Source of the DNA: Escherichia coli | GTDB lineage: Bacteria > Pseudomonadota > Gammaproteobacteria > Enterobacterales > Enterobacteriaceae | Direction: 5' to 3' (one strand) | Assembly: GCF_013122565.1 (NCBI RefSeq) | Contig: NZ_CP053258.1 | DNA: 64,000 bases | Shown: one piece after another, positions 1-64,000 of the stretch | Position numbering within the stretch: the first letter of the stretch is position 1 | How the letters are laid out: every line of letters starts with the position of its first letter | Program-made: the position numbers and the translations under genes | The notes under the pieces: model-generated | The model's database searches: none | What the model was told of the DNA's origin: nothing | What the model saw: the letters and a program-made list of their open reading frames with translations, nothing else

Positions 1-294
1 TATCTGAATCAGCTTTCAGCGCAGGGCATTCGCGTGGTCGGCATGAACTATAAAGACGATCGCCAGAAGGCAATCAGCTGGCTGAAAGAGCTGGGCAATC
101 CTTACGCGCTAAGCCTGTTTGATGGCGACGGCATGTTAGGGCTGGATCTCGGTGTCTATGGCGCGCCAGAAACGTTCCTTATTGACGGCAACGGCATCAT
201 TCGCTATCGCCATGCGGGCGATCTCAATCCTCGCGTCTGGGAAGAAGAGATCAAGCCGCTGTGGGAGAAATACAGTAAGGAGGCCGCACAATGA
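1..294 (+). CDS. ccmG: Thiol:disulfide interchange protein CcmG/DsbE, C-terminal part (5' end lies outside the window)
   Basis: Reading frame is open from base 1; translation (…LIDGNGIIRYRHAGDLNPRVWEEEI…) matches the CcmG/DsbE thioredoxin-fold C-terminus; the stop overlaps the ccmH start (ATGA at 291-294). Confidence 0.8.
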   Translation, partial: YLNQLSAQGIRVVGMNYKDDRQKAISWLKELGNPYALSLFDGDGMLGLDLGVYGAPETFLIDGNGIIRYRHAGDLNPRVWEEEIKPLWEKYSKEAAQ

Positions 295-1343
295 GGTTTT
301 TATTGGGCGTGCTGATGCTGATGATCTCCGGCTCAGCGCTGGCGACCATCGACGTGTTGCAGTTTAAAGATGAAGCACAGGAACAACAGTTCCGTCAGCT
401 CACTGAAGAACTGCGCTGCCCGAAATGCCAGAACAACAGCATTGCCGATTCCAACTCGATGATTGCCACCGACCTGCGCCAGAAAGTGTATGAACTGATG
501 CAGGAAGGTAAAAGTAAAAAAGAGATTGTCGATTATATGGTGGCGCGTTACGGCAACTTCGTCACTTACGATCCGCCGTTAACGCCGCTGACCGTATTGC
601 TGTGGGTGCTGCCAGTAGTGGCTATTGGCATTGGCGGTTGGGTCATATACGCCCGCTCGCGGCGTCGGGTACGCGTGGTGCCGGAAGCGTTTCCTGAACA
701 AAGCGTGCTGGAAGGTAAGCGTGCCGGATATGTTGTTTATCTGCCGGGTATTGTGGTGGCGTTAATTGTGGCTGGCGTCAGCTACTACCAGACTGGCAAT
801 TATCAGCAGGTGAAAATCTGGCAGCAGGCCACGGCACAGGCTCCGGCGTTGCTGGACAGGGCGCTGGATCCGAAAGCTGATCCGCTCAACGAAGAAGAGA
901 TGTCGCGCCTTGCGCTGGGGATGCGTACTCAACTGCAAAAAAATCCGGGAGATATAGACGGCTGGATTATGTTGGGCCGCGTTGGCATGGCGCTGGGTAA
1001 CGCCAGTATTGCCACCGATGCATACGCTACTGCATATCGCCTCGATCCGAAGAACAGTGATGCTGCACTGGGTTACGCTGAAGCGTTGACACGTTCATCT
1101 GATCCCAACGACAACCGCCTGGGGGGTGAACTACTACGCCAGTTGGTGAGAACGGACCATAGCAATATCCGTGTGTTAAGCATGTATGCGTTTAATGCCT
1201 TTGAGCAGCAGCGATTTGGCGAAGCCGTTGCCGCGTGGGAGATGATGTTGAAACTCTTACCTGCCAACGATACTCGCCGTGCTGTGATTGAACGTAGTAT
1301 CGCGCAGGCGATGCAACATTTGTCGCCGCAGGAGAGTAAATAA
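291..1343 (+). CDS. ccmH: Cytochrome c-type biogenesis protein CcmH (fused CcmH/CcmI type, 350 aa)
   Basis: 350-aa ORF with signal peptide, an LRCPKCQN heme-handling motif, a transmembrane segment and a TPR-like C-terminal domain; position after ccmG. Confidence 0.9.
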   Translation: MRFLLGVLMLMISGSALATIDVLQFKDEAQEQQFRQLTEELRCPKCQNNSIADSNSMIATDLRQKVYELMQEGKSKKEIVDYMVARYGNFVTYDPPLTPLTVLLWVLPVVAIGIGGWVIYARSRRRVRVVPEAFPEQSVLEGKRAGYVVYLPGIVVALIVAGVSYYQTGNYQQVKIWQQATAQAPALLDRALDPKADPLNEEEMSRLALGMRTQLQKNPGDIDGWIMLGRVGMALGNASIATDAYATAYRLDPKNSDAALGYAEALTRSSDPNDNRLGGELLRQLVRTDHSNIRVLSMYAFNAFEQQRFGEAVAAWEMMLKLLPANDTRRAVIERSIAQAMQHLSPQESK

Positions 1344-1347
1344 AAAG

Positions 1348-1380
1348 TGGCCCGATGGTGATTCCATCGGGCTATTTTTA
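1348..1380. terminator. Putative bidirectional intrinsic terminator between the convergent ccmH and narP genes
   Basis: GC-rich hairpin (cccgatgg…ccatcggg) followed by a T-rich run, immediately after the ccmH stop. Confidence 0.5.
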
Positions 1381-2025
1381 TTGTGCCCCGCGTTGTTGCA
1401 GGAACAGAATGGTGGCCGCCACGCGTGAGCGGACATTGAGTTTACGCAGCAGATTGCGAATATGTACTTTTACTGTCTGCTCGGAAATATTCAACACCGA
1501 GGCAATTTGTTTATTTGACAGCCCCTGTGCCAGCTCGTGCAGAACATCCAGCTCGCGCTCCGTCAGCACGCTGAAGGGATCTTCTTCCGCGCCAAACATT
1601 TCACGTTCACGCAAGTACTGATTGACGCGTTCGCTAAAGACTTTGCTGCCTTTCGCTCCGGCACGAATCGCTTCCAGCAACACTTCCGGGTCGCTGTCTT
1701 TCAACAGATAACCGTCTGCGCCTGCGTCTATCAGCGCAAAGACATCGCTGGAGGCATCTGATACGGTCAGGATAATAATTTGCGCGGTAACGCCATCCCT
1801 GCGCAAGGCATTGAGGGTATCCAGGCCACTCATACCTTTCATATTGAGATCCAGCAAGATCACGTCGATATCCAGTCTATTCGCCAGATCGATAGCACTC
1901 GCGCCGTCGCCTGCTTCGGCGACCACTTCAAAGCCAGGATCAAGCTCCAGTAACTGACGAACACCGCGTCGCATAAGTGGATGATCATCCACAATCATCA
2001 CCTGAAAAGGCGTTGCTTCAGGCAT
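1378..2025 (-). CDS. narP: Nitrate/nitrite response regulator NarP (NarL/FixJ family)
   Basis: Translation starts MPEATPFQVMIVDDHPLMRRGV…; receiver domain plus LuxR-type HTH; start trimmed to the internal ATG giving 215 aa. Confidence 0.9.
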   Translation of the reverse strand: MPEATPFQVMIVDDHPLMRRGVRQLLELDPGFEVVAEAGDGASAIDLANRLDIDVILLDLNMKGMSGLDTLNALRRDGVTAQIIILTVSDASSDVFALIDAGADGYLLKDSDPEVLLEAIRAGAKGSKVFSERVNQYLREREMFGAEEDPFSVLTERELDVLHELAQGLSNKQIASVLNISEQTVKVHIRNLLRKLNVRSRVAATILFLQQRGAQ

Positions 2026-2344
2026 AGTAGTCTCCTGAGGTTTTATTAGAATCATTATGTTTGAGCGTAGCGTTGGTAACGCTACCAGGCGCGTGAATGT
2101 TACCCCATTTTATGTATGGACATGTAGTGAAAACTACAACCTTGTCGTTCGCTTCGGCATCATTTTCATTATAAAGACGGAATTTTGCATCAGCTTCTCA
2201 TCAAGAAAAACACCTAAAAAATCAATCACAATACTTGTGCATTTCTTTAAACAGTTTTTAAAAACTGACTCCGGGTATGGAGCTATGGGTATTTTCCGTA
2301 CCCAATGCTTTTAACAGCAATTAATTTCATAGGATGAAAGCTCA

Positions 2345-4936
2345 ATGCATCAATCTGGTTCTGTTTCTCTTTGTCGTTCCGCAATATCTGTTCTGGTGGC
2401 TACAGCGTTATATTCACCCATAGCATTGGCATCAACAGTTGAGTATGGTGAGACAGTTGATGGTGTTGTCCTGGAAAAAGATATCCAGCTGGTTTATGGG
2501 ACCGCCAATAATACGAAAATCAATCCTGGCGGAGAACAGCATATTAAAGAATTTGGTATAAGTAGTAATACTGAAATTAACGGCGGGTATCAGTACATTG
2601 AAATGAATGGCACCGCAGAATACTCCGTATTAAATGATGGTTATCAAATTGTTCAAATGGGTGGCGCGGCAAACCAGACTACCCTCAATAATGGTGTGCT
2701 ACAGGTTTATGGCGCAGCGAATGATCCCACGATTAAAGGCGGGCGCTTAATCGTTGAAAAAGATGGGATTACCGTCCTTGCCGCTATCGAAAAGGGAGGA
2801 TTACTGGAGGTTAAAGAGGGGGGGTTAGCGATTGCGGTAGATCAGAAAGCCGGCGGTGCTATTAAAACAACCACGCGGGCCATGGAGGTATTCGGAACAA
2901 ACCGTCTCGGTCAGTTCGATATCAAGAATGGTATTGCTAACAATATGCTGTTGGAAAACGGCGGAAGTTTGCGAGTTGAAGAAAATGACTTCGCTTATAA
3001 TACTACTGTAGATAGTGGCGGCTTACTGGAGGTTATGGATGGCGGGACTGCAACTGGCGTTGATAAAAAAGCAGGCGGAAAATTAATTGTCTCAACGAAT
3101 GCGCTGGAAGTGAGTGGTACAAACAGTAAAGGCCAATTTAGTATAAAAGATGGTGTGTCAAAAAATTATGAACTGGACGATGGTTCCGGGCTCATTGTTA
3201 TGGAGGACACGCAGGCCATTGATACTATCCTTGATGAGCATGCCACTATGCAATCGCTGGGAAAGGATACTGGTACGAGAGTGCAGGCAAATGCGGTATA
3301 TGATCTGGGTCGATCAGATCAGAATGGAAGTATCACGTATTCCTCTAAAGCCATCTCTGAAAATATGGTTATCAACAATGGCCGCGCTAATGTCTGGGCA
3401 GGCACAATGGTTAACGTTTCAGTCAGAGGGAATGATGGCATTCTTGAGGTCATGAAGCCGCAAATAAATTATGCACCCGCTATGTTGGTGGGTAGTGTCG
3501 TGGTTTCTGAGGGCGCTTCTTTAAGAACGCATGGTGCCGTGGATACCAGCAAAGCGGATGTTTCGCTCGAAAATAGCTCATGGACCATCATTGCCGATAT
3601 CACTACGACGAACCAAAACACCCGCCTCAATTTAGCCAACCTTGCGATGTCTGGCGCAAATGTGATTATGATGGATGAGCCAGTGACTCGTTCATCTGTG
3701 ACGGCAAGTGCGGAAAATTTCACTACGTTGACCACCAATACCCTGTCGGGAAACGGCAATTTTTATATGCGTACCGATATGGCTAATCATCAGAGCGATC
3801 AGCTCAACGTCACCGGACAGGCAACAGGTGATTTCAAAATATTCGTGACGGACACCGGTGCCAGCCCGGCAGCAGGAGATAGCCTTACACTGGTAACAAC
3901 GGGCGGCGGTGATGCTGCATTTACGTTGGGCAATGCCGGAGGCGTTGTTGATATCGGTACGTATGAATATACCTTGCTGGATAATGGCAATCATAGCTGG
4001 AGTCTGGCAGAGAATCGCGCGCAAATTACCCCTTCAACCACTGATGTGCTAAATATGGCGGCAGCACAACCGCTGGTATTTGATGCAGAACTGGACACCG
4101 TGCGTGAGCGTCTTGGTAGCGTAAAAGGCGTTAGTTACGATACGGCGATGTGGAGTTCGGCAATTAACACCCGCAACAACGTGACCACTGATGCGGGCGC
4201 TGGTTTTGAGCAAACATTGACGGGCCTGACGCTCGGTATCGATAGCCGTTTCTCCCGTGAAGAAAGCAGTACAATTCGCGGCTTGTTCTTTGGTTACTCT
4301 CATTCTGATATTGGTTTTGATCGCGGCGGCAAAGGCAATGTCGATAGCTATACCCTGGGTGCTTATGCCGGTTGGGAGCATCAGAACGGTGCCTATGTTG
4401 ATGGGGTGGTGAAAGTTGACCGTTTTGCCAACACCATCCATGGCAAGATGAGTAATGGGGCAACAGCGTTTGGCGATTACAATAGTAACGGCGCGGGTGC
4501 TCATGTTGAGAGCGGGTTCCGTTGGGTTGACGGATTGTGGAGTGTTAGACCCTATCTGGCCTTTACCGGCTTTACCACAGATGGTCAGGACTACACGTTA
4601 TCAAACGGCATGCGCGCGGACGTGGGAAATACCCGGATATTACGCGCTGAAGCGGGAACGGCGGTAAGCTATCACATGGACCTGCAAAACGGTACGACGC
4701 TGGAACCCTGGCTGAAAGCCGCCGTGCGTCAGGAATACGCCGATTCTAACCAGGTGAAAGTTAATGACGATGGCAAATTTAATAATGATGTGGCTGGAAC
4801 CAGTGGCGTTTATCAGGCTGGGATAAGGTCATCGTTTACCCCGACGTTAAGCGGTCATTTGTCAGTCAGCTATGGCAATGGCGCAGGGGTAGAATCACCG
4901 TGGAATACTCAGGCGGGTGTGGTCTGGTCGTTCTGA
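2345..4936 (+). CDS. yejO: Adhesin-like autotransporter (type Va secretion), apparently intact, 863 aa
   Basis: N-terminal signal peptide, repetitive Gly/Thr/Asn-rich passenger region, C-terminal beta-barrel translocator ending in …AGVVWSF; located next to tRNA-Pro and narP. Confidence 0.8.
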   Translation: MHQSGSVSLCRSAISVLVATALYSPIALASTVEYGETVDGVVLEKDIQLVYGTANNTKINPGGEQHIKEFGISSNTEINGGYQYIEMNGTAEYSVLNDGYQIVQMGGAANQTTLNNGVLQVYGAANDPTIKGGRLIVEKDGITVLAAIEKGGLLEVKEGGLAIAVDQKAGGAIKTTTRAMEVFGTNRLGQFDIKNGIANNMLLENGGSLRVEENDFAYNTTVDSGGLLEVMDGGTATGVDKKAGGKLIVSTNALEVSGTNSKGQFSIKDGVSKNYELDDGSGLIVMEDTQAIDTILDEHATMQSLGKDTGTRVQANAVYDLGRSDQNGSITYSSKAISENMVINNGRANVWAGTMVNVSVRGNDGILEVMKPQINYAPAMLVGSVVVSEGASLRTHGAVDTSKADVSLENSSWTIIADITTTNQNTRLNLANLAMSGANVIMMDEPVTRSSVTASAENFTTLTTNTLSGNGNFYMRTDMANHQSDQLNVTGQATGDFKIFVTDTGASPAAGDSLTLVTTGGGDAAFTLGNAGGVVDIGTYEYTLLDNGNHSWSLAENRAQITPSTTDVLNMAAAQPLVFDAELDTVRERLGSVKGVSYDTAMWSSAINTRNNVTTDAGAGFEQTLTGLTLGIDSRFSREESSTIRGLFFGYSHSDIGFDRGGKGNVDSYTLGAYAGWEHQNGAYVDGVVKVDRFANTIHGKMSNGATAFGDYNSNGAGAHVESGFRWVDGLWSVRPYLAFTGFTTDGQDYTLSNGMRADVGNTRILRAEAGTAVSYHMDLQNGTTLEPWLKAAVRQEYADSNQVKVNDDGKFNNDVAGTSGVYQAGIRSSFTPTLSGHLSVSYGNGAGVESPWNTQAGVVWSF

Positions 4937-5000
4937 TAACAGAAAATAAACAGGCTGTGATGTGTCGCGGTCTGTTTATCGAATTAAATGCAGATATAAA

Positions 5001-5030
5001 AAAACCAACCGTAAAGGTTGGTTTTTTTTG
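5001..5030. terminator. Bidirectional intrinsic terminator (serves yejO on + and tRNA-Pro on -)
   Basis: Hairpin aaccaacc-gtaaa-ggttggtt flanked by an A-run upstream and a T-run downstream. Confidence 0.65.
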
Positions 5031-5037
5031 GGATTTT

Positions 5038-5114
5038 TGGTCGGCACGAGAGGATTTGAACCTCCGACCCCCGACACCCCATGACGGTGCGCTACCAGGC
5101 TGCGCTACGTGCCG
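5038..5114 (-). tRNA. proL: tRNA-Pro
   Basis: 77-nt sequence on the minus strand reading CGGCACGTAGCGCAGCCTGGTAGCGCACCGTCATGGGGTGTCGGGGGTCGGAGGTTCAAATCCTCTCGTGCCGACCA, with a paired acceptor stem, T-loop GGTTCAAATCC and encoded CCA. Confidence 0.85.
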
Positions 5115-5188
5115 ACTCGTGGCTGTTAATACTACCGTTTTCCACACCGATTGCAAGTAAGATATTTTGCTAACTGATTTATAATTAA

Positions 5189-6949
5189 TCAGTTAGCGAT
5201 AAAACGCTTCTCGTCTGTCAGTACTTGCAATAACAAACTTAACTGTGGTTTTTCATCTTTCACTCTTTCACCACGTAAGTTGTAAGTACGGTATTTACCG
5301 TTATTGTTCAGCACCAGCGTCTTTTTCGGGGTGGTAATTGCCAGCGTATCGTTATCCGCGGCGGTAACCCAGTAATGACGGCGTTGAGGGTTGAACAAAT
5401 CCTGACCTTGCGAATATTCGCTGGCAGGTGTGCTGACATGTAGCAGGCGTTGCATCAGCGTCGTCATCAGATCGGTATGATCAGTCAGAGCATTAATACG
5501 CTGCGCCGGCGTGCCTGGCCAGTGAATCACTAATGGTACCTGCAGATGACCGTGGGACCAGTCAAAGGTTTCTTCCTCTTCGCTCAGCGGAATACCCCGA
5601 CCGGCAGTGATAATCACCACCGTATTGTCCAGTTTGCCAGAATCACGCAGTGCATTGAGCACGCGGTTGATCTGGTCATCGACATTGCCTGCCGCCCGGC
5701 TATATTTCCGTGAAAATGCCTGCTGATTGCTGTCGTCAATGTTAGTGCCATTGAAAGAGACCCACGAGAACCAGCGGTTATCTTCTTGTGCGTAGCGGCC
5801 CAGCCAGTTGATCCACTGCGTGGCGGTCTGCTCGTCGGATTGGGTGCGTACGCTCGGCATCGAGAAATCTGACAACAATGCCTGGCGATACAGCGGGCTG
5901 GTAAAGCCATCTGACGAGAATAACCCCAGCTGATAGCCTTGCTGATTAAGCGCAGTAATTAACGCCGCAGGGGTACGGGTCGACAGAATGCCGTCCATAT
6001 AGCTCGGCGAGATGCCATAGAACAGGCCAAAGATGCCGTTGTCTGTAGTGTTGCCGGAGCTCATATGGCGCGTGAACGAAATATTTTGCTCAGCAAAACC
6101 TGCCAGCGCAGGCATCTGCTTCTCGAAGCGTGAGTAGTTCAGGCCATCGACAGTAATCAACAGCACATTCTGCCCAGTGCCCATATCGCGATAGCGCAGT
6201 TCGCTTAACGGATACTGAACGGAAACGGCGTCTGGATTACCTTGCTCAATAAGACGGCGTTGATACTCCTGCGCATCAAGCAGGCCATGCTTCTCAAGAA
6301 AACGTCGCGCCGTCATCGGGTACGAAAGCGGCAGGTTAGCGCGCTGCATGGTGATCGGGCGATAGAAGTTGGCATCGGCCCAGATATACACCACATGCGA
6401 GGCGATAAAGGCGATAAATAAGAATGCGGCCAGCGGGCGCGCGAAGCGTCGACGACGCGTCAGGCTGCGCAGCTTTTGCCAGCTCCACGTCGCAAACACC
6501 AGTTCAAGCAATAAAATAACCGGCACGCTGATGAACATCAGCTGCCAGTCGCGCGCCATCTCATTTTCGTCTGGGTTGATAACCAGTTGCCAGACGATGG
6601 GATTAAGATGGAGATGGAAACGAGTAAAGACTTCGCTATCGATCAGTAATAGCGTCATTCCCGCCGTTGCCAGAATGACGGACAAAAACCTCATCAGCCT
6701 CTGGGAGCCGACGATAAAGGTCAGCGGGAAGAGGATTAGCAAGTAGGTGGCAAACACCAGGAAGCTGAAATGGCCGATAATGCTTACGTAGGAATAAATG
6801 CGACCAGCAAGCGTGGTCGGCCAGTCGGCGATAAACAGGTAACGGCTGCCAATGACGAGCGAAAGCAGAATATTGAACAGTGCAAACCAGTGCCCCCAAC
6901 TGACCATCTGGGAGACTTTTTCACGGTAGCGCTGACGATGAGTTACCAT
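5189..6949 (-). CDS. yejM: Inner-membrane sulfatase-fold protein YejM/PbgA (regulator of LPS/cardiolipin homeostasis)
   Basis: 586-aa ORF with five N-terminal transmembrane helices and a periplasmic alkaline-phosphatase/sulfatase-like domain; conserved position. Confidence 0.9.
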   Translation of the reverse strand: MVTHRQRYREKVSQMVSWGHWFALFNILLSLVIGSRYLFIADWPTTLAGRIYSYVSIIGHFSFLVFATYLLILFPLTFIVGSQRLMRFLSVILATAGMTLLLIDSEVFTRFHLHLNPIVWQLVINPDENEMARDWQLMFISVPVILLLELVFATWSWQKLRSLTRRRRFARPLAAFLFIAFIASHVVYIWADANFYRPITMQRANLPLSYPMTARRFLEKHGLLDAQEYQRRLIEQGNPDAVSVQYPLSELRYRDMGTGQNVLLITVDGLNYSRFEKQMPALAGFAEQNISFTRHMSSGNTTDNGIFGLFYGISPSYMDGILSTRTPAALITALNQQGYQLGLFSSDGFTSPLYRQALLSDFSMPSVRTQSDEQTATQWINWLGRYAQEDNRWFSWVSFNGTNIDDSNQQAFSRKYSRAAGNVDDQINRVLNALRDSGKLDNTVVIITAGRGIPLSEEEETFDWSHGHLQVPLVIHWPGTPAQRINALTDHTDLMTTLMQRLLHVSTPASEYSQGQDLFNPQRRHYWVTAADNDTLAITTPKKTLVLNNNGKYRTYNLRGERVKDEKPQLSLLLQVLTDEKRFIAN

Positions 6950-6968
6950 AACCTGTTATCTGTTTCCC

Positions 6969-7196
6969 TTAGTGCGCTTTGTCTTCGTTGATAGAGGACT
7001 GTAAGGCGCGGGCAAAAGAGTTGGCAATTGCCTGGCGTTGGGCCGGGGCAATGCTAGTGTTGATAAGGTTAGTGACCATGTTGCCTAACACCATCAGGGA
7101 AAGGTCGGTCGGAGCCTTATGTTTTTCCAGTACGTTGAGCAGCTCTGCGAGCAATTGTTCAACTTGTTCATCACTGTAGCGGGAAATTTGTGGCAT
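6969..7196 (-). CDS. yejL: UPF0352 small protein YejL
   Basis: 75-aa ORF ([26 protein letters not shown]…), conserved position between yejM and yejK. Confidence 0.8.
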
Positions 7197-7377
7197 AAAT
7201 CGAAATCAGTTAGTTGATGAAAGGGCAACATATTACCGTAGCAACGGTTTTTTTTCTGCTTTTTTATGCGTTAAATCATTCTCGTTACGCTGCCTTCTGT
7301 AAAATGACCGCCATCTTTTATTGCGTCGCTTAACCGGCGGTGGTTGAATACCGCCCGGTCTTAAAGGAGAGTTTATC

Positions 7378-8385
7378 ATGAGTCTGGATATCAACCAGAT
7401 TGCTCTGCACCAGCTTATCAAGCGTGATGAGCAGAACCTTGAGCTGGTGTTGCGCGATTCATTGCTGGAACCGACAGAAACCGTCGTTGAGATGGTGGCA
7501 GAACTGCATCGGGTCTATAGCGCCAAAAATAAAGCTTACGGCTTGTTTAGCGAAGAGAGTGAACTGGCGCAGACGCTGCGCTTACAGCGTCAGGGCGAAG
7601 AGGACTTTCTGGCATTTAGCCGCGCGGCAACCGGTCGCCTGCGTGACGAATTAGCGAAATATCCTTTTGCTGACGGTGGATTCGTGCTGTTTTGCCACTA
7701 CCGTTATCTGGCGGTGGAGTATCTGCTGGTGGCAGTCCTGAGCAACCTGAGCAGTATGCGCGTTAACGAAAATCTCGACATCAACCCAACCCATTATCTT
7801 GATATCAATCATGCGGATATTGTTGCGCGTATCGATTTAACCGAATGGGAAACCAATCCAGAGTCGACCCGCTATCTCACTTTCCTGAAAGGGCGAGTAG
7901 GGCGCAAAGTGGCGGATTTCTTTATGGATTTCCTCGGGGCCAGCGAAGGGTTAAACGCGAAAGCGCAAAACCGTGGGCTGTTGCAAGCGGTTGATGATTT
8001 CACTGCCGAAGCACAACTGGATAAAGCAGAGCGACAGAACGTGCGCCAGCAGGTTTATAGCTACTGTAATGAGCAGCTGCAGGCAGGCGAAGAGATTGAA
8101 CTGGAGTCGCTGTCGAAAGAGCTGGCAGGCGTCAGCGAAGTGAGCTTCACGGAGTTTGCGGCTGAAAAAGGCTACGAACTGGAAGAGAGCTTCCCGGCAG
8201 ACCGTAGCACACTGCGTCAGTTGACGAAGTTTGCCGGTAGCGGCGGTGGCTTGACTATTAACTTTGATGCGATGCTGTTAGGTGAACGCATCTTCTGGGA
8301 TCCGGCGACCGATACCCTGACCATTAAAGGCACGCCGCCGAATTTGCGCGACCAATTGCAGCGCCGGACGTCTGGTGGGAACTAA
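7378..8385 (+). CDS. yejK: Nucleoid-associated protein YejK (NdpA)
   Basis: 335-aa ORF ([19 protein letters not shown]…), conserved gene order. Confidence 0.9.
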
Positions 8386-8765
8386 ATCTCCAACGCGAAT
8401 GTTTCTTTTCGGAGAAACAGTTGCGGGATAATCACAATTCTTGTCAATCAGTTAGTGAGATGACTTGCTGATTGACCTTTCATTCGAAAATGTTTTCTCT
8501 GTTATTATACTTAGTGTTACTGAAAATATTATTCTCTTATCCCCTTTATTCGATAATAAATCGGTCTGGTCACTATTTCCGCCGTTTTTTGTGAGCTGTA
8601 ACACTGGAAAAATCATTCTGTTTAATTATATTGAGTTTACTTGGCGTTATATGTTGTTATTTGCTTTGACTATATAAAATGCAAATGTATTCTTAATGTC
8701 AATATTATTGTCGTTATGTTTGACTCATTATATTAATCGTATGAATAGTTTTAAGGATTCACCGC

Positions 8766-9338
8766 ATGGAGCAAGAAAATCCTGAAGATAGAAAGTGTTG
8801 TCGACCGAAAAAAACGTTCTCTTTAACCAGAAAATTACTGGTATGTTTTATCTTTACCCTCATTGTATTCAGTGGTTGTTTATTTGTCGTTATGAACACG
8901 GTCATTCATAACACCAGCACTGACAGCTTTTGCCTGGGTTGTCATGAAATGAAAGACAACATCCTTACCGAGAGTTTCAAAAAATCCATTCATGGCAGTA
9001 ATCGTACTGGCGTGAAAGTCGCTTGTGCCGATTGCCATATTCCTGATGAATTTGTCCCTAAGATGATCAGAAAAGCCCACGCCGTTAAAGAGGTTTGGGG
9101 GCATATGACAGGCGTAATTGATACGGCCGATAAATTCGATGCACATCGTGGCGAAATGGCAAAAGCGGAATGGGCAAGAATGAAAGCAAACAATTCGCAG
9201 GAATGCAGAGACTGCCACGATATTTCTAAATTACAGAAAAAATTTATGGCGCCGTTCCATGAGGCTTCTCTTAAAGAAGGGAAAACATGCATTGATTGTC
9301 ATGCCGGCATTGCACATAAATTACCAGCAGTTCATTAG
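8766..9338 (+). CDS. NapC/NirT/CymA-family membrane-anchored tetraheme cytochrome c (putative quinol dehydrogenase)
   Basis: 190-aa ORF with an N-terminal transmembrane helix and four CxxCH heme-binding motifs (CLGCH, CADCH, CRDCH, CIDCH); AAGGA Shine-Dalgarno sequence 8 nt upstream; AT-rich codon usage. Confidence 0.85.
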   Translation: MEQENPEDRKCCRPKKTFSLTRKLLVCFIFTLIVFSGCLFVVMNTVIHNTSTDSFCLGCHEMKDNILTESFKKSIHGSNRTGVKVACADCHIPDEFVPKMIRKAHAVKEVWGHMTGVIDTADKFDAHRGEMAKAEWARMKANNSQECRDCHDISKLQKKFMAPFHEASLKEGKTCIDCHAGIAHKLPAVH

Positions 9339-9431
9339 TCATTAATACATGAATGTCATGTCTGTCTGGTTTCAAATAAAAACAAGAAGGGTTTCATGTT
9401 GATTTAAGTTTTTATGTAAAAGGACCATGTT

Positions 9432-11072
9432 ATGAGGAAACTAAAAAGGGGATTCTTATTGGCTGGGGTATTAACGGCACTTTCTCTAAGCGCTTATGCT
9501 GACAGAAATATGAATAAGATCCCGCATATCAATCTGTCGAATCCATCCGTCGAACCAGTTAGTGAGAGAATAATCCAAACAGATATTGTTGTTATTGGCG
9601 GTGGGCTTTCTGGCATGTCCGCAGGGTTGACTGCAGTACAGGGCGGAGCCAAAGTTGTTATTTTTGAAAAACTACCAAGCCTTGGAGGGGCAGGCGTTTA
9701 TCCTGAAGGCAGTTTAGGCATTGGCACCCTTATGCAAAAAAAAGAGGGGAAAGGTGCCACGCTGAATCAAGCCTTTGGTAAGGCGATCGATTTCCATCAC
9801 TGGCGAGCCAATGCTAGTGCATTGCACGCATTAATGAAAAACTCAGGCGAAACCATTGATTGGGTTGCCAGTAATGGCGTTGAGTTTACGACCTTAAAAA
9901 CCACCATTTATCCTCAGTCAGATTCATTATGGACCTGGCATATGTATAAGCATAATGGTGCATCTGTTACTAAAAGCTTTTACAAGAAGATCCTTGATGG
10001 AGGTGGGCAAATCTACACCGAAACTCCTGTTAAGAAGATTCTTCGCGACAAACAAAGCGGTGATGTCGTTGGCGTCGAAGCGGTTAATAGCGTAACAGGG
10101 GAAAAAATCATTGCCTATGGTAAGGGTGTGATTGTGGCGACCGGTGGTTTTGCCAACAACCGTGACATGATTGAAAAATACATCACCGATGTGAATCAGA
10201 AAAACATGGTGCCGGTCAAACTACGTGGCCCCCTGATTGATGGACGCGAAGGCGATGGTATCAAAATGGGGCAAGACATTGGCGCTGATACTGCCGGGAT
10301 GCAAACCATTGCTGGCAATAGCCCATATGTCGATCAAGACCCTCCTATCCGTCAGTTTAATGGCGCGGATTACCAAAAACAGGCCAGAACGTCATTAAGC
10401 CAGCCATTCCTGTGGATTAACCGACAAGGCGAGCGTTTCTTTGATGAGTCACTCGGTTCCAGTTTTACCCTCGTTTATAACGCTATCACCATGAATGGCG
10501 GAGTCATGTATTCTGTCTGGGATGATGCAATGCGCCAGAAGATGGTTAACGAAGGGCCGGTTACACCGTTTAACGCCATCGTGTTGCCTGGGCAGCCGAT
10601 GAAGGCGCTGGATCAGGCGATCGAAATCGGCATGAAAGAAGGGTGGTTATTTAAAGGTGAAACGTTGGACGATCTGGCAAAACAGATCAATGTTCCTGCA
10701 GACAATCTGAAAGCGACGATTGCGAAAGTAAACAAGTATACGGATGAAGGTTTCGATCCTGACTGGGGGCGCAAGAAAGAGCATCTGTTTAAATTTCAGG
10801 ATAAAGGACCGTATTACGCCGTGAAAGGTATTCGGGCTTATTTCCTGACGCTGGGTGGTTTGAAAATGAACAGCGATCTGCAGGTCTACGATACCAATGA
10901 GAAGATTATCCCAGGTCTGTATGTTGTCGGGCAGGATATGGGCGGTCTGTATGACAGCTCCTATGATTTGGTACTTGAAGGATCGGCTTCTGGCTTTGCG
11001 TTGACGTCGGGACGTATGGCAGCGAAACATATTATAAGCACCAGAGTGCAGGCACAGGGAGGAGGCAAATGA
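9432..11072 (+). CDS. Periplasmic FAD-dependent flavoprotein reductase, fumarate-reductase/flavocytochrome-c family (substrate unknown)
   Basis: 546-aa ORF; signal peptide MRKLKRGFLLAGVLTALSLSAYA; dinucleotide-binding fold VVIGGGLSGMSAG; C-terminal FAD-binding motif of the FrdA/SdhA family (…GLYVVGQDMGG…); its stop overlaps the next start (ATGA). Confidence 0.85.
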   Translation: MRKLKRGFLLAGVLTALSLSAYADRNMNKIPHINLSNPSVEPVSERIIQTDIVVIGGGLSGMSAGLTAVQGGAKVVIFEKLPSLGGAGVYPEGSLGIGTLMQKKEGKGATLNQAFGKAIDFHHWRANASALHALMKNSGETIDWVASNGVEFTTLKTTIYPQSDSLWTWHMYKHNGASVTKSFYKKILDGGGQIYTETPVKKILRDKQSGDVVGVEAVNSVTGEKIIAYGKGVIVATGGFANNRDMIEKYITDVNQKNMVPVKLRGPLIDGREGDGIKMGQDIGADTAGMQTIAGNSPYVDQDPPIRQFNGADYQKQARTSLSQPFLWINRQGERFFDESLGSSFTLVYNAITMNGGVMYSVWDDAMRQKMVNEGPVTPFNAIVLPGQPMKALDQAIEIGMKEGWLFKGETLDDLAKQINVPADNLKATIAKVNKYTDEGFDPDWGRKKEHLFKFQDKGPYYAVKGIRAYFLTLGGLKMNSDLQVYDTNEKIIPGLYVVGQDMGGLYDSSYDLVLEGSASGFALTSGRMAAKHIISTRVQAQGGGK

Positions 11073-11479
11073 GTAAGCTATTGAAGAACATTGTCACAAT
11101 CATTCTTGCTGGCGTAATGTGCACCGTTATCGGTATGGTTTCTGCCAGTGCACAAGAGATTGTCGGCATGAAAATGCACAAGACCATTGGTCTGGAATGT
11201 AATAACTGCCATGTTGATGATGTTAAAGCCAACAAGAATATGACGCCAACGTGCGTTAGCTGCCATGCGCCTGGTGAGCGTTATTATCATGGTAAGAAGG
11301 ATTCAGAAGGTAACTCAGTGTTAAAAGAGTATCCGGAGTCGGGTAAAACACGAGTTGCGTCTTTCCATGACTCTCATGGCGGGGAAATTCGCTGTACGGT
11401 ATGCCATACGTCACATGAGAAGGAACCACAGCCACTCTATTGCAACAACTGCCATCAGTTTGATGTGAAGATTAAGTAG
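11069..11479 (+). CDS. Small periplasmic tetraheme cytochrome c
   Basis: 136-aa ORF with N-terminal signal/anchor and four CxxCH motifs (CNNCH, CVSCH, CTVCH, CNNCH); strong GGAGG ribosome-binding site; translationally coupled to the flavoprotein gene. Confidence 0.8.
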   Translation: MSKLLKNIVTIILAGVMCTVIGMVSASAQEIVGMKMHKTIGLECNNCHVDDVKANKNMTPTCVSCHAPGERYYHGKKDSEGNSVLKEYPESGKTRVASFHDSHGGEIRCTVCHTSHEKEPQPLYCNNCHQFDVKIK

Positions 11480-11504
11480 TGAAGGTATTTGTCAGTCGCT
11501 GAAA

Positions 11505-11537
11505 AAGAAAACGGCCCGTAAAGGCCGTTTTCTTTTG
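11505..11537. terminator. Bidirectional intrinsic terminator between the cytochrome gene (+) and rplY (-)
   Basis: Hairpin aaacggcc-cgtaaa-ggccgttt flanked by an A-rich stretch upstream and a T-rich stretch downstream. Confidence 0.65.
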
Positions 11538-11554
11538 TTCAACTTATTCAGCAA

Positions 11555-11947
<393 letters not shown>

Positions 11948-11963
11948 TCAATCAAAACTACCA

Positions 11964-13724
11964 TTAACCGCGTAATTCGTGCGCCCGACGAAAACGACCT
12001 TCGTAATCGAACACTTTTTCACGCACTTGCCAGTACTGACCTTTCATGCGGGCGACGACAAAATCCGGGTGTCGCAATAAGGCTTGCTGGGCGAGGATAT
12101 CGGCGGCGGTTATCCAGCGCAGAGGGATGCCCGGTGTGCGCGTATGCGGGCGGATAAAAAGCTGCTCGAAGGCGGTACGCTGGGCGGGCGTTTGCAGACG
12201 GAAACGCTCACTCACATCCGCGCCGTCTTCATCGTAATAGGTGATTTTCAACCATTCGCCTTTCTCGTCGTGCCCATGTTGCAAAGACATGCCGCTACAG
12301 CGTAATACCAGCGCATCTTTCAGTCGTAGCGCCGCTTTTAACATATCGTCCGGATCAACCAGTACGGTGTCACATTCGCGGCAGCGTCGGGCGGCAATAT
12401 CATTTTCTGCGTTACATTGCGGGCAATTTTTAAAACGGAAACGGAAGTCACATTGTTCGCGATGACCGTCGTCATCTTCAAACCATCCCTGACAGCGGCG
12501 ACCAAAGTGTTCAATCAATGTCCCGTCGGCGGTCGTTTTCCCCCAAAAGGTGTTGGCAAAACCGCAGGCAGGGCAGAAAACCTGTACCGGAACGTTGTCA
12601 CTTTTGCCTTTCGGTGTACCAACTTCCGGTGCGTAGAGATCGTGAGGGTTACCCGCATAATCAAGAATTAAGCAATCAGTCTTGCCGGGGGCCAGACGCA
12701 GACCGCGCCCGACAATTTGTTGGTAAAGACTCACTGATTCGGTAGGGCGCAGAATGGCGATAAGATCGACGTGCGGGGCGTCAAATCCGGTGGTCAGTAC
12801 TGCGACGTTGACAAGATAGCGAAAACGCTGGGCTTTAAAATCTTCAATTAACACATCGCGCTCAGCGCCGGGGGTGTCGCCAGTAATCAGTGCAGCATCT
12901 TCGGCGGGTAGTAATCCCACAATCTCTTTTGCGTGTTCAACGGTGGCGGCGAAAATCATCACCCCTTTGCGCGTTGCAGCAAACTCCATAATCTGGCTAA
13001 TGATGTGCGGGGTAATACGTTGTTGTTTTTTTATCTCGCGGTTGAGATCGGCTTCGCTGAACAGCCCGTTACTCTGTGCCTGCAAGCGGCTGAAATCGTA
13101 TTGCACTACTGGCATATCCAGTCGTTCTGGCGGCGTCAGATAGCCGTGTTTAATCATATAACGCAGCGGCAGCTCATAAATGCAGTCACGGAAAAGGGCT
13201 TTCTCATCGCCGCGTACCATGCCGTGATAATGGAACTGGTAGATCCAGCCTTTGCCCAGTCGAAAAGGCGTGGCAGTCAGCCCCAGCAGGCGTAAGTGGG
13301 GATTCACTTTTGTCAGGTGAGTGAGGATTTGCTGATACTGGCTCTCTTCATCGTCACCAATACGGTGACATTCATCGACAATCAACAGCGAAAATTCACC
13401 CTGAAAGGCATCAAGATTACGGGCGACCGACTGCACGCTGCCAAATACCACTTTACCGTGGCTCTCTTTGCGCTTTAGCCCGGCGGCAAAAATATCGGCT
13501 TCCAGCCCCAGCGCCTGATATTTTGCATGGTTTTGCGCCACCAGTTCTTTAACGTGTGCCAGCACCAGCACGCGACCACGAGCCAGCCGCGCAAGTTCCG
13601 CTATCACCAGGCTTTTACCTGCACCGGTGGGCAGCACGATAACGGCAGGGGTTTTATGACGACGAAAATGGTTGAGCGTGGCATCCACGGCTTCTTGCTG
13701 ATATGGGCGAAGTGTAAAAATCAT
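11964..13724 (-). CDS. radD: Superfamily-2 DNA helicase RadD (YejH)
   Basis: 586-aa ORF with Walker A (PTGAGKS), DECH box and a C-terminal zinc-finger-like Cys cluster. Confidence 0.9.
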
Positions 13725-13873
13725 GGTCTCGCGTAGGTAGATTATTCTGCTAATAGTATGCCACGGATCTTTTTCCCTTGAGGGATGTTGTTAGACCGCT
13801 ATACTGGGCAGACAACAGTTCAGATTTTCGGGTCATTACCCGACCTCCGTTTTTTACAGGCAAAATCACACAC

Positions 13874-14569
13874 ATGCGACTTGATAAATTTATCGCACAG
13901 CAACTCGGCGTTAGCCGTGCTATTGCCGGGCGTGAAATCCGCGGCAATCGTGTCACCGTCGATGGCGAAATCGTTCGTAATGCAGCGTTCAAACTGCTTC
14001 CTGAACATGATGTCGCTTACGATGGCAACCCGCTGGCGCAGCAACACGGGCCACGTTACTTCATGCTCAATAAGCCTCAGGGCTATGTTTGCTCCACGGA
14101 CGACCCTGATCACCCAACGGTGCTCTATTTTCTGGATGAACCGGTAGCCTGGAAACTGCACGCCGCAGGACGTCTGGATATCGATACCACCGGTCTGGTG
14201 CTGATGACTGATGATGGTCAGTGGTCGCACCGCATTACTTCTCCGCGCCATCATTGCGAGAAGACCTATCTGGTGACGCTGGAATCACCCGTAGCTGACG
14301 ATACGGCAGAGCAATTTGCTAAAGGCGTGCAGCTGCATAACGAAAAAGATCTCACTAAGCCGGCGGTGCTGGAAGTGATTACCCCAACGCAGGTTCGTCT
14401 GACCATCAGCGAAGGGCGTTATCATCAGGTGAAACGCATGTTCGCCGCCGTGGGTAACCATGTGGTTGAGCTGCATCGTGAACGTATTGGCGGCATTACG
14501 CTGGATGCTGATTTAGCCCCCGGTGAATATCGTCCGTTAACTGAAGAAGAAATTGCCAGCGTCGTCTAA
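13874..14569 (+). CDS. rsuA: 16S rRNA pseudouridine(516) synthase RsuA
   Basis: Translation from [22 protein letters not shown]… (S4 domain plus pseudouridine synthase core), 231 aa; start trimmed from the longer ORF. Confidence 0.9.
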
Positions 14570-14596
14570 CTTTTCAATGACTTTCAGGAGCCCGTT

Positions 14597-15787
14597 GTGA
14601 CCACCCGACAGCATTCGTCGTTTGCTATTGTTTTTATCCTTGGCCTGCTGGCCATGTTGATGCCGCTGTCGATTGATATGTATCTGCCCGCGCTACCGGT
14701 AATTTCAGCGCAGTTTGGCGTACCGGCGGGCAGTACGCAGATGACCCTCAGTACTTATATTCTGGGCTTTGCGTTGGGGCAGTTAATCTACGGGCCGATG
14801 GCAGACAGCTTCGGACGTAAGCCGGTGGTTCTTGGCGGTACGCTGGTGTTTGCCGCCGCCGCGGTGGCGTGTGCGTTGGCACAAACCATCGATCAGCTGA
14901 TTGTGATGCGTTTCTTCCACGGGCTGGCGGCGGCTGCGGCCAGCGTGGTTATCAACGCCTTGATGCGTGATATCTACCCGAAAGAAGAGTTCTCGCGGAT
15001 GATGTCGTTTGTCATGCTGGTGACAACCATTGCACCGCTGATGGCACCGATAGTTGGCGGCTGGGTGCTGGTGTGGCTGAGCTGGCATTACATCTTCTGG
15101 ATCCTCGCCGTGGCGGCGATTCTGGCTTCGGCAATGATCTTCTTTCTGATCAAAGAAACCTTACCACCGGAGCGTCGCCAGCCTTTTCACATTCGTACCA
15201 CTATTGGTAACTTTGCGGCGCTGTTCCGTCATAAGCGTGTCCTGAGTTATATGCTGGCCAGCGGTTTCAGCTTTGCCGGAATGTTCTCGTTCCTGAGCGC
15301 CGGACCGTTTGTCTACATTGAAATCAACCACGTTGCACCGGAAAACTTTGGTTATTACTTTGCGCTAAACATTGTTTTTCTGTTCGTGATGACCATCTTT
15401 AACAGCCGCTTTGTTCGCCGCATTGGCGCGTTAAATATGTTCCGCTCGGGGTTGTGGATACAGTTTATTATGGCGGCGTGGATGGTCATCAGTGCGCTGC
15501 TGGGGCTGGGATTCTGGTCGCTGGTGGTTGGCGTTGCGGCGTTTGTAGGCTGCGTGTCGATGGTGTCATCCAATGCGATGGCGGTCATTCTTGATGAGTT
15601 TCCCCATATGGCGGGAACGGCATCTTCGCTGGCAGGAACCTTCCGTTTTGGCATAGGGGCAATTGTTGGCGCATTGCTTTCTCTTGCGACCTTTAACTCT
15701 GCATGGCCGATGATTTGGTCAATTGCATTCTGCGCAACCAGCTCCATTCTCTTCTGTCTGTACGCCAGTCGACCGAAAAAACGGTGA
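14597..15787 (+). CDS. bcr: MFS multidrug efflux transporter Bcr (bicyclomycin/sulfonamide resistance)
   Basis: 396-aa, 12-TM MFS protein ([20 protein letters not shown]…); GTG start. Confidence 0.9.
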
Positions 15788-15801
15788 TCTATTGCACAAC
15801 G

Positions 15802-15827
15802 AGGAAGCTAAAAGGCTTCCTTTGTTG
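15802..15827 (+). terminator. Putative intrinsic terminator downstream of bcr
   Basis: Hairpin aggaagc-taaaag-gcttcct followed by ttgttg. Confidence 0.45.
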
Positions 15828-16119
15828 ATGCATGTCAACCACAAATCCATCATTCCCCCGATATATGTTTATTTTATGTAAAATCAATTTATGTAAAAAG
15901 TCACATCATTGTAGTTAAAAAGGTTGAGTTAGATCGCAGAAACGGGTACATATAGCCCCGCAAACGTGACCACGCCCGCAGATATTACTTAAATCAGAGC
16001 CATAGAGGCCACGCAGGCGAGGCATCAATCTTTACGATCTGTATAAAGACGGATTGTTGATGATGTGTTAAAATTGATGTAAACAAATTGTGAAGTAAAT
16101 GTGCTTCCGGGGAAAATAA

Positions 16120-16464
16120 GTGACTTCATTACAACTCTCAATCGTCCATCGTCTACCGCAGAACTTTCGCTGGTCTGCTGGTTTCGCAGGTTCGAAGGTT
16201 GAACCGATTCCGCAAAATGGACCGTGCGGTGACAACAGCCTGGTGGCGCTTAAATTGCTTAGCCCGGATGGTGATAATGCATGGTCGGTGATGTACAAAC
16301 TAAGCCAGGCGTTAAGCGACATCGAAGTTCCATGTTCGGTGCTGGAGTGTGAAGGTGAGCCGTGCCTGTTTGTAAATCGCCAGGACGAGTTTGCTGCAAC
16401 ATGCCGATTGAAAAATTTTGGTGTGGCAATTGCCGAACCCTTTTCAAACTACAATCCTTTTTAA
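16120..16464 (+). CDS. yejG: Uncharacterized protein YejG
   Basis: 114-aa ORF at the conserved position between bcr and yejF. Confidence 0.75.
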
Positions 16465-16467
16465 GCG

Positions 16468-18057
16468 TCAGCTCAACGCCAGTAGCTGACGCGTATACTC
16501 CTGCTGCGGTGCGGCAAACACGCGCGCGCACGGTCCTTGTTCCACTACTTCCCCTTGTCGCAGTACGATAACCTGATGACATAACGCGCGGACAACGTGC
16601 AAATCGTGGCTGATAAACAAATAGGCCAGTTGATGCTTTTGTTGCAATGATTTCAATAGCGTCAATATTTGCGCCTGTACCGTTTTGTCGAGTGATGATG
16701 TCGGTTCATCAAGTATGATCAGCGAGGGCTTAAGAATTAATGCCCTGGCAATCGCAATACGTTGTCGCTGACCACCAGAGAACTCCGCCGGATAACGGTG
16801 GCGTGTTTCAGGATCTAATCCCACTTCATGCATCACGGCTATCACTTGTTGTTCGCGTTGTGCGGCAGAAAGCGTCGGCTGGTGAACCCGTAAGCCTTCC
16901 TCAATAATTTGCAAAACGTTGAGTCGTGGGTTGAGCGAGGAGTTTGGATCCTGAAATACCACCTGAATGCGATGACGAATAGGTAACAGCTGGCGGCGAT
17001 TTAAATTTTGCAGTGGCTGACCGTCAAAGATGATGCTGCCCTGAGAATTAATCAGTCGCAGCAGCGCCAGTCCCGTCGTGCTTTTCCCGGAACCGGACTC
17101 GCCCACTAAACCCAGTGTTTCACCCGCTCGTAGCGTAAAACTGATGTTTTTCACCACCACATTATGATCCACAATGCGCTTCAAAATCCCTTTGCGAATG
17201 GGGAAGGCAACCTGAAGCTGTTCAACATCCAGCAACGTTGAGGCAGGTTCTGGCAACGGCACCGGGTCGCCTGACGGTTCACTGTTGAGTAGCTTTTGTG
17301 TGTAAGGATGAGTGGGTGAGGCAAATAGCGTAGCGGCGTTATTTTGCTCGACACAGCGACCGTTTTGCATTACCGCCACGCGGTGGGCCAGTTTTCTGAC
17401 AATGCTGAGGTTATGAGTAATAAACAGCATGCCCATATTCAGCTCGCCTTGCAGTTCGCGCAACAGCTGTAAAATCTGCGCCTGGACAGAGACGTCCAGT
17501 GCGGTGGTCGGTTCATCGGCAATTAATAATTCCGGTCGCGTTAACAGCGCCATCGCAATCATCACCCGCTGGCGTTCGCCGCCGGAGAGCTGATGCGGAT
17601 AATCTGTCAGCCGTTTTGCCGCCTGGCGGATACCGACGCGATCAAGGCAGTTAAGAATTTCGCCACGAGCCGCTTCCCGACGCATCCCGCGGTGGAGTGA
17701 AAGCACTTCATAAAGCTGTTTTTCCAGGGTATGCAATGGATTTAATGACACCATCGGCTCCTGAAAAATCATGGCGATCTTATTACCGCGTACACCGCGC
17801 AACGTTTGATCGCTGGCATGAAGCAGCGATTCGCCATGAAAACGAATATCGCCGGAGAGATATTCAACCGGCGGGGAAGGGAGCAGGCGTAAAATTGACA
17901 GCGCGGTAACGCTTTTGCCTGAACCTGACTCACCCACCAGCGCCAGCGTTTCGCCAGCCTCAATCTGTAGTGAAACATCATTGACTACTGTACGTACGGT
18001 TTGCTGATGGCGAAAACCCACCGACAAATTTTCAATCGCTAACAGAGTTTGCGTCAT
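16468..18057 (-). CDS. yejF: ABC transporter ATP-binding protein YejF (double ATPase; microcin C/peptide uptake)
   Basis: Two ABC cassettes, each with Walker A (GESGSGKS), signature LSGG and Walker B; start trimmed to [11 protein letters not shown]…. Confidence 0.9.
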
Positions 18058-18058
18058 G

Positions 18059-19084
18059 CTACACCGCCTTATTAGGATCAAATGCGTCGCGGACGGCTTC
18101 ACCAATAAAGATCAGCAAAGACAATAATATTGCCACCGACAAGAAGGCGGTGATCCCAAGCCACGGAGCCTGAAGGTTATTTTTCCCTTGTAACAGCAGT
18201 TCACCGAGTGACGGCGAACCGAGCGGAAGACCGAAGCCGAGGAAATCGAGCGAGGTCAGGGTGGTGATCGAACTACATAAAATAAACGGTAAAAAAGTGA
18301 GGGTAGCGACCATGGCATTTGGCAACATATGACGCAGGATGATACTGCGATCGCTGACGCCAAGCGCCTGCGCCGCGCGGATGTAGTCGAAATTACGGGT
18401 ACGTAAAAACTCCGCCCGCACCACGCCGACCAGACTCATCCAGCCAAACAAGACAGTAATTGCCAGCAGCCACCAGAAGTTAGGCTGTACGACGCTGGAA
18501 AGTAAAATAATCAAAAACAGCGTCGGCATCCCCGACCATACTTCAATAAAGCGTTGCCCCCAGAGATCGACTTTACCGCCGTAATAGCCTTGTAGCGCCC
18601 CCGCCAGCACGCCCATCACGCTGGAACAGAGAGTCAGCATCAGGCCAAACAGAACCGAGATCCGCGTGCCATAGAGAATACGTGCCAGCACATCGCCGCC
18701 GTTGGCATCCGTTCCCAGCCAGTTTTGCTGGGAAGGTGGGGAAGGGAAGGGCTTATCGGTAGCAAAGTTGATACTGGTAGCACCAAAGCGAATCGGTGCC
18801 CACAGTACCCAGCCGTTATTTTCCAGCCGTTGTTTCAGCCACGGATCCTGATAATCAGCCTGACTTGCCAGAGGGCCGCCAAAATCGCTTTCGCTGTAGT
18901 TTTTCAACAACGGGAAATACCAACTGCCGTCATAACGCACCAGCAACGGTTTATCGTTGGCGATAAGTTCAGAACACAAACTCAAACCAAACAAAACGAG
19001 GAAAATCCATAACGACCAGTAGCCGCGACGATTATGACGAAAACGCGCCCAACGGGCCTGATTGACGGGGCTGAGTCGCGACAT
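18059..19084 (-). CDS. yejE: ABC transporter permease YejE
   Basis: 341-aa OppC/DppC-like permease; abuts yejF and yejB. Confidence 0.9.
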   Translation of the reverse strand: MSRLSPVNQARWARFRHNRRGYWSLWIFLVLFGLSLCSELIANDKPLLVRYDGSWYFPLLKNYSESDFGGPLASQADYQDPWLKQRLENNGWVLWAPIRFGATSINFATDKPFPSPPSQQNWLGTDANGGDVLARILYGTRISVLFGLMLTLCSSVMGVLAGALQGYYGGKVDLWGQRFIEVWSGMPTLFLIILLSSVVQPNFWWLLAITVLFGWMSLVGVVRAEFLRTRNFDYIRAAQALGVSDRSIILRHMLPNAMVATLTFLPFILCSSITTLTSLDFLGFGLPLGSPSLGELLLQGKNNLQAPWLGITAFLSVAILLSLLIFIGEAVRDAFDPNKAV

Positions 19085-20178
19085 TAACGTCCCTCAAAAT
19101 CTATACGCGGATCGACCAGCGTATAGCTGATATCACTGACAATATTCAGCAGCAGGCCAATCAGGGTGAAAATATACAAGGTACCAAACATTACAGGATA
19201 ATCGCGCGAGACGGTCGCTTCGTAGCCCAGTAAGCCAAGGCCATTGAGTGAAAACATCACCTCAATCAGCAGCGAGCCGGTAAAAAACATGCTGATAAAC
19301 GTCGCCGGAAAACCGGCAATCACCAGCAGCATGGCGTTGCGGAACACATGTTTCCAGAGAATATTTTTTTCACTCACCCCTTTCGCACGCGCGGTCACCA
19401 CGTATTGCTTGCGCACTTCATCAAGGAATGAGTTTTTGGTCAGCATGGTCAGCGCCGCAAAGCCACCAATCACTGTCGCCAGCACCGGCAGCGTGATATG
19501 CCACAGATAATCGGTGATTTTCTGATACCACGGCAGCGAATCAAAGTTAGCGGAAACCAGGCCGCGTAGAGGGAACAGGTCGAAATAGCTGCCGCCCGCG
19601 AAGAAGACAATCAGCAGGATGGCAAACAAAAAGGCCGGAATGGCGTAGCCGATGATGATAAATGCGCTACTCCAGACGTCAAAGCGGCTCCCATTATAAA
19701 CAGCTTTGCGAATGCCTAACGGAATCGACACCAGATAGATAATCAGCGTGCTCCACAATCCGAGGGTGATGGAAACCGGCAGACTGTCTTTAATCAGCGT
19801 CAGCACCGAGGCGCTGCGAAACAGGCTATCACCAAAATCAAAGCGGATGTAGTCCCAGAGCATTTTGAAGTAACGTTCGTGGATCGGCTTATCGAAACCG
19901 TAGCGATGAGTGATCTCAGCGATCACTTCTGGATCTAATCCGCGTCCACCACGGTAATTACTGTCGCTGATATTGCCGACACCCGTTTGCGCATGGCTGG
20001 CACGAACACCTTCACCGCCTGCGCCGGGTAATACTCCGGCATTACCAAACTCAATGGCGGCGATGGCCTGATCGACCGGACCGCCAGGCGCAATTTGCAC
20101 GATGAAAAAGTTGATAGTGATAATCGCCCATAACGTTGGGATCACCAGCAACAGACGGCGAATCAGGTAAGCGCCCAT
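19084..20178 (-). CDS. yejB: ABC transporter permease YejB
   Basis: 364-aa OppB/DppB-like permease; one-base overlap with yejE. Confidence 0.9.
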
Positions 20179-21993
20179 CTACTCTCCCTGTTGTCTGGCT
20201 GACGGCAGTTTGGCCGCTTTATTAACGTCATACCACCAGGTATCGATACCCAGGCTGTAAACAGGGCGTACAGCGGGTTGGGAGAATTTATCCCACCAGG
20301 CGAGACGGTCTTCCGCCATGTACCACATTGGCAGCATGTAATAATTCCACGTTAATACGCGATCCAGTGCTCGCCCCAACGGCAGTAATTTTTCTTTATT
20401 TCCCTGCGCGGCAATAATTTGGTTGATCAGCGAGTCGATAACCGGGCTTTGCACGCCGGGGGCATTATAAGTGGAATTGATATATTCCGATGACCAGGAA
20501 ATCTGTAAATCGGAACTGGGCCACGGCATCGCCCGCCATAGGCGCGGCATCATGTCATAGTCGCGACTGCGCATGCGGTTGGTGATTTGCGAGTTATCCA
20601 CTTTGCGAATGTCCATGTTGATACCCAGCCGTTGCAGGCTGTGCTGGAACGGCAATACCCACTGACTATTGCTGCTTGCGGGAAGCAATAATTCAAAGCT
20701 GAGCGGCTGACCCGTTGTGGCATTAACGCGTTGCTGACCCTTCAGCACCCAGCCCGCTTCGTTGAGAAGTTTGTCGGCTTTTAACAGGTTGTCACGATCG
20801 TAGCCATCGCCTTTGGATACCGGCGGCTGGTAGATTTGTGTGAAGACTTCTGGCGGTAGATCTTTTTTCATTGGTGCCAGAAGCACCAGCTCCGCGGCGT
20901 CGGGGTAATTTCTGGCCGCGTATTCGGTATTCTGAAAATAACTGTTTGTGCGACTCCAGGCATTGTAAAACAACGCCTTGTTCATCCATTCAAAGTCAAA
21001 GGCGAGAGTGATTGCTTCCCGCACCCGGCGATCGCTGAATACTGGACGTTGGATATTAAACGCCAGCCAGCGCGTATCCTGGGCTGATTCGTTCTTTTGC
21101 TCATCTTTGATGATGTATTTTTTATCGAAATTTTTACCGGTATAACGCGTGGCCCAGTTTTTAGCGTCGTTTTCCATACGCAAATCAAAGGCACCTGCTT
21201 TAAACGCTTCAAAGGCGACATTATCATCGAGGTAATAATCGTAGCGAATGGTGTCGAAATTCCAGCGTCCACGGTTTACCGGTAAGTTTGCTGCCCAGTA
21301 ATCTTTCACGCGGGAATAGACAATATTTTGCCCCATTTTCCAGGACGTGATTTGGTACGGACCACTGGCAAGCGGAGGCGTGGCGAGCGGGTCGCTAAGT
21401 TTGTGATCCTTCCAGTACTTTTCTGGAAATACCGGCAGCGAAAACAGACTCAGCATATCTTCTTTGCCGGGTTTAGCTAACTCAATGCGCACGGTTAACG
21501 GCGCAATGGCTTTGACGGTGGTGCCTTTGTAGACCAGACGAAATTGCGGCACGCCTTCGGTCATAAATTTTTGAAAAGTAAACTCTACATCGCGGGCAGT
21601 AATGGGAGAACCATCATGAAAACGGGCGCGCGGATTAATAGCGACCTCCACCCAGGAATAATCGTCAGCATAGCGTGCGCTTTCGGCAATCAGCGGGTAA
21701 TAACTGCCTGGCTCGTCATCGGAAGTCGTAAATAGCGTGTCGTACAGCTGCTCGGTGCGTGCGCCCGGGTTGCCGCGCAGTGCATAACGGTTGAAATTAT
21801 CGAAGGTGCCGAGGGCTGACAACGTTATCTGCCCCCCTTTTGGCGCGGCGGGGTTCACATAATCAAAATGGTTGAAATTAAACGCGTACCGGGGTTCGCC
21901 CAGCACGGCAAAGGCATAGCTTTCCTTGATAGCCTGCGCCTGCGCACCAAAGGTGAACAGAGCGATAAACAGCAGCAGTATGCGCACAATCAT
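20179..21993 (-). CDS. yejA: Periplasmic oligopeptide/microcin C-binding protein YejA (ABC substrate-binding)
   Basis: About 604 aa with signal peptide (…[14 protein letters not shown]), family-5 solute-binding protein; exact start (21993 versus 21999) is uncertain. Confidence 0.85.
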
Positions 21994-22074
21994 CTGCAAC
22001 GGATTTCCTTTTACTCATCATTAGCCGCAATCCGGCATGCTTTCACTATGAATAATAAGGGACGTAAGCACACC

Positions 22075-23631
22075 TTACCACTGCGGCGTATACGGTTTCT
22101 TCAGCCAGCGAACAAAATCGTCCAGCGGTAACGGGCGACTAATCCAGTAGCCTTGCATGAAATTAACGCCGCGTTCGCTTAGCCATCGCGCCTGTTCCGG
22201 CGTTTCGACCCCTTCAGCAACCGTCAGCATATTGAGGCGTTTCGCCAGCGTCAGCACCGCGTCAAGTACGGGGGAAGTGATCGTTTCCGTACCGATGGCG
22301 TTGATAAATCCACGGTCAATTTTCAGATAATCGAGCGTAAAACGCTCAAGATAGATAAGCGCGCTGTGCCCGGTGCCGAAGTCATCAATAGCAATTTCTA
22401 CGCCGACCGAGTGCAGCCAGGCGAAGAGTTGTGTGGCTTCTTGCTCTTTCAGCATATCGCGCTCGGTAATTTCCAGCACAATCTGGAAATGGTGTGCGGG
22501 CAGGGAAGTGAGCAGTTTCTGGATATCTGCTTTAAAGCTTTCGCTGTGCAGATGGTCCGGCGCAATGTTAATACCAAATTTGACGCCTACTGGCAGCACT
22601 TTTTCTAATTCTGCGGCATCGCGGGCAATTAACTCAAACAGGTGCTGAGTCAGCGGCACAATCATCTTTTGCGATTCGGCAAAGTTAATGAAGGCATCCG
22701 GGGGTATTTCTCCCGCGACAGGATGCCGCCAGCGTAGCAGTACTTCCAGGCCCGTTACTCGCAAAGATTGTGTATCCACCACCGGTTGATACGCCACGTA
22801 AAATTGTTCGCGCTTGATGGCGGTCATGATTTCTCTGCCGGGGCGCATACGTACGCTCATCAGGTAATAGCAGAGCAGGCCAACGACAGTTCCACTCATG
22901 CCGCCCAGTAAAAATGCGTACCACACATCGTTCCATGTCCAGTCATCTGCATAAAGCCGAACGGTCAGAGGAATGCCCGCAATTTTAGTTTCACGGACCG
23001 GCATGTCGGTTAATTCATTAACGTTCATCAAACGTGAAGAAAAGGTAGATAGCGCAGTATTGCCAATAATGAGGGCGACGCCATCGTAATCTTCCTGCCG
23101 TGAACTATAAAAGAGTGAAGGCGTCAGGTTGAGATTCAGAGCGGCAAAGACGCCGCTATTTTTCAGCAAAGGGTTGCGATACCAGATGACGATTGCGGGT
23201 TTGTTCGGCACCATCGGCGTGCCGGGTAAGATCGCCATATCGACGTTTTTATTAATGTCGAGCGCAGGAATCAATTCATTGAGTGGAATGTCCATCTCAC
23301 CGGTCGCAGATGAACAGAATGTTTTTTTATCTTTCACCAGCACAAACGTACGGACATTCATGCTAAACGCCGCGCGAGCGGTCAGTTCGGGGTTAGCCTG
23401 CTGGCAGGTATCTAAGGTCAGCGGCTGAAGCCGGTCAGTAGTGGATTTCAGGTCGGCAAAATAGGTATCGAGATACTTTTGTACGTCGGTAATCAGTGTG
23501 TCGTATTTGACTTCGTGCTTATGCCAGGCTACTAAAAACTGAAGGCAGCTCACCAGTATCGCAATCATCACGCCTGCAACAATGCAGGTAAGCAGGAGCT
23601 TACGTCCAGAATTGGGAGCGCGTATGAACAT
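22075..23631 (-). CDS. rtn: EAL-domain c-di-GMP phosphodiesterase-like membrane protein with periplasmic CSS-motif sensor (Rtn)
   Basis: 518-aa ORF with N-terminal TM, periplasmic domain and C-terminal EAL domain (…ELIARD…, EITER). Confidence 0.85.
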   Translation of the reverse strand: MFIRAPNSGRKLLLTCIVAGVMIAILVSCLQFLVAWHKHEVKYDTLITDVQKYLDTYFADLKSTTDRLQPLTLDTCQQANPELTARAAFSMNVRTFVLVKDKKTFCSSATGEMDIPLNELIPALDINKNVDMAILPGTPMVPNKPAIVIWYRNPLLKNSGVFAALNLNLTPSLFYSSRQEDYDGVALIIGNTALSTFSSRLMNVNELTDMPVRETKIAGIPLTVRLYADDWTWNDVWYAFLLGGMSGTVVGLLCYYLMSVRMRPGREIMTAIKREQFYVAYQPVVDTQSLRVTGLEVLLRWRHPVAGEIPPDAFINFAESQKMIVPLTQHLFELIARDAAELEKVLPVGVKFGINIAPDHLHSESFKADIQKLLTSLPAHHFQIVLEITERDMLKEQEATQLFAWLHSVGVEIAIDDFGTGHSALIYLERFTLDYLKIDRGFINAIGTETITSPVLDAVLTLAKRLNMLTVAEGVETPEQARWLSERGVNFMQGYWISRPLPLDDFVRWLKKPYTPQW

Positions 23632-23730
23632 GATTCCGTTAATTTCCTGAAATTACGACAACATTTAAAAGATAACAATGACCGGACTATAGCCTGGATC
23701 AAGACGCGGAAACATCATTTTCTCTGATGA

Positions 23731-23766
23731 ATGAAAACAAAAAAGCACTGCCTAAGCAGTGCTTTC
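23731..23766 (-). terminator. Intrinsic terminator downstream of mepS
   Basis: Hairpin aaagcactgc-ctaa-gcagtgcttt; on the minus strand it is followed by a U-run (ttttgttttc). Confidence 0.6.
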
Positions 23767-23811
23767 AGTTAACTCGTCAGGATAGCCAAGGGATTGCATC
23801 CAAACGGTTTA

Positions 23812-24378
23812 TTAGCTGCGGCTGAGAACCCGGCGTGCTTCGTTGTAACGCTTCTTCCAGTACGGTTCATTCATGCTGGAAATAATAACACCACTGCTGG
23901 TGGAAGCATGGACAAACTGATTGTTGCCGATATAAATACCGACATGGCGTCCTGTTGAACCGGCACGGAACAGAACTAAATCACCCGTACGCAAATTACT
24001 GCGAGAAACAGATTTACCCATTTCCTGCTGTTCGTAAGTCGAACGCGGAAGTTCTAAGCCAAATTGCTCACGGAATGTACGCTGTACGAAACCAGAACAA
24101 TCGATACCTTTTTTAGTGCTGCCGCCCAGACGATAGCGTACGCCTTTCCAGTCAGCATACTGATCCATAATTCGCGATTTTACGTCGACATTACGAACCA
24201 GGTTTTCAAATTCATCCTGAGAAGCTTGCAGTGATGATGTTTCACTACCCACTGCACGTGTCTCAGGATGCATATTCTTTGCGGTGTTATTTGCACTACA
24301 TGCAGAAAGCAGAACCGCTACTGCAATCGCGGGGATCCCGCGCAAGATATATCTCAAAATCGGTTGAGATTTGACCAT
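23812..24378 (-). CDS. mepS: Peptidoglycan DD-endopeptidase/LD-carboxypeptidase lipoprotein MepS (Spr), NlpC/P60 family
   Basis: 188-aa ORF with lipoprotein signal (LSAC) and NlpC/P60 catalytic core (DCSGFV…H). Confidence 0.9.
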
Positions 24379-24789
24379 GTTGTTTGTTTTCCCTTGAAGT
24401 CCTTAACGACAAATATCGTTATAAAAAAATGCCAAGCGACACGAGACTAATTACCTGGGCATGTTGAAACAATTCCTTAAGGCCAAATCTGTGGACTAAC
24501 GCACAAAATTATATGCTGTGAGGATAATCTACCGCCGAGGCAAAACGAGTTCGAGATTACCCGATTGGTGCGGTCTTGGCGAGCGGTTTTACATGATTTT
24601 TTATAAGAAAAAGTGATACAGAAAGTTAATAAGCGGGATTGGTCAATTAAAGTACGATTGAGTGAAACGCATGCAATCCATTCATTTACTTAGAGAATGA
24701 TTTTTGCTTTCGATGGATGAAAGCACGGTGCGCATCATCAGGATTATCCTCACTATAAAAATAAACCTGATGATGTTAATTACTGTGAG

Positions 24790-25503
24790 TTATTTGTTTT
24801 GGAAATGTTTGTTTTTTCCCGGTAGTGATTTGTCAAAAAAGGTGATTAATCGATCACTTAATGGCGTCAGCAACACCCAGGGCAAACCGATCAATATCAC
24901 GGTCATCGAACCGACAATGATGTCAGTAAACCAGTGTGCGCCAATCATTACTCTGGGAAACGCAAAAACCACAAAAATAATAAGGGCGATAAGACCTGCA
25001 GCTTTGCCGAAATAACGCCACATGAATGCCGAAAAAATAAGCAGCATCATGCCGTGATCGCCGGGAAAGCTATCTCGTGAGGCATCTTTCGTGGGGACAG
25101 AGAGCAGTTCGCTGACGCGGTTAATATCGGTAAAAGTCAATGTTGGGCTGGCCCGTTTTACTGGAATTAATGCCTGACCCAGCTGGTTTAATACCACTGC
25201 AGTTAATAGCATGACCAGACCAATAATCACGATACGTCGTCTACCTGGAGCGTTTTCTTTCAGCCAGAAACTCAGCATCAACATTCCCATCGCCAGCAGT
25301 GAACAACCGTCGAAAGCGCGATTGTTGGTCAATGCAACCAGCCATAAAAAGGCCTTACTTTCGACCAGTTTCTGATTAAAGAAATAAAAAATATCCGCAT
25401 CAATCGGCAACCAGAACCCATGATTAACGGGAATATACCAGGAAAGAAACAGCGCGAGGCCGACAATATTCAACAACACTATTTGCGGCAAATTTTTAAT
25501 CAT
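24790..25503 (-). CDS. lpxT: Lipid A 1-diphosphate synthase LpxT (PAP2 family)
   Basis: Translation MIKNLPQIVLLNIVGLALFLSWYIP…; PAP2 membrane phosphatase fold; start trimmed to give 237 aa. Confidence 0.85.
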   Translation of the reverse strand: MIKNLPQIVLLNIVGLALFLSWYIPVNHGFWLPIDADIFYFFNQKLVESKAFLWLVALTNNRAFDGCSLLAMGMLMLSFWLKENAPGRRRIVIIGLVMLLTAVVLNQLGQALIPVKRASPTLTFTDINRVSELLSVPTKDASRDSFPGDHGMMLLIFSAFMWRYFGKAAGLIALIIFVVFAFPRVMIGAHWFTDIIVGSMTVILIGLPWVLLTPLSDRLITFFDKSLPGKNKHFQNK

Positions 25504-25541
25504 ATTTTCTCTAATTATCTTACTGAAAAACGCAGGCAACC

Positions 25542-26528
25542 TTACGCGGTAGTCGCTAAACGAAGCTTCAACAGCGCGCTCTGCAAGGCATTCCAGTCAG
25601 CTTCGCTGCTGGAAATCAGCTCAATACGACTGTCCGGTGGCGCAACGTTTTGCGTTTCAATGTGCAGGTCATCGCCCTGACGGTTGATTCGCACCAGCCC
25701 TTCGGGAATACGCAGCACGCCTTTGACGCGTTCCACCGGTGCAAGTCGCGCCCATTCCAGAATTCCAATGGTGTCGAATACCGTATCAGCGTCGAATATC
25801 CAGCCGCAGGCCTGATATCCTTGCCCGCTGTTCAGACTGCGACGCCAGCGTTGGTGCTCTGGCAGGCTTAACGCTGCTAACCCTTTTTTCACGCCATGCT
25901 GATGAGAATGCGCGGCGCTGGCGGGCAACTCGGCTAAATTGCGACGCGGCAAATCCAGAAGATGACCGTCAACTTTCCCATGCTCACTGTGAATTAATTG
26001 CCGATCGCCACCATTTTGCTGCCACCAGCGCTGTAGCGCTTGCTCACTTTCGGGCGTCGCACGGTCGGATTTATTGGCGACAATAATGTCTGCGGCAGCC
26101 AGCTGGTCACGGAAGTTTTCATTGCTGGCGCTTTTTTCGTCCAGCAGCAGGCGTGGATCGAGAATGCACAACGTGGCGCGTAGATCTATCCACGGTTCAT
26201 AGACTGGCGCGGTTAAGAGATCGAGGATCTGTTTCGGATGGCCCAGCCCGGTCGGCTCTATCAACAAGCGGTCTGGTTTTCCCTGACGCAGTAAGGTATT
26301 CAACCCTACCTGCATGGGTAAACCATTAACGCAGCACATGCAGCCGCCGGGGATCTCTTTCAGCAATGCGCCGCTATCGGCGAGCAAAGCACCATCAATT
26401 CCGACTTCCCCAAATTCATTAACCAGTACCGCCCATTTTTCGTTGGGATCTTTATGGGCTAACAGATGAAGAATCGACGTAGTTTTCCCGCTGCCGAGAA
26501 AACCGGTGATGAGGTTGGTCCTGGTCAC
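25542..26528 (-). CDS. yeiR: CobW/COG0523-family GTPase (zinc metallochaperone-like) YeiR
   Basis: 328-aa ORF with P-loop GFLGSGKTT and CxCC motif (GGCMCC). Confidence 0.85.
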   Translation of the reverse strand: MTRTNLITGFLGSGKTTSILHLLAHKDPNEKWAVLVNEFGEVGIDGALLADSGALLKEIPGGCMCCVNGLPMQVGLNTLLRQGKPDRLLIEPTGLGHPKQILDLLTAPVYEPWIDLRATLCILDPRLLLDEKSASNENFRDQLAAADIIVANKSDRATPESEQALQRWWQQNGGDRQLIHSEHGKVDGHLLDLPRRNLAELPASAAHSHQHGVKKGLAALSLPEHQRWRRSLNSGQGYQACGWIFDADTVFDTIGILEWARLAPVERVKGVLRIPEGLVRINRQGDDLHIETQNVAPPDSRIELISSSEADWNALQSALLKLRLATTA

Positions 26529-26645
26529 AACGGCTCCGCAATACTCTGATAAGTTAACTGAGCGTTAATCCTGGCTAAAAACGGCAGAAAAGAGAAGGGG
26601 AGAGCGGACGAAGGCGAGCTTCATCCGCTTTAACCGCAGAAATCG

Positions 26646-28112
26646 TTAAATTTTGAGGGTGTTTAATAGCGCCTGATGTGCGCCGAATTGTACGATTTGT
26701 TGCCAGGCTTGTTCGATGGCCTGCACAAAATGCGGGTTATCTGGCAGATCATCACCGAAAACTTCACGCAGGGAAAGCAGGGCGGTGACGCGTTGCTCAC
26801 TGCTGCTGCCCGCAACAAGATCGCGAATTTTATCGCTAAGCGGATCGCGAACATCAATGGCATTTCCGGCATCATCAACGCCGCTGACGTAACGCATCCA
26901 GCCTGCAACGCCTAATGCCAGCAACGACCAGTCCGTTTCGCGCCCCAGATGTATGCGAATACCTGCCAGCATACGTTGCGGTAATTTCTGGCTGCCATCC
27001 ATCGCGATTTGCCAGGTCTTATGTTTCAGCGCCGGATTAGCAAAACGTGCAATTAACTTATCCGCATATTGTGTTAAATCGACATCTTTAATTTGCAGTG
27101 TCGGCGCTTGCTCATTCAGCATTAATGTTCTGGCGGCATGGCGAAATGCGCGATCCTGCATGCAATCACTGATATGGGCGAATCCTGAGAGGTAACCCAG
27201 ATAAGCGAGAAAAGAGTGGCTGCCATTAAGCATACGCAGTTTCATCTCTTCCCATGGCAGGACATCATTCACCATTTGTACACCTGCGACTTCCCAGGCA
27301 GGACGCCCAGCGACGAAGTTATCTTCCACCACCCACTGGATAAACGGTTCGCAGCTAATCGCGCAGGGATCATTTACCCCCAGATGCTGGCTGATTTCTG
27401 CCAGTGATTCGGCGGTTGCAGCCGGAACAATGCGGTCGACCATGGTTCCCGGAAAACTGACGTGCTCTTTTATCCACCCGGCGAGTTCTGGCGAACGTTT
27501 TTCTGCCATTCCCAGCACCGCGTTTTTCACCACATGACCATTGTCGGGAATATTGTCGCAGGAGAGCACGGTAAACGGTGTAAGGCCGCGCTCACGGCGG
27601 CGTTTCAGTGCTTCGACGAGAATACCCGGTGCGGAGTGAGGTTCTTCAGGGGTTTGTAGATCGTGAATAATCCGCGGATTGCTGGTGTCGAGTGCACCGG
27701 TGGCCGGGTCAATACAATAGCCTTTTTCGGTAATCGTCAGGGAAACAATTGCCACCTGTGGCTCGCAAAACTTCTCAATAATTGCCGCTAAGGAATCCAG
27801 TTTTGCATTCAGGCATTCGTGAACGGCACCGACAATTATCGCCTGATTGCCGTCCGCCCCTTTCTCCAGCACGGTATATAAATGGTTCTGTGCGCGGAGC
27901 TGGCTCATCAGTTGATCACCGCTGAACAAGCTGATTTCACAGATCCCCCAGTCACCGCCCTGGGCATTCAGCACACGATCGGTCAGTAACGCCTGATGTG
28001 CGCGGTGAAAGGCTCCAAAGCCAAAATGAACGATACGTGATTGCAACTGCTGGCGATCGTAGCGTGGAGCGTGTACATGATGCGGGAGCGTAACGGAGGC
28101 GATTGTATTCAT
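26646..28112 (-). CDS. yeiQ: Mannitol dehydrogenase-family oxidoreductase YeiQ
   Basis: About 488 aa; long-chain mannitol/fructuronate dehydrogenase family N-terminal NAD fold; start could be at 28121 or 28112. Confidence 0.8.
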   Translation of the reverse strand: MNTIASVTLPHHVHAPRYDRQQLQSRIVHFGFGAFHRAHQALLTDRVLNAQGGDWGICEISLFSGDQLMSQLRAQNHLYTVLEKGADGNQAIIVGAVHECLNAKLDSLAAIIEKFCEPQVAIVSLTITEKGYCIDPATGALDTSNPRIIHDLQTPEEPHSAPGILVEALKRRRERGLTPFTVLSCDNIPDNGHVVKNAVLGMAEKRSPELAGWIKEHVSFPGTMVDRIVPAATAESLAEISQHLGVNDPCAISCEPFIQWVVEDNFVAGRPAWEVAGVQMVNDVLPWEEMKLRMLNGSHSFLAYLGYLSGFAHISDCMQDRAFRHAARTLMLNEQAPTLQIKDVDLTQYADKLIARFANPALKHKTWQIAMDGSQKLPQRMLAGIRIHLGRETDWSLLALGVAGWMRYVSGVDDAGNAIDVRDPLSDKIRDLVAGSSSEQRVTALLSLREVFGDDLPDNPHFVQAIEQAWQQIVQFGAHQALLNTLKI

Positions 28113-28289
28113 AGGAGTCACGTCTTAGTAACGATTAATTAACAATGACAGTGTAAAGTTATATGACAGCAATTGAAATTGGTCTGGATTGTTAATGCGA
28201 TGAAGTGTGAGGGCGATCAATCAACGAGTGAATATTGCGGGCGTAAGGTGTTCAGGAAGCGCAAAATAGAAGATTGGTATAATAAATTA

Positions 28290-28320
28290 AAAAAGGGACA
28301 GCCTGAGCTATCCCTTTTCT
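28290..28320 (-). terminator. Putative intrinsic terminator downstream of yeiP
   Basis: Imperfect hairpin agggacagc-ctga-gctatccct flanked by A-run and T-run. Confidence 0.5.
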
Positions 28321-28334
28321 GCATGCGGATGAAG

Positions 28335-28907
28335 TTAGTCAGCACGCCCCATATAACGGCGTTCTTCGATATGGATACGAATTTTTTCGCCCGGGCTTAA
28401 GTATTCTGGTACCTGAATCACCAGACCAGTGCTCAATGTCGCCGGTTTGTTACGGGCGCTGGCAGATGCACCTTTGATGCCTGGTGCGGTTTCAACGATT
28501 TCCAGATCAACGGTCTGCGGCAGCTCAAGCGCCAGCAATTGACCGTCCCAGGTCAGCACCTGCATGTCCGGCATCCCGCCCTCTGGCATAAACAGCAACT
28601 CTTCTTCAATCTGATCTTTGGTGAAGGTATACGGGGTATAGTCTTCTTTATCCATAAAGACATATTCGTTACCATCGACATAGGAGAAGTCAACGTAACG
28701 GCGGGTCAGCGTCACGGTGTCAACGATATCATCACCTTTGAAACGCTCTTCTACTTTCAGCCCGGTACGGACATCAGAAAAACGCATTTTGTACAGCGTA
28801 GCGGCACCGCGGGCAGTGGGCGACTGAATATCAATGTCCTTAACCAGCAGCAGTTTGCCGTTGTAATTCAGTACCATACCTTTTTTAATTTCGTTCGCTC
28901 TTGGCAT
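28335..28907 (-). CDS. yeiP: Elongation factor P-like protein YeiP (EfpL)
   Basis: Translation [26 protein letters not shown]… (190 aa), EF-P fold paralog; the longer ORF in the track is an upstream extension. Confidence 0.85.
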
Positions 28908-29061
28908 CGAAAAATTCCTGTAGTCGAAAATGTCAAAAATATCGCGACAAAGTACTCGCGACGGGCCTTTCGGGCAAGTGGTATTCGCACTTTTGCTGGT
29001 GCAAAAAAGGTGGTACTGTGCGCGCTCATCAATCCGGTGGTTAACCTTAAGAGAACAACGT

Positions 29062-29316
29062 ATGGAATGCCGTCCGGGTTGCGGGGCGTGTTGCACTGCC
29101 CCTTCAATTTCCAGCCCTATTCCCGGTATGCCAGATGGCAAGCCCGCCAATACGCCCTGCATTCAGCTTGATGAACAGCAACGCTGTAAAATTTTCACCT
29201 CGCCACTGCGGCCGAAAGTCTGTGCAGGCTTACAAGCCAGCGCTGAAATGTGCGGTAACTCGCGTCAGCAGGCAATGACCTGGCTTATCGATCTGGAAAT
29301 GCTGACCGCGCCTTAA
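29062..29316 (+). CDS. yeiW: Cysteine-rich small protein YeiW (UPF0153)
   Basis: 84-aa [19 protein letters not shown]… with about 8 Cys; convergent with setB and sharing an overlapping stop (TTAA). Confidence 0.7.
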
Positions 29317-30494
29317 ACATCTTTAATCCGCAGTAAGCAAAACAGAGTGGCGATAATCATCACCATCGCAAACCAGAACACAGCGTGATAATTCCAGATC
29401 TCGGCGACGATGCCCGCCACTGATCCTGCGATGATCCAGCCCACGCGCGACGTGTTGGTATAGAGCGTGGTGGCTGAACCTGCCTGACCGGGCATCAGAT
29501 CCTGAAAATAGAGCATCCCGATGCCGCCCAGAATGCCAATAAAAATAGCATTTAGCAGCTGCAAGCCCAACAGAATGACAGGTGAATGCGCCATCAGCAT
29601 TCCTGCGTAAAAACAGACGCCACCCACGGCAGCAACGCGCATTAAGAAACGCTTACCCAGACGTTTGGCGAAATATCCGGCAATCAACATGGTCGGGATT
29701 TCCAGCCCGGCGGCGGTCCCCATCATCACACCGGCCAGTTTCTCGGGAAGATGGAGTTCGTTGATAATAAATAGCGGCATGTTGATGATGTACAGGCTGT
29801 TCGAGCCCCACATCAATGTACAAATGACAAACAGCAGCAGCGTATTGCGACGGTTACGGCGCGGCGCTTCAAGCGTGCCGGTCGCCAGCGGAAGCTCTTT
29901 TTGCATCGACGGTAAAAACAGCCATACCATCACGCCGCAAACAATAAACGCTACCGCTGCGCTCAGATACATTACCGTAAAGCTGAAACCCATCGCTAAG
30001 GCATAAGCCAGCGGCGGGCCAATGACCCATGCCAGTGAAACCTGAGCGCGTAAAAAAGAGCTGAACATCACCGCTTCACGTCCGGTTTTGTCGGCATGTT
30101 CACGGGCAAGGGCAAACATTTGCGGGTTAGCGGTCGAGCCAAAACTGCTAAGAAAGACGCCAACGAATAGCAAAACAAAGTAGTTGCGATTCCAGGCAAA
30201 AAGGGTGCAGGCCAGCACGCCTAACAGGCAGCAAAAGACAATCAGCGATTTGCGATCGCCGCGCTTATCAGAGCGCCCGGCGAGAAACTGACTTACCAGA
30301 ATCCCAATGACAGCGCTGCCGGTAAAGAAGAATCCCACCATCGCCGGACGGGCATGTACTTCATCGGTAAGAAAAATACTGAGTGTCGGGGTTTGCAGAG
30401 CGCCCGCAATACCGGTGAGAAAGGCAACGATTAAAAACGCCGTCGAGGTCAGGTCAAACGATTTCGCGCTGGAGACTGCGGGGGAGTTATGCAT
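29313..30494 (-). CDS. setB: MFS sugar efflux transporter SetB
   Basis: 393-aa, 12-TM MFS protein; conserved position upstream of fruB, divergent. Confidence 0.85.
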
Positions 30495-30759
30495 GCTGGT
30501 CGATCACTGGAAGAGGAAGACGCGGAGTTTACGCTGCTTGTCAGAAAATAAACAGACAGCGAAATCAAAAGCGCCACGAATAATCAAAATGCCATTTCAC
30601 TGTTGCTGATTTGCTGCTGACGCTGCTGAAATGAAATTGCTGATAACGGATTTTCCCATCAGCAATTAGGAAAAATGACAAAAAATTGTGCAGCACATCA
30701 AACTTTCGCTCATAACTTTACGGCATTCCTTGCGTGCAGAAACAGAAGTATTATGCTTT

Positions 30760-30775
30760 CTTGAAACGTTTCAGC
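30760..30775. promoter_or_regulatory. Cra (FruR) operator O1 in the fruBKA promoter
   Basis: Near-perfect palindrome cTTGAAACGTTTCAgc matching the Cra consensus (TGAAACGTTTCA). Confidence 0.65.
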
Positions 30776-30826
30776 GCGATCTTGTCTTTAACCCTAAGCC
30801 AGGTTGGCGCTTTTTTTCTCATAGAG

Positions 30827-30847
30827 GCTGAATCGTTTCAATTCAGC
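30827..30847. promoter_or_regulatory. Cra (FruR) operator O2 in the fruBKA promoter/leader
   Basis: Palindrome GCTGAATCGTTTCAATTCAGC located 15 nt upstream of the fruB ATG. Confidence 0.6.
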
Positions 30848-30861
30848 AAGAGAGGAGAACT

Positions 30862-31992
30862 ATGTTCCAGTTATCCGTACAGGACATCCATCCGGGCGAA
30901 AAGGCCGGAGACAAAGAAGAGGCGATTCGCCAGGTCGCTGCGGCGCTGGTGCAGGCCGGTAATGTAGCAGAAGGCTACGTCAATGGCATGCTGGCGCGCG
31001 AACAGCAAACCTCAACGTTCCTCGGCAATGGTATTGCTATTCCCCACGGCACTACCGACACCCGCGATCAGGTGCTGAAAACCGGCGTTCAGGTATTTCA
31101 GTTCCCGGAAGGCGTCACCTGGGGTGACGGTCAGGTAGCGTACGTAGCGATCGGTATTGCTGCCAGCTCGGATGAGCATCTGGGCCTGCTACGCCAGCTG
31201 ACCCACGTACTGAGCGATGATTCCGTTGCTGAACAACTGAAGTCAGCAACAACAGCAGAAGAACTTCGCGCATTGCTGATGGGCGAAAAGCAGAGTGAGC
31301 AGCTGAAGCTCGACAACGAAATGCTGACGCTGGATATCGTCGCCAGCGATCTGCTGACTCTTCAGGCGCTTAACGCTGCGCGTCTGAAAGAAGCGGGAGC
31401 AGTTGACGCCACTTACGTCACCAAAGCCATCAATGAACAACCGCTGAACCTCGGACAGGGCATCTGGCTGAGCGATAGCGCCGAAGGCAATCTGCGTAGC
31501 GCGATTGCGGTAAGCCGTGCGGCAAATGCTTTTGATGTGGACGGCGAAACGGCAGCCATGCTGGTGAGTGTGGCGATGAATGACGATCAGCCCATCGCGG
31601 TTCTTAAGCGTCTCGCTGATTTGTTGCTCGACAATAAAGCTGACCGCTTGCTGAAAGCGGATGCGGCAACGTTGCTGGCGCTGCTGACCAGCGATGATGC
31701 GCCGACCGACGACGTGTTAAGCGCGGAGTTTGTGGTGCGCAATGAACACGGCCTGCATGCTCGTCCAGGTACCATGCTGGTCAATACCATTAAACAATTT
31801 AACAGTGATATTACCGTGACAAACCTTGATGGCACCGGCAAACCGGCAAACGGACGTAGTCTGATGAAAGTTGTGGCACTTGGCGTTAAGAAAGGTCATC
31901 GCCTACGCTTTACCGCCCAGGGTGCAGATGCTGAACAGGCGCTGAAAGCCATTGGCGAAGCTATCGCTGCTGGTCTTGGGGAGGGCGCATAA
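30862..31992 (+). CDS. fruB: Fructose PTS diphosphoryl transfer protein FruB (IIA-Fru plus FPr/HPr-like domain)
   Basis: 376-aa ORF; N-terminal IIA-like domain and C-terminal HPr-like domain (…[11 protein letters not shown]…). Confidence 0.9.
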
Positions 31993-32930
31993 TGAGCAGA
32001 CGTGTTGCTACTATCACCCTTAATCCGGCTTATGACCTTGTTGGTTTCTGCCCGGAAATTGAACGCGGCGAAGTGAACCTGGTGAAAACCACCGGTCTGC
32101 ATGCGGCGGGTAAAGGCATCAACGTGGCCAAAGTATTAAAAGACCTGGGAATTGATGTCACCGTTGGCGGCTTCCTGGGTAAAGACAATCAGGATGGTTT
32201 TCAGCAACTGTTCAGCGAGCTGGGCATTGCCAACCGTTTCCAGGTTGTACAGGGGCGCACCCGAATTAACGTTAAGCTGACGGAAAAAGACGGCGAAGTG
32301 ACCGACTTCAACTTCTCGGGTTTTGAAGTCACTCCCGCCGACTGGGAACGCTTTGTGACTGATTCTCTGAGCTGGCTCGGTCAGTTCGATATGGTCTGTG
32401 TCAGCGGAAGCTTACCGTCAGGCGTCAGCCCGGAAGCGTTCACCGACTGGATGACTCGCCTGCGTAGTCAGTGCCCTTGCATTATCTTTGATAGTAGCCG
32501 TGAAGCGTTAGTAGCAGGTTTGAAAGCGGCACCGTGGTTGGTGAAACCTAACCGCCGCGAGCTGGAAATCTGGGCAGGCCGTAAACTGCCTGAAATGAAA
32601 GATGTGATTGAAGCTGCGCATGCGCTGCGTGAACAAGGTATTGCGCATGTTGTTATTTCACTGGGTGCCGAAGGCGCGCTTTGGGTTAATGCCTCCGGCG
32701 AATGGATCGCCAAACCACCGTCAGTCGATGTCGTAAGCACCGTTGGCGCAGGGGATTCTATGGTTGGTGGCCTGATTTATGGCTTGCTGATGCGTGAATC
32801 CAGTGAACACACACTGCGTCTGGCGACAGCTGTTGCAGCCCTGGCGGTAAGTCAAAGCAATGTGGGTATTACCGATCGTCCGCAGTTGGCCGCAATGATG
32901 GCGCGCGTCGACTTACAACCTTTTAACTGA
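31992..32930 (+). CDS. fruK: 1-phosphofructokinase
   Basis: 312-aa PfkB-family kinase (…GAGDSMVGGLIYGL…); start overlaps the fruB stop. Confidence 0.9.
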   Translation: MSRRVATITLNPAYDLVGFCPEIERGEVNLVKTTGLHAAGKGINVAKVLKDLGIDVTVGGFLGKDNQDGFQQLFSELGIANRFQVVQGRTRINVKLTEKDGEVTDFNFSGFEVTPADWERFVTDSLSWLGQFDMVCVSGSLPSGVSPEAFTDWMTRLRSQCPCIIFDSSREALVAGLKAAPWLVKPNRRELEIWAGRKLPEMKDVIEAAHALREQGIAHVVISLGAEGALWVNASGEWIAKPPSVDVVSTVGAGDSMVGGLIYGLLMRESSEHTLRLATAVAALAVSQSNVGITDRPQLAAMMARVDLQPFN

Positions 32931-32946
32931 CAGCAGGAGAGGCATA

Positions 32947-34638
32947 ATGAAAACGCTGCTGATTATTGACGCTAATCTCGGTCAGGCACGCGCCTATATG
33001 GCGAAGACCCTGCTGGGCGCGGCGGCGCGAAAAGCAAAACTGGAAATCATCGACAATCCGAACGACGCTGAAATGGCGATTGTTCTCGGTGATTCCATCC
33101 CGAACGACAGCGCGCTGAACGGTAAAAATGTCTGGCTGGGCGATATTTCCCGGGCAGTTGCGCACCCTGAGCTGTTCCTGAGCGAAGCCAAAGGCCATGC
33201 GAAACCTTACACTGCGCCGGTCGCTGCGACAGCACCGGTTGCCGCCAGCGGTCCGAAACGCGTAGTTGCGGTGACTGCTTGCCCGACTGGCGTAGCACAC
33301 ACCTTTATGGCGGCTGAAGCCATTGAAACCGAAGCGAAAAAACGTGGCTGGTGGGTGAAAGTTGAAACCCGTGGTTCTGTTGGCGCGGGTAATGCAATCA
33401 CTCCAGAAGAAGTAGCCGCAGCGGATCTGGTGATTGTGGCGGCAGATATCGAAGTGGATCTGGCGAAATTTGCTGGTAAACCGATGTATCGTACCTCTAC
33501 CGGTCTGGCGCTGAAGAAAACCGCGCAGGAACTGGATAAAGCGGTTGCTGAAGCAACGCCGTATGAACCGGCGGGCAAAGCTCAAACGGCGACCTCTGAA
33601 GGTAAGAAAGAGAGTGCAGGCGCATACCGTCACTTGCTGACGGGCGTCTCTTACATGCTGCCGATGGTCGTTGCAGGTGGTCTGTGTATCGCGCTTTCTT
33701 TTGCTTTTGGTATCGAAGCGTTTAAAGAGCCGGGTACGTTGGCAGCGGCGCTGATGCAGATTGGTGGTGGTTCAGCCTTTGCGCTGATGGTGCCGGTACT
33801 GGCAGGTTACATTGCCTTCTCCATTGCCGATCGTCCGGGTCTCACGCCGGGTCTGATTGGCGGTATGCTGGCGGTCAGCACCGGTTCTGGCTTCATTGGC
33901 GGTATTATTGCGGGCTTCCTGGCTGGTTACATTGCGAAGTTAATCAGTACGCAACTGAAACTGCCACAGAGTATGGAGGCGCTGAAACCGATCCTGATCA
34001 TTCCGCTAATTTCCAGTCTGGTGGTCGGTCTGGCGATGATCTACCTGATCGGTAAACCGGTTGCTGGCATTCTCGAAGGGTTGACTCACTGGCTGCAGAC
34101 CATGGGGACTGCGAATGCGGTTCTGCTGGGGGCGATCCTCGGTGGCATGATGTGTACTGACATGGGCGGTCCGGTAAATAAAGCAGCGTACGCATTCGGT
34201 GTGGGTCTGCTGAGTACTCAAACCTATGGCCCGATGGCGGCGATTATGGCGGCAGGTATGGTGCCACCGCTGGCAATGGGTCTGGCAACAATGGTGGCGC
34301 GTCGCAAATTTGACAAAGCGCAGCAGGAAGGTGGCAAAGCCGCTCTGGTTCTTGGTCTGTGCTTTATTTCGGAAGGTGCAATTCCGTTTGCTGCTCGTGA
34401 TCCGATGCGTGTGCTGCCGTGCTGTATCGTGGGTGGGGCGCTGACTGGCGCAATCTCAATGGCGATTGGTGCGAAACTGATGGCACCGCACGGTGGTCTG
34501 TTTGTTCTACTGATCCCTGGCGCTATTACGCCTGTATTGGGTTACCTGGTAGCAATTATTGCCGGTACGCTGGTGGCGGGTTTGGCCTATGCCTTCCTGA
34601 AACGTCCGGAAGTGGACGCAGTAGCGAAAGCAGCGTAA
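32947..34638 (+). CDS. fruA: Fructose PTS permease IIB'BC component
   Basis: 563-aa ORF with duplicated IIB domains (CPTGVAHT) and an IIC membrane domain. Confidence 0.9.
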   Translation: MKTLLIIDANLGQARAYMAKTLLGAAARKAKLEIIDNPNDAEMAIVLGDSIPNDSALNGKNVWLGDISRAVAHPELFLSEAKGHAKPYTAPVAATAPVAASGPKRVVAVTACPTGVAHTFMAAEAIETEAKKRGWWVKVETRGSVGAGNAITPEEVAAADLVIVAADIEVDLAKFAGKPMYRTSTGLALKKTAQELDKAVAEATPYEPAGKAQTATSEGKKESAGAYRHLLTGVSYMLPMVVAGGLCIALSFAFGIEAFKEPGTLAAALMQIGGGSAFALMVPVLAGYIAFSIADRPGLTPGLIGGMLAVSTGSGFIGGIIAGFLAGYIAKLISTQLKLPQSMEALKPILIIPLISSLVVGLAMIYLIGKPVAGILEGLTHWLQTMGTANAVLLGAILGGMMCTDMGGPVNKAAYAFGVGLLSTQTYGPMAAIMAAGMVPPLAMGLATMVARRKFDKAQQEGGKAALVLGLCFISEGAIPFAARDPMRVLPCCIVGGALTGAISMAIGAKLMAPHGGLFVLLIPGAITPVLGYLVAIIAGTLVAGLAYAFLKRPEVDAVAKAA

Positions 34639-34649
34639 TAAAAGGTGTG

Positions 34650-34680
34650 TTACAGGGCAGAAATTTCCTGCCCTGTATCA
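34650..34680 (+). terminator. Putative terminator downstream of fruA
   Basis: Hairpin acagggcag-aaatttc-ctgccctgt immediately after the fruA stop; weak T-tract. Confidence 0.45.
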
Positions 34681-34946
34681 TTGGATGAGCGCAAAGGGAA
34701 TGACCGGCTTATGAATGTAATTTTATGAATTTAAATGGTTTTATCTTTCAGTAGAAACCTGAAACGTTCATCAAACACTAAGGTTATTTCCTCAAGGGCA
34801 GATTATTTTCTGCCCTTTTTTATTGTTCCTGTTCTGTGCATCCCGTCACAAATTCCTCGCTTTTGTAATTCAGGCATTTAATCGCATTTTGTGAGCCTGC
34901 TCAAATCTGCCCATTTTGCCTCTCTGGCGGTAATTTACTTTACGTA

Positions 34947-34994
34947 AAACATGCATACTATGAGCACATGTTTAAATATGAACACATGTTTAAA
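34947..34994. promoter_or_regulatory. Repeat-containing putative operator in the psuK promoter region
   Basis: Two direct copies of CACATGTTTAAA (34965-34976 and 34983-34994) plus an inverted half-site AAACATG (34947-34953), 70-115 bp upstream of psuK. Confidence 0.4.
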
Positions 34995-35061
34995 CCGTCT
35001 TTGCAGTATCTATATTCTTGTGGATTGACAGGGTTGGTAATTTTTTACCAGAGGACGTGCT

Positions 35062-36003
35062 ATGCGCGAAAAGGATTATGTCGTAATTATAGGTTCGGCG
35101 AATATTGATGTCGCCGGATATTCACATGAATCATTAAATTATGCGGATTCAAATCCAGGTAAAATAAAATTTACGCCTGGTGGAGTCGGGCGCAATATTG
35201 CACAAAACCTGGCGTTGCTGGGGAATAAAGCCTGGCTACTTAGCGCAGTAGGCAGTGATTTTTATGGTCAATCGTTGCTAACGCAAACCAATCAATCTGG
35301 TGTTTATGTCGATAAATGCCTGATTGTGCCGGGAGAAAATACGTCGAGCTATTTATCATTACTCGATAATACCGGTGAAATGCTGGTTGCTATAAATGAC
35401 ATGAATATTAGCAACGCTATTACAGCTGAATATCTCGCACAGCACCGTGAATTTATTCAGAGGGCAAAGGTCATTGTCGCGGACTGTAATATCAGTGAAG
35501 AGGCACTGGCATGGATTCTGGATAATGCCGCCAACGTACCCGTATTTGTCGATCCTGTTTCCGCGTGGAAATGTGTCAAAGTGCGCGACCGTCTAAATCA
35601 GATCCACACTCTCAAACCAAACCGCCTTGAAGCGGAAACCCTGAGTGGGATTGCGCTGTCAGGGCGTGCAGATGTGGCAAAAGTTGCTGCCTGGTTCCAT
35701 CAACATGGCCTGAACCGACTGGTATTGAGCATGGGCGGCGACGGCGTTTATTACAGCGATATCAGCGGTGAAAGTGGCTGGTCTGCGCCGATCAAAACCA
35801 ATGTCATTAATGTTACCGGAGCGGGCGATGCCATGATGGCGGGGCTTGCTTCGTGTTGGGTAGACGGAATGCCGTTTGCCGAATCTGTTCGTTTCGCACA
35901 GGGATGTTCGTCAATGGCGCTCTCCTGTGAATACACCAATAACCCCGATTTATCGATTGCCAACGTTATATCGTTAGTGGAGAACGCAGAATGTCTGAAT
36001 TAA
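35062..36003 (+). CDS. psuK: Pseudouridine kinase (PfkB family)
   Basis: 313-aa ribokinase-like ORF (…TGAGDAMMAGL…); overlaps psuG by 13 nt. Confidence 0.85.
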   Translation: MREKDYVVIIGSANIDVAGYSHESLNYADSNPGKIKFTPGGVGRNIAQNLALLGNKAWLLSAVGSDFYGQSLLTQTNQSGVYVDKCLIVPGENTSSYLSLLDNTGEMLVAINDMNISNAITAEYLAQHREFIQRAKVIVADCNISEEALAWILDNAANVPVFVDPVSAWKCVKVRDRLNQIHTLKPNRLEAETLSGIALSGRADVAKVAAWFHQHGLNRLVLSMGGDGVYYSDISGESGWSAPIKTNVINVTGAGDAMMAGLASCWVDGMPFAESVRFAQGCSSMALSCEYTNNPDLSIANVISLVENAECLN

Positions 36004-36929
36004 AAATTTCCCCTGAATTATTACAAATTTCCCCGGAAGTGCAGGACGCTTTAAAAAACAAAAAACCGGTTGTGGCGCTGGAATCGACCATTATTTCTCA
36101 CGGGATGCCGTTCCCACAAAATGCCCAGACCGCAATTGAAGTTGAAGAAACTATTCGTAAACAGGGCGCAGTACCTGCCACTATCGCCATTATTGGTGGC
36201 GTGATGAAAGTGGGTTTAAGCAAAGAAGAAATTGAATTACTGGGTCGTGAAGGGCATAACGTGACTAAAGTTAGTCGTCGCGATTTACCTTTTGTCGTTG
36301 CCGCCGGAAAAAATGGCGCAACCACCGTGGCTTCAACGATGATTATTGCGGCGCTTGCCGGAATTAAAGTATTTGCCACCGGCGGAATTGGTGGTGTTCA
36401 TCGCGGGGCGGAACATACCTTCGATATTTCTGCCGATTTGCAAGAACTGGCAAATACTAATGTCACCGTTGTTTGTGCCGGGGCGAAATCTATTCTCGAT
36501 TTAGGCTTAACTACCGAATATTTAGAAACTTTCGGTGTACCGCTAATTGGCTATCAGACCAAAGCGTTGCCTGCGTTTTTCTGCCGCACCAGCCCGTTTG
36601 ACGTCAGCATTCGTCTCGACAGCGCCAGTGAAATTGCCCGTGCAATGGCGGTGAAATGGCAAAGCGGGCTGAACGGTGGCCTCGTGGTAGCGAACCCGAT
36701 CCCGGAACAGTTTGCGATGCCGGAACAGACCATTAACGCTGCGATTGATCAGGCAGTGGCAGAAGCCGAAGAACAGGGAGTCATTGGTAAAGAAAGTACG
36801 CCATTCCTGCTGGCGCGCGTTGCTGAGCTGACCGGCGGTGACAGCCTGAAATCCAACATCCAGCTGGTGTTCAACAACGCCATTCTGGCGAGCGAAATTG
36901 CCAAAGAATATCAGCGTCTCGCGGGTTAA
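35991..36929 (+). CDS. psuG: Pseudouridine-5'-phosphate glycosidase
   Basis: 312-aa ORF of the IndA/PsuG family; conserved position. Confidence 0.85.
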   Translation: MSELKISPELLQISPEVQDALKNKKPVVALESTIISHGMPFPQNAQTAIEVEETIRKQGAVPATIAIIGGVMKVGLSKEEIELLGREGHNVTKVSRRDLPFVVAAGKNGATTVASTMIIAALAGIKVFATGGIGGVHRGAEHTFDISADLQELANTNVTVVCAGAKSILDLGLTTEYLETFGVPLIGYQTKALPAFFCRTSPFDVSIRLDSASEIARAMAVKWQSGLNGGLVVANPIPEQFAMPEQTINAAIDQAVAEAEEQGVIGKESTPFLLARVAELTGGDSLKSNIQLVFNNAILASEIAKEYQRLAG

Positions 36930-37022
36930 TTTCTGACGGGCAGAAAGCCGTCGCCCGTACTCATCAAGCATACCAAAACCTGGCGCTGACGCCGGGTTTA
37001 CTGGCATGAAGGGAAAATCATT

Positions 37023-38273
37023 ATGGATATAATGAGAAGTGTTGTGGGGATGGTGGTGTTACTGGCAATAGCATTTCTGTTGTCAGTGAATAAAAAGAGC
37101 ATCAGTTTGCGCACGGTTGGAGCCGCACTGCTGCTGCAAATCGCTATTGGTGGCATCATGCTCTACTTCCCACCGGGAAAATGGGCAGTAGAACAGGCGG
37201 CATTAGGCGTTCATAAAGTGATGTCTTACAGTGATGCCGGTAGCGCCTTTATTTTTGGTTCGCTGGTTGGGCCGAAAATGGATGTCCTGTTTGACGGTGC
37301 GGGTTTTATCTTCGCCTTTCGCGTACTTCCGGCGATTATCTTCGTCACTGCGCTCATTAGTCTGCTGTACTACATTGGCGTGATGGGGCTGCTGATTCGC
37401 ATCCTTGGCAGCATTTTCCAGAAAGCCCTCAACATCAGCAAAATCGAATCTTTTGTCGCAGTCACCACTATTTTCCTCGGGCAAAATGAGATCCCGGCGA
37501 TCGTTAAACCGTTTATCGATCGCATGAATCGCAACGAGTTGTTTACCGCAATTTGTAGCGGGATGGCGTCCATTGCTGGTTCGATGATGATTGGTTATGC
37601 CGGAATGGGCGTACCAATTGACTACCTGTTAGCGGCATCGCTGATGGCGATCCCCGGCGGTATTTTGTTTGCACGTATTCTTAGCCCGGCAACCGAGCCT
37701 TCGCAGGTCACATTTGAAAATCTGTCGTTCAGCGAAACGCCGCCAAAAAGCTTTATCGAAGCGGCGGCGAGCGGTGCGATGACCGGGCTGAAAATCGCCG
37801 CTGGTGTGGCGACGGTGGTCATGGCGTTTGTCGCAATTATTGCGCTGATCAACGGCATTATCGGCGGAATTGGCGGCTGGTTTGGTTTTGCCAATGCCTC
37901 TCTGGAAAGTATTTTTGGCTATGTGCTGGCACCGCTGGCGTGGATCATGGGTGTGGACTGGAGTGATGCCAATCTTGCGGGTAGCCTGATTGGGCAGAAA
38001 CTGGCGATTAACGAATTCGTCGCTTACCTGAGTTTCTCCCCATACCTGCAAACGGGCGGCACGCTGGAAGTGAAAACCATTGCGATTATCTCCTTTGCGC
38101 TTTGTGGTTTTGCTAACTTTGGTTCTATCGGTGTTGTCGTTGGCGCATTTTCGGCTATTTCGCCAAAACGTGCTCCGGAAATCGCTCAGCTTGGTTTACG
38201 GGCGCTGGCAGCAGCAACGCTTTCCAACCTGATGAGCGCGACTATTGCCGGGTTCTTTATTGGTTTAGCTTGA
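37023..38273 (+). CDS. psuT: NupC-family (CNT) nucleoside transporter PsuT (YeiM)
   Basis: 416-aa polytopic membrane protein; about 90% identical to the nupX product in this window. Confidence 0.85.
   Translation: MDIMRSVVGMVVLLAIAFLLSVNKKSISLRTVGAALLLQIAIGGIMLYFPPGKWAVEQAALGVHKVMSYSDAGSAFIFGSLVGPKMDVLFDGAGFIFAFRVLPAIIFVTALISLLYYIGVMGLLIRILGSIFQKALNISKIESFVAVTTIFLGQNEIPAIVKPFIDRMNRNELFTAICSGMASIAGSMMIGYAGMGVPIDYLLAASLMAIPGGILFARILSPATEPSQVTFENLSFSETPPKSFIEAAASGAMTGLKIAAGVATVVMAFVAIIALINGIIGGIGGWFGFANASLESIFGYVLAPLAWIMGVDWSDANLAGSLIGQKLAINEFVAYLSFSPYLQTGGTLEVKTIAIISFALCGFANFGSIGVVVGAFSAISPKRAPEIAQLGLRALAAATLSNLMSATIAGFFIGLA
37023..38273 (+). repeat. Dispersed duplication, copy A (psuT coding region; leader motif at 36933-36956)
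   Basis: Near-identical at the protein level (about 90%) to copy B, with shared 5'-leader motifs. Confidence 0.7.
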
Positions 38274-38281
38274 GTTTTATT

Positions 38282-38317
38282 GCCGGATGTACTCGCTTAT
38301 TAAGCGTTGCATCCGGC
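38282..38317. repeat. REP (repetitive extragenic palindromic) element
   Basis: GCCGGATG…CATCCGGC palindrome typical of E. coli REP units, between psuT and yeiL. Confidence 0.6.
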
Positions 38318-38340
38318 AATCGCACTATTGCAAATAATAT

Positions 38341-39000
38341 TTACTGCATCATCCCGGAGAATTTATTCTCCGGGTCCATCTCCAGCGCCAGTCCTGACAA
38401 CTGCTTTCTGTTTTTAATTAGATATCCTTTCTTGCTTTTAATTAATAAACCGTCGTGAATGAATTGTGCGAGAACATATAAAAGATGTCGATAAGAAACG
38501 CCTAAATACTCTGCCGCTTGCGTATGCTTTTCGTGATAAAGATCACCTTCTTGTGAGAGTAATATAAATGCTGCCAGGCGATTCACTAACGGAAATGATT
38601 GATTCTGAGTTAAAGAAACAATATTACGATAATTTTTATGACTTAAGGTGACGCAAAGTTTTCGTAAAAATAGGGTGTCGTTTAATAACAGCGGACGGTA
38701 ATGTTTCATAGGGAGCGCAAGGCACCAACACTCTTCAATAGCCTGTACCGCACGCGGTTCATGGTCTTTATCGATTAACTCAATCTCACCAATAAAACAG
38801 GGGGCGGCAAAGAAATCGATCAGCGACACGCGACCATTAGCTAGCGTGGCGTAAAGCCTGGCGCGGCCTCGCGTCAGGTAAAACAGCCAGGACGGCTGTT
38901 GCCCTTCCTGCACAATGTAGTCACGCGCTAAAAAATGAAACAGCCGCGTATCGGCTGAAACATCCGTTAAAAAGCAATCCTTAAACGCGGATTCACTCAT
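38341..39000 (-). CDS. yeiL: CRP/FNR-family transcriptional regulator YeiL
   Basis: cNMP-binding-like domain plus C-terminal HTH; start trimmed to [10 protein letters not shown]… (219 aa). Confidence 0.8.
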
Positions 39001-39168
39001 CAATTGCTGCTTAAGATCATTATTGTGGATTTCTTTCACGATGTTTATCCGCTATGAGATTTCTCATATTTAGCATACGTACGCTGTTGTTAAGATTCAA
39101 TCATCGGCCCGATCGAAATTTCTTTGCTGTAGAAAAAATAACGCAACTGGAAACAGAGGAAATAAACA

Positions 39169-40110
39169 ATGGAAAAGAGAAAAATTATTCTGGATTGTGA
39201 TCCGGGTCATGATGATGCTATTGCTATAATGATGGCGGCGAAACATCCGGCAATAGATTTATTAGGCATCACTATTGTAGCGGGTAATCAGACGCTTGAT
39301 AAAACATTAATTAATGGCCTGAATGTTTGCCAGAAACTGGAGATTAATGTTCCGGTTTATGCGGGGATGCCACAACCCATTATGCGGCAACAAATCGTTG
39401 CCGATAATATTCACGGTGATACCGGACTGGATGGCCCGGTATTCGAGCCGCTGACCCGCCAGGCAGAAAGCACTCATGCGGTGAAATACATCATTGATAC
39501 CCTGATGGCAAGCGATGGCGATATCACTCTGGTGCCGGTTGGTCCGCTTTCAAATATCGCGGTGGCAATGCGTATGCAACCCGCGATCCTGCCCAAAATC
39601 CGTGAAATTGTGCTAATGGGCGGCGCTTACGGTACAGGCAACTTCACGCCATCTGCCGAGTTCAACATCTTTGCTGACCCGGAAGCCGCACGCGTGGTGT
39701 TCACCTCCGGCGTTCCATTAGTGATGATGGGCCTCGATCTTACCAACCAGACCGTTTGCACCCCGGACGTGATTGCACGAATGGAAAGGGCAGGCGGCCC
39801 TGCCGGAGAGCTGTTCAGCGACATCATGAACTTCACTCTCAAAACCCAGTTCGAAAACTACGGCCTGGCTGGCGGCCCGGTGCACGACGCCACCTGCATC
39901 GGTTATCTGATTAACCCTGATGGCATTAAAACCCAGGAGATGTACGTCGAAGTGGACGTCAACAGTGGCCCTTGCTATGGGCGTACCGTCTGCGACGAGC
40001 TGGGCGTTCTTGGCAAGCCCGCTAATACCAAAGTCGGCATCACTATTGATACCGACTGGTTCTGGGGCTTAGTCGAAGAGTGCGTGCGCGGCTACATCAA
40101 AACCCATTAA
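39169..40110 (+). CDS. rihB: Pyrimidine-specific ribonucleoside hydrolase RihB (YeiK)
   Basis: 313-aa ORF with N-terminal DxDxxxDD nucleoside-hydrolase motif (DCDPGHDDA). Confidence 0.9.
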
Positions 40111-40209
40111 GTGTTGATAACAAGCCGGGTCAGTATCGCAAGATGCAGGCCCGGCTATTTCTGAGGGGCAGAAAGCCGTCGCCCAATATGACATGAAGAG
40201 ATAATCACT

Positions 40210-41460
40210 ATGGATGTCATGAGAAGTGTTCTGGGAATGGTGGTATTGCTGACGATTGCGTTTTTACTGTCAGTAAACAAGAAGAAGATCAGCCTGCGTA
40301 CCGTTGGCGCGGCGTTAGTGTTACAGGTCGTGATTGGCGGCATTATGCTTTGGTTACCGCCAGGGCGTTGGGTCGCTGAAAAAGTCGCTTTTGGCGTGCA
40401 TAAAGTGATGGCGTACAGCGACGCGGGTAGCGCATTTATCTTCGGTTCTCTGGTCGGACCGAAAATGGACACCTTATTTGATGGCGCAGGATTTATCTTT
40501 GGTTTCAGGGTGTTACCGGCAATTATCTTCGTCACCGCGCTGGTGAGTATTCTCTACTACATCGGTGTGATGGGGATCTTAATTCGCATTCTCGGCGGTA
40601 TCTTCCAGAAAGCATTAAATATCAGCAAGATCGAGTCATTCGTCGCGGTCACTACCATTTTCCTCGGGCAAAACGAAATTCCGGCGATCGTCAAACCCTT
40701 TATCGATCGTCTGAATCGCAATGAATTATTTACAGCGATTTGTAGTGGCATGGCCTCGATTGCTGGTTCGACAATGATTGGTTACGCCGCGCTGGGCGTG
40801 CCTGTGGAATATCTGCTGGCGGCATCATTAATGGCGATCCCTGGCGGGATCTTGTTTGCCCGCCTGTTAAGCCCGGCAACGGAATCTTCGCAGGTTTCCT
40901 TTAATAACCTCTCTTTCACCGAAACACCGCCAAAAAGCATTATTGAAGCCGCTGCGACAGGGGCAATGACCGGGCTGAAAATCGCCGCAGGTGTGGCGAC
41001 AGTAGTGATGGCATTTGTCGCCATCATTGCGTTAATTAACGGTATTATCGGCGGCGTTGGCGGCTGGTTTGATTTTGAACATGCCTCGCTGGAATCCATT
41101 TTAGGTTACCTGCTGGCCCTACTGGCGTGGGTGATGGGTGTTGACTGGAGTGATGCGAATCTTGCCGGGAGTTTGATTGGTCAGAAACTGGCAATAAATG
41201 AATTTGTCGCTTATCTCAATTTCTCACCCTATCTGCAAACAGCTGGCACTCTCGATGTTAAAACTGTGGCGATTATTTCCTTCGCGTTGTGCGGTTTCGC
41301 TAACTTTGGTTCTATCGGGGTAGTGGTGGGGGCGTTTTCTGCGGTTGCGCCACACCGCGCGCCGGAAATCGCCCAGCTTGGTTTACGTGCGCTGGCGGCG
41401 GCGACACTTTCTAACCTGATGAGCGCTACCATTGCCGGATTCTTTATTGGTTTAGCGTAG
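40210..41460 (+). CDS. nupX: NupC-family (CNT) nucleoside transporter NupX (YeiJ)
   Basis: 416-aa paralog of psuT (about 90% aa identity by eye). Confidence 0.85.
   Translation: MDVMRSVLGMVVLLTIAFLLSVNKKKISLRTVGAALVLQVVIGGIMLWLPPGRWVAEKVAFGVHKVMAYSDAGSAFIFGSLVGPKMDTLFDGAGFIFGFRVLPAIIFVTALVSILYYIGVMGILIRILGGIFQKALNISKIESFVAVTTIFLGQNEIPAIVKPFIDRLNRNELFTAICSGMASIAGSTMIGYAALGVPVEYLLAASLMAIPGGILFARLLSPATESSQVSFNNLSFTETPPKSIIEAAATGAMTGLKIAAGVATVVMAFVAIIALINGIIGGVGGWFDFEHASLESILGYLLALLAWVMGVDWSDANLAGSLIGQKLAINEFVAYLNFSPYLQTAGTLDVKTVAIISFALCGFANFGSIGVVVGAFSAVAPHRAPEIAQLGLRALAAATLSNLMSATIAGFFIGLA
40210..41460 (+). repeat. Dispersed duplication, copy B (nupX coding region; leader motif at 40161-40184)
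   Basis: Paralogous to copy A; shared leader motif ctgaSgggcagaaagccgtcgccc and a conserved ribosome-binding region. Confidence 0.7.
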
Positions 41461-41474
41461 CGCGCAATTTATGA

Positions 41475-41508
41475 GCCGGATAAGATGCGGTCAAGCGTCG
41501 AATCCGGC
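41475..41508. repeat. REP-like palindromic element
   Basis: GCCGGATAAG…AATCCGGC palindrome between nupX and yeiI. Confidence 0.5.
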
Positions 41509-41515
41509 AACATTG

Positions 41516-42604
41516 TTACACCATTGGCACTAATGAAAGCGCGTTATCGGCAGACAGGGTAGGGTTGTTTAAGCTGCCGCTGGCGCGTGAAATTGCCGCG
41601 CAGGCCATCGCAAAACGGGCGCTGTCACGGAAATTGTTTCCCTCCAGAAAGCTATATACCAGGCCCGCCATAAAACCATCGTCAGCACCAAAACTGTCTA
41701 CTGTCGTATGCGCTGGTGCGGTCAGCAAAAATTGTTCTCCATCCTTTTCGCTGCAATAAACTGACTCATCGGGCAAATAAACAAACAGTTGCTGAACACC
41801 TTGCTGATGCAACGCATTCACTGCGGCATTACGGTCAACATCGCTGGTGATCGCCTGTCCCCATAAAATTTCCAGCTCCGGTAAAGTGGGTTTCAGGGTA
41901 TGAATATGCGCCAGCCAGTGTTTGATTTTGCCCGCTTTGAATTCTGAAACGGTATCGACAAACACCGGGATCTCATCAGCGAGGGTAAAGACCCATTCCA
42001 GCGCCTCGGCTGTCAGGTTGCAATCAGCCAGTACCACGCCCGCATGACGAAGTAAATCGCGCGACCCGTTCAGTAGTTGCGGTGTCAACTGTTCCAGCAG
42101 ATGGGTATCGTTAATCGCCAGCACGGTTTGATCGTCTCGATTGGCAATTGCCAGATACGTCGATGTGCTTTGACCATGCAAACGAACGCAGCCGGAGACA
42201 TTCACGCCGGCACGGCGCGTTTCTTCCAGGAGCATTTCGCCATAAAAGTCATCGCCAATCACTGAAAGCAAATGGACGTCGCGGCCTAACAGCGCCAGAT
42301 TGTGGGCGATATTGCGTCCAACGCCGCCCGCCGAGCAATGAATTGTACCGGGATGAGAAGCCGCTTGCGGGTAACGGATATCCGCCATCCCGCGAATATC
42401 CATATTGATTGTCCCCACCACTACGCAGTATTCCTGCTCGGTGAGAATGTAACCTTTGCCTTTAATCCGGCCTTTGCGCATTAAATCCATAATATGCGCC
42501 GCAACGCGCGAACGACTGATTTGCAGCATGTCCGCAATTTCGTTCTGCTGAATCAGCGGGTTACGCCGTAAAATTGCAAGGATCTCCTTTTCCCGGTTAT
42601 TCAT
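41516..42604 (-). CDS. yeiI: PfkB-family sugar/nucleoside kinase with N-terminal HTH domain (YeiI)
   Basis: 362-aa ORF; N-terminal winged-helix (…QNEIADMLQISRSRVAAHI…) fused to a ribokinase-like domain; paralog of psuK. Confidence 0.85.
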   Translation of the reverse strand: MNNREKEILAILRRNPLIQQNEIADMLQISRSRVAAHIMDLMRKGRIKGKGYILTEQEYCVVVGTINMDIRGMADIRYPQAASHPGTIHCSAGGVGRNIAHNLALLGRDVHLLSVIGDDFYGEMLLEETRRAGVNVSGCVRLHGQSTSTYLAIANRDDQTVLAINDTHLLEQLTPQLLNGSRDLLRHAGVVLADCNLTAEALEWVFTLADEIPVFVDTVSEFKAGKIKHWLAHIHTLKPTLPELEILWGQAITSDVDRNAAVNALHQQGVQQLFVYLPDESVYCSEKDGEQFLLTAPAHTTVDSFGADDGFMAGLVYSFLEGNNFRDSARFAMACAAISRASGSLNNPTLSADNALSLVPMV

Positions 42605-42606
42605 CT

Positions 42607-43464
42607 TCAGGCTACCGCTTTTTCAGTTTGTTGCGCTTTCAGCCAGGCGATCTCTTCTGCCCAGATATCCGGGTTGATGGTTTCAAGGATCAGCGGAATG
42701 CCGTCGAAACGGTCATCCTGCATGATCCAGCGGAACGCATCATGACCGATATTGCCTTCACCGAGGCTATGATGGCGGTCAACGCGGCTGCCAAAGGTGC
42801 TTTTCGCATCGTTAAGGTGCATCCCGCGCAGATACTTAAAGCCGACAATACGGGCAAAATCAGCGAACGTTTTCTCGCATTCGGCTGGAGTACGCAAATC
42901 ATACCCGGCAGCGAAAGCATGGCAGGTATCAATGCAGACGCCGACACGGGATTTATCTTCCACGCCGTCGATAATTGCCGCGAGATGTTCGAATTTAAAC
43001 CCTAAGTTACTACCCTGACCGGCGGTGTTTTCAATCACCGCGGTCACACCTTGAGTTTTATCCAGCGCAATGTTGATGGATTCGGCAATACGCGCAAGGC
43101 AATCCTCTTCTGAAATCTGCATCAGATGGCTGCCAGGGTGGAAGTTGAGCAAAGAAAGCTCCAGCTGTTCGCAACGCTGCATTTCATCTATAAAGGCATC
43201 GCGCGATTTTTCCAGAGCTTCAGTGACCGGATGTCCGAGGTTAATCAGATAGCTGTCGTGGGGAAGAATTTGCGCCGATGTGTAGTGATATTTTTCACAG
43301 GCGGCTTTGAATTCATCGATGGTTTGCGTCGTGAGCGGTGCGGCACGCCACTGACGTTGGTTTTTGGTGAACAAGGCAAACGCGGTTGCGTCGATTTCGG
43401 CGGCGCGAATTGCGGCATTTGCCAGACCGCCAGCAGCACTAACGTGCGCTCCAATGTATTTCAT
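42607..43464 (-). CDS. nfo: Endonuclease IV (AP endonuclease)
   Basis: 285-aa [42 protein letters not shown]…; TIM-barrel AP endonuclease family 2. Confidence 0.9.
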
Positions 43465-43537
43465 GCGAGGACTCCTGTTAAACCCGCTGGAGGAAAACGG
43501 TAATGATAGCGGGTTAACAGGAGCAAGATGTAGTGGT

Positions 43538-44587
43538 TTATGCGATGACGCTTTGAATCACATAGTTAATCGCACCACCACCAACAATCAGCCAGGCAAA
43601 CAGTACCAGTGCCATCAGCAGAGGTTTCGCCCCGGCTTTTTTCAGCGCGCTGACGTGAGTGGTCAGACCCAGCGCCGCCATCGCCATTGCCAGCAGGAAG
43701 GTATCCAGCGTTACCAGCATGTTCACCACGCTCTGCGGTAACAGGTGGAACGAGTTAAAGATGGCAACTACGATGAACAAGATGGCAAACCACGGAATAG
43801 TGATTTTGCTTTTCTCGCCGCTGTTCGCCCCAGACAGCTGTTTAACACGCGCCGCCAGCAGGATGAGGAACGGAGCCAGCATCATCACGCGCAGCATTTT
43901 GGAAATAACTGCTGCGTTTTCCGCATCCGGGCTGATGGCATGACCTGCCGCCACCACCTGCGCCACTTCGTGCACAGTAGAACCAATGTAGATACCGAAA
44001 GTTTCCGGACTAAACCATTGAGACATCAGCGGATATATCGCCGGGTAGAGGAAAATCGCGACGGTCCCGAAGATAACAACGGTTGCAACAGCCACGGTTA
44101 CTTTACTGGCTTCCGCTTTCACTACCGGCTCAGTCGCCAGTACCGCGGCAGCACCACAGATACTGCTACCGGCACCGATCAACCAGCTGGTGTGCTTATC
44201 CAGACCAAACACTTTCTGTCCCAGGAAGCAAGCCAGCAGGAAGGTACTGGACAGCGTCAACACGTCAATGATGATCCCACTGATACCGACATCGGCAATT
44301 TGCGAGAACGTCAGACGGAAGCCATAAAGAATGATACCCAGACGTAATAAATATTGCTTGGCAAACAGCACACCACCGTCACAGCTTTTCCAGATGTGCG
44401 GATAGATGGTGTTGCCTAAAACCATCCCCAACAAAATTGCGAGGGTGAGGGCACTAAACCCGGCACCCGCAACCGCGGGAATGGAACCACCCCACAGGGC
44501 GACCCCGGTGATAACTGCACTCAGGGCTAACCCCGGAATAAAATGCCACAGTGTACGATGTTGTTTCTGTAAGGTGATATTCGTCAT
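43538..44587 (-). CDS. yeiH: UPF0324 inner-membrane protein YeiH
   Basis: 349-aa polytopic membrane protein, divergent from the LysR gene yeiE. Confidence 0.85.
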
Positions 44588-44685
44588 AACCCTCTCCTTT
44601 ATCCGGGCATAAGGTTACGACTAACTGGTTTAAAAATAAAATTGATTATATATTTATAATCAATCTTTATAAGTGGTAAGCGACT

Positions 44686-45567
44686 ATGCACATCACCCTC
44701 CGGCAGTTGGAAGTTTTTGCAGAAGTATTGAAAAGTGGATCAACCACCCAGGCGTCGGTGATGCTGGCGTTGTCGCAATCAGCAGTGAGCGCAGCCTTGA
44801 CCGACCTGGAAGGGCAGCTTGGCGTTCAACTGTTTGATCGCGTGGGGAAAAGACTGGTTGTTAATGAACACGGGCGGCTGCTCTATCCGCGTGCGTTGGC
44901 ACTGCTTGAACAGGCGGTTGAAATCGAACAACTGTTTCGTGAAGACAACGGCGCGATTCGTATCTATGCCAGTAGTACCATCGGTAACTACATTCTGCCT
45001 GCAGTCATTGCCCGTTATCGCCATGATTATCCGCAGTTGCCGATTGAACTTAGCGTTGGGAACAGCCAGGACGTGATGCAAGCGGTACTGGATTTCCGCG
45101 TTGATATTGGCTTTATTGAAGGACCGTGCCACAGCACTGAAATCATTTCTGAACCGTGGCTGGAAGACGAGCTGGTGGTTTTCGCCGCGCCGACTTCGCC
45201 GTTGGCCCGTGGTCCGGTCACCTTAGAACAGCTGGCCGCTGCGCCGTGGATCCTGCGTGAACGCGGTTCCGGCACGCGAGAGATTGTCGATTATCTGTTG
45301 CTGTCACATTTACCGAAGTTTGAGATGGCGATGGAATTAGGTAACTCCGAGGCAATCAAACATGCGGTGCGTCATGGGTTGGGAATTAGTTGCCTGTCGC
45401 GACGGGTGATTGAAGATCAATTGCAGGCAGGCACATTAAGTGAAGTTGCGGTCCCTCTGCCGCGCCTGATGCGTACGTTGTGGCGTATACATCATCGGCA
45501 AAAACACCTTTCCAACGCGCTACGGCGCTTCCTGGACTATTGCGATCCCGCGAATGTCCCGCGTTAA
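44686..45567 (+). CDS. yeiE: LysR-family transcriptional regulator YeiE
   Basis: 293-aa ORF; N-terminal HTH ([24 protein letters not shown]…) and LysR substrate-binding domain. Confidence 0.85.
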
Positions 45568-45771
45568 GTTGCTGTACAAGAACATGCTGGTGCTGTGTCG
45601 ATTTCGTGACGCAGCGCCCTCAGCATGCATTCGCCAGAAAAGAGATTGGCTGCTTTACTTATAATCCCTGGGCGATCATGAAGGTGTCTTATAACCGTGC
45701 ATTTCTGCCGGAAGGATTGCCAATCGTCTGCTACAATCGCGCCTCATTTTTAAGATGGATAGCATTTTTGT

Positions 45772-47241
45772 ATGGTTTCCGAAACTAAAACCACAGAAGC
45801 GCCGGGCTTACGCCGTGAATTAAAGGCGCGTCACCTGACGATGATTGCCATTGGCGGTTCCATCGGTACAGGTCTTTTTGTTGCCTCTGGCGCAACGATT
45901 TCTCAGGCAGGTCCGGGCGGGGCATTGCTCTCGTATATGCTGATTGGCCTGATGGTTTACTTCCTGATGACCAGTCTCGGTGAACTGGCTGCATATATGC
46001 CGGTTTCCGGTTCGTTTGCCACTTATGGTCAGAACTATGTTGAAGAAGGCTTTGGCTTCGCGCTGGGCTGGAACTACTGGTACAACTGGGCGGTGACTAT
46101 CGCCGTTGACCTGGTTGCAGCTCAGCTGGTCATGAGCTGGTGGTTCCCGGATACACCGGGCTGGATCTGGAGTGCGCTGTTCCTCGGCGTTATCTTCCTG
46201 CTGAACTACATCTCAGTTCGTGGCTTTGGTGAAGCGGAATACTGGTTCTCACTGATCAAAGTCACGACAGTTATTGTCTTTATCATCGTTGGCGTGCTGA
46301 TGATTATCGGTATCTTCAAAGGCGCGCAGCCTGCGGGCTGGAGCAACTGGACAATCGGCGAAGCGCCGTTTGCTGGTGGTTTTGCGGCGATGATCGGCGT
46401 AGCTATGATTGTCGGCTTCTCTTTCCAGGGAACCGAGCTGATCGGTATTGCTGCAGGCGAGTCCGAAGATCCGGCGAAAAACATTCCACGCGCGGTACGT
46501 CAGGTGTTCTGGCGAATCCTGTTGTTCTATGTGTTCGCGATCCTGATTATCAGCCTGATTATTCCGTACACCGATCCGAGCCTGCTGCGTAACGATGTTA
46601 AAGACATCAGCGTCAGTCCGTTCACCCTGGTGTTCCAGCACGCGGGTCTGCTCTCTGCGGCGGCGGTGATGAACGCAGTTATTCTGACGGCGGTGCTGTC
46701 AGCAGGTAACTCCGGTATGTATGCGTCTACTCGTATGCTGTACACCCTGGCGTGTGACGGTAAAGCGCCGCGCATTTTCGCTAAACTGTCGCGTGGTGGC
46801 GTGCCGCGTAATGCGCTGTATGCGACGACGGTGATTGCCGGTCTGTGCTTCCTGACCTCCATGTTTGGCAACCAGACGGTATACCTGTGGCTGCTGAACA
46901 CCTCCGGGATGACCGGTTTTATCGCCTGGCTGGGGATTGCCATTAGCCACTATCGCTTCCGTCGCGGTTACGTATTGCAGGGACACGACATTAACGATCT
47001 GCCGTACCGTTCAGGTTTCTTCCCATTGGGGCCGATCTTCGCATTCATTCTGTGTCTGATTATCACTTTGGGCCAGAACTACGAAGCGTTCCTGAAAGAT
47101 ACCATCGACTGGGGCGGCGTAGCGGCAACGTATATTGGTATCCCGCTGTTCCTGATTATTTGGTTCGGCTACAAGCTGATTAAAGGAACTCACTTCGTAC
47201 GTTACAGCGAAATGAAGTTCCCGCAGAACGATAAGAAATAA
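45772..47241 (+). CDS. lysP: Lysine-specific permease (APC family)
   Basis: 489-aa, 12-TM amino-acid permease (…IAIGGSIGTGLFVASG…). Confidence 0.9.
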   Translation: MVSETKTTEAPGLRRELKARHLTMIAIGGSIGTGLFVASGATISQAGPGGALLSYMLIGLMVYFLMTSLGELAAYMPVSGSFATYGQNYVEEGFGFALGWNYWYNWAVTIAVDLVAAQLVMSWWFPDTPGWIWSALFLGVIFLLNYISVRGFGEAEYWFSLIKVTTVIVFIIVGVLMIIGIFKGAQPAGWSNWTIGEAPFAGGFAAMIGVAMIVGFSFQGTELIGIAAGESEDPAKNIPRAVRQVFWRILLFYVFAILIISLIIPYTDPSLLRNDVKDISVSPFTLVFQHAGLLSAAAVMNAVILTAVLSAGNSGMYASTRMLYTLACDGKAPRIFAKLSRGGVPRNALYATTVIAGLCFLTSMFGNQTVYLWLLNTSGMTGFIAWLGIAISHYRFRRGYVLQGHDINDLPYRSGFFPLGPIFAFILCLIITLGQNYEAFLKDTIDWGGVAATYIGIPLFLIIWFGYKLIKGTHFVRYSEMKFPQNDKK

Positions 47242-47262
47242 GTTTCCTCCCTTCCTTGCTAA

Positions 47263-47288
47263 GCCCTCTCAACCGAGAGGGCTTTTTC
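47263..47288 (+). terminator. Intrinsic terminator downstream of lysP
   Basis: Hairpin gccctctc-aacc-gagagggc followed by ttttt. Confidence 0.7.
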
Positions 47289-47333
47289 AATTCCATTTCC
47301 CTGACAAATCATGCGGATATAAAATTTAACATT

Positions 47334-47365
47334 TGGATTGATAATTGTTATCGTTTGCATTATCG
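47334..47365. promoter_or_regulatory. Fur box(es) in the cirA promoter
   Basis: tggattGATAATtGTTATCgtttgCATTATCg resembles overlapping GATAAT/ATTATC hexamers of the Fur consensus, about 170 bp upstream of cirA. Confidence 0.55.
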
Positions 47366-47533
47366 TTACGCCGCAATCAAAAAAGGCTGACAAATCAGAG
47401 GCTGTTCCGGCTTTCTGGGATGATCACCTGCATACAAATAAGTCCACCGCGATGCTGCCGTACGCAAGGGGACGTGAAGAAGATGTGAGCGATAACCCAT
47501 TTTATTTTCGTAGTTACCTCATGGAGATATGGA

Positions 47534-49513
47534 ATGTTTAGGTTGAACCCTTTCGTACGGGTCGGGCTGTGTTTGTCCGCTATTTCTTGTGCATGGCCTG
47601 TGTTAGCGGTCGATGATGATGGCGAAACGATGGTTGTCACTGCATCTTCCGTTGAACAAAACCTTAAAGATGCACCTGCCAGTATCAGCGTCATTACCCA
47701 GGAAGACCTGCAGCGAAAACCGGTACAGAATCTGAAGGATGTCCTCAAAGAAGTGCCTGGCGTACAACTGACGAACGAAGGGGATAACCGTAAGGGCGTT
47801 AGTATTCGTGGTCTGGACAGCAGCTATACCCTGATTCTTGTCGACGGTAAACGCGTTAACTCCCGCAATGCCGTCTTCCGCCACAATGATTTCGATCTGA
47901 ACTGGATCCCGGTCGATTCCATCGAACGTATTGAAGTGGTTCGTGGCCCGATGTCGTCGCTGTACGGTTCCGATGCGCTCGGCGGTGTTGTGAATATCAT
48001 CACCAAAAAAATCGGTCAGAAATGGTCGGGTACCGTTACCGTCGATACCACCATTCAGGAACATCGCGATCGCGGTGATACCTATAACGGTCAGTTCTTT
48101 GCCAGCGGACCATTAATTGACGGTGTGCTGGGAATGAAAGCTTACGGCAGCCTGGCAAAACGTGAAAAGGATGATCCGCAAAACTCAACGACCACCGATA
48201 CTGGAGAAACGCCGCGTATTGAAGGATTCTCCAGCCGCGACGGCAATGTCGAATTTGCCTGGACACCGAATCAAAATCACGATTTTACTGCCGGATACGG
48301 TTTCGACCGTCAGGATCGTGATTCCGACTCGCTGGACAAAAACCGCCTGGAACGCCAGAACTACTCCGTCAGCCATAATGGGCGTTGGGATTACGGCACC
48401 AGCGAACTGAAATACTACGGTGAGAAAGTCGAGAACAAAAACCCTGGCAACAGCAGCCCGATAACTTCCGAAAGCAATACGGTCGACGGCAAATACACGT
48501 TGCCGCTGACGGCGATTAATCAGTTTCTCACAGTTGGCGGTGAATGGCGTCACGACAAACTTAGCGATGCGGTGAACCTGACCGGGGGAACCAGCTCCAA
48601 AACGTCTGCCAGCCAGTACGCGCTGTTTGTGGAAGATGAATGGCGGATCTTCGAGCCGCTGGCGCTGACGACCGGCGTACGTATGGACGATCATGAAACC
48701 TACGGTGAACACTGGAGTCCGCGTGCCTACCTGGTTTATAACGCCACCGACACCGTAACGGTGAAAGGGGGCTGGGCGACGGCATTTAAAGCGCCTTCTC
48801 TGTTGCAACTTAGCCCTGACTGGACGAGCAATTCCTGCCGTGGCGCATGTAAGATTGTGGGTAGCCCGGATCTGAAACCAGAAACCAGCGAAAGTTGGGA
48901 GCTGGGGCTTTACTATATGGGTGAAGAAGGCTGGCTGGAAGGGGTTGAATCCAGCGTTACCGTTTTCCGTAACGATGTGAAAGATCGCATCAGCATCAGC
49001 CGTACGTCTGACGTCAATGCTGCACCGGGCTACCAAAACTTTGTCGGTTTTACAGCGGGCGGTGTGCCGGTATTCAGCTACTACAACGTTAACAAAGCAC
49101 GTATTCAGGGCGTGGAAACCGAACTGAAAATTCCGTTCAACGATGAATGGAAACTGTCACTCAACTACACCTACAACGATGGTCGTGATGTCAGCAACGG
49201 CGAAAATAAACCGCTATCCGATCTGCCGTTCCATACTGCTAACGGTACGCTGGACTGGAAACCGCTGGCGCTGGAAGACTGGTCATTCTATGTTTCTGGT
49301 CACTATACCGGGCAGAAACGAGCCGACAGCGCGACGGCTAAAACACCGGGCGGTTATACCATCTGGAATACCGGCGCGGCCTGGCAGGTGACCAAAGATG
49401 TCAAACTGCGCGCAGGCGTGCTGAACCTTGGCGACAAGGATCTCAGTCGTGACGACTACAGCTATAACGAAGACGGACGTCGTTACTTTATGGCAGTGGA
49501 TTATCGCTTCTGA
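47534..49513 (+). CDS. cirA: TonB-dependent outer-membrane receptor CirA (catecholate siderophore/colicin Ia receptor)
   Basis: 659-aa ORF with signal peptide, TonB box (ETMVVTAS), plug and beta-barrel ending in the terminal aromatic residue (…AVDYRF). Confidence 0.9.
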
Positions 49514-49520
49514 TGAGAAG

Positions 49521-49547
49521 ATGCCCGGCGCGGATCCTGCCGGGCAT
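49521..49547. terminator. GC-rich hairpin downstream of cirA (terminator-like)
   Basis: Perfect 9-bp stem atgcccggc…gccgggcat directly after the cirA stop; no clear U-tract. Confidence 0.4.
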
Positions 49548-49571
49548 AATGCCAGAAATTCGGTTCTGGAT

Positions 49572-50894
49572 TTATAACCGATGAAATTTTGCCAGTAAGG
49601 CCAGTGAAAATGTTGTCAGCAAAATGGTAATGACGGCGTAAATATACACGCCTGACCATTCCCAACTGTTTTTCACCATAATAACTGGAAGCCCTGCCAT
49701 TGCCGCGCCTACATAACTAAATAAGCCCCTGAACCCAGTAATGGAACCTGCCGCATCTTTATGCGTAACATCAAGACATCCGACAGCGAATAACATATGT
49801 GGTCCATATAATGCAAACCCCATGATTGTAAAAAGAATAGCCGTTAATGTGTAGGAGACGTCCTGCACCAGCGGCACGAGAACGATGCAAATACATAAGG
49901 CGATGGCAAACATTAATCCGGTCATCCAGCGGTTACTTTTAAACATAAAATCGGACAAGTACCCCGCCAGTAATCCCCCTGCAAGTCCACCTGCTTCAAA
50001 CCAGGATATAATGGAGTTCGCTTTAATCAGGCTCCAGTTATGAACCTGAGAATAATAAATTTGTGGCCAGTCATTGAGGATGGTGCGTGCAATATAGACT
50101 GACATATCCCCGAGGATAATCAGCCAAACTAATGGGTTGGTAAGAATATATTTAATGAAAATTTGCCAAAAACTCAGATCTACCGGGCTTGCTTTAACTT
50201 GTGCAAGTTCTGTCGGGTCGTTGCGCCACTTACCTACGTTAGGCAAACCGAGTGTGCCAGGACGATCTTTAATCGTAAACAGGGCAACAACCCCCATAAT
50301 CAGCGATATTACACCCGGAACATAAAAGCCCATTTTCCAGCTGCCACTAAAAGCAATGGCAAAGCTTGTCAGGAGAGGCGCAAGACTACCGCCAATATTA
50401 TGCGCCGCTTCAACAACTGCCCACCAGCGCCCGCGTTCATTTTTAGAAAACCACGAGGCCATAATTTTTGCCATCGGCGGAAAACTGGTACCCTGAAGAA
50501 TAGCATTAAGGCTATACAGGATATAGAACGCAGCAACGCTGTCTGAAAAACCGAAAAGAATGTTAACAATACCGACGCCAATAAGTACGGGGCCGGTCAT
50601 TGCGCGTGGGTTAATTTTATCGACTAACATGCCCCCTACAAACTTCATGGAGCCATAAAGAATGTAAAAGACCGACGACATGATAGCGAAATCTTGTGCG
50701 GTTAATGACGTATCCGTCAACATCGCCGGCATGGCCGCAGAGAAATTCTTGCGGGTTAAATAAAATACGGCATAAGAGATAAATACAGAGGTGATGATTT
50801 CAATACGAAATTTTTTATAAGTATGATCAACTTCTTCTTTCGGTTTGACCACTGGTTGGTCGGCCTGGCTGAAAATAAATTTTTTCAAGCTCAT
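49572..50894 (-). CDS. MFS organophosphate:phosphate antiporter (GlpT/UhpT/PgtP family); accessory, substrate unknown (phosphoserine proposed)
   Basis: 440-aa, 12-TM ORF; N-terminal region (…YRRLRWQI… / YLVRKNFALAMP in GlpT versus …YKKFRIEI… / YLTRKNFSAAMP here) and overall architecture match the OPA family; AT-rich. Confidence 0.8.
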   Translation of the reverse strand: MSLKKFIFSQADQPVVKPKEEVDHTYKKFRIEIITSVFISYAVFYLTRKNFSAAMPAMLTDTSLTAQDFAIMSSVFYILYGSMKFVGGMLVDKINPRAMTGPVLIGVGIVNILFGFSDSVAAFYILYSLNAILQGTSFPPMAKIMASWFSKNERGRWWAVVEAAHNIGGSLAPLLTSFAIAFSGSWKMGFYVPGVISLIMGVVALFTIKDRPGTLGLPNVGKWRNDPTELAQVKASPVDLSFWQIFIKYILTNPLVWLIILGDMSVYIARTILNDWPQIYYSQVHNWSLIKANSIISWFEAGGLAGGLLAGYLSDFMFKSNRWMTGLMFAIALCICIVLVPLVQDVSYTLTAILFTIMGFALYGPHMLFAVGCLDVTHKDAAGSITGFRGLFSYVGAAMAGLPVIMVKNSWEWSGVYIYAVITILLTTFSLALLAKFHRL

Positions 50895-50926
50895 CGTGAG
50901 TTTCCTTTTCTGTGAACCTTATGGTG

Positions 50927-51814
50927 CTATAGTTTTTCTTCTATAAAAAAGAGAAGCGACTCGAAACCATTAAAATTAATCTGGTTAGTAACTTTTTCCC
51001 GGGTTTTAGGTTTTGCTTTCCATGCCACGCCATACCCGGCATGCAGAAGCATAGGAATATCATTAGCGCCATCTCCGCAGGCAATGATGTTTTCACGACA
51101 AATAGATAACTCTGTCGCCAAATTTATCAGGGTTTGCTTTTTCTTTTCTGCATTCATAATGGGAAAGGTAATTTTGTCAGTTAATAGATCTTCCTGAATG
51201 CGTACAGAGTTAGAAAATGCAAAATCAAGTTGATATTTTTCTTTTAATCTCTCAGTAAAAATATCTAAACCGCCGGATATAATTGCCGTCTTGAATCCTT
51301 TTTCTTTAAGAATGGGAAGAATAGTTTTAAGACCTGGTGAAAGGGTCATCTGTTCACAAACCTGATGCAATATATCTTTATGTGTTCCTTTAAGCATGCC
51401 AATTCGGCGGGTAAAACTGGTATCAAAATCGATTTTTCCTTCCATCGCTTCACGGGTCAGCGCGGTGATTTTTTCAGAGATCCCGAGTCTACGGGCTATT
51501 TCATCGACGCCTTCCTCTTCAACAAAGGTGGAATCCATATCAAAGGCAATAATTCCCTCAGCCGGTAAGTCCGTAGGTTTGCGGAAAAAATCAAAATGAT
51601 GATGATCAGCACGGTGACGTAAACCAGCATAAAAATCAGGATTGGTTACATCATCTGTTAATACTAGCTTTAGATACTCTTTATTTATTTGCTCACTGTA
51701 ATTCGTTGTTAACGAAAACACCGAGGATGAAACCTTTAAATGTTGCAAATAATGTTCCAGACATTTTTTGGTGATGTCGATGCCTGTTGGCGACAAGAAA
51801 TAAATAATCGTCAT
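50927..51814 (-). CDS. HAD-superfamily phosphoserine phosphatase paralog (SerB-like)
   Basis: 295-aa ORF with HAD motif I (FDMDST), motif III Lys and motif IV (GDGANDIPML); strongly resembles E. coli SerB (…DMDSTAI…, …GDGANDLPMI…AKPK…). Confidence 0.8.
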   Translation of the reverse strand: MTIIYFLSPTGIDITKKCLEHYLQHLKVSSSVFSLTTNYSEQINKEYLKLVLTDDVTNPDFYAGLRHRADHHHFDFFRKPTDLPAEGIIAFDMDSTFVEEEGVDEIARRLGISEKITALTREAMEGKIDFDTSFTRRIGMLKGTHKDILHQVCEQMTLSPGLKTILPILKEKGFKTAIISGGLDIFTERLKEKYQLDFAFSNSVRIQEDLLTDKITFPIMNAEKKKQTLINLATELSICRENIIACGDGANDIPMLLHAGYGVAWKAKPKTREKVTNQINFNGFESLLFFIEEKL

Positions 51815-52023
51815 TTACCGCTCCTTTTTATCTGCAATGATTATAATAAGGTTTCGTAGCGGCTGATGTATCTAACAATCACAGTTGTGAATGTTAAATA
51901 AAAGATAAAAAAGTGCTTTTTTTGATACCCTGAAATAATAAGATACTAAAAGTACCATTTTTGATACCTTTGCCAGGATATAACGAATAACGAGTTTCAA
52001 CGTTGAAGGAATCATTTACAAAA

Positions 52024-53376
52024 ATGGAAAGCTGCTTAGATATATTCAAGATAGTTATAGGTCCATCCAGTTCCCGCACTGTCGGGCCAATGCGTGCGGC
52101 TTATAATTTTGTCTCACAATTGAAACAGCGAGAAATGTTACCTTTGTTGCGGAAAATTGATGTCGAACTTTATGGCGCACTGTCATTAAGCCGCAAGTGC
52201 CATAATGTTGATGTGGCGATTTATCTCGGTTTGCAAGGTCACTTACCTGACAGCGTTGATATCCGCATGGAAATGTCCGCCATCAGGCGTGCGGAAACTG
52301 AGGCGACGCTGGAAGTTATGCCTGGTGTCAACGTTGGTGTAGCCATTATTTCTAATCCACAGGCGCACCCGGGGCATCCTTATGCGATGACATTTCGTGC
52401 CAGAGATGACTGGTTTACGCTTTATGAAGAAACCTGCTTTTCTGTCGGCGACGGTCAGGTTCAAAAAGCGGGAGAGGCGATGATTCCCTCCTCAGTCACT
52501 CCACATCCTTTTGAATTCCAGAACGCAAACGAATTATTAAAACTTTGTCAGCAAAACGGATTATCTGTTGCGGCATTAATGATGAAAAACGAACTACACT
52601 GCCAGACTTCTGATTTTTTGCATGACGATCTCAATAAAAAATGGGAAGTAATGAAGGATGCGGTCTATCGCGGGATGCATACAGAGGGATTACTTCCTGG
52701 TCCGTATCAGGTTAACCGTCGTGCCTGTGCTTTATATAAATCGTTGCAGGCAAAGGGGTTTACCAATGACTTCCTGACTACGATCAATTGGGTCAATACT
52801 TTTGCCATTGCGGTGAGCGAAGAAAATGCTGCAGGTGGACGCGTCGTGACAGCACCCACCAACGGCGCGAGCGGTATTATCCCGGCCGTACTGTGTTGGT
52901 ATGACAAATTCATTCACGAGCTTGATACTTACTCCGTTACCCGCTTTTTTCTGACCGCCGGTGCCATAGCCATTCTGTTCAAAAAAAATGCCTCTATTCT
53001 GGGGTCTGAAGTTGGATGTCAGGGGGAAATAGGCGTTGCCAGTTCAATGGCGGCAGCAGGATTAGCAGAACTTATGGGCGGGTCAGTGACTCAGGTACTC
53101 AGCGCGGCAGAAATTGCGATGGAACACCATTTAGGTTTGACCTGTGATCCAGTTGGCGGGCAGGTACAAATTCCTTGTATTGAACGAAATGCTATTTCAG
53201 CCGTGAAAGCTATCAACGCAACGACGATGGCTTTGAGTCGCATAAGCGAGCCGTGCATTACGCTGGATGAGATAATTTCCGCGATGTATGAAACCGGAAA
53301 GGATATGAGCGCTAAATACCGGGAAACTTATCATGGCTGTCTTAGCAAATTGCAGCCAAGAAAAAAGGACGCGTAA
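52024..53376 (+). CDS. L-serine dehydratase paralog (SdaA/SdaB family, Fe-S dependent)
   Basis: About 450 aa; N-terminal IGPSSS(R/H)TVGPM motif, central …[23 protein letters not shown]… and C-terminal …[19 protein letters not shown]… all near-identical to E. coli SdaA; start set at the ATG following an AAGGA ribosome-binding site (the ORF track begins 21 nt upstream at TTG). Confidence 0.8.
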
Positions 53377-53377
53377 G

Positions 53378-53767
53378 ATGAAATACAATACCATGAATAA
53401 CAACGAAATTATTTTATCTCTGTGCGCACGTATTAAAGAAACGCGGATCTCATTATCATTGACCCAGCAGCAGTTAGCCGATCGTGCATTGGTGGGCATT
53501 GCAACGGTCAAGCGGATTGAAAAGGGGGGAAGTTTAAATCTTGATACCCTCATTTCTCTTCTGCGCGCGCTGAATAAATTGCAAAATCTCGATGCCATAT
53601 TGTTCGAAGCAGAAATGCGTAATTTCAATGAAAATACTTCCAGCGGCGAAGGGGCAGGGCGACTTCAGGTGCGCCAGCAACTGACAGATTTAAACCAGAA
53701 GTCTCCAGCCCCGCACGCAGATGACCGTGATTTTAGTACGGCGCTGGAAAATACTCTTTGCTGGTGA
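53378..53767 (+). CDS. Small XRE-family helix-turn-helix transcriptional regulator
   Basis: 129-aa ORF with HTH (…SLTQQQLADRALVGIATVKRIEKG…); start set at the ATG 1 nt after the serine dehydratase stop. Confidence 0.6.
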   Translation: MKYNTMNNNEIILSLCARIKETRISLSLTQQQLADRALVGIATVKRIEKGGSLNLDTLISLLRALNKLQNLDAILFEAEMRNFNENTSSGEGAGRLQVRQQLTDLNQKSPAPHADDRDFSTALENTLCW

Positions 53768-54637
<870 letters not shown>

Positions 54638-54861
54638 TCATCATACCGTTTATTCAATGTGCTGTGAGTAACTTTCACTTCCGTATTTGCATAACGATGT
54701 TTTAACATCTGCTGATGAAAGGCAGCGGCAATTACAATAATTATCGCTGTGAATACTGGATTATGTGCGCCGCCTCACGCACAATAATCAGGCTGTAAAT
54801 CAGCTTAATAACTTTGCCCCCACGCAGGGCGGAGGCGTCACACCTGCAGGAGAAATCATAA

Positions 54862-55530
54862 ATGCCATCACTCAGTAAAGAAGCGGCCCTGGTTCATGAA
54901 GCGTTAGTTGCGCGAGGACTGGAAACACCGCTGCGCCCGCCCGTGCATGAAATGGATAACGAAACGCGCAAAAGCCTTATTGCTGGTCATATGACCGAAA
55001 TCATGCAGCTGCTGAATCTCGACCTGGCTGATGACAGTTTGATGGAAACGCCGCATCGCATCGCTAAAATGTATGTCGATGAAATTTTCTCCGGTCTGGA
55101 TTACGCCAACTTCCCGAAAATCACCCTCATTGAAAACAAAATGAAGGTCGATGAAATGGTCACCGTGCGCGATATCACTCTGACCAGTACCTGTGAACAC
55201 CATTTTGTTACCATCGATGGCAAAGCGACGGTGGCTTATATCCCGAAAGATTCGGTGATCGGTCTGTCAAAAATTAACCGTATCGTGCAGTTCTTTGCCC
55301 AGCGTCCGCAGGTGCAGGAACGTCTGACGCAGCAAATTCTTATTGCGCTACAAACGCTGCTGGGCACCAATAACGTGGCTGTCTCTATCGACGCGGTGCA
55401 TTACTGCGTGAAGGCGCGTGGCATCCGCGATGCAACCAGTGCCACGACAACGACCTCTCTTGGTGGATTGTTCAAATCCAGTCAGAATACGCGCCACGAG
55501 TTTCTGCGCGCTGTGCGTCATCACAACTGA
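54862..55530 (+). CDS. folE: GTP cyclohydrolase I
   Basis: 222-aa [27 protein letters not shown]…, with the TSTCEHH zinc-binding motif. Confidence 0.9.
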
Positions 55531-55546
55531 TTAAAAGGCAGGAACC

Positions 55547-56704
55547 ATGGAGCGCAACGTCACGCTCGATTTTGTTCGCGGCGTCGCCATTCTGGGGATC
55601 CTGCTATTAAACATCAGCGCCTTTGGGCTACCAAAGGCGGCTTATCTCAATCCCGCCTGGTACGGCGCTATTACGCCGCAGGATGCATGGACCTGGGCAT
55701 TTCTCGATCTCATCGGCCAGGTGAAATTCCTCACGCTTTTTGCGCTGCTGTTTGGTGCTGGCCTGCAAATGTTGCTGCCCCGTGGCAGACGCTGGATCCA
55801 GTCGCGGTTAACGCTGTTAGTCTTGCTGGGCTTTATTCACGGTTTATTGTTCTGGGACGGCGATATTCTGCTGGCTTACGGGCTGGTGGGCTTAATCTGC
55901 TGGCGGCTGGTGCGCGATGCGCCATCGGTAAAAAGCCTGTTTAATACAGGCGTCATGCTTTATCTGGTGGGGCTTGGCGTTTTGCTGTTATTGGGGCTGA
56001 TTTCCGACAGCGAGACCAGCCGCGCCTGGACGCCGGATGCATCGGCTATTTTGTATGAAAAATACTGGAAGCTTCACAGCGGCGTTGAAGCGATCAGTAA
56101 TCGTGCCGATGGTGTTGGCAACAGTTTACTGGCACTGGGCGCACAGTATGGCTGGCAACTGGCTGGGATGATGCTCATTGGTGCGGCGCTGATGCGCAGC
56201 GGCTGGCTGAAAGGGCAGTTCAGCTTACGTCACTATCGTCGTACTGGTTTTGTGCTGGTGGCGATTGGGGTGACCATTAACCTTCCTGCCATCGCCCTGC
56301 AATGGCAGCTGGACTGGGCGTATCGCTGGTGTGCCTTCTTACTTCAGATGCCGCGGGAACTGAGTGCGCCGTTTCAGGCGATTGGCTATGCGTCGCTGTT
56401 TTATGGCTTCTGGCCGCAATTGAGCCGCTTTAAGCTGGTGCTGGCGATCGCCTGCGTCGGACGGATGGCGCTGACCAACTATCTATTGCAAACGCTGATT
56501 TGTACCACGCTTTTTTATCACCTCGGTTTGTTTATGCAGTTTGACCGTCTGGAATTGCTGGCGTTTGTTATTCCGGTATGGCTGGCTAATATCCTCTTCT
56601 CTGTTATCTGGCTGCGTTACTTCCGCCAGGGGCCGGTGGAATGGCTCTGGCGTCAGTTAACTTTGCGTGCTGTCGGACCGACAATATCTAAAACATCAAG
56701 ATAA
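55547..56704 (+). CDS. yeiB: DUF418-family inner-membrane protein YeiB
   Basis: 385-aa polytopic membrane ORF at the conserved position. Confidence 0.8.
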   Translation: MERNVTLDFVRGVAILGILLLNISAFGLPKAAYLNPAWYGAITPQDAWTWAFLDLIGQVKFLTLFALLFGAGLQMLLPRGRRWIQSRLTLLVLLGFIHGLLFWDGDILLAYGLVGLICWRLVRDAPSVKSLFNTGVMLYLVGLGVLLLLGLISDSETSRAWTPDASAILYEKYWKLHSGVEAISNRADGVGNSLLALGAQYGWQLAGMMLIGAALMRSGWLKGQFSLRHYRRTGFVLVAIGVTINLPAIALQWQLDWAYRWCAFLLQMPRELSAPFQAIGYASLFYGFWPQLSRFKLVLAIACVGRMALTNYLLQTLICTTLFYHLGLFMQFDRLELLAFVIPVWLANILFSVIWLRYFRQGPVEWLWRQLTLRAVGPTISKTSR

Positions 56705-56845
56705 CGATCTGGATCACATTCGTTAACAAAACGGCTGTAACCGTTTCCATTGCTGTGACTCGATTCACGAAGTCCTGTAGTCAGTGCTGACAAAATAGCC
56801 GCCAGCAAGCAGTCATTTACTGCAATCTCATAACAGGTAGTGAAT

Positions 56846-57886
56846 ATGATCACCATTCGTGATGTAGCGCGTCAGGCTGGCGTCTCTGTGGCAACGGTTT
56901 CCCGGGTGCTCAATAACAGCACGCTGGTCAGTGCCGACACGCGTGAAGCAGTAATGAAAGCCGTGAGTGAGCTGGATTATCGGCCAAACGCCAATGCCCA
57001 GGCGCTGGCAACTCAGGTTAGCGATACCATTGGCGTGGTGGTGATGGACGTTTCTGATGCGTTTTTCGGCGCGCTGGTAAAAGCGGTGGATCTGGTCGCC
57101 CAGCAGCATGAGAAATACGTGCTAATCGGCAATAGCTATCATGAAGCGGAAAAAGAGCGTCACGCTATTGAGGTGTTAATTCGCCAGCGTTGTAATGCGT
57201 TGATTGTTCACTCAAAAGCATTGAGTGACGATGAACTGGCACAATTTATGGATAACATTCCCGGTATGGTGTTAATCAACCGCGTTGTGCCGGGGTACGC
57301 CCATCGTTGCGTTTGCCTGGATAATCTCAGCGGTGCCCGAATGGCGACGCGCATGTTGCTGAATAACGGTCATCAACGTATTGGTTATCTTTCTTCCAGC
57401 CACGGCATTGAAGATGACGCCATGCGTAAAGCAGGCTGGATGAGTGCGTTGAAAGAGCAGGATATTATTCCGCCGGAAAGCTGGATTGGCACTGGTACGC
57501 CGGACATGCCGGGCGGTGAGGCGGCGATGGTTGAACTGCTGGGGCGCAATCTACAACTTACCGCTGTATTTGCTTATAACGACAATATGGCCGCTGGCGC
57601 ACTGACAGCATTAAAAGATAATGGCATTGCGATTCCGTTACATCTCTCAATCATCGGTTTCGATGATATTCCCATCGCCCGTTACACCGACCCGCAATTA
57701 ACGACCGTGCGTTATCCCATTGCTTCAATGGCTAAATTAGCCACCGAACTGGCCTTGCAGGGGGCAGCAGGCAATATTGATCCTCGTGCCAGCCACTGTT
57801 TTATGCCGACGTTAGTGCGTCGTCATTCTGTCGCAACTCGCCAGAATGCGGCGGCGATCACTAACTCAACAAATCAGGCGATGTAA
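56846..57886 (+). CDS. galS: LacI/GalR-family repressor GalS (mgl/gal isorepressor)
   Basis: Translation [25 protein letters not shown]… with a periplasmic-binding-protein-like effector domain; about 346 aa. Confidence 0.9.
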
Positions 57887-58165
57887 CCGCTTTCAATCTG
57901 TGAGTGATTTCACAGTATCTTAACAATGTGATAGCTATGATTGCACCGTTTTAACGTTGTAACCCGTATGTAACAGTGAATAATCACTTTCACCGAGGTA
58001 ATAGCGTCATAACAACAATTAAAGCCGTTTTCTGGAGCGTTACCGGGCATGGAAGAACGAATTTTAAAAAGTAAGCTTCGGCGTTCAGTAACACTTCATT
58101 AACTCTACTGCCCCGCCGAGCATTTATCTCAAGCACTACCCTGCATAAGAAAAACCGGAGATACC

Positions 58166-59164
58166 ATGAATAAGAAGGTGTTAACCCTGTCTGCTGTGAT
58201 GGCCAGCATGTTATTCGGTGCCGCTGCACACGCTGCTGATACTCGCATTGGTGTAACAATCTATAAGTACGACGATAACTTTATGTCTGTAGTGCGCAAG
58301 GCTATTGAGCAGGATGCGAAAGCCGCGCCAGATGTTCAGCTGCTGATGAATGATTCTCAGAATGACCAGTCCAAGCAGAACGATCAGATCGACGTATTGC
58401 TGGCGAAAGGGGTGAAGGCACTGGCAATCAACCTGGTTGACCCAGCAGCTGCGGGTACGGTGATTGAGAAAGCGCGTGGGCAAAACGTGCCGGTGGTTTT
58501 CTTCAACAAAGAACCGTCTCGTAAGGCGCTGGATAGCTACGACAAAGCCTACTACGTTGGCACTGACTCCAAAGAGTCCGGCATTATTCAGGGCGATTTG
58601 ATTGCTAAACACTGGGCGGCGAATCAGGGATGGGATCTGAATAAAGACGGTCAGATTCAATTCGTACTACTGAAAGGTGAGCCGGGCCATCCGGATGCAG
58701 AAGCACGTACCACTTACGTGATTAAAGAGCTGAACGACAAAGGCATCAAAACTGAACAGTTACAGTTAGATACCGCTATGTGGGATACCGCTCAGGCGAA
58801 AGATAAGATGGACGCCTGGCTGTCTGGCCCGAACGCCAACAAAATCGAAGTGGTTATCGCCAACAACGATGCGATGGCAATGGGCGCGGTAGAAGCACTG
58901 AAAGCACACAACAAGTCCAGCATTCCGGTGTTTGGCGTCGATGCTCTGCCAGAAGCGCTGGCGCTGGTGAAATCCGGTGCACTGGCGGGCACCGTACTGA
59001 ACGATGCTAACAACCAGGCGAAAGCGACCTTTGATCTGGCGAAAAACCTGGCCGATGGCAAAGGTGCGGCTGATGGCACCAACTGGAAAATCGACAACAA
59101 AGTGGTCCGCGTACCTTATGTTGGCGTAGATAAAGACAACCTGGCTGAATTCAGCAAGAAATAA
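58166..59164 (+). CDS. mglB: Periplasmic D-galactose/D-glucose-binding protein
   Basis: 332-aa ORF with signal peptide (…[22 protein letters not shown]…). Confidence 0.9.
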
Positions 59165-59172
59165 GACTGATT

Positions 59173-59200
59173 GGGCGCAGTCTATTACTGCGCCCTTATT
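59173..59200 (+). terminator. Intra-operon hairpin (attenuating terminator) between mglB and mglA
   Basis: 9-bp stem gggcgcagt…actgcgccc followed by ttattg. Confidence 0.5.
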
Positions 59201-59224
59201 GTATGACCAACAAGGTAAAATTAT

Positions 59225-60745
59225 ATGGTCAGCTCAACGACTCCGTCCTCCGGGGAATACTTGTTGGAAATGAGCGGTATCAACAAGTCCTTTCCTGGTG
59301 TTAAGGCACTTGATAACGTTAATTTAAATGTCCGGCCACATTCTATCCATGCATTAATGGGGGAAAACGGCGCAGGAAAATCAACATTATTAAAATGCCT
59401 GTTTGGTATTTATCAAAAAGACTCCGGCACCATTTTATTCCAGGGTAAAGAGATCGATTTCCATTCTGCAAAAGAAGCCCTGGAAAATGGTATTTCGATG
59501 GTACACCAGGAGTTAAACCTGGTATTACAACGTTCGGTGATGGATAACATGTGGCTGGGGCGATATCCCACCAAAGGCATGTTTGTCGATCAGGACAAAA
59601 TGTACCGCGAAACCAAAGCGATTTTTGACGAACTGGATATTGATATCGATCCGCGTGCGCGCGTCGGCACATTATCCGTTTCGCAAATGCAGATGATCGA
59701 AATCGCCAAAGCGTTTTCCTATAACGCGAAAATTGTGATTATGGATGAACCGACTTCTTCGTTAACCGAAAAAGAGGTCAATCATCTGTTCACTATTATT
59801 CGTAAATTAAAAGAGCGCGGCTGCGGTATTGTTTATATCTCGCATAAAATGGAAGAAATCTTCCAGTTATGTGATGAAGTTACCGTATTGCGCGACGGTC
59901 AGTGGATCGCTACCGAACCGTTGGCAGGGCTGACGATGGATAAGATCATCGCCATGATGGTTGGGCGTTCTCTTAACCAGCGTTTCCCTGACAAAGAAAA
60001 CAAGCCGGGCGAAGTCATCCTCGAGGTGCGTAACCTGACGTCACTGCGCCAGCCGTCGATCCGTGATGTCTCGTTTGATCTGCATAAAGGGGAGATCCTC
60101 GGTATTGCCGGTCTGGTGGGGGCGAAACGTACCGATATTGTTGAGACGTTATTTGGTATTCGCGAGAAATCGGCTGGCACCATTACGTTGCACGGCAAAA
60201 AGATCAATAACCATAATGCCAATGAAGCCATAAACCACGGATTTGCTCTGGTAACTGAGGAGCGCCGCTCAACGGGAATTTATGCCTATCTGGATATTGG
60301 TTTTAACTCGTTAATTTCCAATATTCGCAACTACAAAAACAAAGTTGGTTTACTGGATAACTCGCGGATGAAAAGCGATACCCAGTGGGTGATTGATTCG
60401 ATGCGGGTAAAAACGCCGGGGCATCGGACGCAAATTGGTTCGCTCTCAGGTGGTAATCAGCAAAAGGTGATTATTGGGCGCTGGCTACTAACGCAACCGG
60501 AAATATTAATGCTCGATGAACCGACGCGCGGTATTGATGTCGGGGCGAAGTTTGAGATCTATCAGTTAATTGCCGAACTGGCGAAGAAAGGCAAAGGGAT
60601 TATTATTATCTCCTCTGAAATGCCTGAGTTGTTAGGGATAACAGACCGTATTCTGGTCATGAGCAACGGTCTCGTTTCCGGAATTGTCGACACAAAAACA
60701 ACAACGCAAAACGAAATTCTGCGTCTTGCGTCTTTGCACCTTTAA
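59225..60745 (+). CDS. mglA: Galactose/methyl-galactoside ABC transporter ATP-binding protein (double cassette)
   Basis: 506-aa ORF; Walker [10 protein letters not shown] and signature LSGGNQQK. Confidence 0.9.
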
Positions 60746-60760
60746 GATTAGGGGCTTCCC

Positions 60761-61771
60761 ATGAGTGCGTTAAATAAGAAAAGTTTTCTTACTTACCTGA
60801 AAGAGGGCGGTATTTACGTCGTTCTTTTAGTTTTGCTGGCGATTATTATTTTCCAGGACCCAACATTTTTAAGTCTGTTGAACTTAAGTAATATTCTCAC
60901 CCAGTCATCGGTGCGTATTATTATCGCGCTCGGTGTGGCAGGGTTAATTGTCACCCAGGGGACCGACCTTTCTGCAGGTCGCCAGGTGGGGCTGGCGGCA
61001 GTAGTAGCGGCGACGTTATTGCAGTCCATGGATAACGCCAACAAAGTGTTCCCGGAAATGGCGACGATGCCGATTGCGCTGGTTATTCTGATTGTCTGTG
61101 CCATTGGTGCGGTGATCGGTTTGATCAACGGTCTGATTATCGCTTATCTCAACGTGACGCCGTTCATTACCACGCTCGGCACGATGATCATCGTCTATGG
61201 CATCAACTCGCTCTATTACGACTTTGTCGGGGCGTCGCCGATTTCTGGTTTCGACAGTGGCTTCTCTACCTTTGCTCAGGGCTTTGTCGCGCTGGGGAGT
61301 TTCCGTCTCTCTTACATCACCTTCTACGCGTTGATTGCGGTGGCGTTCGTCTGGGTGTTGTGGAACAAAACCCGCTTCGGTAAGAACATTTTTGCCATTG
61401 GCGGTAACCCGGAAGCGGCAAAAGTATCTGGTGTCAACGTCGGCCTGAACCTGCTGATGATCTACGCGTTGTCTGGCGTGTTCTATGCCTTTGGCGGGAT
61501 GTTAGAAGCCGGACGTATCGGCTCTGCCACCAACAACCTCGGCTTTATGTATGAGCTGGATGCTATCGCGGCGTGCGTGGTAGGCGGTGTATCGTTCAGC
61601 GGCGGTGTGGGGACGGTGATTGGCGTGGTGACCGGGGTAATTATTTTTACCGTCATCAACTATGGCCTGACGTATATCGGCGTAAACCCATACTGGCAGT
61701 ACATCATCAAAGGGGCGATTATTATCTTCGCCGTAGCGCTGGATTCACTGAAATACGCGCGTAAGAAGTGA
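60761..61771 (+). CDS. mglC: Galactose/methyl-galactoside ABC transporter permease
   Basis: 336-aa polytopic permease. Confidence 0.9.
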   Translation: MSALNKKSFLTYLKEGGIYVVLLVLLAIIIFQDPTFLSLLNLSNILTQSSVRIIIALGVAGLIVTQGTDLSAGRQVGLAAVVAATLLQSMDNANKVFPEMATMPIALVILIVCAIGAVIGLINGLIIAYLNVTPFITTLGTMIIVYGINSLYYDFVGASPISGFDSGFSTFAQGFVALGSFRLSYITFYALIAVAFVWVLWNKTRFGKNIFAIGGNPEAAKVSGVNVGLNLLMIYALSGVFYAFGGMLEAGRIGSATNNLGFMYELDAIAACVVGGVSFSGGVGTVIGVVTGVIIFTVINYGLTYIGVNPYWQYIIKGAIIIFAVALDSLKYARKK

Positions 61772-61786
61772 TGTAATTGTGGATAT

Positions 61787-61836
61787 TGCCGGATGCGCTG
61801 CATCCGGCAATCGGTGCCAAATGCCGGATGCGTCTC
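61787..61836. repeat. Tandem REP elements
   Basis: tGCCGGATGCGctgCATCCGGCaa followed by tGCCGGATGCGtctc; classic REP consensus between the convergent mglC and preA genes. Confidence 0.65.
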
Positions 61837-61841
61837 TGGTT

Positions 61842-63077
61842 TTACAACGTTACCGGGTGTTCTTTCTCTCCCTTCTTAAACTTCACTTCTCCGAGATCAA
61901 TACAACCCACCGGGCAGACGTGACCACAAAGCAGACAACCCACACATTTCTCGGTATTACAATGCGGTGTGCGGGTTTTCTCGCTCCATTCCATCGCCTG
62001 GTGACCGCCGTCGTAACAGGAAATATAACAGCGTCCACAGCCAACACATTTATCAAGATTGATACGGGGATAGACAATATAACTGCGGTCTAAATCTTCC
62101 GCCGGGACAATATTGTTATTCGCCAGACCTACCATCTCCTGCAACGAATCAAATCCCTGATCGGCGAGATAATGCGATAACCCGCTCGCCATATCTTCTA
62201 CGATGCGATAGCCGTACTGCATAATGCCGGTGGTGACCTGTAACGTTGCTGCGCCGAGCAATAAAAACTCCGCCGCATCCTCCCAGGTTTCAATACCGCC
62301 GATACCGCTGATTGGGAAATCGCGCAGTTCTGGATGGGTGCGCATTTGCTGAATGAAGCGCAGGGCGATCGGTTTTACCGCTTTACCGGAATATCCGGAA
62401 ATACTCGATTTTCCGTTAACGATCGGCATACCGATTTTCTGATTAAGATCGATATTGGTGATGGATTTAACGGTGTTAATCGCCGCAATGCCATCTGCGC
62501 CGCCGCGCTTCGCCGCCAGCGCCACTTCGCACATATCACCGATATTCGGCGTCATCTTCGCCAGCATTGGCAGCGTGGAACCCCGTTTCACTGCCCGACA
62601 ATATTTTTCTACCAGCTCCGGGCTTTGCCCGACATCGCTACCCATCGCATGAGAAGTCATTTGCGGACAGGAGAAGTTGCACTCGATCATATCCGCGCCA
62701 GCTTCTTGCACCAGGCGCGCCAGCTCCTCCCATTGCTGCTCATTTTCCCCCATGATCGAAGCGATCAATACTTTGTCCGGGTAATCTTCCTTCAGCCGAC
62801 GCAGGGCGGCCAGATTCTCTTCCAACGGATGTTCAGCAATCTGCTCCATATTTTTGAAGCCGATAAAACCGGTATCTTCTTTCACCAGATGATCAAAACG
62901 CGGCGAGACTTCGTTGGCGATAAAAAAGCCGATCGTTTTAAACACCACACCGCCCCAACCTGTGTCGTAGGCTTTGGCACACATCTCATAGCAGTTGCCT
63001 ACCGGCGAAGAAGAGAGGCAGAATGGGTTGGGAAACTTCACGCCGCAAAAAGTAATCGAAAGATCTTTCGTTAACAT
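61842..63077 (-). CDS. preA: NAD-dependent dihydropyrimidine dehydrogenase subunit PreA (DHOD-like TIM barrel plus 2×[4Fe-4S] ferredoxin domain)
   Basis: About 411 aa; FMN-binding TIM-barrel core and C-terminal CxxCxxCxxxCP motifs ([11 protein letters not shown]…, [12 protein letters not shown]). Confidence 0.85.
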
Positions 63078-64000
63078 GAGCAAGCTCCCTCTAAATAGTG
63101 ATGAATCGCCTCGGCGGCTTCTTTCCCGGTTTTCACGGCATAGACCACGGTTTTGTCACCCTCAACAATATCGCCAGCAGCAAAGACTTGCGGATCGCGG
63201 GTCTGATAATTTTGTGTTTTGATGGTGTTACGCTGCGGCTCTAACTCCGCAAAGGCATCCAGTCTGGCATGCTGACCGACGGCGAGAATAATTTTATCTG
63301 CCACCATCGTCAGTTCGCCCGATAACCGTACATGCTTAAACGTGACTTTATTGCCTTCCACGGCTACTGGCGTGAATCCATCGATGATCGAAACGCCCAG
63401 CTCCCGGGCGCTGGCAAACTCTTTTTCGCTTGCCGGAAACTCATCTAACTCTTCACGCGCTACGCAAGTTACCGCCTGACAGCCGAGAACTTTCAGCGTG
63501 CTGGCTACGTCCATCGCGACATCACCGCCGCCGATAATTAATGCGCTTTGTGGAATGCTGATATCGCCTTGCGCCTGTCGTGCACGTTGCAGGAAGTCGA
63601 CGGCAATCTCAACGTCGCTATGCTCAAACAGCGGTAGCCCGGAACCGCTTGATAACCCCACGGTGACCAGTACCGCGCGGTTTTCCGCTTTCAGTTGCTC
63701 CAGGGTGAGTGTTTTACCGACTTCGTTGTTGCACTTAATGGTCACGCCCATTTTTTCAATACGGGCGATTTCTGCATCCAGCACTGATTGCGGTAACCGA
63801 AATTGCGGAATACCGTTACGCAACCAGCCACCGGGGTGCGCTTCTTTCTCATAAATCGTGACGTCATAACCCTGGTTTGTTAGCGTCACACTGGCCTGCA
63901 ATCCGGCAGGACCTGCGCCAATAATCGCGACTTTGCCGAGCGTTTTAGTACCGGGCTGATAAATTTCCATCCCGGTTTGTTGTTCAAAATCAGTAACAAA
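63071..64000 (-). CDS. preT: NAD-dependent dihydropyrimidine dehydrogenase subunit PreT, C-terminal about 310 aa (N-terminus outside the window)
   Basis: Frame is open to the window edge; FAD/NAD Rossmann motif [12 protein letters not shown]; stop overlaps the preA start. Confidence 0.8.

Follow-up and report, generated by a model that had tools for sequence, protein, structure and literature searches.

The intact autotransporter gene yejO between narP and proL in an Escherichia coli chromosome, and its two-unit passenger repeat

Does the long open reading frame beside a proline tRNA gene in this E. coli chromosome encode a surface autotransporter, is its intactness a peculiarity of the strain, and can the repeats in its passenger domain change its length? 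These questions arise from the original prediction, made on the stretch of 64,000 nucleotides analysed here (the window), which named the gene yejO and proposed that the strain retains a functional adhesin. On the evidence set out below, we consider it very probable that the gene is an intact chromosomal orthologue of yejO, encoding a classical (type Va) autotransporter of the AIDA-I/Ag43-like group that is ancestral at its locus and is likely an adhesin or aggregation factor.

Identity and architecture of YejO

The frame had been described as uninterrupted and 863 aa long, and it proved to run from ATG to stop with no internal stop codon. Its product matches WP_171460606.1/QJU27709.1 ('autotransporter YejO') exactly, and this match, together with the narP-yejO-tRNA-Pro-yejM synteny, confirms the name; we take YejO of E. 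coli to be UniProt P33924. The protein shares 98.6% amino-acid identity with the representative of its 90%-identity cluster (16,859 members) and is 97-99% identical to the common alleles, and its high identity to annotated YejO and its position from narP to proL/yejM place it in the YejO orthologue group. Nothing substantial separates it from other E. coli copies such as WP_000554226.1, which is the same gene in the same place between narP and proL; the private substitutions of the window allele relative to a three-sequence consensus amount to a handful, for example S384, L393, S412, R427, G437, T460, V666 and S862. The window copy is therefore already known, and finding it here is a correct but ordinary observation. 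The coding features are as follows.

2345-4936, plus strand: yejO coding sequence, 863 codons plus stop, ATG start, intact (open reading frame list, exact protein match)
2345-2431, plus strand: Sec-type signal peptide, aa 1-29 (inspection: n-h-c regions, AxA; predicted cleavage between ALA and ST)
2432-4024, plus strand: passenger, aa 30-560, right-handed beta-helix of AIDA/Ag43 type (Pfam, TIGR04415, PDB sequence matches, AF2, Foldseek)
3635-4009, plus strand: Pertactin-type domain, aa 431-555, autochaperone region (PF03212, E 7.2e-45, model positions 2-120/121)
4031-4120, plus strand: alpha-helical linker plugging the barrel pore, aa 563-592 (AF2 helix, pLDDT >90)
4142-4933, plus strand: 12-strand outer-membrane beta-barrel, aa 600-863 (PF03797, TIGR01414, AF2, Foldseek)

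The N-terminus reads MHQSGSVSLCR, followed by SAISVLVATALYSPI and by ALA before ST. The signal peptide that had been predicted was recognized by inspection only, from an n-region with Arg11 and a hydrophobic core of 18 residues ahead of the cleavage motif, and AF2 leaves residues 1-27 disordered (pLDDT <50), with the beta-helix beginning at about residue 31. In the predicted structure (mean pLDDT 85 over the whole protein), the helix spans aa 31-561 as a ladder of short strands with pLDDT 80-97, except at aa 166-192 and 447-455. Two strong AIDA repeats (PF16168, aa 184-245 and 257-315, both E <= 1.5e-21) are preceded by weaker copies N-terminal of the first; the TIGR04415 strand-loop-strand repeat scores 62.7 bits against a cutoff of 30, and the passenger also has a weaker period of 19 aa, as AIDA-type rungs typically do. 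By these three signs, YejO has the AIDA-type rungs of about 19 aa that characterize self-associating autotransporters (SAATs). PDB sequence searches with the passenger match Ag43 and TibA, and Foldseek ranks Ag43 best (7koh/7ko9, E 1e-17). The Pertactin-type domain matches pertactin itself (1dab/2iou), and its autochaperone role is presumed from knowledge of the family.

The beta-barrel also proved complete on profile analysis: PF03797 covers aa 602-841 at model positions 1-254/255 (E 2.6e-45), TIGR01414 scores 372 bits against a cutoff of 16, and AF2 draws 12 long strands with pLDDT >90. The closest barrel in Foldseek is the BrkA beta domain (TM 0.88-0.89), followed by EspP, Hbp and NalP (0.72-0.86); the linker helix has its counterpart in the barrel-domain structures of BrkA, EspP and NalP, which are the best barrel matches. 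The chain ends in ...VVWSF, with the terminal Phe present. A signal peptide (by inspection) and a complete 12-strand barrel with an aromatic end, joined in the predicted structure by a helical linker inside the barrel, a beta-helical passenger and an autochaperone domain, are the features of a type Va autotransporter.

Among known autotransporters, Antigen 43 (Flu/Cah) comes closest to the passenger in both sequence and fold, and shares with YejO the AIDA-type rungs, the beta-helical passenger, the pertactin-type autochaperone and the 12-strand barrel. However, YejO is not its orthologue: the Antigen 43 equivalog model NF033177 gives 132 bits against a cutoff of 1200, structural alignments yield 18-24% identity, and the YejO passenger is shorter. 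AIDA-I and TibA (4q1q, a PDB match) share with it the Pfam AIDA repeat and the TIGR04415 'O-heptosylation target' repeat, but the AIDA-I equivalog model NF033176 reaches only 71 bits against 1200, the repeat region of YejO is much shorter, and no heptosyltransferase gene of the aah/tibC type adjoins yejO, whose neighbours are narP and tRNA-Pro.

The locus, its history and its distribution

The gene is flanked by the following features.

2056-2344, plus strand: narP-yejO intergenic region, 289 bp, 37.7% GC, presumed yejO promoter/regulatory region
4998-5028, both strands: bidirectional intrinsic terminator common to yejO (plus) and proL (minus), A7-CCAACC-GTAAA-GGTTGG-T8 (terminator scan match)
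5038-5114, minus strand: tRNA-Pro, anticodon GGG, proL (ARAGORN; Rfam RF00005, 54.9 bits)

A Dam/OxyR switch with a GATC cluster in the regulatory region is a defining feature of agn43. The 289-bp region upstream of yejO contains no GATC site, so that a phase switch of this type is absent and was rejected as a candidate here. The promoter of yejO is listed elsewhere as 'PyejO putative' (PMC11677980).

The arrangement downstream is as had been foreseen, with a symmetric terminator hairpin and then the tRNA. The hairpin is equally stable on either strand, with folding energies of -16.4 and -15.6 kcal/mol (z -4.3 and -5.3), and none of 200 shuffles folded as well. We take the tRNA gene to be proL, GGG being the proL anticodon in K-12 and the synteny being conserved; it is annotated at the same position in all E. 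coli records inspected, and an Rfam scan of positions 1900-5300 found no structured RNA or leader besides it.

The suggestion that this tRNA is an integration site holds for other strains. In EC052 an integrase-bearing island occupies the site, in the yejO-proL gap, and the match to the window breaks inside the 3' end of the tRNA; in S. flexneri 1c a gtrIC prophage remnant lies at the same tRNA (PMC4924310). In the window, nothing is integrated at the tRNA, and the open reading frame list holds no integrase between narP and yejM. The possibility that yejO itself is island cargo was rejected on this ground and on those of its near-universal presence and of its occurrence at the same site in divergent Escherichia. 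A divergent Escherichia contig, with flanks that share only 88-89% identity with the window, carries a 76%-identical orthologue in the same ccmH-narP-yejO-yejM-yejL-yejK context, which indicates that yejO is older than E. coli. Judged from this comparison, yejO is ancestral at this locus in Escherichia and was not delivered by an island at the adjoining tRNA. Measured against this orthologue, dN/dS comes to 0.20 for the whole protein, with 0.065 for the barrel and 0.30 for the passenger; a value of about 0.2 indicates purifying selection and argues for a YejO function that has been maintained.

Retention of an intact gene had been presented as a property of this strain. The gene is indeed complete, including the barrel, but this is not unusual. 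The narP-yejO-proL-yejM locus is found in 5425 of 5426 complete E. coli genomes, of which 4281 cover at least 80% of the yejO locus; inspection of 15 E. coli records and one divergent Escherichia contig bore out the synteny, and of ten full-length copies sampled, nine are intact with 863 aa, among them those of O157:H7, E. coli B and ETEC. We estimate from these sequences that about one in two sequenced E. coli has an intact yejO and that the 863-aa form is the common state.

The statement that yejO is disrupted in K-12 was accurate. In BW25113 an IS5, which the window copy lacks, lies after codon 23, within the signal peptide segment, in agreement with a published report of an IS5 interruption (PMC11005336). 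Transcripts of yejO were detected in 106 of 3376 RNA-seq data sets (PMC10392735), a figure that concerns the K-12 copy disrupted by IS5. Inactivating events seen in other copies comprise IS5, IS2 and IS3 insertions, internal stops and deletions of 1.6-1.8 kb, and inactivation that recurs so often and independently points to selection that is weak or conditional. The gene has been reported as absent from ST131 (PMC5654935), and Wells et al. (2010), as cited in PMC3426408, are given as finding YejO in commensal and diarrhoeagenic genomes and a truncated form in UPEC.

Repeat units and passenger length variants

The passenger had been described as containing repeated units of about 80 aa. The repetition is real, but protein self-alignment resolves it into two adjacent units of 74 aa.

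2798-3019, plus strand: repeat unit 1, aa 152-225, 74 aa (protein self-alignment)
3020-3241, plus strand: repeat unit 2, aa 226-299, 74 aa (protein self-alignment)

The units align without gaps at 36 of 74 residues (49%), with a Smith-Waterman score of 173 against 26.8 +/- 5.3 for 2000 shuffles (z = 27.6); the AF2 segment of low confidence at aa 166-192 falls within unit 1. They are best read as copies of one block of rungs that was duplicated long ago within the gene. A repeat at the DNA level was rejected, as the repetition is visible only in the protein: TRF (minimum score 30) and a direct-repeat search found nothing at 222-bp spacing in yejO.

A passenger shortened by exactly one unit, in register, occurs naturally as a form of 789 or 790 aa in 277 of 5426 complete genomes, the deletion junction being scored by BLAST identity band. 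In CPEC80 (789 aa), for example, codon 167 of unit 1 is joined to codon 242 of unit 2 at AAAGC...GGCGG; WP_000554212.1 is a deposited protein of the 789-aa form. The identical junction is also present in a second allele background, about 93% identical, and the 29 informative sites to the left and right of it all belong to that background; the deletion therefore arose twice independently and, as far as these alleles tell, through the same short homology.

The proposal that the repeats could support recombinational size variation is thus upheld in part, in that the loss of one unit has occurred twice in nature. That the repeats actively recombine or drive phase variation, altering passenger length at appreciable frequency, is another matter, and we regard it as very unlikely. 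The exact one-unit deletion and its recurrence in two backgrounds speak for it; however, the units share 53% identity in DNA with a longest common run of 13 nt, and are therefore no substrate for ordinary homologous recombination, a run of this length falling below the needs of RecA-dependent recombination. TRF recognizes no tandem repeat, no three-unit allele appears among 120 listed homologues, and the remaining differences in length come from unrelated deletions or from a duplication in another part of yejO. Two events over thousands of genomes point to rare short-homology deletions rather than to a switch. Slipped-strand phase variation was likewise rejected, the sole tract being a G7 run at 2818-2824 in unit 1 (G6A in CPEC80), too short for a contingency locus.

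Two further length classes were set aside. A 935-aa allele owes its extra 72 aa to 216 bp of the pertactin domain that are perfectly duplicated in tandem, and not to repeat expansion; this allele comes from a metagenome assembly, and its duplication, which is unrelated to the 74-aa units, is possibly an assembly artefact. A 771-aa class of homologues consists of fragments without 17 N-terminal and 75 C-terminal residues, which are pseudogene products and not variants. Because a deletion of one unit (74 aa, roughly four rungs) arose twice and reached about 5% of sequenced genomes, one may also speculate that diversifying selection acts on passenger length, with the duplicated block serving as a removable length module that keeps the helix register. 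We give this idea little credence; if it were true, a shorter beta-helix could be favoured in some surface contexts, such as particular O-antigen or capsule lengths.

Function and alternative readings

By analogy with the family, the signal peptide of 29 aa would direct YejO through Sec to the periplasm, where BAM would insert the C-terminal 264 residues as a 12-strand barrel with helix 563-592 in its pore; the passenger (aa 30-560) would be threaded to the surface, where folding would start at the pertactin-type autochaperone end and build a beta-helix with rungs of about 19 aa. The most likely role of such a protein, on the analogies drawn here, is that of a putative surface adhesin or cell-cell aggregation factor. 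To call it a functional adhesin, as had been done, appears overstated: that role is read from domain content, the scores of 132 (NF033177) and 71 bits (NF033176) against 1200 mean that adhesin activity is not transferable by orthology, and the literature that could be searched yielded no YejO data on adhesion, aggregation or surface display. Expression in culture is probably poor, and the gene may be dispensable enough for loss in many lineages.

The last two expectations lead to a different reading, in which the frame is intact but cryptic, transcriptionally silent and decaying, and contributes nothing to the phenotype of the strain. We consider this possible but doubtful. The upstream region (37.7% GC) and the 5' part of the gene (GC3 0.40 in the passenger vs 0.52 in the barrel) are AT-rich, and DNA of this kind is a target of H-NS silencing; a simple consensus scan found no consensus sigma-70 promoter in the narP-yejO intergenic region, and disruptions have occurred independently in many lineages. 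In K-12, moreover, yejO stands near the bottom of the expression ranking (PMC10392735). Against this, the low dN/dS at genus-level divergence, particularly in the barrel, indicates long-term selection on the protein, and about half of E. coli genomes keep the gene intact. Silence in laboratory culture is also usual for functional E. coli adhesins. Alternatively, YejO may be a surface autotransporter with a non-adhesive role, for example in serum or complement resistance like BrkA, BafA and Vag8, to whose translocation units its barrel and linker are similar in both fold and sequence; its C-terminal part is matched best by Vag8 (7akv, E 2.8e-36), BrkA (3qq2) and the BafA C-terminal model (NF040482, 215 bits). 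This appears improbable, as the likeness is confined to the C-terminal transport unit, which does not set passenger function; the passengers are functionally unrelated and below family cut-offs, the NF040482 score lies far under its cutoff of 700, and the YejO passenger itself resembles those of Ag43, TibA and AIDA-I.

The putative adhesin or aggregation factor described here adds little by way of discovery, as the gene and its name are on record, and so are its disruption in K-12 and the differences in intactness between pathotypes. YejO is a predicted surface protein, conserved widely in E. coli and under purifying selection, and a strain other than K-12 is needed to study it. The natural 863-aa and 789-aa forms provide a ready pair for asking whether the length of the beta-helix affects function.

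The yejO locus and its product

The yejO gene was originally predicted to be a single intact reading frame beside tRNA-Pro. The frame runs without interruption from its ATG, and the tRNA-Pro call by ARAGORN is matched by Rfam. Between the two genes a terminator scan matched a hairpin, and the same 13-bp hairpin forms on either strand (-16.4 and -15.6 kcal/mol; z = -4.3 and -5.3), with 0 of 200 shuffles folding as well. Because of this symmetry, 'bidirectional terminator', as it had been called, is a fair name.

Features of the yejO locus
291-1343, ccmH, upstream of yejO
1378-2055, minus strand, narP, upstream of yejO
2345-4936, plus strand, yejO, 863 codons
4998-5028, both strands, hairpin terminator A7-CCAACC-GTAAA-GGTTGG-T8
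5038-5114, minus strand, tRNA-Pro (anticodon GGG)
5189-6949, minus strand, yejM, downstream of yejO, with yejL and yejK beyond it

The C-terminal β-barrel that had been claimed is complete on HMM analysis: the Pfam autotransporter barrel covers aa 602-841 (model positions 1-254 of 255, E = 2.6e-45), preceded by a Pertactin domain at aa 431-555 (E = 7e-45) and by AIDA repeats, strong at aa 184-245 and 257-315 and weaker nearer the N-terminus. In NCBIfam, TIGR01414 matched aa 456-863 (372 bits, cutoff 16), and the strand-loop-strand repeat TIGR04415 was also matched. The equivalog models for Ag43, AIDA-I and BafA scored far under their cut-offs (132, 71 and 215 bits, where 1200, 1200 and 700 are required). 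Sequence matches in the PDB were Ag43, Vag8, TibA, BrkA and pertactin. In an AlphaFold2 model built from a 70-sequence alignment (mean pLDDT 85), the signal peptide is disordered, short strands form a ladder at 31-561, a helix spans 563-592 and twelve long strands occupy 600-862; in Foldseek searches the passenger matched Ag43 (E = 1e-17) and the barrel matched the BrkA β domain (TM 0.88-0.89), as well as EspP, Hbp, NalP and AIDA-I. The C-terminus (...VWSF) keeps the terminal aromatic residue. By every feature that can be tested in sequence, YejO fits a classical type Va autotransporter.

Distribution and genomic surroundings

The protein is identical to NCBI 'autotransporter YejO [Escherichia coli]' (QJU27709.1/WP_171460606.1) and its 90%-identity cluster numbers 16,859 sequences. 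The 3.2-kb locus was matched in 5425 of 5426 complete E. coli genomes, with at least 80% coverage in 4281 and less in 1145 (~21%). The original statement that yejO is a disrupted pseudogene in K-12 proved correct: in BW25113, IS5 follows codon 23, within the signal peptide, and the rest is flagged as a pseudogene by PGAP. Ten full-length collinear matches were taken at even intervals along the ranking: the 2592-bp coding sequence is intact in nine, with O157:H7, E. coli B and one ETEC among them, and the tenth has an internal stop. Forty evenly spaced rows of the genome match list supplied other states, namely IS2 or IS3 insertions, IS5 in K-12 derivatives, 1.6-1.8 kb deletions leaving a remnant (RM14723 and GPEC464), and, in EC052, an internal stop together with an island that carries an integrase and separates yejO from the tRNA. 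By a rough estimate, yejO is intact in slightly more than half of complete E. coli genomes; an intact copy is not unusual. This agrees with the account in PMC3426408 of Wells et al. (2010), in which every commensal and diarrhoeagenic genome had YejO and every UPEC genome had it truncated, and with the reported absence of YejO from ST131 (PMC5654935).

Some strains have an island between yejO and the tRNA-Pro 3' end; that of EC052 (NZ_CP169224.1, L005 9058-15058) encodes a DUF6387 protein, an AlpA regulator and two tyrosine recombinases, among others. Matches to the window break at ~5041-5057, within the tRNA 3' end, in three rows of the match list (H27, H28 and H30), and a gtrIC prophage remnant of S. 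flexneri 1c occupies the same site (PMC4924310). That yejO itself is island cargo was ruled out, as its 76%-identical orthologue P0075 has the same context (ccmF-dsbE-ccmH-narP-yejO-yejM-yejL-yejK) on a divergent contig. Its flanks share only 88-89% identity with the window, which amounts to between-species divergence within Escherichia.

Elsewhere in the window, a 3.1-kb low-GC (33-45%) insert of three genes separates yejK from rplY.

Genes of the yejK-rplY insert (8400-11560)
8766-9338, NapC/NirT-type tetrahaem cytochrome, 190 aa
9432-11072, FAD flavoprotein with signal peptide, flavocytochrome-c family, 546 aa; top NCBIfam match vinyl phenol reductase VprA, under its cutoff
11069-11479, small cytochrome with four CxxCH motifs, 136 aa

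The insert resembles a reductase module that would pass electrons from quinol to a substrate in the periplasm. Sensitive blastn matched it in none of the 5426 complete E. coli genomes, where rplY directly follows yejK. Cryptic Escherichia clades and E. albertii have annotated proteins identical or nearly so to those of the insert, which probably makes it an ancestral trait of Escherichia that mainstream E. coli has lost. Over positions 1-25000 the best identity to any of the 5426 complete RefSeq genomes is just 98.6-98.9%, and the YejM sequence was absent from the protein collection searched. GenBank lists the source strain as E. coli, but it seems to come from a lineage outside the sampled diversity, possibly a cryptic clade.

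An old duplication and the repeated loss of one unit

The passenger was predicted to contain repeats of about 80 aa; the repetition is real, and the two segments originally quoted begin adjacent units, but each unit is 74 aa long.

Repeat units of YejO
aa 152-225, unit 1, 74 aa
aa 226-299, unit 2, 74 aa, adjoining unit 1

The units align without gaps and are identical at 36 of 74 positions (Smith-Waterman 173 against 26.8 ± 5.3 in shuffles, z = 27.6), over a fainter 19-residue periodicity typical of AIDA-type rungs. As DNA they are 53% identical, with a longest in-register identical run of 13 nt, and neither TRF nor a repeat finder picked them up. The pair is an old internal duplication, found in P0075 as well, and not a fresh tandem repeat. 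Unit 1 contains a G7 homopolymer (2818-2824, codons E158-G160; G6A in strain CPEC80), possibly a frameshift-prone site and too short for a contingency tract.

In the 789-aa YejO of CPEC80, exactly residues 168-241 are gone, one unit in register. The junction lies within AAAGC, followed by one mismatch and then GGCGG, motifs common to equivalent positions of both units. A 100-bp probe spanning this hybrid junction was matched at ≥99% identity in 277 of 5426 genomes; for ordinary alleles the figure is only 80-90%. The same deletion occurs in a separate, ~93%-identical allele lineage (P0066, 790 aa), where the homology shared at the junction is longer, at least AAAAAGCAGGCG. At 29 of 29 informative sites on both sides of that junction, within a few hundred bases, the deleted allele agrees with its own lineage rather than with the window type, and the deletion has therefore arisen at least twice, via short homology.

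Other length variants are unrelated, namely deletions of 40 aa and 34 aa, and a 935-aa YejO on a metagenome scaffold (L008, ERZ28629027, 2918-3350) with a 100%-identical 216-bp tandem duplication within the pertactin/autochaperone domain, either a very recent event or an assembly artefact. The 790-aa allele (L007 1501-3873, GCA_036602895.1) is a mosaic, of the ~93% lineage at every informative site in its 5' two-thirds and by turns of that lineage and of the window type in its 3' third, which indicates intragenic recombination among yejO alleles.

Selection and possible role

With a GC3 of 0.40, the passenger half is AT-richer than both the barrel (0.52) and the genes around yejO, and it is diverging faster (81% against 89% DNA identity). 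In a Nei-Gojobori comparison with P0075, dN/dS comes to 0.20 for the whole protein; by region it falls from 0.30 (passenger) through 0.125 (pertactin domain) to 0.065 (linker and barrel). YejO has therefore evolved under purifying selection, which is the strongest argument at hand that intact alleles are functional. By analogy with its family, YejO would be exported through Sec, its barrel inserted with the aid of BAM and its passenger translocated C-to-N as a hairpin, folding vectorially with the pertactin-type autochaperone as nucleus, so that a ~530-residue β-helix would be displayed at the surface.

Our literature search found no functional study of YejO. Since the passenger is kin to those of Ag43, TibA and AIDA-I, a role in adhesion or aggregation is our best guess. 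Alternatively, yejO could be a silent relic, as suggested by the AT-rich upstream DNA without a consensus promoter, the near-zero expression of the disrupted K-12 gene (PMC10392735) and the frequent losses, but the purifying selection on YejO argues against this. A different surface role such as complement resistance is another alternative; however, the likeness to BrkA, Vag8 and BafA is limited to the transport unit. The repeats might also serve as an active length-switching device, yet deletion is only a rare evolutionary outcome, and no three-unit allele was found among the 120 relatives listed. The recombinational size variation originally proposed holds in that rare form, and not as a recombination hotspot or switch. 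Overall, the original observation and identification of yejO stand, and its interpretation is supported in part. The gene and its annotation were on record before; the sole mildly new point is that a 74-aa block has been lost in register more than once.

Follow-up and report, generated by a model that had tools for sequence, protein, structure and literature searches.

An operon predicted to encode a split flavocytochrome c reductase, with a cryptic Escherichia lineage as its most likely source, in the yejK-rplY spacer of an Escherichia coli genome

In a 64,000-nucleotide stretch of Escherichia coli DNA (contig NZ_CP053258.1; hereafter the window), the spacer between yejK and rplY is occupied by a three-gene operon that we consider likely to encode a periplasmic, quinol-dependent reductase of the split flavocytochrome c type, probably acting on an acceptor other than fumarate and imported from a cryptic Escherichia lineage. 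A split flavocytochrome c module had been proposed in a first-pass annotation of this DNA, and this view is borne out by the combination of a NapC/CymA-type cytochrome, an FAD flavoprotein and a cytochrome that resembles the haem domain of Ifc3 and Fcc3. Homology is our only guide to which way the electrons flow and to what class of substrate is used.

The replacement block extends from position 8386 to 11532 (3.15 kb) and stands as a whole in place of the 138-bp spacer that separates yejK from rplY in E. coli; that spacer carries an apparent REP-type palindrome and its own terminator. E. coli homology ends at 8385 and picks up again at 11533, the flanking sequence is 99% E. coli, and the backbone remains E. 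coli-type up to ~33 bp from the left junction and ~20 bp from the right one. Neither megablast nor blastn matched the block in 5,426 complete E. coli genomes. With 0 of these 5,426 genomes carrying the block, its standing as an insertion relative to K-12-like E. coli is confirmed. The atypical composition suspected earlier is also evident, as the leader (8386-8765) has a GC content of 31.8% and the three genes one of 44.8% (GC3 0.40-0.48), versus 52-53% (GC3 0.54-0.62) for the neighbouring yejM, yejK and radD. The initial reading further connected the block with nearby haem-maturation genes; ccmH (291-1343) and narP (1378-2055) indeed lie ~7 kb upstream, but ccm belongs to the core E. coli gene order and is no part of the module.

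Between yejK and rplY, the same three genes also occur in E. albertii, unclassified Escherichia strains and a single Citrobacter species (Citrobacter sp. Cu233), and many cryptic-clade assemblies carry the module. The E. albertii insert, EACBF2102-2104, matches the block in site, three-gene content, order and orientation, whereas the host backbone here is E. coli. Ooka et al. (2015, PMC4700944) described it as a species-specific marker inserted between yejK and yejH. The two blocks are 84% identical at the nucleotide level, with protein identities of 97.6% for the flavoprotein, 90% for the soluble cytochrome and 86% for the NapC-like protein, and the allele in the window is nearest to those of unclassified Escherichia sp. 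E4694-type strains (97-98.5%). The block has thus been described before, and it is not specific to E. albertii because it sits here in an E. coli backbone and its allele is closest to the E4694 type. From the idea of a horizontally acquired insertion, what survives is that the block is accessory and without counterpart in ordinary E. coli; the site, however, is also filled in the other taxa, and the insertion cannot be called new given this prior occupancy and the 2015 marker.

We read the operon as a long-standing resident of the yejK-rplY spacer that Escherichia and Citrobacter have retained patchily. From sequence comparison, homologous recombination in the flanking core genes most likely returned it to this strain from a cryptic Escherichia donor, because synonymous divergence is low in the module and high in its flanks: relative to Escherichia sp. 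E4694, dS is 0.05-0.14 for the module and 0.29-0.39 for the flanks. The direction of transfer within the genus is read from prevalence. Acquisition through a mobile element was rejected, since flanking direct repeats, terminal inverted repeats, integrase genes and IS elements were all sought around the block and none was found, and since the flanks are E. coli-type almost up to the junctions.

It is unlikely, though worth weighing, that the block was instead inherited vertically from an Escherichia ancestor, with its flanks overwritten by later recombination and the cryptic lineage acting as the recipient from E. coli. Ancestral presence is plausible because E. albertii, one Citrobacter and two unclassified Escherichia lineages have this locus in common, and the pattern in the flanks is compatible with either direction of transfer. 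Nevertheless, the module is absent from all 5,426 complete E. coli genomes while being carried by many cryptic-clade assemblies, and its dS falls far below that of the flanks. This low module dS means that a recent exchange is needed in either reading.

The block opens with the AT-rich 380-bp leader (8386-8765, + strand), which runs from the yejK stop to the first gene and contains an inverted repeat (I9); its composition is as first described. Two strong hairpins (8389-8428 and 8443-8476) stand at its start and probably terminate yejK, with a predicted fold of -33.4 kcal/mol for 8384-8484 (z -4.6). The leader shares 92% of its sequence with cryptic Escherichia but 74% with E. albertii. Downstream lies a Crp-family-like box, TGTGA-N6-ACACT (8590-8605, + strand; 8/10 to the CRP consensus), which is unchanged in all five aligned leaders, including that of Citrobacter, where the remaining leader is barely alignable. 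A candidate -10 hexamer found by promoter scan and by consensus match only, TATATT (8627-8632, + strand), pairs with TGGAAA at 8605-8610 over a 16-nt spacer, and TTATATT is unchanged across the same five-taxon alignment. This arrangement would place a putative transcription start near 8639, relative to which the box is centred at -41.5, and the leader probably drives expression through a conserved class II Crp-family promoter. The leader yielded no FNR box, so that anaerobic control would be hypothetical. At the other end, an inverted repeat with 100% complementarity (I4, 11503-11536) forms an intrinsic terminator common to the convergent rplY, with a perfect 14-bp stem, a 6-nt loop, an A-run before it and a T-run after it. 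Predicted folding energies of -24.4 and -27.9 kcal/mol for the two strands (z -4.8 and -6.8) confirm the bidirectional character assigned to it at the outset.

The exact reading frames and motifs agree with the original description of three co-oriented genes, two of them for cytochromes with four CxxCH motifs each, and profile searches matched the expected NapC/NirT, FAD_binding_2 and multiheme cytochrome families. The first gene (8766-9338, + strand) encodes a membrane-anchored tetraheme cytochrome c of the NapC/NirT/CymA type (190 aa), with CxxCH at residues 56, 87, 147 and 175 and an N-terminal hydrophobic segment at approximately residues 23-46, as read from the sequence. It is a predicted quinol dehydrogenase, matching TIGR02161 (NapC/NirT) with an E value of 2.7e-61 at 206.7 bits, short of the 310.6 cut-off, and the NapC equivalog with 199 bits against a cut-off of 349. 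A precomputed match to Pfam Cytochrom_NNT exists for the 194-aa alleles in L002 and L004; the allele in the window has a 4-aa deletion at its C terminus. The third gene (11069-11479, + strand) encodes a small soluble tetraheme cytochrome c of 136 aa with a signal peptide and CxxCH at residues 44, 62, 109 and 125, and its start overlaps the flavoprotein stop as ATGA (AAATGAGT at 11069). Its alleles in L002 and L004 have precomputed matches to Pfam Cytochrom_c3_2, and among solved structures it is closest to the haem domain at the N terminus of flavocytochrome Ifc3 (1qo8 residues 14-88, E 1.1e-6). Homologues of 70-84% identity keep the pair of flavoprotein and small-cytochrome genes, and across the wider range of 57-84% identity the two genes stay side by side whether or not a NapC gene is present.

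Between the two cytochrome genes lies that of a periplasmic flavoprotein of the FAD_binding_2 superfamily (9432-11072, + strand; 546 aa; PF00890, E 1.4e-43), which has a Sec-type signal peptide (MRKLKRGFLLAGVLTALSLSAYA, followed by D at the cleavage point) and no CxxCH motif. Its best curated family is the vinyl phenol reductase VprA (NF053717), which it matches over its full length (profile positions 7-479 of 481, E 9e-93), yet the score of 311.7 bits is about half of the equivalog cut-off of 600. VprA itself is not known to carry a signal peptide or to work with cytochrome partners. The score against flavocytochrome c (TIGR01813), 172.8 bits, is below the cut-off of 285. An AlphaFold2 model (pLDDT 80.7) finds urocanate reductase as the top fold match (6t86, TM 0.84), and identity to UrdA and Fcc3 is 21-25%. 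The next-best matches by both fold and sequence are KstD, Delta4-(5alpha)-KSTD and cyclohexanone dehydrogenase. The database label of this protein is 'fumarate reductase flavoprotein subunit', and JGI and Ooka et al. likewise name it a fumarate reductase.

To compare active sites, a 26-sequence profile of the flavoprotein family was aligned to Fcc3 and UrdA, and residues were read from the profile alignment. All four of the Fcc3 residues used for fumarate binding and catalysis (His365, Arg402, His504 and Arg545) are replaced in the family, with the proviso that the alignment near His365 and Arg402 falls within a variable region. Arg402 corresponds to Ser343, the sole family-invariant residue at the four replaced positions, His503/His504 correspond to Phe471/Leu472, Arg545 to Leu514, and His365 to a variable Asp303. 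The family has an invariant set of its own, comprising Ser343, Phe471, Glu516, Tyr299, Tyr349 and Arg468. The fumarate-binding Arg and His residues are not kept, and the previously suggested unsaturated carboxylate-type acceptor finds no support, given these replacements and the missed TIGR01813 cut-off. With all four clamp residues replaced, the acceptor is very unlikely to be fumarate and probably does not bind through the usual Arg/His carboxylate clamp. A nearly invariant Arg319 (equivalent to Fcc3 Arg381) together with the invariant Arg468 could bind a carboxylate in another geometry.

In the mechanism we propose, the membrane-anchored NapC/CymA-type cytochrome would oxidise menaquinol and pass electrons to the soluble 136-aa cytochrome, the homologue of the Fcc3/Ifc3 haem domain. 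This in turn would reduce the FAD of the Sec-exported 546-aa flavoprotein, which would reduce an organic acceptor in the periplasm. Haem would be attached by the host Ccm system, and the upstream dehydrogenases would be the site of energy conservation, because quinol oxidation of the NapC/CymA type is not electrogenic. The Sec-type signal on an FAD protein would require FAD loading in the periplasm, for which Shewanella Fcc3 offers a precedent.

Division among three separate polypeptides had been seen as a departure from known systems, but split flavocytochromes have precedents in W. succinogenes Fcc, S. woodyi ArdAB and Geobacter Mrd/Mcc (PMC4427408; bioRxiv 10.1101/2024.02.11.579808). Wolinella FccABC, ArdAB and Mrd/Mcc of Geobacter sulfurreducens AM-1 likewise have a separate periplasmic FAD flavoprotein beside an adjacent multihaem cytochrome c. 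Their gene arrangement differs from the order found here (napC-like, flavoprotein, cytochrome), and FccA and Mrd have Tat signals, whereas the signal in the block is Sec-type. Electron input in Wolinella is provided by FccC, a NapC/NirT-type quinol dehydrogenase. Shewanella Fcc3 and Ifc3 with CymA have the same flavin and clamp domain fold, Sec export, FAD and a NapC-family quinol dehydrogenase input, but their haem and flavin domains are fused in one polypeptide, and Fcc3 has the His365, Arg402, His504 and Arg545 that the block flavoprotein lacks.

These likenesses favour, in part, a canonical periplasmic fumarate, acrylate, methacrylate or urocanate reductase (like Fcc3, ArdAB, Mrd or UrdA) that acts on an alpha,beta-unsaturated carboxylate, since UrdA and Fcc3 are the closest solved folds, the small cytochrome has its homologue in the haem domain of Fcc3/Ifc3, the architecture is that of FccABC and ArdAB, and the JGI and Ooka et al. 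annotations agree. We regard this assignment as improbable, as evident by the replacement of the four Fcc3 substrate and catalytic residues, by a score below the curated flavocytochrome c cut-off with a better match to VprA, and by an identity to UrdA and Fcc3 of only 21-25%. Mrd, by contrast, keeps the catalytic Arg and the carboxylate-binding Arg and His of Fcc3 (PMC4427408), which the family here is without. A possible parallel is offered by non-canonical gut 'flavin reductases' from Sutterella, Eggerthella and Holdemania, the cinnamate reductase clades 2-4 of Little et al. (bioRxiv 10.1101/2022.12.26.521950). These are FAD_binding_2 reductases of the respiratory type that lack conservation of the two canonical active-site Arg residues and depend on other residues particular to each clade.

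Electrons could also flow in the opposite direction, with the flavoprotein acting, in the manner of the related 3-ketosteroid and cyclohexanone dehydrogenases, as a periplasmic dehydrogenase or desaturase that feeds the quinone pool through the two cytochromes. KstD, Delta4-(5alpha)-KSTD and cyclohexanone dehydrogenase belong to the superfamily and are likewise without the Arg/His set, and NapC/NirT-family proteins can act as quinone reductases, as does Nitrosomonas cytochrome cM552. However, the characterised systems in which a NapC/CymA protein is paired with a flavoprotein and a small tetraheme cytochrome are all reductive (Fcc3, ArdAB, Mrd/Mcc, FccABC), and low-potential tetraheme c3-type cytochromes suit the delivery of electrons to FAD, so that we regard an oxidative role as improbable.

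The three genes are probably functional, as judged from their intact reading frames and low dN/dS (0.016-0.03 for the flavoprotein gene, 0.04-0.08 for the NapC-like gene and 0.016-0.13 across the module genes, over dS of up to 0.8-2). It is highly improbable that the block is decaying and no longer serves a function in this strain, because, despite its loss from essentially all E. coli, the truncated or fragmented flavoprotein calls in some E. albertii assemblies and the C-terminal deletion in the NapC allele, all three frames are uninterrupted and retain the signal peptides and the full set of eight CxxCH motifs, dN/dS is low, and the promoter elements and terminator are conserved.

Finally, the outer primers of the 'E. 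albertii-specific' nested PCR (PMC4700944 supplement) are predicted to yield an 835-bp amplicon from the window (9101-9935), with the inner primer sites at 9143-9161 and 9843-9862. Mismatches number zero for E_al_OF, one for E_al_OR (its 5′ base), one for E_al_NR and three for E_al_NF, and none falls within the last five 3′ bases of a primer.

Between yejK and rplY, the window carries a block (8386-11532) that makes up an accessory module for respiration, built as a split flavocytochrome. A six-frame list of open reading frames matched exactly the three co-oriented genes proposed in the first-pass annotation, which encode a NapC-like tetraheme cytochrome (8766-9338, +; 190 aa), an FAD flavoprotein (9432-11072, +; 546 aa) and a small tetraheme cytochrome (11069-11479, +; 136 aa). 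The four CxxCH motifs claimed for each cytochrome are all present, as is the ATGA sequence in which the flavoprotein stop codon overlaps the start codon of the small cytochrome gene. The block had also been described as AT-rich, which is evident from GC contents of 31.8% for the leader and 44.8% for the three module genes, compared to 52-53% for yejM, yejK and radD, and from GC3 values of 0.40-0.48 for the module genes versus 0.54-0.62 for the same three flanking genes. The proposed bidirectional terminator shared with the convergent rplY gene corresponds to a hairpin at 11503-11536 (both strands) with a perfect 14-bp stem between an A-run and a T-run, whose fold is stable in either orientation (z = -4.8 and -6.8). 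This hairpin was missed by a simple terminator scan and was recovered by direct folding. Two strong hairpins are located immediately 3′ of the yejK stop codon (8389-8428 and 8443-8476); the second of these (GTCAATCAG...CTGATTGAC) is kept among the Escherichia leaders and may serve as the yejK terminator or as an operator.

Of 5,426 complete E. coli genomes, 5,425 match the flanks of the block, with identities of 95-99.3%, and the region at 30-33 kb of the window is likewise ordinary E. coli DNA (best identity 99.2%). Homology to E. coli ends at 8385 and restarts at 11533, and the 138-bp E. coli spacer, with its apparent REP-type palindrome and different terminator, is wholly replaced. Neither megablast nor blastn yielded a match for the 3,155-bp block in the 5,426 complete E. 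coli genomes, and thus the genes are indeed inserted relative to the K-12 order, as first thought. The block is very rare in E. coli hosts.

An exact-sequence look-up of the three proteins returned a few assemblies labelled E. coli, several unclassified Escherichia (E4694, E4930, E10V10, E13S3, E2661 and MOD1-EC7003) and E. albertii. When each GTDB species was represented by a single genome, close relatives turned up only in Escherichia sp. MOD1-EC7003, the E. albertii type strain and Citrobacter sp. Cu233, and all three of these representatives hold the block between yejK and rplY. The order yejK, NapC-like gene, flavoprotein gene, cytochrome gene, rplY is found at the E. albertii locus (L002) and at a second locus (L011), and E4694 also carries its copy between yejK and rplY. 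At the Citrobacter locus, an extra gene for a 579-aa fused ABC permease/ATPase (L012 7170-8909) lies between the cytochrome gene and rplY, and this gene is missing wherever the locus occurs in Escherichia. In several assemblies of E. albertii, the flavoprotein is called only in N-terminally shortened form (520 and 504 aa, no signal peptide) or in pieces of 79, 133 and 312 aa (P0014, P0015, P0020, P0021, P0022), so that some members of the species may have a pseudogene or a misplaced start site.

The locus is already published, since the E. albertii yejK-yejH region has been used as the target of a nested PCR (Ooka et al. 2015, PMC4700944), and the insertion site and gene content of the window block are those of this marker locus, on which the text and the supplement of the paper agree. 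The marker was read as restricted to E. albertii; however, it is also found in the window, in unclassified Escherichia and in Citrobacter sp. Cu233. The outer primers match the window with zero mismatches (E_al_OF) or a single mismatch at the 5′ base (E_al_OR), whereas the inner primers carry one mismatch (E_al_NR) or three that leave the last five 3′ bases clear (E_al_NF). The first-round amplicon predicted in silico is 835 bp in the window versus 846 bp in E. albertii. Such perfect or near-perfect outer sites, together with a product of this size, make false positives plausible, and the nested PCR might plausibly cross-react with the window strain. Among the papers searched, there was no report of PCR cross-reactions with cryptic clades. 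The presence of an ‘E. albertii-specific’ PCR target in an E. coli strain and in cryptic Escherichia is of diagnostic consequence.

The simplest reading of the history of the block is that it would be an old occupant of the yejK-rplY spacer in Escherichia and Citrobacter, which would have been lost from E. coli proper and then regained in the window strain when yejK and rplY served as the arms of a homologous recombination. When compared to Escherichia sp. E4694, the flanking genes show dS values of 0.39 (yejM), 0.29 (yejK) and 0.29 (radD), versus only 0.14, 0.075 and 0.05 for the NapC-like, flavoprotein and cytochrome genes. The relationship is reversed in comparisons with MOD1-EC7003 (flanks 0.18-0.24, module 0.55-0.79), and with E. 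albertii the values are 0.52-0.64 for the flanks and 0.79-2.1 for the module. From these contrasts it follows that several old module alleles exist, and that the window allele was recently shared with an E4694-like lineage. E. coli-type sites reach 8352 on the left and resume at 11553 on the right, ~33 bp and 20 bp from the junctions. Values of dN/dS between 0.016 and 0.13 indicate purifying selection on all three module genes.

It is also possible that the block was retained vertically in the E. coli lineage and that its flanks were later overwritten. We infer the direction of transfer from prevalence, as evident by its presence in 0 of 5,426 E. coli genomes versus many cryptic-clade assemblies. 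An origin by a mobile element was rejected, as 8386 and 11532 show neither an integrase, IS or tRNA nor any direct repeats at the flanks or inverted repeats at the termini. Under loss followed by regain, the locus would be a clear-cut example of an entire operon moved between Escherichia lineages, the crossovers lying only tens of bases from either end of the operon. The original interpretation stands insofar as the module is accessory, respiratory and split, but it is wrong or falls short with regard to novelty, origin and substrate class; the block is already published and would be old in Escherichia and Citrobacter. The module overturns nothing in current understanding. The window allele becomes progressively less divergent from the E4694-type allele along the block, from the leader (92.4% identity) through the dS values of the three genes to rplY (0.016), which hints at a mosaic inside the imported tract.

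In its parts the module agrees with the established layout of periplasmic reductases of the flavocytochrome c type, and on this basis we propose a chain in which the NapC/CymA-type membrane cytochrome is predicted to take up electrons from quinol, the small tetraheme cytochrome to relay them, and the FAD flavoprotein to reduce the acceptor. The NapC-like protein carries its heme motifs at CLGCH 56, CADCH 87, CRDCH 147 and CIDCH 175, and a hydrophobic stretch, a candidate N-terminal membrane anchor, can be read at residues ~23-46. It is probably of the NapC/NirT/CymA type, with a match to the subfamily model TIGR02161 (NapC/NirT; E 2.7e-61), though the score of 206.7 bits is under the curated cut-off of 310.6; there is also a precomputed match to PF03264 (Cytochrom_NNT) on the 194-aa alleles of E. 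albertii (L002) and E4694 (L004). Curated-model scoring excluded identity with the TorC equivalog and with the NapC equivalog (199 bits versus a cut-off of 349), and no relatives of solved structure were found at E ≤ 0.01. The window allele lacks four C-terminal tail residues, ATAV (9312-9338), and is thus 190 aa long versus 194 aa in cryptic-clade alleles.

The small cytochrome falls in the Cytochrom_c3_2 family, according to precomputed matches on related 136-aa alleles (L002, L004), and among solved structures it is matched best by the tetraheme domain at the N-terminus of Shewanella Ifc3/Fcc3 (1qo8 14-88, E 1e-6). In Fcc3 this domain is fused N-terminally to the flavoprotein, whereas the module makes two separate proteins: the 546-aa flavoprotein contains no CxxCH motif, and the homologous heme domain is encoded on its own (136 aa). 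The earlier comparison with quinol:acceptor reductases made of separate polypeptides was apt as to the split type, but the splitting is not unusual. Separate flavoprotein and cytochrome subunits are likewise present in S. woodyi ArdAB (a 52-kDa FAD subunit and an 18-kDa tetraheme subunit), in Geobacter Mrd/Mcc, and in W. succinogenes FccA with its heme subunit from FccABC (PMC4427408; bioRxiv 10.1101/2024.02.11.579808). The module encodes the flavoprotein and a small multiheme cytochrome side by side, both with export signals apparent in their sequences, and this gene pair is conserved among homologues of 57-84% identity (L007, L008, L009, L014), whether or not a NapC gene adjoins it.

At six distant loci, no neighbours recur other than the partner cytochrome, a regulator of the Crp/Fnr family (L009, L014) and a siderophore-interacting protein (L007, L013). 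None of the catabolic or transport genes near the flavoprotein homologues is consistent across these loci, so that gene context offers no consistent hint of the substrate. The gene for the siderophore-interacting protein (FAD_binding_9/SIP, ferric reductase type) adjoins the flavoprotein gene in an 84%-identical metagenomic module (L007 930-1727) and in Brenneria corticis (L013 5795-6631), with siderophore NRPS genes and TonB-receptor genes in the vicinity; the two contexts are otherwise unrelated.

Heme attachment to the module cytochromes would use the host Ccm system. The ccmH (291-1343) and narP (1378-2055) genes do lie ~7 kb upstream of the module, as had been pointed out, but since Ccm belongs to the core of E. 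coli, its proximity is judged coincidental. Between narP and yejM resides an intact gene for an 863-aa autotransporter (2345-4936, +; beta-barrel domain 372 bits), with an 862-aa counterpart at the same position in E. albertii; K-12 has the disrupted pseudogene yejO at this place.

The flavoprotein has the FAD_binding_2 fold, as evident by its match to PF00890 (FAD_binding_2; E 1.4e-43), by the dinucleotide-binding motif GxGxxG (VVIGGGLSG) and by its predicted structure. The AlphaFold model (pLDDT 80.7) is nearest to urocanate reductase and Fcc3, followed by 3-ketosteroid and cyclohexanone dehydrogenases, with Foldseek TM scores of 0.84 to 6t86 and about 0.62 to Fcc3. However, the unsaturated carboxylate-type acceptor suggested in the first-pass annotation is supported neither by the active-site alignment, in which four Fcc3 residues are replaced, nor by the scores against curated families. 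The flavocytochrome c model TIGR01813 gives 172.8 bits and misses its cut-off of 285.45; the closest curated family, vinyl phenol reductase VprA (NF053717), is matched over the full length at 311.7 bits, and membership is rejected by its equivalog cut-off of 600.

To compare active sites, the profile of an alignment of 26 family members (49-98% identity) was aligned to Fcc3 and UrdA, so that the residue equivalences reflect sequence-profile alignment and not structural superposition. Conserved motifs of the family are GNSPY, QPFLW.N..G.RF.NES.GS.F..VYNA, RA(F/Y)FLTLGG and YDL.LEGSAS. Substrate-binding His365 of Fcc3 is replaced by Asp303, which varies within the family, and the proton donor Arg402 by an invariant Ser343 (in GS.F). 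Substrate-binding His503 and His504 correspond to the invariant Phe471 and nearly invariant Leu472 (in RA(F/Y)FLTLGG), the carboxylate clamp Arg545 to Leu514 (in LEGSAS), and Gly547 to an invariant Glu516. By this alignment the active site is not of the fumarate reductase type. The catalytic Arg, carboxylate-binding Arg and His (R353, R501, H461) are retained in Mrd (PMC4427408), whereas they are absent from the family of the window flavoprotein. Activity has been shown for respiratory flavin reductases that lack the canonical arginines and depend on clade-specific residues (Little et al., bioRxiv 10.1101/2022.12.26.521950).

These substitutions point to a flavoprotein that probably reduces an organic acceptor other than fumarate, and possibly a non-carboxylate. 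A bolder reading, which we consider unlikely, holds that the protein represents an uncharacterised clade of the superfamily in which Arg and His have been swapped for invariant Ser, Glu, Tyr and Phe, and that a CymA-like chain supports non-carboxylate respiration in some Escherichia. This clade would be common among Desulfobacterota and Syntrophia but rare in enterobacteria, and its acceptor would be, to our knowledge, one used by no known enteric respiratory enzyme. Under this reading, a vinylphenol-type compound from plant phenolics might serve as acceptor, a suggestion drawn from the sub-threshold VprA match. The module would add a periplasmic organic-acceptor reductase missing from the E. 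coli model, and the substrate of its flavoprotein, which belongs to an uncharacterised clade with a non-canonical site, would, once found, be one further acceptor for enteric anaerobic respiration.

The signal peptide predicted earlier for the flavoprotein can be read in its sequence and has a Sec-type pattern. In the Escherichia group, Lys/Arg residues in a short n-region are followed by a hydrophobic core and by AYA|D; export is thus likely to be of the Sec type. Tat export was rejected since the n-region carries KR, not RR, and close signal-bearing homologues show Sec-typical Lys/Arg patterns. Targeting varies within the family, in which some members have no signal peptide and a true Tat motif (RRSFLK) occurs only in the distant homologue P0135. 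Mrd and FccA carry Tat signals, whereas the window flavoprotein resembles Shewanella Fcc3 in its Sec-type signal. Fcc3 acquires its FAD in the periplasm.

When the leaders of five taxa are aligned, nearly all of the invariance, even in Citrobacter, is confined to a Crp-family-like box (TTTGTGA-N6-ACAC; 8590-8605) and to TTATATT (8626-8632), with a predicted -10 hexamer overlapping the latter. With a predicted transcription start near 8639, the box is centred at -41.5, a geometry of class II Crp/Fnr-family promoters, and class II control of the module promoter by a member of this family would be consistent with this arrangement. FNR control is not supported, as no box (TTGAT-N4-ATCAA, ≤2 mismatches) occurs inside the leader and the window-wide count of 46 is not above chance. 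The box fits the CRP consensus (8/10) better than that of FNR, and a gene for a Crp/Fnr-family regulator is located directly upstream at the loci of two distant homologues (L009, L014).

Follow-up and report, generated by a model that had tools for sequence, protein, structure and literature searches.

Escherichia albertii carries the closest described counterpart of the cytochrome island that lies between yejK and rplY in the present sequence. Ooka et al. (2015) reported the island as an E. albertii-specific 'yejH-yejK' insert and used it as a nested-PCR target; it was found in all their E. albertii strains and in none of their E. coli, E. fergusonii and clade C-I to C-V genomes (PMC4700944). 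A later review includes this target among its PCR protocols (PMC9145129). The window, i.e. the whole stretch of 64,000 nucleotides analysed here, shares the three genes and their chromosomal site with the E. albertii insert, but its island-gene DNA is 85% identical and its backbone is E. coli-like. E. albertii NBRC 107761 (L006) shares with the window the island, both of the hairpins described below and a conserved promoter block; the hairpins are not discussed in the paper of Ooka et al. (PMC4700944). In gene content the island resembles the split flavoprotein/tetrahaem cytochrome c periplasmic reductases, in which a FAD_binding_2 flavoprotein is combined with a small tetrahaem c3-type cytochrome and a NapC/NirT/CymA-type quinol dehydrogenase. 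The methacrylate reductase Mrd with Mcc of Geobacter sulfurreducens AM-1 is an example (PMC4427408). The Shewanella CymA-dependent flavocytochromes are a second one, and the likeness is that of the island, not of the hairpins. All NCBIfam matches of the island proteins were far below the curated cut-offs. In E. coli K-12, yejK and rplY are 138 bp apart, and the spacer consists of a REP-like element and one bidirectional terminator (AAAAAACCCCGCCGGAGCGGGGTTTTTT).

Table 1. Coordinates of the features around the yejK-rplY island, in positions of the window.
Feature	Position	Strand	Description
yejK	7378..8385	+	335-aa nucleoid-associated protein; ORF and Pfam NA37 match, E 3.5e-112
Hairpin 1	8389..8428	+	16-pair stem with bulges, UUCG loop, no U-tract; starts 3 nt after the yejK stop
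Inter-hairpin linker	8429..8442	+	A/U-rich; single-stranded in MFE and centroid folds
Hairpin 2 (the 9-bp inverted repeat)	8443..8476	+	14-bp imperfect stem, 6-nt loop at 8457-8462
T-rich tail CTTTCATTC	8477..8485	+	directly 3' of hairpin 2; terminator-like in consensus scan
TGTGAGCTGTAACACT (TGTGA-N6-nCACn)	8590..8605	+	CRP-type half-site pair; in 18/18 distinct upstream regions
TTATATT	8626..8632	+	-10-like TATATT at 8627-8632; promoter-scan match ending at 8632
NapC/NirT-type tetrahaem cytochrome	8766..9338	+	first island gene
FAD_binding_2 flavoprotein reductase	9432..11072	+	flavocytochrome-c / fumarate-reductase superfamily
c3-type tetrahaem cytochrome	11069..11479	+	third island gene; operon 8766..11479
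Perfect 14-bp palindrome AAAAGAAAACGGCC-N6-GGCCGTTTTCTTTT	11503..11536		100% complementary arms, 6-nt loop
rplY (ribosomal protein L25)	11555..11839	-	convergent with yejK and the island

Directly after the yejK stop codon (TAA at 8383-8385) the preliminary description had reported a hairpin TGTTTCT-TTTCGG-AGAAACA (8400-8419) and a perfect inverted repeat, GTCAATCAG (8443-8451) and CTGATTGAC (8468-8476) with 16 nt between the arms, followed by very AT-rich DNA ahead of the island. The sequence reads as claimed, with a GC content of 0.32 over 8401-8800 and about 290 bp up to the first gene at 8766. Both elements are larger than described there. The arms of hairpin 1 are 13 nt each and 85% complementary; those of hairpin 2 are 14 nt (8443-8456 and 8463-8476) and 86% complementary, and the supposed 16-bp spacer of the 9-bp repeat is itself mostly base-paired stem. 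The two elements are most likely ordinary terminator-type RNA stem-loops, not a regulator site or an insertion scar. We propose that they are tandem + strand stem-loops which would end the yejK transcript, hairpin 2 and its tail acting as the terminator, and we put the probability of this reading at roughly 0.6.

Position and folding are consistent with this proposal. The yejK transcript would run on into both hairpins; 57 nt separate the yejK stop from the start of hairpin 2 on the + strand, and no further + strand gene end lies nearby. Folded as + strand RNA, hairpin 1 had an energy of -16.3 kcal/mol (z -3.6) and hairpin 2 of -17.7 kcal/mol (z -4.7), and neither was reached in stability by any of 200 shuffles (0/200). 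The - strand fold of the 105-nt region was weaker (z -2.65). When the 380-bp spacer was dinucleotide-shuffled, about 5% of the shuffles contained a perfect inverted repeat of 9 bp (spacer 0-20 nt) and about 18% a 7-bp hairpin. The exact repeats are therefore by themselves only marginally unusual, whereas the folding energies are clearly unusual. Perfect 9-bp inverted repeats occur at 20 sites in the window, 14 of which lie within 100 nt downstream of the stop codon of a long ORF, as compared to 9% of random positions; the reported repeat thus belongs to an ordinary class of gene-end elements.

The idea of a yejK terminator in this place held in kind, but not with regard to the element: the long stem and the T-rich tail belong to hairpin 2, whereas the first hairpin has no U-tract. 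The consensus scan called 8448-8475 and the tail terminator-like, i.e. its match falls on the supposed operator palindrome. The tail of hairpin 2 in the window (CUUUCAUUC) starts with C and is short and interrupted. With a TransTerm-style score, in our own implementation of the published formula, it reached -2.94, which is equalled by about 10% of all window positions. Because the tail is interrupted and so many positions score as well, hairpin 2 would by sequence be a weak terminator. The corresponding tail UUUUCAU scored -4.35 in Escherichia sp. MOD1-EC7003 (L005) and -4.52 in E. albertii (L006), values reached by 0.6% of window positions, and (C/T)TTTCA after the stem was conserved in all seven variants with the element. 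With 5 G-C among its 13 pairs in the window, the stem is rich in A/U. Over the seven variants it has 13-15 pairs and a loop of 4-6 nt, with energies from -12.5 to -19.1 kcal/mol.

Hairpin 2 (8443-8476) with the tail at 8477-8485 would accordingly serve as a (weak) Rho-independent terminator of yejK, and it would shield the downstream island operon from yejK read-through. Hairpin 1 may be an accessory 3'-UTR stem-loop, for example for pausing or for protection against 3' exonucleases, and would then take the part played by the REP element after yejK in K-12. In Citrobacter-type islands hairpin 2 is absent and there is no obvious U-tract terminator after yejK, so a canonical terminator is not universally required at the junction between yejK and the island. 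An Rfam scan of 7000-9500 at E <= 1 gave one chance-level match (E 0.65, with 20 bits where the gathering score is 45), which falls elsewhere in the spacer, outside the hairpins. Three small ORFs overlap the hairpins, at 8452-8616 (-), 8465-8677 (+) and 8472-8594 (+). They were rejected as coding because relatives show indels that are not multiples of three and low identity there.

The preliminary description had placed the upstream boundary of the island here, and similarity to E. coli genomes does end at the yejK stop codon. It sets in again at position 11540, which is 15 nt past the rplY stop; the entire native spacer, its terminator included, has thus been replaced by the block 8386-11539. 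Island-free spacers of E. coli, Citrobacter, Salmonella, Enterobacter and others contain 0-2 REP-like elements and the common terminator CCCCGCC...GGCGGGG. Both hairpins would have come in with the island block. Since the bidirectional terminator common to yejK and rplY was removed with the native spacer, yejK would have needed one of its own. In form and location the palindrome at 11503-11536 suits a bidirectional terminator; it would now serve the island operon and rplY, taking over from the native CCCCGCC...GGCGGGG element.

To survey the locus we used 80 yejK loci from species-representative genomes, and the distance between yejK and rplY was measured in each. In most Enterobacteriaceae it was 50-155 bp. 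The island was found at the same site in Escherichia sp. MOD1-EC7003, E. albertii NBRC 107761 and Citrobacter sp. Cu233 (L011), and look-ups with homologues of the NapC-like protein gave more island copies, always directly after yejK. In 5,426 complete RefSeq E. coli genomes, searched even in the distant mode, there was neither the island nor any part of 8386-8490, and the plasmids searched contained neither the island nor the hairpins. Neither hairpin was present in the island-free spacers examined, and no other copy was detected in the window or in any of the fetched loci (100+). The palindrome is thus absent from the yejK 3' end of these island-free strains; the hairpins are linked to the island.

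Several further observations were made on the island and its surroundings. Diverged copies of the island were seen in Escherichia sp. MOD1-EC7003, unclassified Escherichia, assemblies labelled E. coli or Shigella flexneri, and Citrobacter. The island that is used as an E. albertii-specific PCR target thus occurs in diverged form also in E. coli-type, other Escherichia and Citrobacter genomes, which may bear on the specificity of the E. albertii PCR assay. The island genes have diverged to very different degrees between lineages: compared with L005, L006 and L011 (tblastn, best segment), amino-acid identity was 93-98% for the flavoprotein, 66-94% for the NapC-like cytochrome and 77-96% for the c3-type cytochrome. 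The NapC-like ORF has 190 aa in the window and 193-194 aa in all close relatives, with a 12-nt internal length difference and the same start. Citrobacter-type islands (L011, L092, L097, L100, L102) have an extra ABC transporter gene after the c3-type gene (ABC_membrane and ABC_tran, 577-593 aa), which the Escherichia-type island does not have. The yejK-rplY spacer is a recurrent insertion point, and other DNA is found there without the cytochrome island: about 2.3 kb in Kluyvera, about 3.9 kb in Raoultella and some Klebsiella or Enterobacter, and about 1.5 kb in Klebsiella. Enlarged yejK-rplY gaps were present in loci L058-L060, L064, L068, L070, L071, L073, L076-L079, L082 and L083. Upstream in the window, an AIDA-type autotransporter occupies the yejO position (2345-4936) as an intact ORF of 863 aa; in K-12 W3110 the annotation gives yejO as a pseudogene and places an IS5 element beside it.

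In all, conservation of the stem-loops was followed in 18 distinct sequences of the spacer that separates yejK from the first island gene. Hairpin 2 was found in every Escherichia-type spacer and in the distant L096, the rest of whose spacer is unalignable. In the six distinct sequences of hairpin 2, 93.9% of the cells were standard pairs, as compared to only 12-48% paired in slid control alignments. Eight of its 14 pairs never vary, four change on one side yet stay paired, and there is one double change from G-C to A-U. The covariation is modest, with 21 of 500 shuffles reaching the observed score in these six sequences; further E. albertii copies were identical to L006 and added nothing to the set. 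Seven cells are G·U on the + strand, whereas just two mismatched cells would be G·U on the - strand. In E. albertii the 3' arm reads CTGATTGGC against the 5' arm GTCAATCAG, and the DNA symmetry is broken while the RNA pairing is kept as G·U. The core arms CAATCAG/CTGATTG are invariant in all seven variants with the element, including L096. The loops drift (GAGATG, GTAA, TGAA), and the gap between the 8-mer arms GTCAATCA and TGATTGAC is 18 nt in the window and in E. albertii and 14 nt in the L005 group.

For hairpin 1, 84% of the cells were paired in the Escherichia variants (five variants), with two double-sided changes, and 5 of 500 shuffles were as well paired. A strong hairpin of one kind or another directly follows the yejK stop in each of the island lineages. 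In the Citrobacter-type spacers these are other stem-loops, of -24 to -34 kcal/mol, and most of them have a TCTCC...GGAGA core in common with hairpin 1.

These data also bear on the possibility that the stem-loops are without current function, i.e. neutral remnants which an older intergenic region has left and which fold by coincidence. Hairpin 2 is kept where the surrounding spacer is merely 66-74% identical or unalignable, its stem changes keep the pairing while the loop drifts, and both folding energies lie beyond all 200 shuffles. We therefore regard neutral remnants as rather unlikely, even though the exact repeats arise in shuffles at the frequencies given above (about 5% for the 9-bp repeat and 18% for the 7-bp hairpin) and the U-tract in the window is weak. 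The comparison set is also small and closely related, so that the conservation may partly reflect common ancestry.

The second suggestion in the preliminary description was that the 9-bp repeat is a DNA operator, at which a dimeric factor such as FNR, NarP/NarL, CRP or another would control the cytochrome island. The element does sit upstream of the island operon, it is linked to the island and absent from island-free genomes, its arms are perfect in the window and the CAATCAG/CTGATTG core does not vary. However, several results make an operator improbable. The patterns for FNR (TTGAT-N4-ATCAA), NarL/NarP (7-2-7 site or heptamers) and CRP were scanned in all 18 spacers with 2-3 mismatches, and no match fell within 8443-8476 in any variant. 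The supposed spacer is itself paired and leaves a loop of 4-6 nt, and the distance from arm to arm differs by 4 nt between lineages; with this varying loop and arm spacing an RNA stem fits better than a dimeric operator. In E. albertii the symmetry of the DNA is broken (GTCAATCAG / CTGATTGGC), and the RNA pairing survives as G·U. Furthermore, 290-320 bp separate the element from the start codon, and the sole promoter-like block that is conserved in all variants lies about 150 bp downstream of it; the Citrobacter-type islands keep that block (TGTGA-N6-CAC / TTATAYT) yet have no palindrome. Like the class II CRP/FNR-family sites, the palindrome is an inverted repeat upstream of an anaerobic-respiration-type operon, but its sequence and spacing do not match their consensus. 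A Fur box was also considered in the linker (8427-8445). It had 14 of 19 matches to the 19-bp consensus and was equalled in 11.5% of simulations, which is not significant; the resemblance was 13-15 of 19 in other Escherichia variants and was absent from most non-Escherichia variants.

The likeness to class II CRP/FNR-family sites was found instead at 8590-8605, upstream of the conserved TATATT. TTATA(T/C)T is conserved in all variants about 20 nt downstream of the TGTGA-N6-nCACn site, and TTTGTGA...CAC..GAAA and TTATA(T/C)T are the sole invariant stretches in the promoter-proximal 230 bp, which are otherwise poorly conserved. The block at 8590-8632 is a much better candidate promoter and activator site for the island operon than the palindrome, which lies about 150 bp further upstream and is missing from the Citrobacter-type islands. 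Transcription is predicted to start near 8639, about 7 nt after TATATT, with a leader of about 125 nt. Such a start would put the centre of the site near -41.5, i.e. in class II CRP/FNR-family geometry, with the caveat that in the L005 group the spacing between the site and TTATA(T/C)T is 4 nt shorter. Another promoter-like match in the spacer, with a -10 element TATACT at 8506-8511, was not conserved in L005 or L006. The search for the regulation of the island is thereby redirected from the palindrome to the conserved CRP-type site and -10 element at 8590-8632.

A sequence-specific role is also conceivable, because the CAATCAG/CTGATTG arms are invariant where the surrounding sequence has diverged. 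Hairpin 1, the linker, hairpin 2 and the U-tail together could then be an sRNA derived from the 3' UTR or a sequence-specific protein-binding RNA or DNA element that couples YejK to the island. We consider this very improbable; if true, the expression of the nucleoid protein YejK would be tied to that of the adjacent respiratory island.

With regard to the arrival of the island, the flanking DNA agrees with K-12 at 98-100% of positions as far as about 8290, the last ~100 nt of yejK are 94% identical, and from 11540 on, on the rplY side, the identity is 100%. The best RefSeq E. coli matches to the window backbone were 97.9-99.2%. An unclassified Escherichia (L093) has the highest identity to the window in the island genes (97.4%) and only 93% in the flanks; for E. 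albertii the identity is 85% in the island genes and about 90% in the flanks. This identity mosaic fits an import by homologous recombination through the conserved flanks, not site-specific insertion, and would fit a recombination breakpoint inside the 3' end of yejK. Homologous recombination is preferred because the identity drops already within yejK and because the affinities of the island and its flanks differ. The island contains only cytochrome and flavoprotein genes, with no integrase or transposase in it or adjoining it, and no direct or terminal inverted repeats pair 8386-8480 with 11480-11555. That the hairpin and palindrome are an insertion scar or recombination site (att, transposon end, MITE or REP-type), as had also been suggested, can hardly be upheld: the elements lie exactly at the left boundary of DNA that is absent from K-12, in a recurrent insertion point that holds 1.5-5 kb of other DNA in Klebsiella, Kluyvera, Raoultella and Citrobacter, but no repeats link the two boundaries, no mobility genes accompany them, they are single-copy in the window, the fetched loci, the 5,426 E. 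coli genomes and the plasmids, the identity to K-12 falls in the last ~100 nt of yejK, ahead of the elements, and the nearest Escherichia lineage is not the same for the island genes as for the flanks.

The preferred reading of the hairpins as terminator-type stem-loops gives them little importance in themselves, as a routine gene-end element inside an already published E. albertii marker island. They would illustrate how a gene block, imported in place of a terminator that two convergent genes have in common, comes with terminators of its own. The hairpins themselves are previously undescribed, but as a kind of element they are very familiar. Hairpin 2 agrees with the Rho-independent terminators of Enterobacteriaceae in lying on the coding strand soon after a stop codon, in its stable stem of 13-15 pairs with a loop of 4-6 nt and a T-rich stretch directly behind it, in its strand-specific G·U pairs and in sequence drift with the pairing kept. 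It differs from them in its A/U-rich stem and in the window also in the short, interrupted tail CUUUCAUUC. In this tail it is unlike the native yejK/rplY terminator of island-free genomes, AAAAACCCCGCC...GGCGGGGTTTTT. The 3' region of yejK in K-12 has the same layout as that of the window, with a stem-loop that has no U-tract and a terminator hairpin about 50-100 nt later. However, the two regions have no sequence similarity, and hairpin 1 is single-copy and not a copy of a REP element. In K-12 one terminator is common to yejK and rplY, whereas the arrangement with the island would have separate terminators for the two genes.

Follow-up and report, generated by a model that had tools for sequence, protein, structure and literature searches.

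A NapC/NirT-family tetrahaem cytochrome heads a conserved three-gene operon, a putative quinol-driven periplasmic reductase, in a rare Escherichia coli island

Textbook accounts of anaerobic respiration use enterobacteria as models, and the question raised by the present locus is whether a NapC-like gene in a 64,000-nt stretch of Escherichia coli DNA (contig NZ_CP053258.1; hereafter the window) provides a separate route from quinol to the periplasm, dedicated to the flavoprotein encoded beside it, as had been inferred in an original prediction. Such a module would bring the number of NapC/NirT-type exits for electrons from the Escherichia quinone pool to four. Many dietary and host metabolites are respired by gut bacteria via flavin reductases (10.1101/2022.12.26.521950). 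The NapC-like gene lies in an accessory island with three genes in the same orientation.

8386..11554, + strand: whole accessory island, delimited by junction alignment against empty-site E. coli.
8766..9338, + strand: NapC/NirT-family tetrahaem cytochrome c, putative quinol dehydrogenase, 190 aa (Pfam PF03264).
9432..11072, + strand: periplasmic FAD-dependent oxidoreductase, 546 aa, with the Sec-type signal peptide MRKLKRGFLLAGVLTALSLSAYA (NCBIfam and solved-structure matches).
11069..11479, + strand: small periplasmic tetrahaem cytochrome c, 136 aa (motif scan and solved-structure match).

Ordinary E. coli has a 139-bp intergenic region between yejK and rplY, and the island sits in its place. 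When the junctions were aligned with empty-site E. coli, similarity stopped directly after the yejK stop codon and restarted at the end of rplY. The GC content of the island is 31-48%, against ~52% in the flanks, and at its ends we found neither direct or inverted repeats nor an IS element or integrase. The identical yejK-rplY site is occupied in E. albertii (the type strain and many further records), in cryptic Escherichia clades and in some Citrobacter. The island was present in none of 5,426 complete E. coli genomes in RefSeq and on none of 72,556 plasmids, where the only matches were NapC paralogues of at most 50% identity. The three-gene island is thus rare in E. coli and not a general feature of the species, and the idea that E. 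coli at large carries this gene as a further copy does not hold, since no complete RefSeq E. coli genome has the island. It could instead mark a lineage, with E. albertii and the cryptic clades on one side and E. coli on the other. An NrfH-like protein had also been listed among the electron-entry modules of E. coli; we know of none in this organism, the Nrf system of which runs on NrfBCD. An Rfam scan gave only sub-threshold chance matches, with no known riboswitch or sRNA, and there was no match to PADLOC defence models. The operon is already annotated generically by NCBI, yet is uncharacterised.

The ORF of the NapC-like protein starts with ATG, 8 nt downstream of an AAGGA ribosome-binding site, and an identical protein sequence is held by NCBI as WP_171460607.1, named 'NapC/NirT family cytochrome c'. 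The protein belongs to the NapC/NirT family, as had been predicted: residues 24-188 match Pfam Cytochrom_NNT (PF03264) at model positions 7-173 of 174 (E 5.5e-57), in effect over its full length. Within the family, scores fell below the cut-off for the NCBIfam NapC equivalog NF007906 (199.4 bits, cut-off 349), the napC_nirT subfamily TIGR02161 (206.7 bits, cut-off 310.6), the NrfH model TIGR03153 (53.9 bits, cut-off 134.2; no nrfA is nearby) and the TorC model (173.1 bits, cut-off 478.2), and the protein, with 190 aa and four motifs, has no C-terminal fifth-haem domain as in TorC. Identity was 47.8% to E. coli NapC, 38% to TorC/TorY and 31.4% to the verified CymA of Shewanella oneidensis, so that of the earlier label NapC/CymA-like the first half fits better than the second. 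In a neighbour-joining tree of 47 sequences with bootstrap, the island proteins formed a clade of their own with 100% support and a long stem, beside and outside the sampled NapC-type group, the monophyly of which had 72% support; CymA fell outside the NapC and island groups together, a split with 95.5% support. Since both NapC-type NCBIfam scores are below cut-off and the island proteins form a separate clade at 100% bootstrap, the protein is not a NapC orthologue. A PDB search with the single NapC-like sequence returned nothing, and a search with a family profile identified NrfH (2J7A/2VR0) as the only solved relative (E 9e-10). NrfH was also the only structural match found by Foldseek for the AlphaFold2 model, a match weak enough (TM 0.41-0.51; 18-22% identity) to count against the preferred reading given below.

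Sequence features of the NapC-like protein were mapped as follows.

8835..8891, + strand: codons of the transmembrane anchor, residues 24-42 (hydropathy; AlphaFold2 helix).
8931..8951, + strand: haem 1 motif CLGCHEM (CXXCHXM, residues 56-62), which aligns with FCTSCHIM of NrfH in a profile alignment to 2J7A.
9024..9038, + strand: haem 2 motif CADCH (residues 87-91), with C87, C90 and H91 in invariant columns (41 sequences).
9072..9092, + strand: predicted quinol-site residues Lys103 to Glu109 (alignment with CymA and NrfH).
9204..9218, + strand: haem 3 motif CRDCH (residues 147-151), invariant columns (41 sequences).
9288..9302, + strand: haem 4 motif CIDCH (residues 175-179), invariant columns (41 sequences).

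The segment LLVCFIFTLIVFSGCLFVV (residues 24-42) is the sole hydrophobic stretch of the protein, with a Kyte-Doolittle mean of 2.91 over 19 residues, and the AlphaFold2 model places one long helix at residues 20-49 (pLDDT 87-93). Seven Lys/Arg residues in the N-terminal tail favour an N-in, C-out topology. These features, from sequence and model, confirm the single N-terminal anchor originally described and suggest a periplasmic haem domain; the model as a whole is of moderate quality (pLDDT 74.8) and was built without haems, which counts against the preferred reading. All four haem motifs are intact in the window protein and present in 13 of 13 members of the clade, and the 12 haem Cys/His columns are invariant in an alignment of 41 sequences. 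Beyond these four, no CXXCH, CX3-4CH or CXXCK motif was found in the ORF. Four or more CXXCH motifs arose in 0 of 200,000 shuffles of the protein's own residues, which together with the full-length Pfam match argues that the motifs are not due to chance, and all four sites are expected to carry haem. Distances between successive motifs are 31/60/28, compared with 30/60/32 in E. coli NapC, 29/61/32 in TorC and TorY and 29/61/37 in CymA; the spacing thus resembles that of NapC/NirT/TorC overall, as had been noted, apart from a haem 3-4 loop that is four residues shorter. A loss of the distal His ligand at the 'VPH' position after haem 2 was considered and dropped, since NapC-type proteins do not conserve that His either.

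Residues expected at a quinol site are likewise retained. Met62, kept in 13 of 13 clade members, aligns with NrfH Met49; Lys103 is invariant and aligns with both CymA Lys91 and NrfH Lys82; and Glu109, nearly invariant, aligns with NrfH Asp89. CymA Lys91 is required for quinol binding and respiration (PMC2762525). On the basis of these alignments, Met62, Lys103 and Glu109 near haem 1 are predicted to form the quinol site.

In 13 of 13 relatives the NapC-like gene heads the same operon, followed in the same order by the flavoprotein and the small tetrahaem cytochrome. The linkage holds at 64-98% identity across Escherichia, Citrobacter and metagenomic contigs, and never involves nap genes. Estimates of dN/dS were 0.05-0.14 for the NapC-like gene, 0.011-0.018 for the flavoprotein gene and 0.016-0.10 for the small cytochrome gene, so all three are under strong purifying selection. 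Flavoprotein/cytochrome pairs of 59-70% identity in other phyla have no NapC-like neighbour, and the quinol module therefore looks like an addition peculiar to the enterobacterial form. Pairs related to those of the island also occur in Geobacterales and Deferribacterales. This comparative evidence, strict linkage together with purifying selection, supports the inference of a dedicated quinol route. Naming the flavoprotein as its only partner was right in that the same flavoprotein accompanies the gene in all relatives, and incomplete in that the third gene at 11069-11479 had been missed.

The start codon of that third gene overlaps the stop codon of the flavoprotein gene (ATGA). Its product has four CXXCH motifs, five additional His and a signal-like N-terminus. 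Among solved structures, it is matched best by the haem domain at the N-terminus of flavocytochrome c3 (1QO8, residues 14-88, E 1.1e-6), and a weak match to CctA was found in NCBIfam. It is likely to be an intermediate carrier between the NapC-like protein and the flavoprotein.

For the flavoprotein, the best NCBIfam family was the vinylphenol reductase VprA (equivalog NF053717), at 311.7 bits against a cut-off of 600 and over model positions 7-479 of 481; the flavocytochrome c subfamily ranked next with 172.8 bits, and weaker matches include dehydrogenases, namely 3-ketosteroid dehydrogenases, TcuA and 4-oxocyclohexanecarboxylate dehydrogenases. The best matches to solved structures were the urocanate reductase UrdA (6T85, E 8e-36) and Fcc3 (E 1e-22 to 1e-26). 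The positions of Fcc3 R402, H504 and R544 are taken by Ser343, Phe471 and Tyr511 in the window flavoprotein, and across its family by Ser in 117, Phe in 118 and Tyr in all of 119 sequences. Fumarate, urocanate and acrylate reductases have a catalytic Arg as well as a His and an Arg that bind the carboxylate; by alignment, none of these three residues is kept in the flavoprotein, so its chemistry could be oxidative, a point against the preferred reading. An invariant Tyr and a Glu/Asp are found where the reductases have the proton-donating Arg. A twin-arginine reading of the signal peptide (KR in MRKLKRGF) was rejected because relatives have ordinary Sec-type signals without RR or KR; no member of the flavoprotein family has a twin-arginine motif.

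Signals that may govern transcription of the operon were sought on both sides of the genes.

8590..8605, + strand: candidate CRP-type operator, TGTGAGCTGTAACACT, the longest invariant block in the upstream alignment; putative role.
8627..8632, + strand: -10-like hexamer TATATT (consensus scan; aligned regions keep TTATA(T/C)T).
11503..11536, no strand assigned: perfect 14-bp inverted repeat (100% complementary) with A/T runs on either side.

The block TTTGTGA..CAC..GAA is the longest to be invariant across eight upstream regions that are otherwise ~51% alike. It has two mismatches to the CRP consensus, which taken alone is at chance level within the window, and its conservation suggests that it may function as a CRP site. 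From the position of the -10-like hexamer, a putative promoter element, the centre of the CRP-like site would lie ~41.5 bp upstream of the putative transcription start, consistent with class II geometry. No FNR box (TTGAT-N4-ATCAA, at most two mismatches) was found in the 380-bp upstream region, which counts against the preferred reading. The downstream repeat is likely to be a bidirectional terminator common to the island operon and the convergent rplY gene.

Taken together, these data suggest that the three genes probably encode a self-contained, quinol-driven periplasmic reductase, in which electrons would pass from quinol to the NapC-like protein, then to the small cytochrome and finally to the flavoprotein. 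The NapC-like protein would be a monotopic protein of the inner membrane, anchored by its one N-terminal helix with the haem domain toward the periplasm. Quinol, probably menaquinol, would be oxidised near haem 1 at Met62/Lys103/Glu109, and the four haems would hand the electrons on to the 136-aa tetrahaem cytochrome from the same operon, which would in turn reduce the FAD of the co-encoded, Sec-exported flavoprotein. The unit would in effect be a flavocytochrome c3 whose haem and flavin parts are separate subunits and which has its own quinol dehydrogenase. This chain is supported by the resemblance of the small cytochrome to the haem domain of Fcc3 and of the flavoprotein to the flavin domains of UrdA and Fcc3. 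Two-subunit flavocytochromes c with such a division of labour have been established experimentally in ArdAB (10.1101/2024.02.11.579808) and Mrd/Mcc (PMC4427408). The class of acceptor can be suggested only speculatively. Replacement of the Arg/His/Arg site by Ser/Phe/Tyr, together with VprA as the nearest curated relative, hints at a vinylphenol-type acceptor; that the operon represents a new quinol-driven anaerobic respiration of a non-carboxylate conjugated C=C acceptor, for example vinylphenols, in Escherichia and Citrobacter is a long shot, which if true would yield gut-relevant ethylphenols.

The same components could be run in reverse, with the flavoprotein acting as a periplasmic dehydrogenase or desaturase whose electrons travel via the small cytochrome and the NapC-like protein to quinone, and a quinone-reducing role has been proposed for one NapC/NirT-family member, cytochrome cM552 of Nitrosomonas. 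The invariant Tyr and Glu/Asp in place of the proton-donating Arg would suit an oxidative enzyme, as would the dehydrogenases among the weaker NCBIfam matches. All of the strongest flavoprotein matches, however, are to reductases, with VprA (311.7 bits) ahead of flavocytochrome c and UrdA, and the small cytochrome is similar to a reductase haem domain. To our knowledge, quinol oxidation is the role of all enterobacterial NapC/TorC homologues characterised so far. In favour of reverse flow, the direction has been questioned for the NapC/NirT protein ImoA, but that protein, which was tested by complementing a cymA deletion, behaved as a quinol oxidase in vivo (PMC9600427). We regard electron flow in this reverse direction as unlikely. 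Another reading makes the protein a general-purpose hub like CymA, or a spare NapC for Nap, Nrf and Tor, next to the flavoprotein by accident. NapC/NirT proteins can serve several partners (PMC9600427), the IHNTSTD segment preceding haem 1 resembles CymA, and ccm and narP are located 6-7 kb away. Those surroundings, however, are the ordinary E. coli chromosome at the insertion site, the linkage to flavoprotein and cytochrome is strict at all loci and never includes nap genes, and nearly all E. coli respire nitrate and TMAO normally without the island, which makes incidental adjacency very unlikely.

There are also signs of decay, which raise the question of whether the operon is a remnant with no current function in the window strain. 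A 12-nt in-frame deletion at the C-terminus gives the window allele 190 rather than 194 aa, truncated NapC-like copies occur in some E. albertii and Escherichia sp. strains, which counts against the preferred reading, fragments of the flavoprotein gene are also present in some strains, and the ABC exporter gene of Citrobacter-type loci is missing from the window island. Against this, the ORFs of all three genes are intact and come with ribosome-binding sites and translational coupling, and their dN/dS values are far below 1. The deletion falls beyond His184, the last conserved His, and the same 190-aa allele is found on at least five contigs. It would be surprising in the extreme if the operon were dead in this strain, and the quinol-driven reductase remains the reading that we prefer.

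Comparison with known systems places the operon among several partial counterparts. VprA of Lactiplantibacillus plantarum represents the best-scoring curated family for the flavoprotein, and its substrates without a carboxylate (PMC10295242) fit the missing carboxylate-binding triad; it comes from a Gram-positive source, and neither a cytochrome partner nor a quinol dehydrogenase is mentioned for it in that review (PMC10295242). Desulfovibrio vulgaris NrfH (2J7A/2VR0), the only solved structure of the NapC/NirT family, has a CXXCHXM motif, Lys82 and Asp89 with aligned equivalents in the island protein, whereas the NrfA partner is missing at the island. NapC (E. coli b2202 and its orthologues) is the nearest named relative, alike in Pfam family, length, single anchor and four aligned CXXCH motifs, with CXXCHXM, Lys103, Glu109 and His76/165/184 common to both. 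It differs in the absence of nap genes beside the island gene, in the haem 3-4 loop, four residues shorter in the island protein, and at His48 and His113, which are specific to the island clade where NapC-type proteins have Glu and Lys.

In architecture, the operon matches FccABC of Wolinella succinogenes, which likewise combines a NapC/NirT-type cytochrome, a small tetrahaem cytochrome and a haem-free periplasmic flavoprotein; FccC was reportedly identified as a NapC/NirT-type protein by Simon et al. in 1998. FccA has 515 aa and FccB 146 aa with four haems, and FccA carries a Tat signal, RRDLIK (PMC4427408), in contrast to the Sec-type signal of the island flavoprotein. Mrd/Mcc of Geobacter sulfurreducens AM-1 similarly pairs a periplasmic FAD reductase with a multihaem cytochrome, the two being co-transferred; Mrd differs in being Tat-exported and in keeping the catalytic His and Arg, Mcc has 231 aa, and a NapC-type gene is not reported for that operon (PMC4427408). 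In Shewanella, CymA feeds FccA and two-subunit flavocytochromes c (ArdAB; SO_3056-3058; SO_3299-3301) in the order suggested here, from a NapC/NirT quinol dehydrogenase through a tetrahaem domain or subunit to an FAD reductase (10.1101/2024.02.11.579808; 10.64898/2026.04.22.720169), and the quinol-site Lys of CymA is conserved in the island protein (PMC2762525). The Arg/Arg/His carboxylate site is retained in the flavin subunits of Shewanella and absent from the island flavoprotein, and CymA is a shared hub encoded apart from its partners, whereas the quinol module of the island is encoded inside the operon. The island would thus offer a compact, self-contained wire from quinol to the periplasm, native to an E. 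coli background and a possible alternative in engineering to imported CymA.

The first gene of the three-gene island inserted between yejK and rplY encodes a protein that shows all the testable hallmarks of the NapC/NirT family. The three genes and the region ahead of them contain the following features.

8443-8476: 14-nt inverted repeat (GTCAATCAGTTAGT / ACTTGCTGATTGAC), directly downstream of yejK and conserved in the Escherichia versions
8590-8605: candidate CRP-type site (TGTGAGCTGTAACACT), 2 mismatches, within a block invariant in eight loci
8627-8632: conserved -10-like TATATT
8766-9338, + strand: NapC-like gene, ATG start with AAGGA ahead, 190 aa
9432-11072: FAD flavoprotein gene, 546 aa, downstream of the NapC-like gene
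11069-11479: small tetrahaem cytochrome gene, 136 aa, four CXXCH motifs, five extra His, signal-like N-terminus

CXXCH occurs four times in the NapC-like protein, at residues 56, 87, 147 and 175, and a scan of all 190 aa showed no variant of the haem motif; none of 200,000 shuffles of its own residues yielded four motifs. The motif spacing (31/60/28) is close to that of NapC (30/60/32), TorC/TorY (29/61/32) and CymA (29/61/37). Residues 24-42, the helix quoted in the original prediction, are the sole hydrophobic segment, and an AlphaFold2 model built from a 41-sequence alignment (mean pLDDT 74.8) places a single long, confidently predicted helix at residues 20-49 ahead of a helical haem domain. 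Seven Lys/Arg in the tail ahead of this helix favor an N-in, C-out topology. A Pfam Cytochrom_NNT match spans the protein end to end (E 5.5e-57) and all twelve motif Cys/His are invariant in the alignment, bearing out the proposal of a NapC/CymA-like tetrahaem protein with its own membrane anchor. The window allele carries a 12-nt in-frame deletion at its C-terminus (9321-9338; PAVH vs PAVATAAH, 190 aa vs 194 aa in relatives), which falls beyond His184, the last conserved His.

Placement within the family was examined by alignment with NapC, CymA and TorC and by a distance-based neighbour-joining tree (47 sequences, 199 columns, 200 bootstraps) that sampled NapC-type proteins, TorC, TorY and CymA alongside the clade. 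The window protein and 12 close relatives form one clade with a long stem (100% bootstrap), lying beside, not within, the sampled NapC-type sequences, whose monophyly is supported at 72%; the two groups together split from TorC, TorY and CymA at 95.5%. A database search returned ten 90%-identity clusters at 65-98% identity, followed by a gap down to NapC-type proteins at ~50%. E. coli NapC is 47.8% identical to the window protein, the N-terminal halves of TorC and TorY are 38.5% identical, and S. oneidensis CymA (query sequence confirmed by exact database look-up) is 31.4% identical. Identification as NapC, CymA, NrfH or TorC was rejected, as the protein fails the defining tests of all four; it scores below the cut-offs of the napC_nirT subfamily (206.7 vs 310.6 bits), NapC equivalog (199.4 vs 349), TorC (173.1 vs 478.2) and NrfH (53.9 vs 134.2) models. 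NrfH is the only solved relative (family profile search, E 9e-10; sole Foldseek match to the model, TM 0.41-0.51). The original prediction also credited E. coli with an NrfH-like protein, which established knowledge contradicts: its NapC/NirT members are NapC, TorC and TorY, and we know of no NrfH-type protein in this species. The NapC-type group is itself mixed, and the relatives nearest to the clade do not all belong to Nap systems. A Comamonadaceae homologue (48%; locus L018, 4531-8172) lies between ccmA and an MtrB/PioB porin gene, and one from Ferrimonas (44%; locus L022, 4069-7489) adjoins an OmcA/MtrC decahaem gene; both also score below cut-off. The window protein is best described as representing a new and so far uncharacterised clade; its family and the architecture in which it is used are known.

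Beyond the haem motifs, His76, His165, His184 and Lys103 are invariant, and Glu109, Arg102 and Arg128 vary little or not at all. The haem 1 motif has the form CXXCHXM, with Met62 present in 13/13 clade members. A profile alignment pairs Met62, Lys103 and Glu109 with NrfH Met49, Lys82 and Asp89, residues that Rodrigues et al. reportedly found in 2006 to surround the quinol site at haem 1. Lys103 also aligns with CymA Lys91, and the K91Q substitution in CymA abolished HOQNO binding and arsenate respiration (PMC2762525). Two further positions are invariant in the island clade: His48 (8907-8909), which is Glu in 105/111 NapC-type relatives and His in CymA and TorY, and His113 (9102-9104), which is Lys in 104/111 relatives. 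The stretch ahead of haem 1, IHNTSTD, is closer to LHATSTD of CymA than to NapC.

The start of the small cytochrome gene overlaps the flavoprotein stop. Among solved structures, the cytochrome best matches the tetrahaem domain at the N-terminus of Shewanella flavocytochrome c3 (1QO8, E 1.1e-6), and the flavoprotein best matches urocanate reductase (6T85, E 8e-36) together with the flavin domain of Fcc3, so the pair resembles a flavocytochrome c3 split into two genes. The Sec-type signal peptide found across the whole flavoprotein family (9432-9500 in the window) implies that FAD would be inserted in the periplasm. Shewanella FccA likewise acquires its FAD there. Unlike the island flavoprotein, Mrd, W. 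succinogenes FccA and ArdA carry Tat signals (PMC4427408; 10.1101/2024.02.11.579808). A mature N-terminal stretch, DRNMNxxPxIN..., is conserved among closer flavoprotein relatives and precedes the Rossmann fold.

The altered active site of this flavoprotein is the more unusual element of the island. In an alignment of 119 family members with UrdA and Fcc3, whose sequences were taken from PDB alignments, Ser replaces the proton-donating Arg (Fcc3 R402) in 117/119, Phe replaces His504 in 118/119 and Tyr replaces the second carboxylate-binding Arg (R544, counted along the chain) in 119/119. His365 is Glu or Asp, leaving Arg381 as the only one of these site residues retained. The Ser, Phe and Tyr substitutions rule out a fumarate-type reductase. 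Of the curated families, vinyl phenol reductase VprA scores highest, though below cut-off (311.7 bits over nearly the whole model, cut-off 600); its substrates lack a carboxylate (PMC10295242). A conjugated alkene without a carboxylate would be a candidate substrate, offered as a lead only.

The island (3.17 kb, GC 31-48%, flanks ~52%) stands in place of the 139-bp yejK-rplY spacer, and neither repeats nor mobility genes were found at it. Megablast and blastn found it in 0/5,426 complete RefSeq E. coli genomes, 5,425 of which have the flanks, and it was not found on the plasmids searched. A search of 100,044 species-representative genomes recovered the clade from Escherichia sp. MOD1-EC7003 (94%), E. 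albertii (86%) and Citrobacter sp. Cu233 (66%) and from no others; in each case it occupies this same place on the chromosome. The host itself is E. coli proper: the identity of its flanks to E. coli genomes reaches 98.8-99.1%. Compared with the cryptic-clade Escherichia locus L033, the island genes (window 8766-11839) are 97.0-98.8% identical in DNA, whereas flanking yejK, radD, rsuA and bcr reach only 91.6-94.0%, which suggests entry into this lineage by homologous recombination. NCBI already lists identical entries for the three proteins, named 'NapC/NirT family cytochrome c', 'FAD-dependent oxidoreductase' and 'cytochrome c3 family protein', and the exact NapC-like allele is on at least 5 contigs. 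Cytochrome c maturation genes, needed by the island, lie ~7 kb away in ordinary E. coli gene order, near the start of the window.

291-1343: CcmH-like gene
1378-2055, - strand: narP
2345-4936: autotransporter gene
5038-5114, - strand: tRNA-Pro(GGG)

Upstream regions of eight loci are ~51% alike save one invariant block, TTTGTGA-N7-CAC-N2-GAA, which contains the candidate CRP-type site. Taken alone, a match like this is no more frequent in the window than chance predicts; the TATATT at 8627-8632 would place the site centre ~41.5 bp from the putative start, a class II geometry. CRP-type regulation of the operon is a lead only. No FNR box was found in the island upstream region, and the inverted repeat could be a yejK terminator or an operator.

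In the best-supported scheme, which we consider likely, quinol (probably menaquinol) would reduce the NapC-like protein, which would pass electrons to the 136-aa cytochrome and on through the flavoprotein FAD to a periplasmic acceptor. The same components could run in reverse, from a periplasmic dehydrogenase to quinone, although we regard this as rather unlikely. The original prediction of a quinol route dedicated to the adjacent flavoprotein draws its main support from strict operon linkage and from more remote pairs of flavoprotein and cytochrome genes (70% in a MAG, 59% in Oryzomonas) that occur with a Crp/Fnr-family regulator gene and without a NapC-like gene. The order NapC-like, flavoprotein, cytochrome is kept in all relatives examined: Escherichia sp. 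(L003-L006, L033-L037), the E. albertii type strain (L014), Citrobacter sp. Cu233 (L015), L002 and metagenomic contigs (L007-L012). In L002 the small cytochrome gene (7272-7682) is intact, though missing from public gene calls. A Brenneria homologue (53%) stands alone. These data support the view that the enterobacterial pair, in hosts where we know of no CymA-like hub, is supplied with a putative quinol dehydrogenase of its own, and a role as a general hub or spare NapC appears improbable.

That the island is a decaying remnant is more improbable still. Low dN/dS values (NapC-like 0.05-0.14, flavoprotein 0.011-0.018, cytochrome 0.016-0.10) place all three genes under purifying selection. Shortened copies occur in some E. 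albertii and Escherichia sp. records (P0138, P0142, P0154-P0156; NapC-like 123-152 aa, flavoprotein 79-312 aa), so in part of the strains the operon may be undergoing decay. In Citrobacter-type loci there is a further, fourth gene, at 9867-11606 in L015, 3472-5205 in L007, 4350-6131 in L010 and 7803-9542 in L002. It encodes an ABC exporter of the SmdA/MdlA family that passes the NCBIfam cut-off for SmdA (904 vs 845 bits), and it is absent from the window and the Escherichia versions.

The proposed quinol-to-flavoprotein chain has counterparts among known systems. The split build of the island pair is that of ArdAB of S. woodyi (10.1101/2024.02.11.579808), S. oneidensis SO_3056-3058 and SO_3299-3301 (10.64898/2026.04.22.720169) and Mrd/Mcc (PMC4427408). 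NapC is the nearest named protein by sequence; functionally, the nearest system is W. succinogenes FccABC, with Shewanella CymA and its split flavocytochromes likewise near.

Follow-up and report, generated by a model that had tools for sequence, protein, structure and literature searches.

A putative split flavocytochrome c module in Escherichia coli whose flavin subunit carries a Sec-type signal and lacks the classical active-site arginines

The stretch of DNA analysed here, in the following called the window, comprises 64,000 nucleotides of Escherichia coli (contig NZ_CP053258.1; one strand, 5' to 3'). Between yejK and rplY a cassette of 3,147 bp (8386-11532) takes the place of the 115 bp of the ordinary E. 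coli intergenic region. Its borders are given by the breaks of homology, as the similarity to E. coli KW21 ends at 8385 and restarts at 11533, and its GC content is 31-48% as against about 52% in the flanks. The cassette carries three closely packed genes on the plus strand, namely a NapC/NirT-family tetrahaem cytochrome c of 190 amino acids (8766-9338), a flavoprotein of 546 amino acids (9432-11072) and a tetrahaem cytochrome c of 136 amino acids (11069-11479), predicted to be periplasmic, whose start overlaps the stop of the flavoprotein gene (ATGA). The original prediction was confined to the middle gene, which it described as coding for an exported flavoprotein. The prediction of export is supported, but the two flanking multihaem cytochrome genes, which define the system, had been missed. 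A terminator-like hairpin (AAAACGGCC-CGTAAA-GGCCGTTTT, then a T-run; 11508-11536, plus strand) is located at the cassette's 3' edge and faces the end of rplY; it was recognised by eye and has no entry in the consensus scan. Within 8386-8765 no FNR box (TTGAT-N4-ATCAA, at most two mismatches) was found, and the window-wide count of such boxes is at chance level. A candidate CRP site (TGTGAGCTGTAACAC) is located at 8590-8604. The ccmH gene (ccm cytochrome maturation) lies 7 kb upstream of the cassette within the window.

The cassette is rare in E. coli. Of 5,426 complete E. coli genomes, not one gave a match with megablast or blastn. The same insertion site holds the cassette in Escherichia sp. 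MOD1-EC7003, E. albertii and Citrobacter sp. Cu233. A search for plasmid homologues, which also yielded a true VprA for comparison, gave none above 30% identity, and for E. albertii or E. coli we found no paper that deals with these genes.

The reading frame of the flavoprotein (9432-11072, plus strand) agrees with the Pfam result, the structure prediction and an identical NCBI entry, WP_250880417.1. Its translated N-terminus reads MRKLKRGFLLAGVLTALSLSAYA/DRN, where the slash marks the predicted cleavage site, and an AGGA seven nucleotides 5' of the ATG provides a good Shine-Dalgarno sequence ahead of Met1. The FAD_binding_2 domain (PF00890) spans residues 51-511 (E = 1.4e-43). The Rossmann dinucleotide-binding motif GGGLSG (G56-G61; 9597-9614, plus strand) can be read directly from the sequence, with G56, G58 and G61 invariant in 73 homologues, and a second FAD motif, PGLYVVGQD, occupies residues 494-502. 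The Rossmann motif had been taken for the start of the mature protein; it is in fact preceded by a 26-residue extension, D24-Q49, which has low pLDDT in the AF2 model. Compared with the orthologues of Escherichia sp. MOD1-EC7003 and E. albertii the flavoprotein gene has a dN/dS of 0.016-0.017 at a dS of 0.55-0.80; Citrobacter is left out of these figures because its synonymous sites are saturated. The reading frame is thus real and under strong purifying selection.

The AF2 model of the flavoprotein (pLDDT 87.6, pTM 0.87) predicts a FAD domain and a capping domain, a two-domain fold which resembles that of solved PF00890 members. With this model Foldseek retrieved UrdA (E = 4e-39, TM 0.72 for UrdA-FAD) and KstD (TM 0.69-0.71). 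UrdA is also the closest solved structure (E = 8.2e-36, about 26% identity). The structural neighbours in AFDB50 bear generic names throughout, and the automatic label of the relatives at JGI and UniProt is 'fumarate reductase flavoprotein subunit'. We found no close orthology (above 70% identity) to a characterised reductase, as VprA shares 28% and UrdA about 26% of the residues. The view of the gene product as an exported, FAD-dependent protein of the reductase type with uncharacterised specificity is thus upheld, and at present it counts as one more uncharacterised protein in a very large superfamily of reductases. Nothing points to a covalent flavinylation in the periplasm: residues 79-98, at the place of the R-S-H-T segment that follows the first beta-alpha-beta unit and presumably equivalent to the region of FrdA's FAD-linked histidine, contain no histidine, and Pfam found FAD_binding_2-type domains only and no FMN_bind domain (PF04205).

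The 190 amino acid protein encoded upstream belongs to the NapC/NirT family (Cytochrom_NNT, PF03264, E = 5.5e-57). It has one N-terminal transmembrane helix and four CxxCH motifs (CLGCH, CADCH, CRDCH and CIDCH). With NCBIfam TIGR02161 it reaches 206.7 bits where the cut-off is 310.6, and hence it is not NapC, NirT or TorC proper. No solved structure matched it at E <= 0.001. We take this protein to be a membrane-anchored quinol dehydrogenase. The 136 amino acid cytochrome encoded downstream has a Sec signal ending in VSASA/QE, four CxxCH motifs and a Cytochrom_c3_2 domain (PF14537, E = 1e-12). Its best match in the PDB is the haem domain at the N-terminus of Ifc3 (residues 14-88; 1qo8, E = 1.1e-6). 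Judged by this homology the small cytochrome would be the haem subunit of a split flavocytochrome.

The association of flavoprotein and cytochrome is not confined to the present cassette. In a scan of species genomes a gene with four CxxCH motifs lies directly downstream of all 15 signal-bearing homologues of the flavoprotein, as opposed to none of the 10 cytoplasmic ones, and the pair also occurs in Budvicia, on a JGI contig, in a Deferribacterales MAG and in Oryzomonas. An exception is Brenneria corticis with a signal-bearing homologue that has no cytochrome neighbour. The seven gene contexts inspected gave no hint to the substrate; they have no lyase, transporter or regulator in common. A regulator of the Crp/Fnr type is found upstream only in Oryzomonas and the Deferribacterales MAG, and an AraC regulator is present in Desulfobacter.

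How the flavoprotein reaches the periplasm has to be considered closely. The signal peptide (residues 1-23; 9432-9500, plus strand), read from the sequence, consists of an n-region MRKLKR, an h-region GFLLAGVLTALSLS and a c-region AYA, after which D24 follows. The original prediction had seen a Tat-like signal with a Lys-Arg pair in it. According to this reading the protein would fold and bind FAD in the cytoplasm before its export by Tat, and the twin-arginine motif would occur in a natural variant with Lys-Arg. KRGFLL does look like RRxFLK. Natural signals of this kind exist, as in Salmonella TtrB, and KR substitutions keep partial Tat activity. Moreover, Tat signals are found on all characterised haem-less flavocytochrome flavin subunits (PMC4427408, Table 1; for ArdA bioRxiv 10.1101/2024.02.11.579808), and a relative with 48% identity, P0112, has a genuine Tat signal (NRRSFLKGAAALGAV, with RRSFLK, 49 amino acids, hydrophobicity 1.55), which is very unlike the one studied here. 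The motif L-K-R-G-F-L-L of the flavoprotein, however, lacks one of the two arginines of the consensus S/T-R-R-x-F-L-K, and the pair is not conserved. Its position is taken by H-R in E. albertii (98% amino acid identity), by Q-K and thus by no arginine in Escherichia sp. MOD1-EC7003 (98%), by Q-R in Citrobacter sp. Cu233 (93%) and by R-K in Budvicia aquatica (84%). Among the top 120 homologues 36 bear a signal, and an RR pair is present in only two of these 36 (P0013 and P0015). The signal is also short, with 23 residues as compared to 34-55 residues in the Tat signals of related flavin subunits (PMC4427408, Table 1). Its peak Kyte-Doolittle hydrophobicity is 2.47 and its uncharged c-region is without a basic 'Sec-avoidance' residue. 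In a small set of reference peptides the values are 1.9-2.8 for Sec and 1.6-2.2 for Tat signals; the value found here falls inside the former range and above the latter. On orthologue comparison, signal length and hydrophobicity we rejected the Tat route, which we consider unlikely, and the resemblance to a twin-arginine motif appears to be due to chance. The signal is most readily understood as an ordinary Sec signal peptide, and we infer the Sec route. This favours the second option of the original prediction, which was Sec export with loading of the flavin in the periplasm. Such a sequence of events is the accepted one for FccA and UrdA in Shewanella. FAD is known to reach the Shewanella periplasm via the exporter Bfe (PMC3551548).

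The gene organisation has several counterparts. ArdAB, the periplasmic acrylate reductase of Shewanella woodyi, likewise combines a PF00890 FAD subunit with a separately encoded tetrahaem cytochrome c, and as in the module proposed here its FAD is non-covalently bound and the enzyme is the terminal reductase of an anaerobic chain (bioRxiv 10.1101/2024.02.11.579808). ArdA differs by its Tat signal and by retaining the C4-carboxylate-binding residues and the catalytic arginine, where the flavoprotein has S343, F471 and Y511. The ard genes further adjoin dddY, coding for a lyase which produces the substrate, whereas the cassette has no such partner; on the other hand the cassette has a NapC/NirT gene, which the ardAB operon lacks. 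The methacrylate reductase Mrd/Mcc of Geobacter sulfurreducens AM-1 and W. succinogenes FccA with its haem subunit also combine flavin and cytochrome c subunits in one operon, co-inherited and horizontally mobile (PMC4427408). Mrd and FccA, however, have RR Tat signals of 34-55 amino acids and keep His461, Arg501 and Arg353 (PMC4427408), whereas the flavoprotein has a Sec-type signal of 23 amino acids and has lost these residues. All three genes of the cassette may have a counterpart in W. succinogenes. According to Simon et al. (1998) the fcc operon reportedly also contains a gene of the NapC/NirT type, fccC, and would then have the same three-part architecture. In Fcc3 and Ifc3, the flavocytochrome c3 fumarate reductases of Shewanella (PDB 1qjd, 1qo8), the flavin domain has the same fold as the flavoprotein (Foldseek E about 1e-36) at 21-25% identity. 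Both enzymes are fused single polypeptides, while the system is split in the cassette, where the 136 amino acid cytochrome matches their N-terminal haem domain. Fcc3 and Ifc3 use Sec and receive their FAD outside the cytoplasm, yet they possess H365, R402, H504 and R544, which the flavoprotein lacks. The urocanate reductase UrdA (PDB 6t85-6t88), the best match among the solved structures, is a periplasmic FAD enzyme which has no haem and is exported by Sec (PMC4427408, Table 1). UrdA receives its electrons via a covalently flavinylated FMN_bind domain instead of a cytochrome subunit, and it keeps both active-site arginines, which are absent from the flavoprotein. Judged from these comparisons the cassette is probably a split flavocytochrome c module of the ArdAB or Mrd-Mcc type. 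It differs from the systems of this type in two respects: its haem-less flavin subunit would use Sec instead of Tat, and H365, R402, H504 and R544 of Fcc3 are exchanged for D, S, F and Y. The Sec route would be a departure because the characterised haem-less flavin subunits, that is, Mrd, ArdA and W. succinogenes FccA, all use Tat.

We compared the active site in an alignment of 73 family sequences with Fcc3 and UrdA. The position of R402 of Fcc3, the catalytic proton donor, is occupied by S343 in the flavoprotein (serine in 71 of the 73 sequences). Of the two clamp residues for the carboxylate, H504 corresponds to F471 and R544 to Y511, with phenylalanine and tyrosine, respectively, in all 73. 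At the position of H365 the family has glutamate or aspartate (D303 in the flavoprotein), and M375 corresponds to D313. The flavoprotein contains no arginine in residues 336-366 or 500-527, so that these replacements do not depend on the placement of gaps. The family has invariant arginines of its own, R125, R265, R272 and R468 in the numbering of the flavoprotein, which could bind a carboxylate from another direction.

The best curated family is the vinylphenol reductase VprA of Lactiplantibacillus plantarum (NF053717). The flavoprotein scores 311.7 bits, about half of the cut-off of 600, and NF053717 is the top curated family for every member of the flavoprotein family tested (294-364 bits). 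As a control, L. plantarum VprA with its LysR neighbour reached 783.8 bits. In the alignment VprA shares with the flavoprotein the T-W-H motif (W169-H170), D313, F345, N350, F471 and Y511; both lack the R402 arginine and have an extra segment of the capping domain (372-392). Still, the identity is only 28%, and R125, R265, R272, H451, R468, D508, D512 and E516, invariant in the flavoprotein family, are missing in VprA. VprA is moreover cytoplasmic and encoded alone with a LysR regulator and no cytochrome partner (PMC10295242). The gut enzymes CirA, CirC and CrdD of Eggerthella and Holdemania, which we compared by their description, are extracytosolic PF00890 reductases without the two classical arginines; their hosts are Gram-positive, whereas the flavoprotein belongs to the Enterobacterales (bioRxiv 10.1101/2022.12.26.521950). 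In such arginine-less clades of flavin reductases a tyrosine at the position equivalent to R544, plus a glutamate in CirC, is essential (bioRxiv 10.1101/2022.12.26.521950).

We consider it likely that the flavoprotein, as the FAD subunit, is the catalytic part of a three-gene module for anaerobic respiration, and that it is exported by Sec and acts on an acceptor other than fumarate. The reaction could proceed in the following steps. The membrane-anchored NapC/NirT cytochrome would oxidise menaquinol or demethylmenaquinol at the periplasmic face. The electrons would then pass to the soluble small tetrahaem cytochrome c, which corresponds to the Shewanella flavocytochrome c3 haem domain in detached form, and from there to FAD bound non-covalently in the flavoprotein. 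Finally the reduced flavin would transfer a hydride to an organic acceptor in the periplasm, at a C=C bond. The flavoprotein itself would be exported unfolded via Sec, its 23-residue signal would be cut after AYA and FAD would be acquired in the periplasm. The Shewanella flavocytochromes, for which a general description is available, provide a precedent for such a module (bioRxiv 10.64898/2026.04.22.720169).

The electrons could also flow in the opposite direction, with the flavoprotein as a periplasmic desaturase similar to KstD or cyclohexanone dehydrogenase which feeds electrons from a saturated substrate via the cytochromes into the quinone pool. The predicted fold resembles 3-ketosteroid and cyclohexanone dehydrogenases as much as the reductases (TM 0.69-0.71), the NCBIfam search gave matches to the KstD and ChcC models as well, and the tyrosine at the position of R544 is a dehydrogenase-like feature, as is Tyr487 in KstD. 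NapC/NirT and c3-type tetrahaem cytochromes, however, normally supply periplasmic reductases with electrons from quinol, and the low potentials of their haems speak against a reduction of quinone. In addition, all characterised pairs of a flavin subunit with a tetrahaem cytochrome are reductases (PMC4427408; bioRxiv 10.1101/2024.02.11.579808; bioRxiv 10.64898/2026.04.22.720169), as is VprA, the nearest characterised relative (PMC10295242). We therefore regard a desaturase as improbable and infer that the module works in the direction of reduction.

The automatic names at JGI and UniProt suggest a periplasmic fumarate reductase or a classical 2-enoate reductase, and the protein resembles Fcc3 both in its fold and in its haem partner. 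Against this, all four residues for binding and catalysis of fumarate are replaced family-wide, and the flavocytochrome c model TIGR01813 gives the flavoprotein only 172.8 bits at a cut-off of 285.45. Furthermore E. coli already has FrdABCD. Such an activity is thus very unlikely. The original prediction had proposed enoate acceptors, and this proposal needs to be widened since the flavoprotein keeps none of the carboxylate-clamp and proton-donor residues found in the reductases for fumarate, urocanate, acrylate and methacrylate. It probably reduces an organic compound, and the acceptor is probably not a simple 2-enoate held in the classical His/Arg clamp. In analogy to the tyrosine of KstD, Y511 may polarise an oxygen substituent, be it phenolic, carbonyl or carboxyl, which activates the double bond.

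It is hardly credible that the signal peptide results from faulty annotation and that a cytoplasmic protein starts at the internal Met27: NCBI does hold gene models of 520 and 504 amino acids for some E. albertii orthologues, and many homologues at 50-55% identity are genuinely cytoplasmic, but the full-length, signal-bearing reading frame is intact in every Enterobacterales orthologue, the Shine-Dalgarno sequence precedes Met1, 36 of the 120 listed homologues have a hydrophobic N-terminal segment and the signal co-varies with the exported cytochrome partner (15 of 15 versus 0 of 10).

If the module is an active respiratory reductase, it would provide Escherichia with an extra terminal electron acceptor. 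E. albertii and the cryptic clades retain the cassette under strong selection while nearly all E. coli are without it, and the module could therefore be a niche-defining trait and offers a genetic contrast. One may speculate further, with a rather small chance of being right, that this is the first cytochrome-c-coupled respiratory reductase with a VprA-like, arginine-free active site, by which E. albertii, the cryptic Escherichia clades, rare E. coli, Citrobacter and Budvicia respire a non-classical alkene in the periplasm, for example vinylphenols from plant hydroxycinnamates which would be converted to ethylphenols, and that Sec exports the haem-less flavin subunit, which takes up its FAD outside the cytoplasm. 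If the module is active, the architecture of split flavocytochromes c would extend beyond the carboxylate-clamping enoate reductases. It would also mean that a haem-less FAD subunit can mature via Sec, which bears on the supply of FAD to periplasmic enzymes of enterobacteria. Should the substrate resemble a vinylphenol, enterobacterial respiration would be tied to the production of ethylphenols in the gut.

The genes around the flavoprotein define what system it belongs to. Compared with E. coli KW21, window 8386-11532 (3,147 bp, GC 31-48%) stands in place of 115 bp of yejK-rplY intergenic DNA and carries three genes which all share one orientation. The first (8766-9338) encodes a NapC/NirT-family cytochrome of 190 aa with one TM helix and four CxxCH motifs (PF03264, E 5.5e-57). 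Its TIGR02161 score of 206.7 bits is under the cut-off, thus the product is not NapC, NirT or TorC proper. The second, the flavoprotein gene (9432-11072, +), is present as originally described, with 546 aa, the N-terminus MRKLKRGFLLAGVLTALSLSAYADRN and an AGGA 7 nt 5′ of the ATG. Residues 51-511 form a FAD_binding_2 domain (Pfam, E 1.4e-43) with GGGLSG, the dinucleotide-binding motif, at residues 56-61 and PGLYVVGQD, the second FAD motif, at residues 494-502. The third gene (11069-11479), whose start overlaps the flavoprotein stop, encodes a cytochrome of 136 aa that has a Sec signal and four CxxCH motifs (PF14537, E 1e-12). Since its best match of known structure is the N-terminal haem domain of flavocytochrome c3 Ifc3 (1qo8 residues 14-88, E 1.1e-6), the pair appears to be a flavocytochrome c3 divided over two genes. 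Some 7 kb 5′ of the cassette lie narP (1378-2055, −) and ccmH (291-1343, +), which ends the cytochrome c maturation operon; thus the maturation machinery for both c-type cytochromes is encoded close by. The yejO autotransporter ORF (2345-4936, +; 863 aa) is intact, while in KW21 it is an annotated pseudogene with an internal stop. Between yejO and yejM lies tRNA-Pro(GGG) (5038-5114, −), as in reference E. coli.

The cassette was found in 0 of 5,426 complete RefSeq E. coli genomes, also with a sensitive blastn mode, and its flanks are 99.2% E. coli. An identical protein is deposited as WP_250880417.1 (NCBI, 'FAD-dependent oxidoreductase [Escherichia coli]', 4.82-Mb contig). Escherichia sp. MOD1-EC7003, E. 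albertii and Citrobacter sp. Cu233 carry the cassette at the same yejK-rplY site. From the shared site and the absence in E. coli, it looks as if the cassette is ancestral to the group and then disappeared from almost all E. coli, or returned here via homologous recombination. Over window 9432-11479 the cassette DNA is about 90% identical to Escherichia sp. MOD1-EC7003 but the flanking core genes 95-98%; the cassette and the chromosome around it therefore have different histories. A plasmid search found no close flavoprotein homologue on plasmids. Against the MOD1-EC7003 and E. albertii orthologues, the flavoprotein gene has a dN/dS of 0.016-0.017 (dS 0.55-0.80), and purifying selection is strong. 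Truncated fragments of 79-312 aa in some E. albertii strains (NCBI) suggest occasional pseudogenisation. Upstream of the cassette genes the DNA is AT-rich, little conserved (66% identity) and without a detectable FNR box, apart from two blocks that do not vary among E. coli, Escherichia sp. MOD1-EC7003, E. albertii and Citrobacter. One is GTCAATCA (8443-8450) with the inverted partner TGATTGAC (8469-8476), the other TTTGTGA..TG.AACAC (TGTGAGCTGTAACAC, core 8590-8604), which resembles a CRP-type half-site. Both are possible regulator sites.

The original prediction took the Lys-Arg pair of the signal peptide as Tat-like. We dropped this twin-arginine reading as a chance resemblance, because the pair is H-R in E. 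albertii (98% aa identity), Q-K in MOD1-EC7003 (98%), Q-R in Citrobacter sp. Cu233 (93%) and R-K, followed by G-L-L-L, in Budvicia aquatica (84%), and because the 120 best database matches include 36 homologues with a signal, of which just 2 have an RR pair. The signal comprises 23 residues, whereas the flavin subunits of characterised flavocytochromes have RR-containing Tat signals of 34-55 residues (PMC4427408 Table 1), and its c-region AYA lacks a basic residue. Peak Kyte-Doolittle hydrophobicity (10-residue window) is 2.47, inside the range of a small set of Sec reference peptides (1.9-2.8) and over that of a Tat set (1.6-2.2), although this test is a rough one. The sole clear Tat signal in the family is that of P0112, a homologue with 48% identity (NRRSFLKGAAALGAV, 49 residues, hydrophobicity 1.55). 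Export of the flavoprotein by Tat is thus unlikely. Nor does the mature protein start with the Rossmann motif, as had been supposed. A 26-residue extension (D24-Q49, window 9501-9578) precedes it, which is confined to the closest clade (at least 56% identity), has the conserved pattern DRNMNxxPxINxxNP, is predicted to be disordered (pLDDT about 50 in the AF2 model) and may serve to dock or tether the partner cytochrome.

The AF2 model (pLDDT 87.6) matches UrdA (TM 0.72), Fcc3 fumarate reductases, and 3-ketosteroid and cyclohexanone dehydrogenases (TM 0.69-0.71). That the module runs as an oxidative dehydrogenase seems improbable to us. Catalytic residues were compared in a 73-sequence family alignment to which Fcc3 and UrdA were added. 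Fcc3 R381 is retained as R319, H365 is replaced by D303 (E or D in the family), M375 by D313 (mostly D), the proton donor R402 by S343 (Ser in 71/73), H504 by F471 and R544 by Y511 (both 73/73). The flavoprotein itself contains no arginine at 336-366 or 500-527, which makes these conclusions independent of gap placement. ArdA and Mrd keep the proton-donor arginine and the C4-carboxylate-binding His/Arg, whereas all are replaced in the flavoprotein. We therefore ruled out a fumarate or an ArdA-/Mrd-like enoate reductase on the basis of S343, F471 and Y511, and a classical reductase of either kind is very unlikely. Relatives in the gut Sutterellaceae Parasutterella and Turicimonas (44-47% identity) keep an arginine at position 343. 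R125, R265, R272, H451, R468, D508, D512 and E516 are invariant in the family and missing in VprA, Fcc3 and UrdA; a carboxylate-bearing substrate, bound in another manner, is thus possible. Residues 79-98, which we take to match the position of the FAD-linked histidine of FrdA, contain no histidine and Pfam detects no FMN_bind domain, hence we expect non-covalently bound FAD.

Among curated families, vinylphenol reductase VprA scores best for the flavoprotein and for all relatives tested, with 294-364 bits, always about half of the 600-bit cut-off. As a control, an L. plantarum plasmid protein encoded beside a LysR regulator scores 783.8 bits. It is only 28% identical to the flavoprotein but shares the T-W-H motif (W169, H170), D313, F345, N350, F471 and Y511, likewise has no arginine at the R402 position and carries the additional capping-domain segment 372-392. 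Little et al. describe extracytosolic Arg-less flavin reductase clades with an essential tyrosine at the alignment position of Y511 (bioRxiv 10.1101/2022.12.26.521950).

A scan with one genome per species gave 30 loci with flavoprotein homologues. All 15 signal-bearing homologues have a four-haem gene (roughly 130-145 aa) directly downstream, the signal-less ones in 0 of 10 cases, and the pairing recurs in four further contexts. The sole exception seen to this link of signal and cytochrome is Brenneria corticis (L006, 7001-8551, 53% identical), with a signal peptide and no adjoining cytochrome; a siderophore-interacting-protein-type FAD_binding_9 gene lies upstream there, as one does two genes upstream in Budvicia. 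Only in Escherichia, Citrobacter and Budvicia is the pair joined by a NapC-type gene. Exported, cytochrome-paired distant relatives occur in Deferribacterales, Seleniivibrio, Geomonas, Oryzomonas, Telmatospirillum and Xanthobacteraceae, cytoplasmic stand-alone relatives in many deltaproteobacterial MAGs. NCBI annotates some E. albertii orthologues with 520 or 504 aa, starting 3′ of the signal peptide, and these gene models would wrongly yield a cytoplasmic prediction. That the flavoprotein itself is cytoplasmic with a mis-called start is highly improbable.

We suggest the following mechanism, modelled on ArdAB, Mrd/Mcc and the Shewanella flavocytochromes, which as a whole is probably correct. 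The NapC/NirT cytochrome would oxidise quinol and pass electrons via the tetrahaem subunit to the FAD, which in turn would reduce a C=C bond in a periplasmic acceptor by hydride transfer. The flavoprotein would leave via Sec and pick up FAD in the periplasm. FccA depends on Bfe, and YeeO of E. coli is a Bfe homologue. Bfe is the FAD exporter in Shewanella (PMC3551548). Least certain is the acceptor; tentatively, its double bond could be activated by an oxygen of phenolic or carbonyl type that Y511 polarises. The prediction of an exported flavoprotein reductase without known specificity holds, sharpened by gene context and active-site data.

We found no characterised member of the family among JGI/UniProt names, AFDB neighbours or the literature on the E. 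albertii/E. coli cluster. The split flavocytochrome architecture has been known for decades. New are, judged from sequence, the predicted Sec rather than Tat signal on a haem-less flavin subunit and the putative coupling of a cytochrome c chain to a VprA-like, arginine-free catalytic subunit. New is also that the locus is a near-unique accessory locus in E. coli, yet E. albertii and the cryptic clades conserve it.
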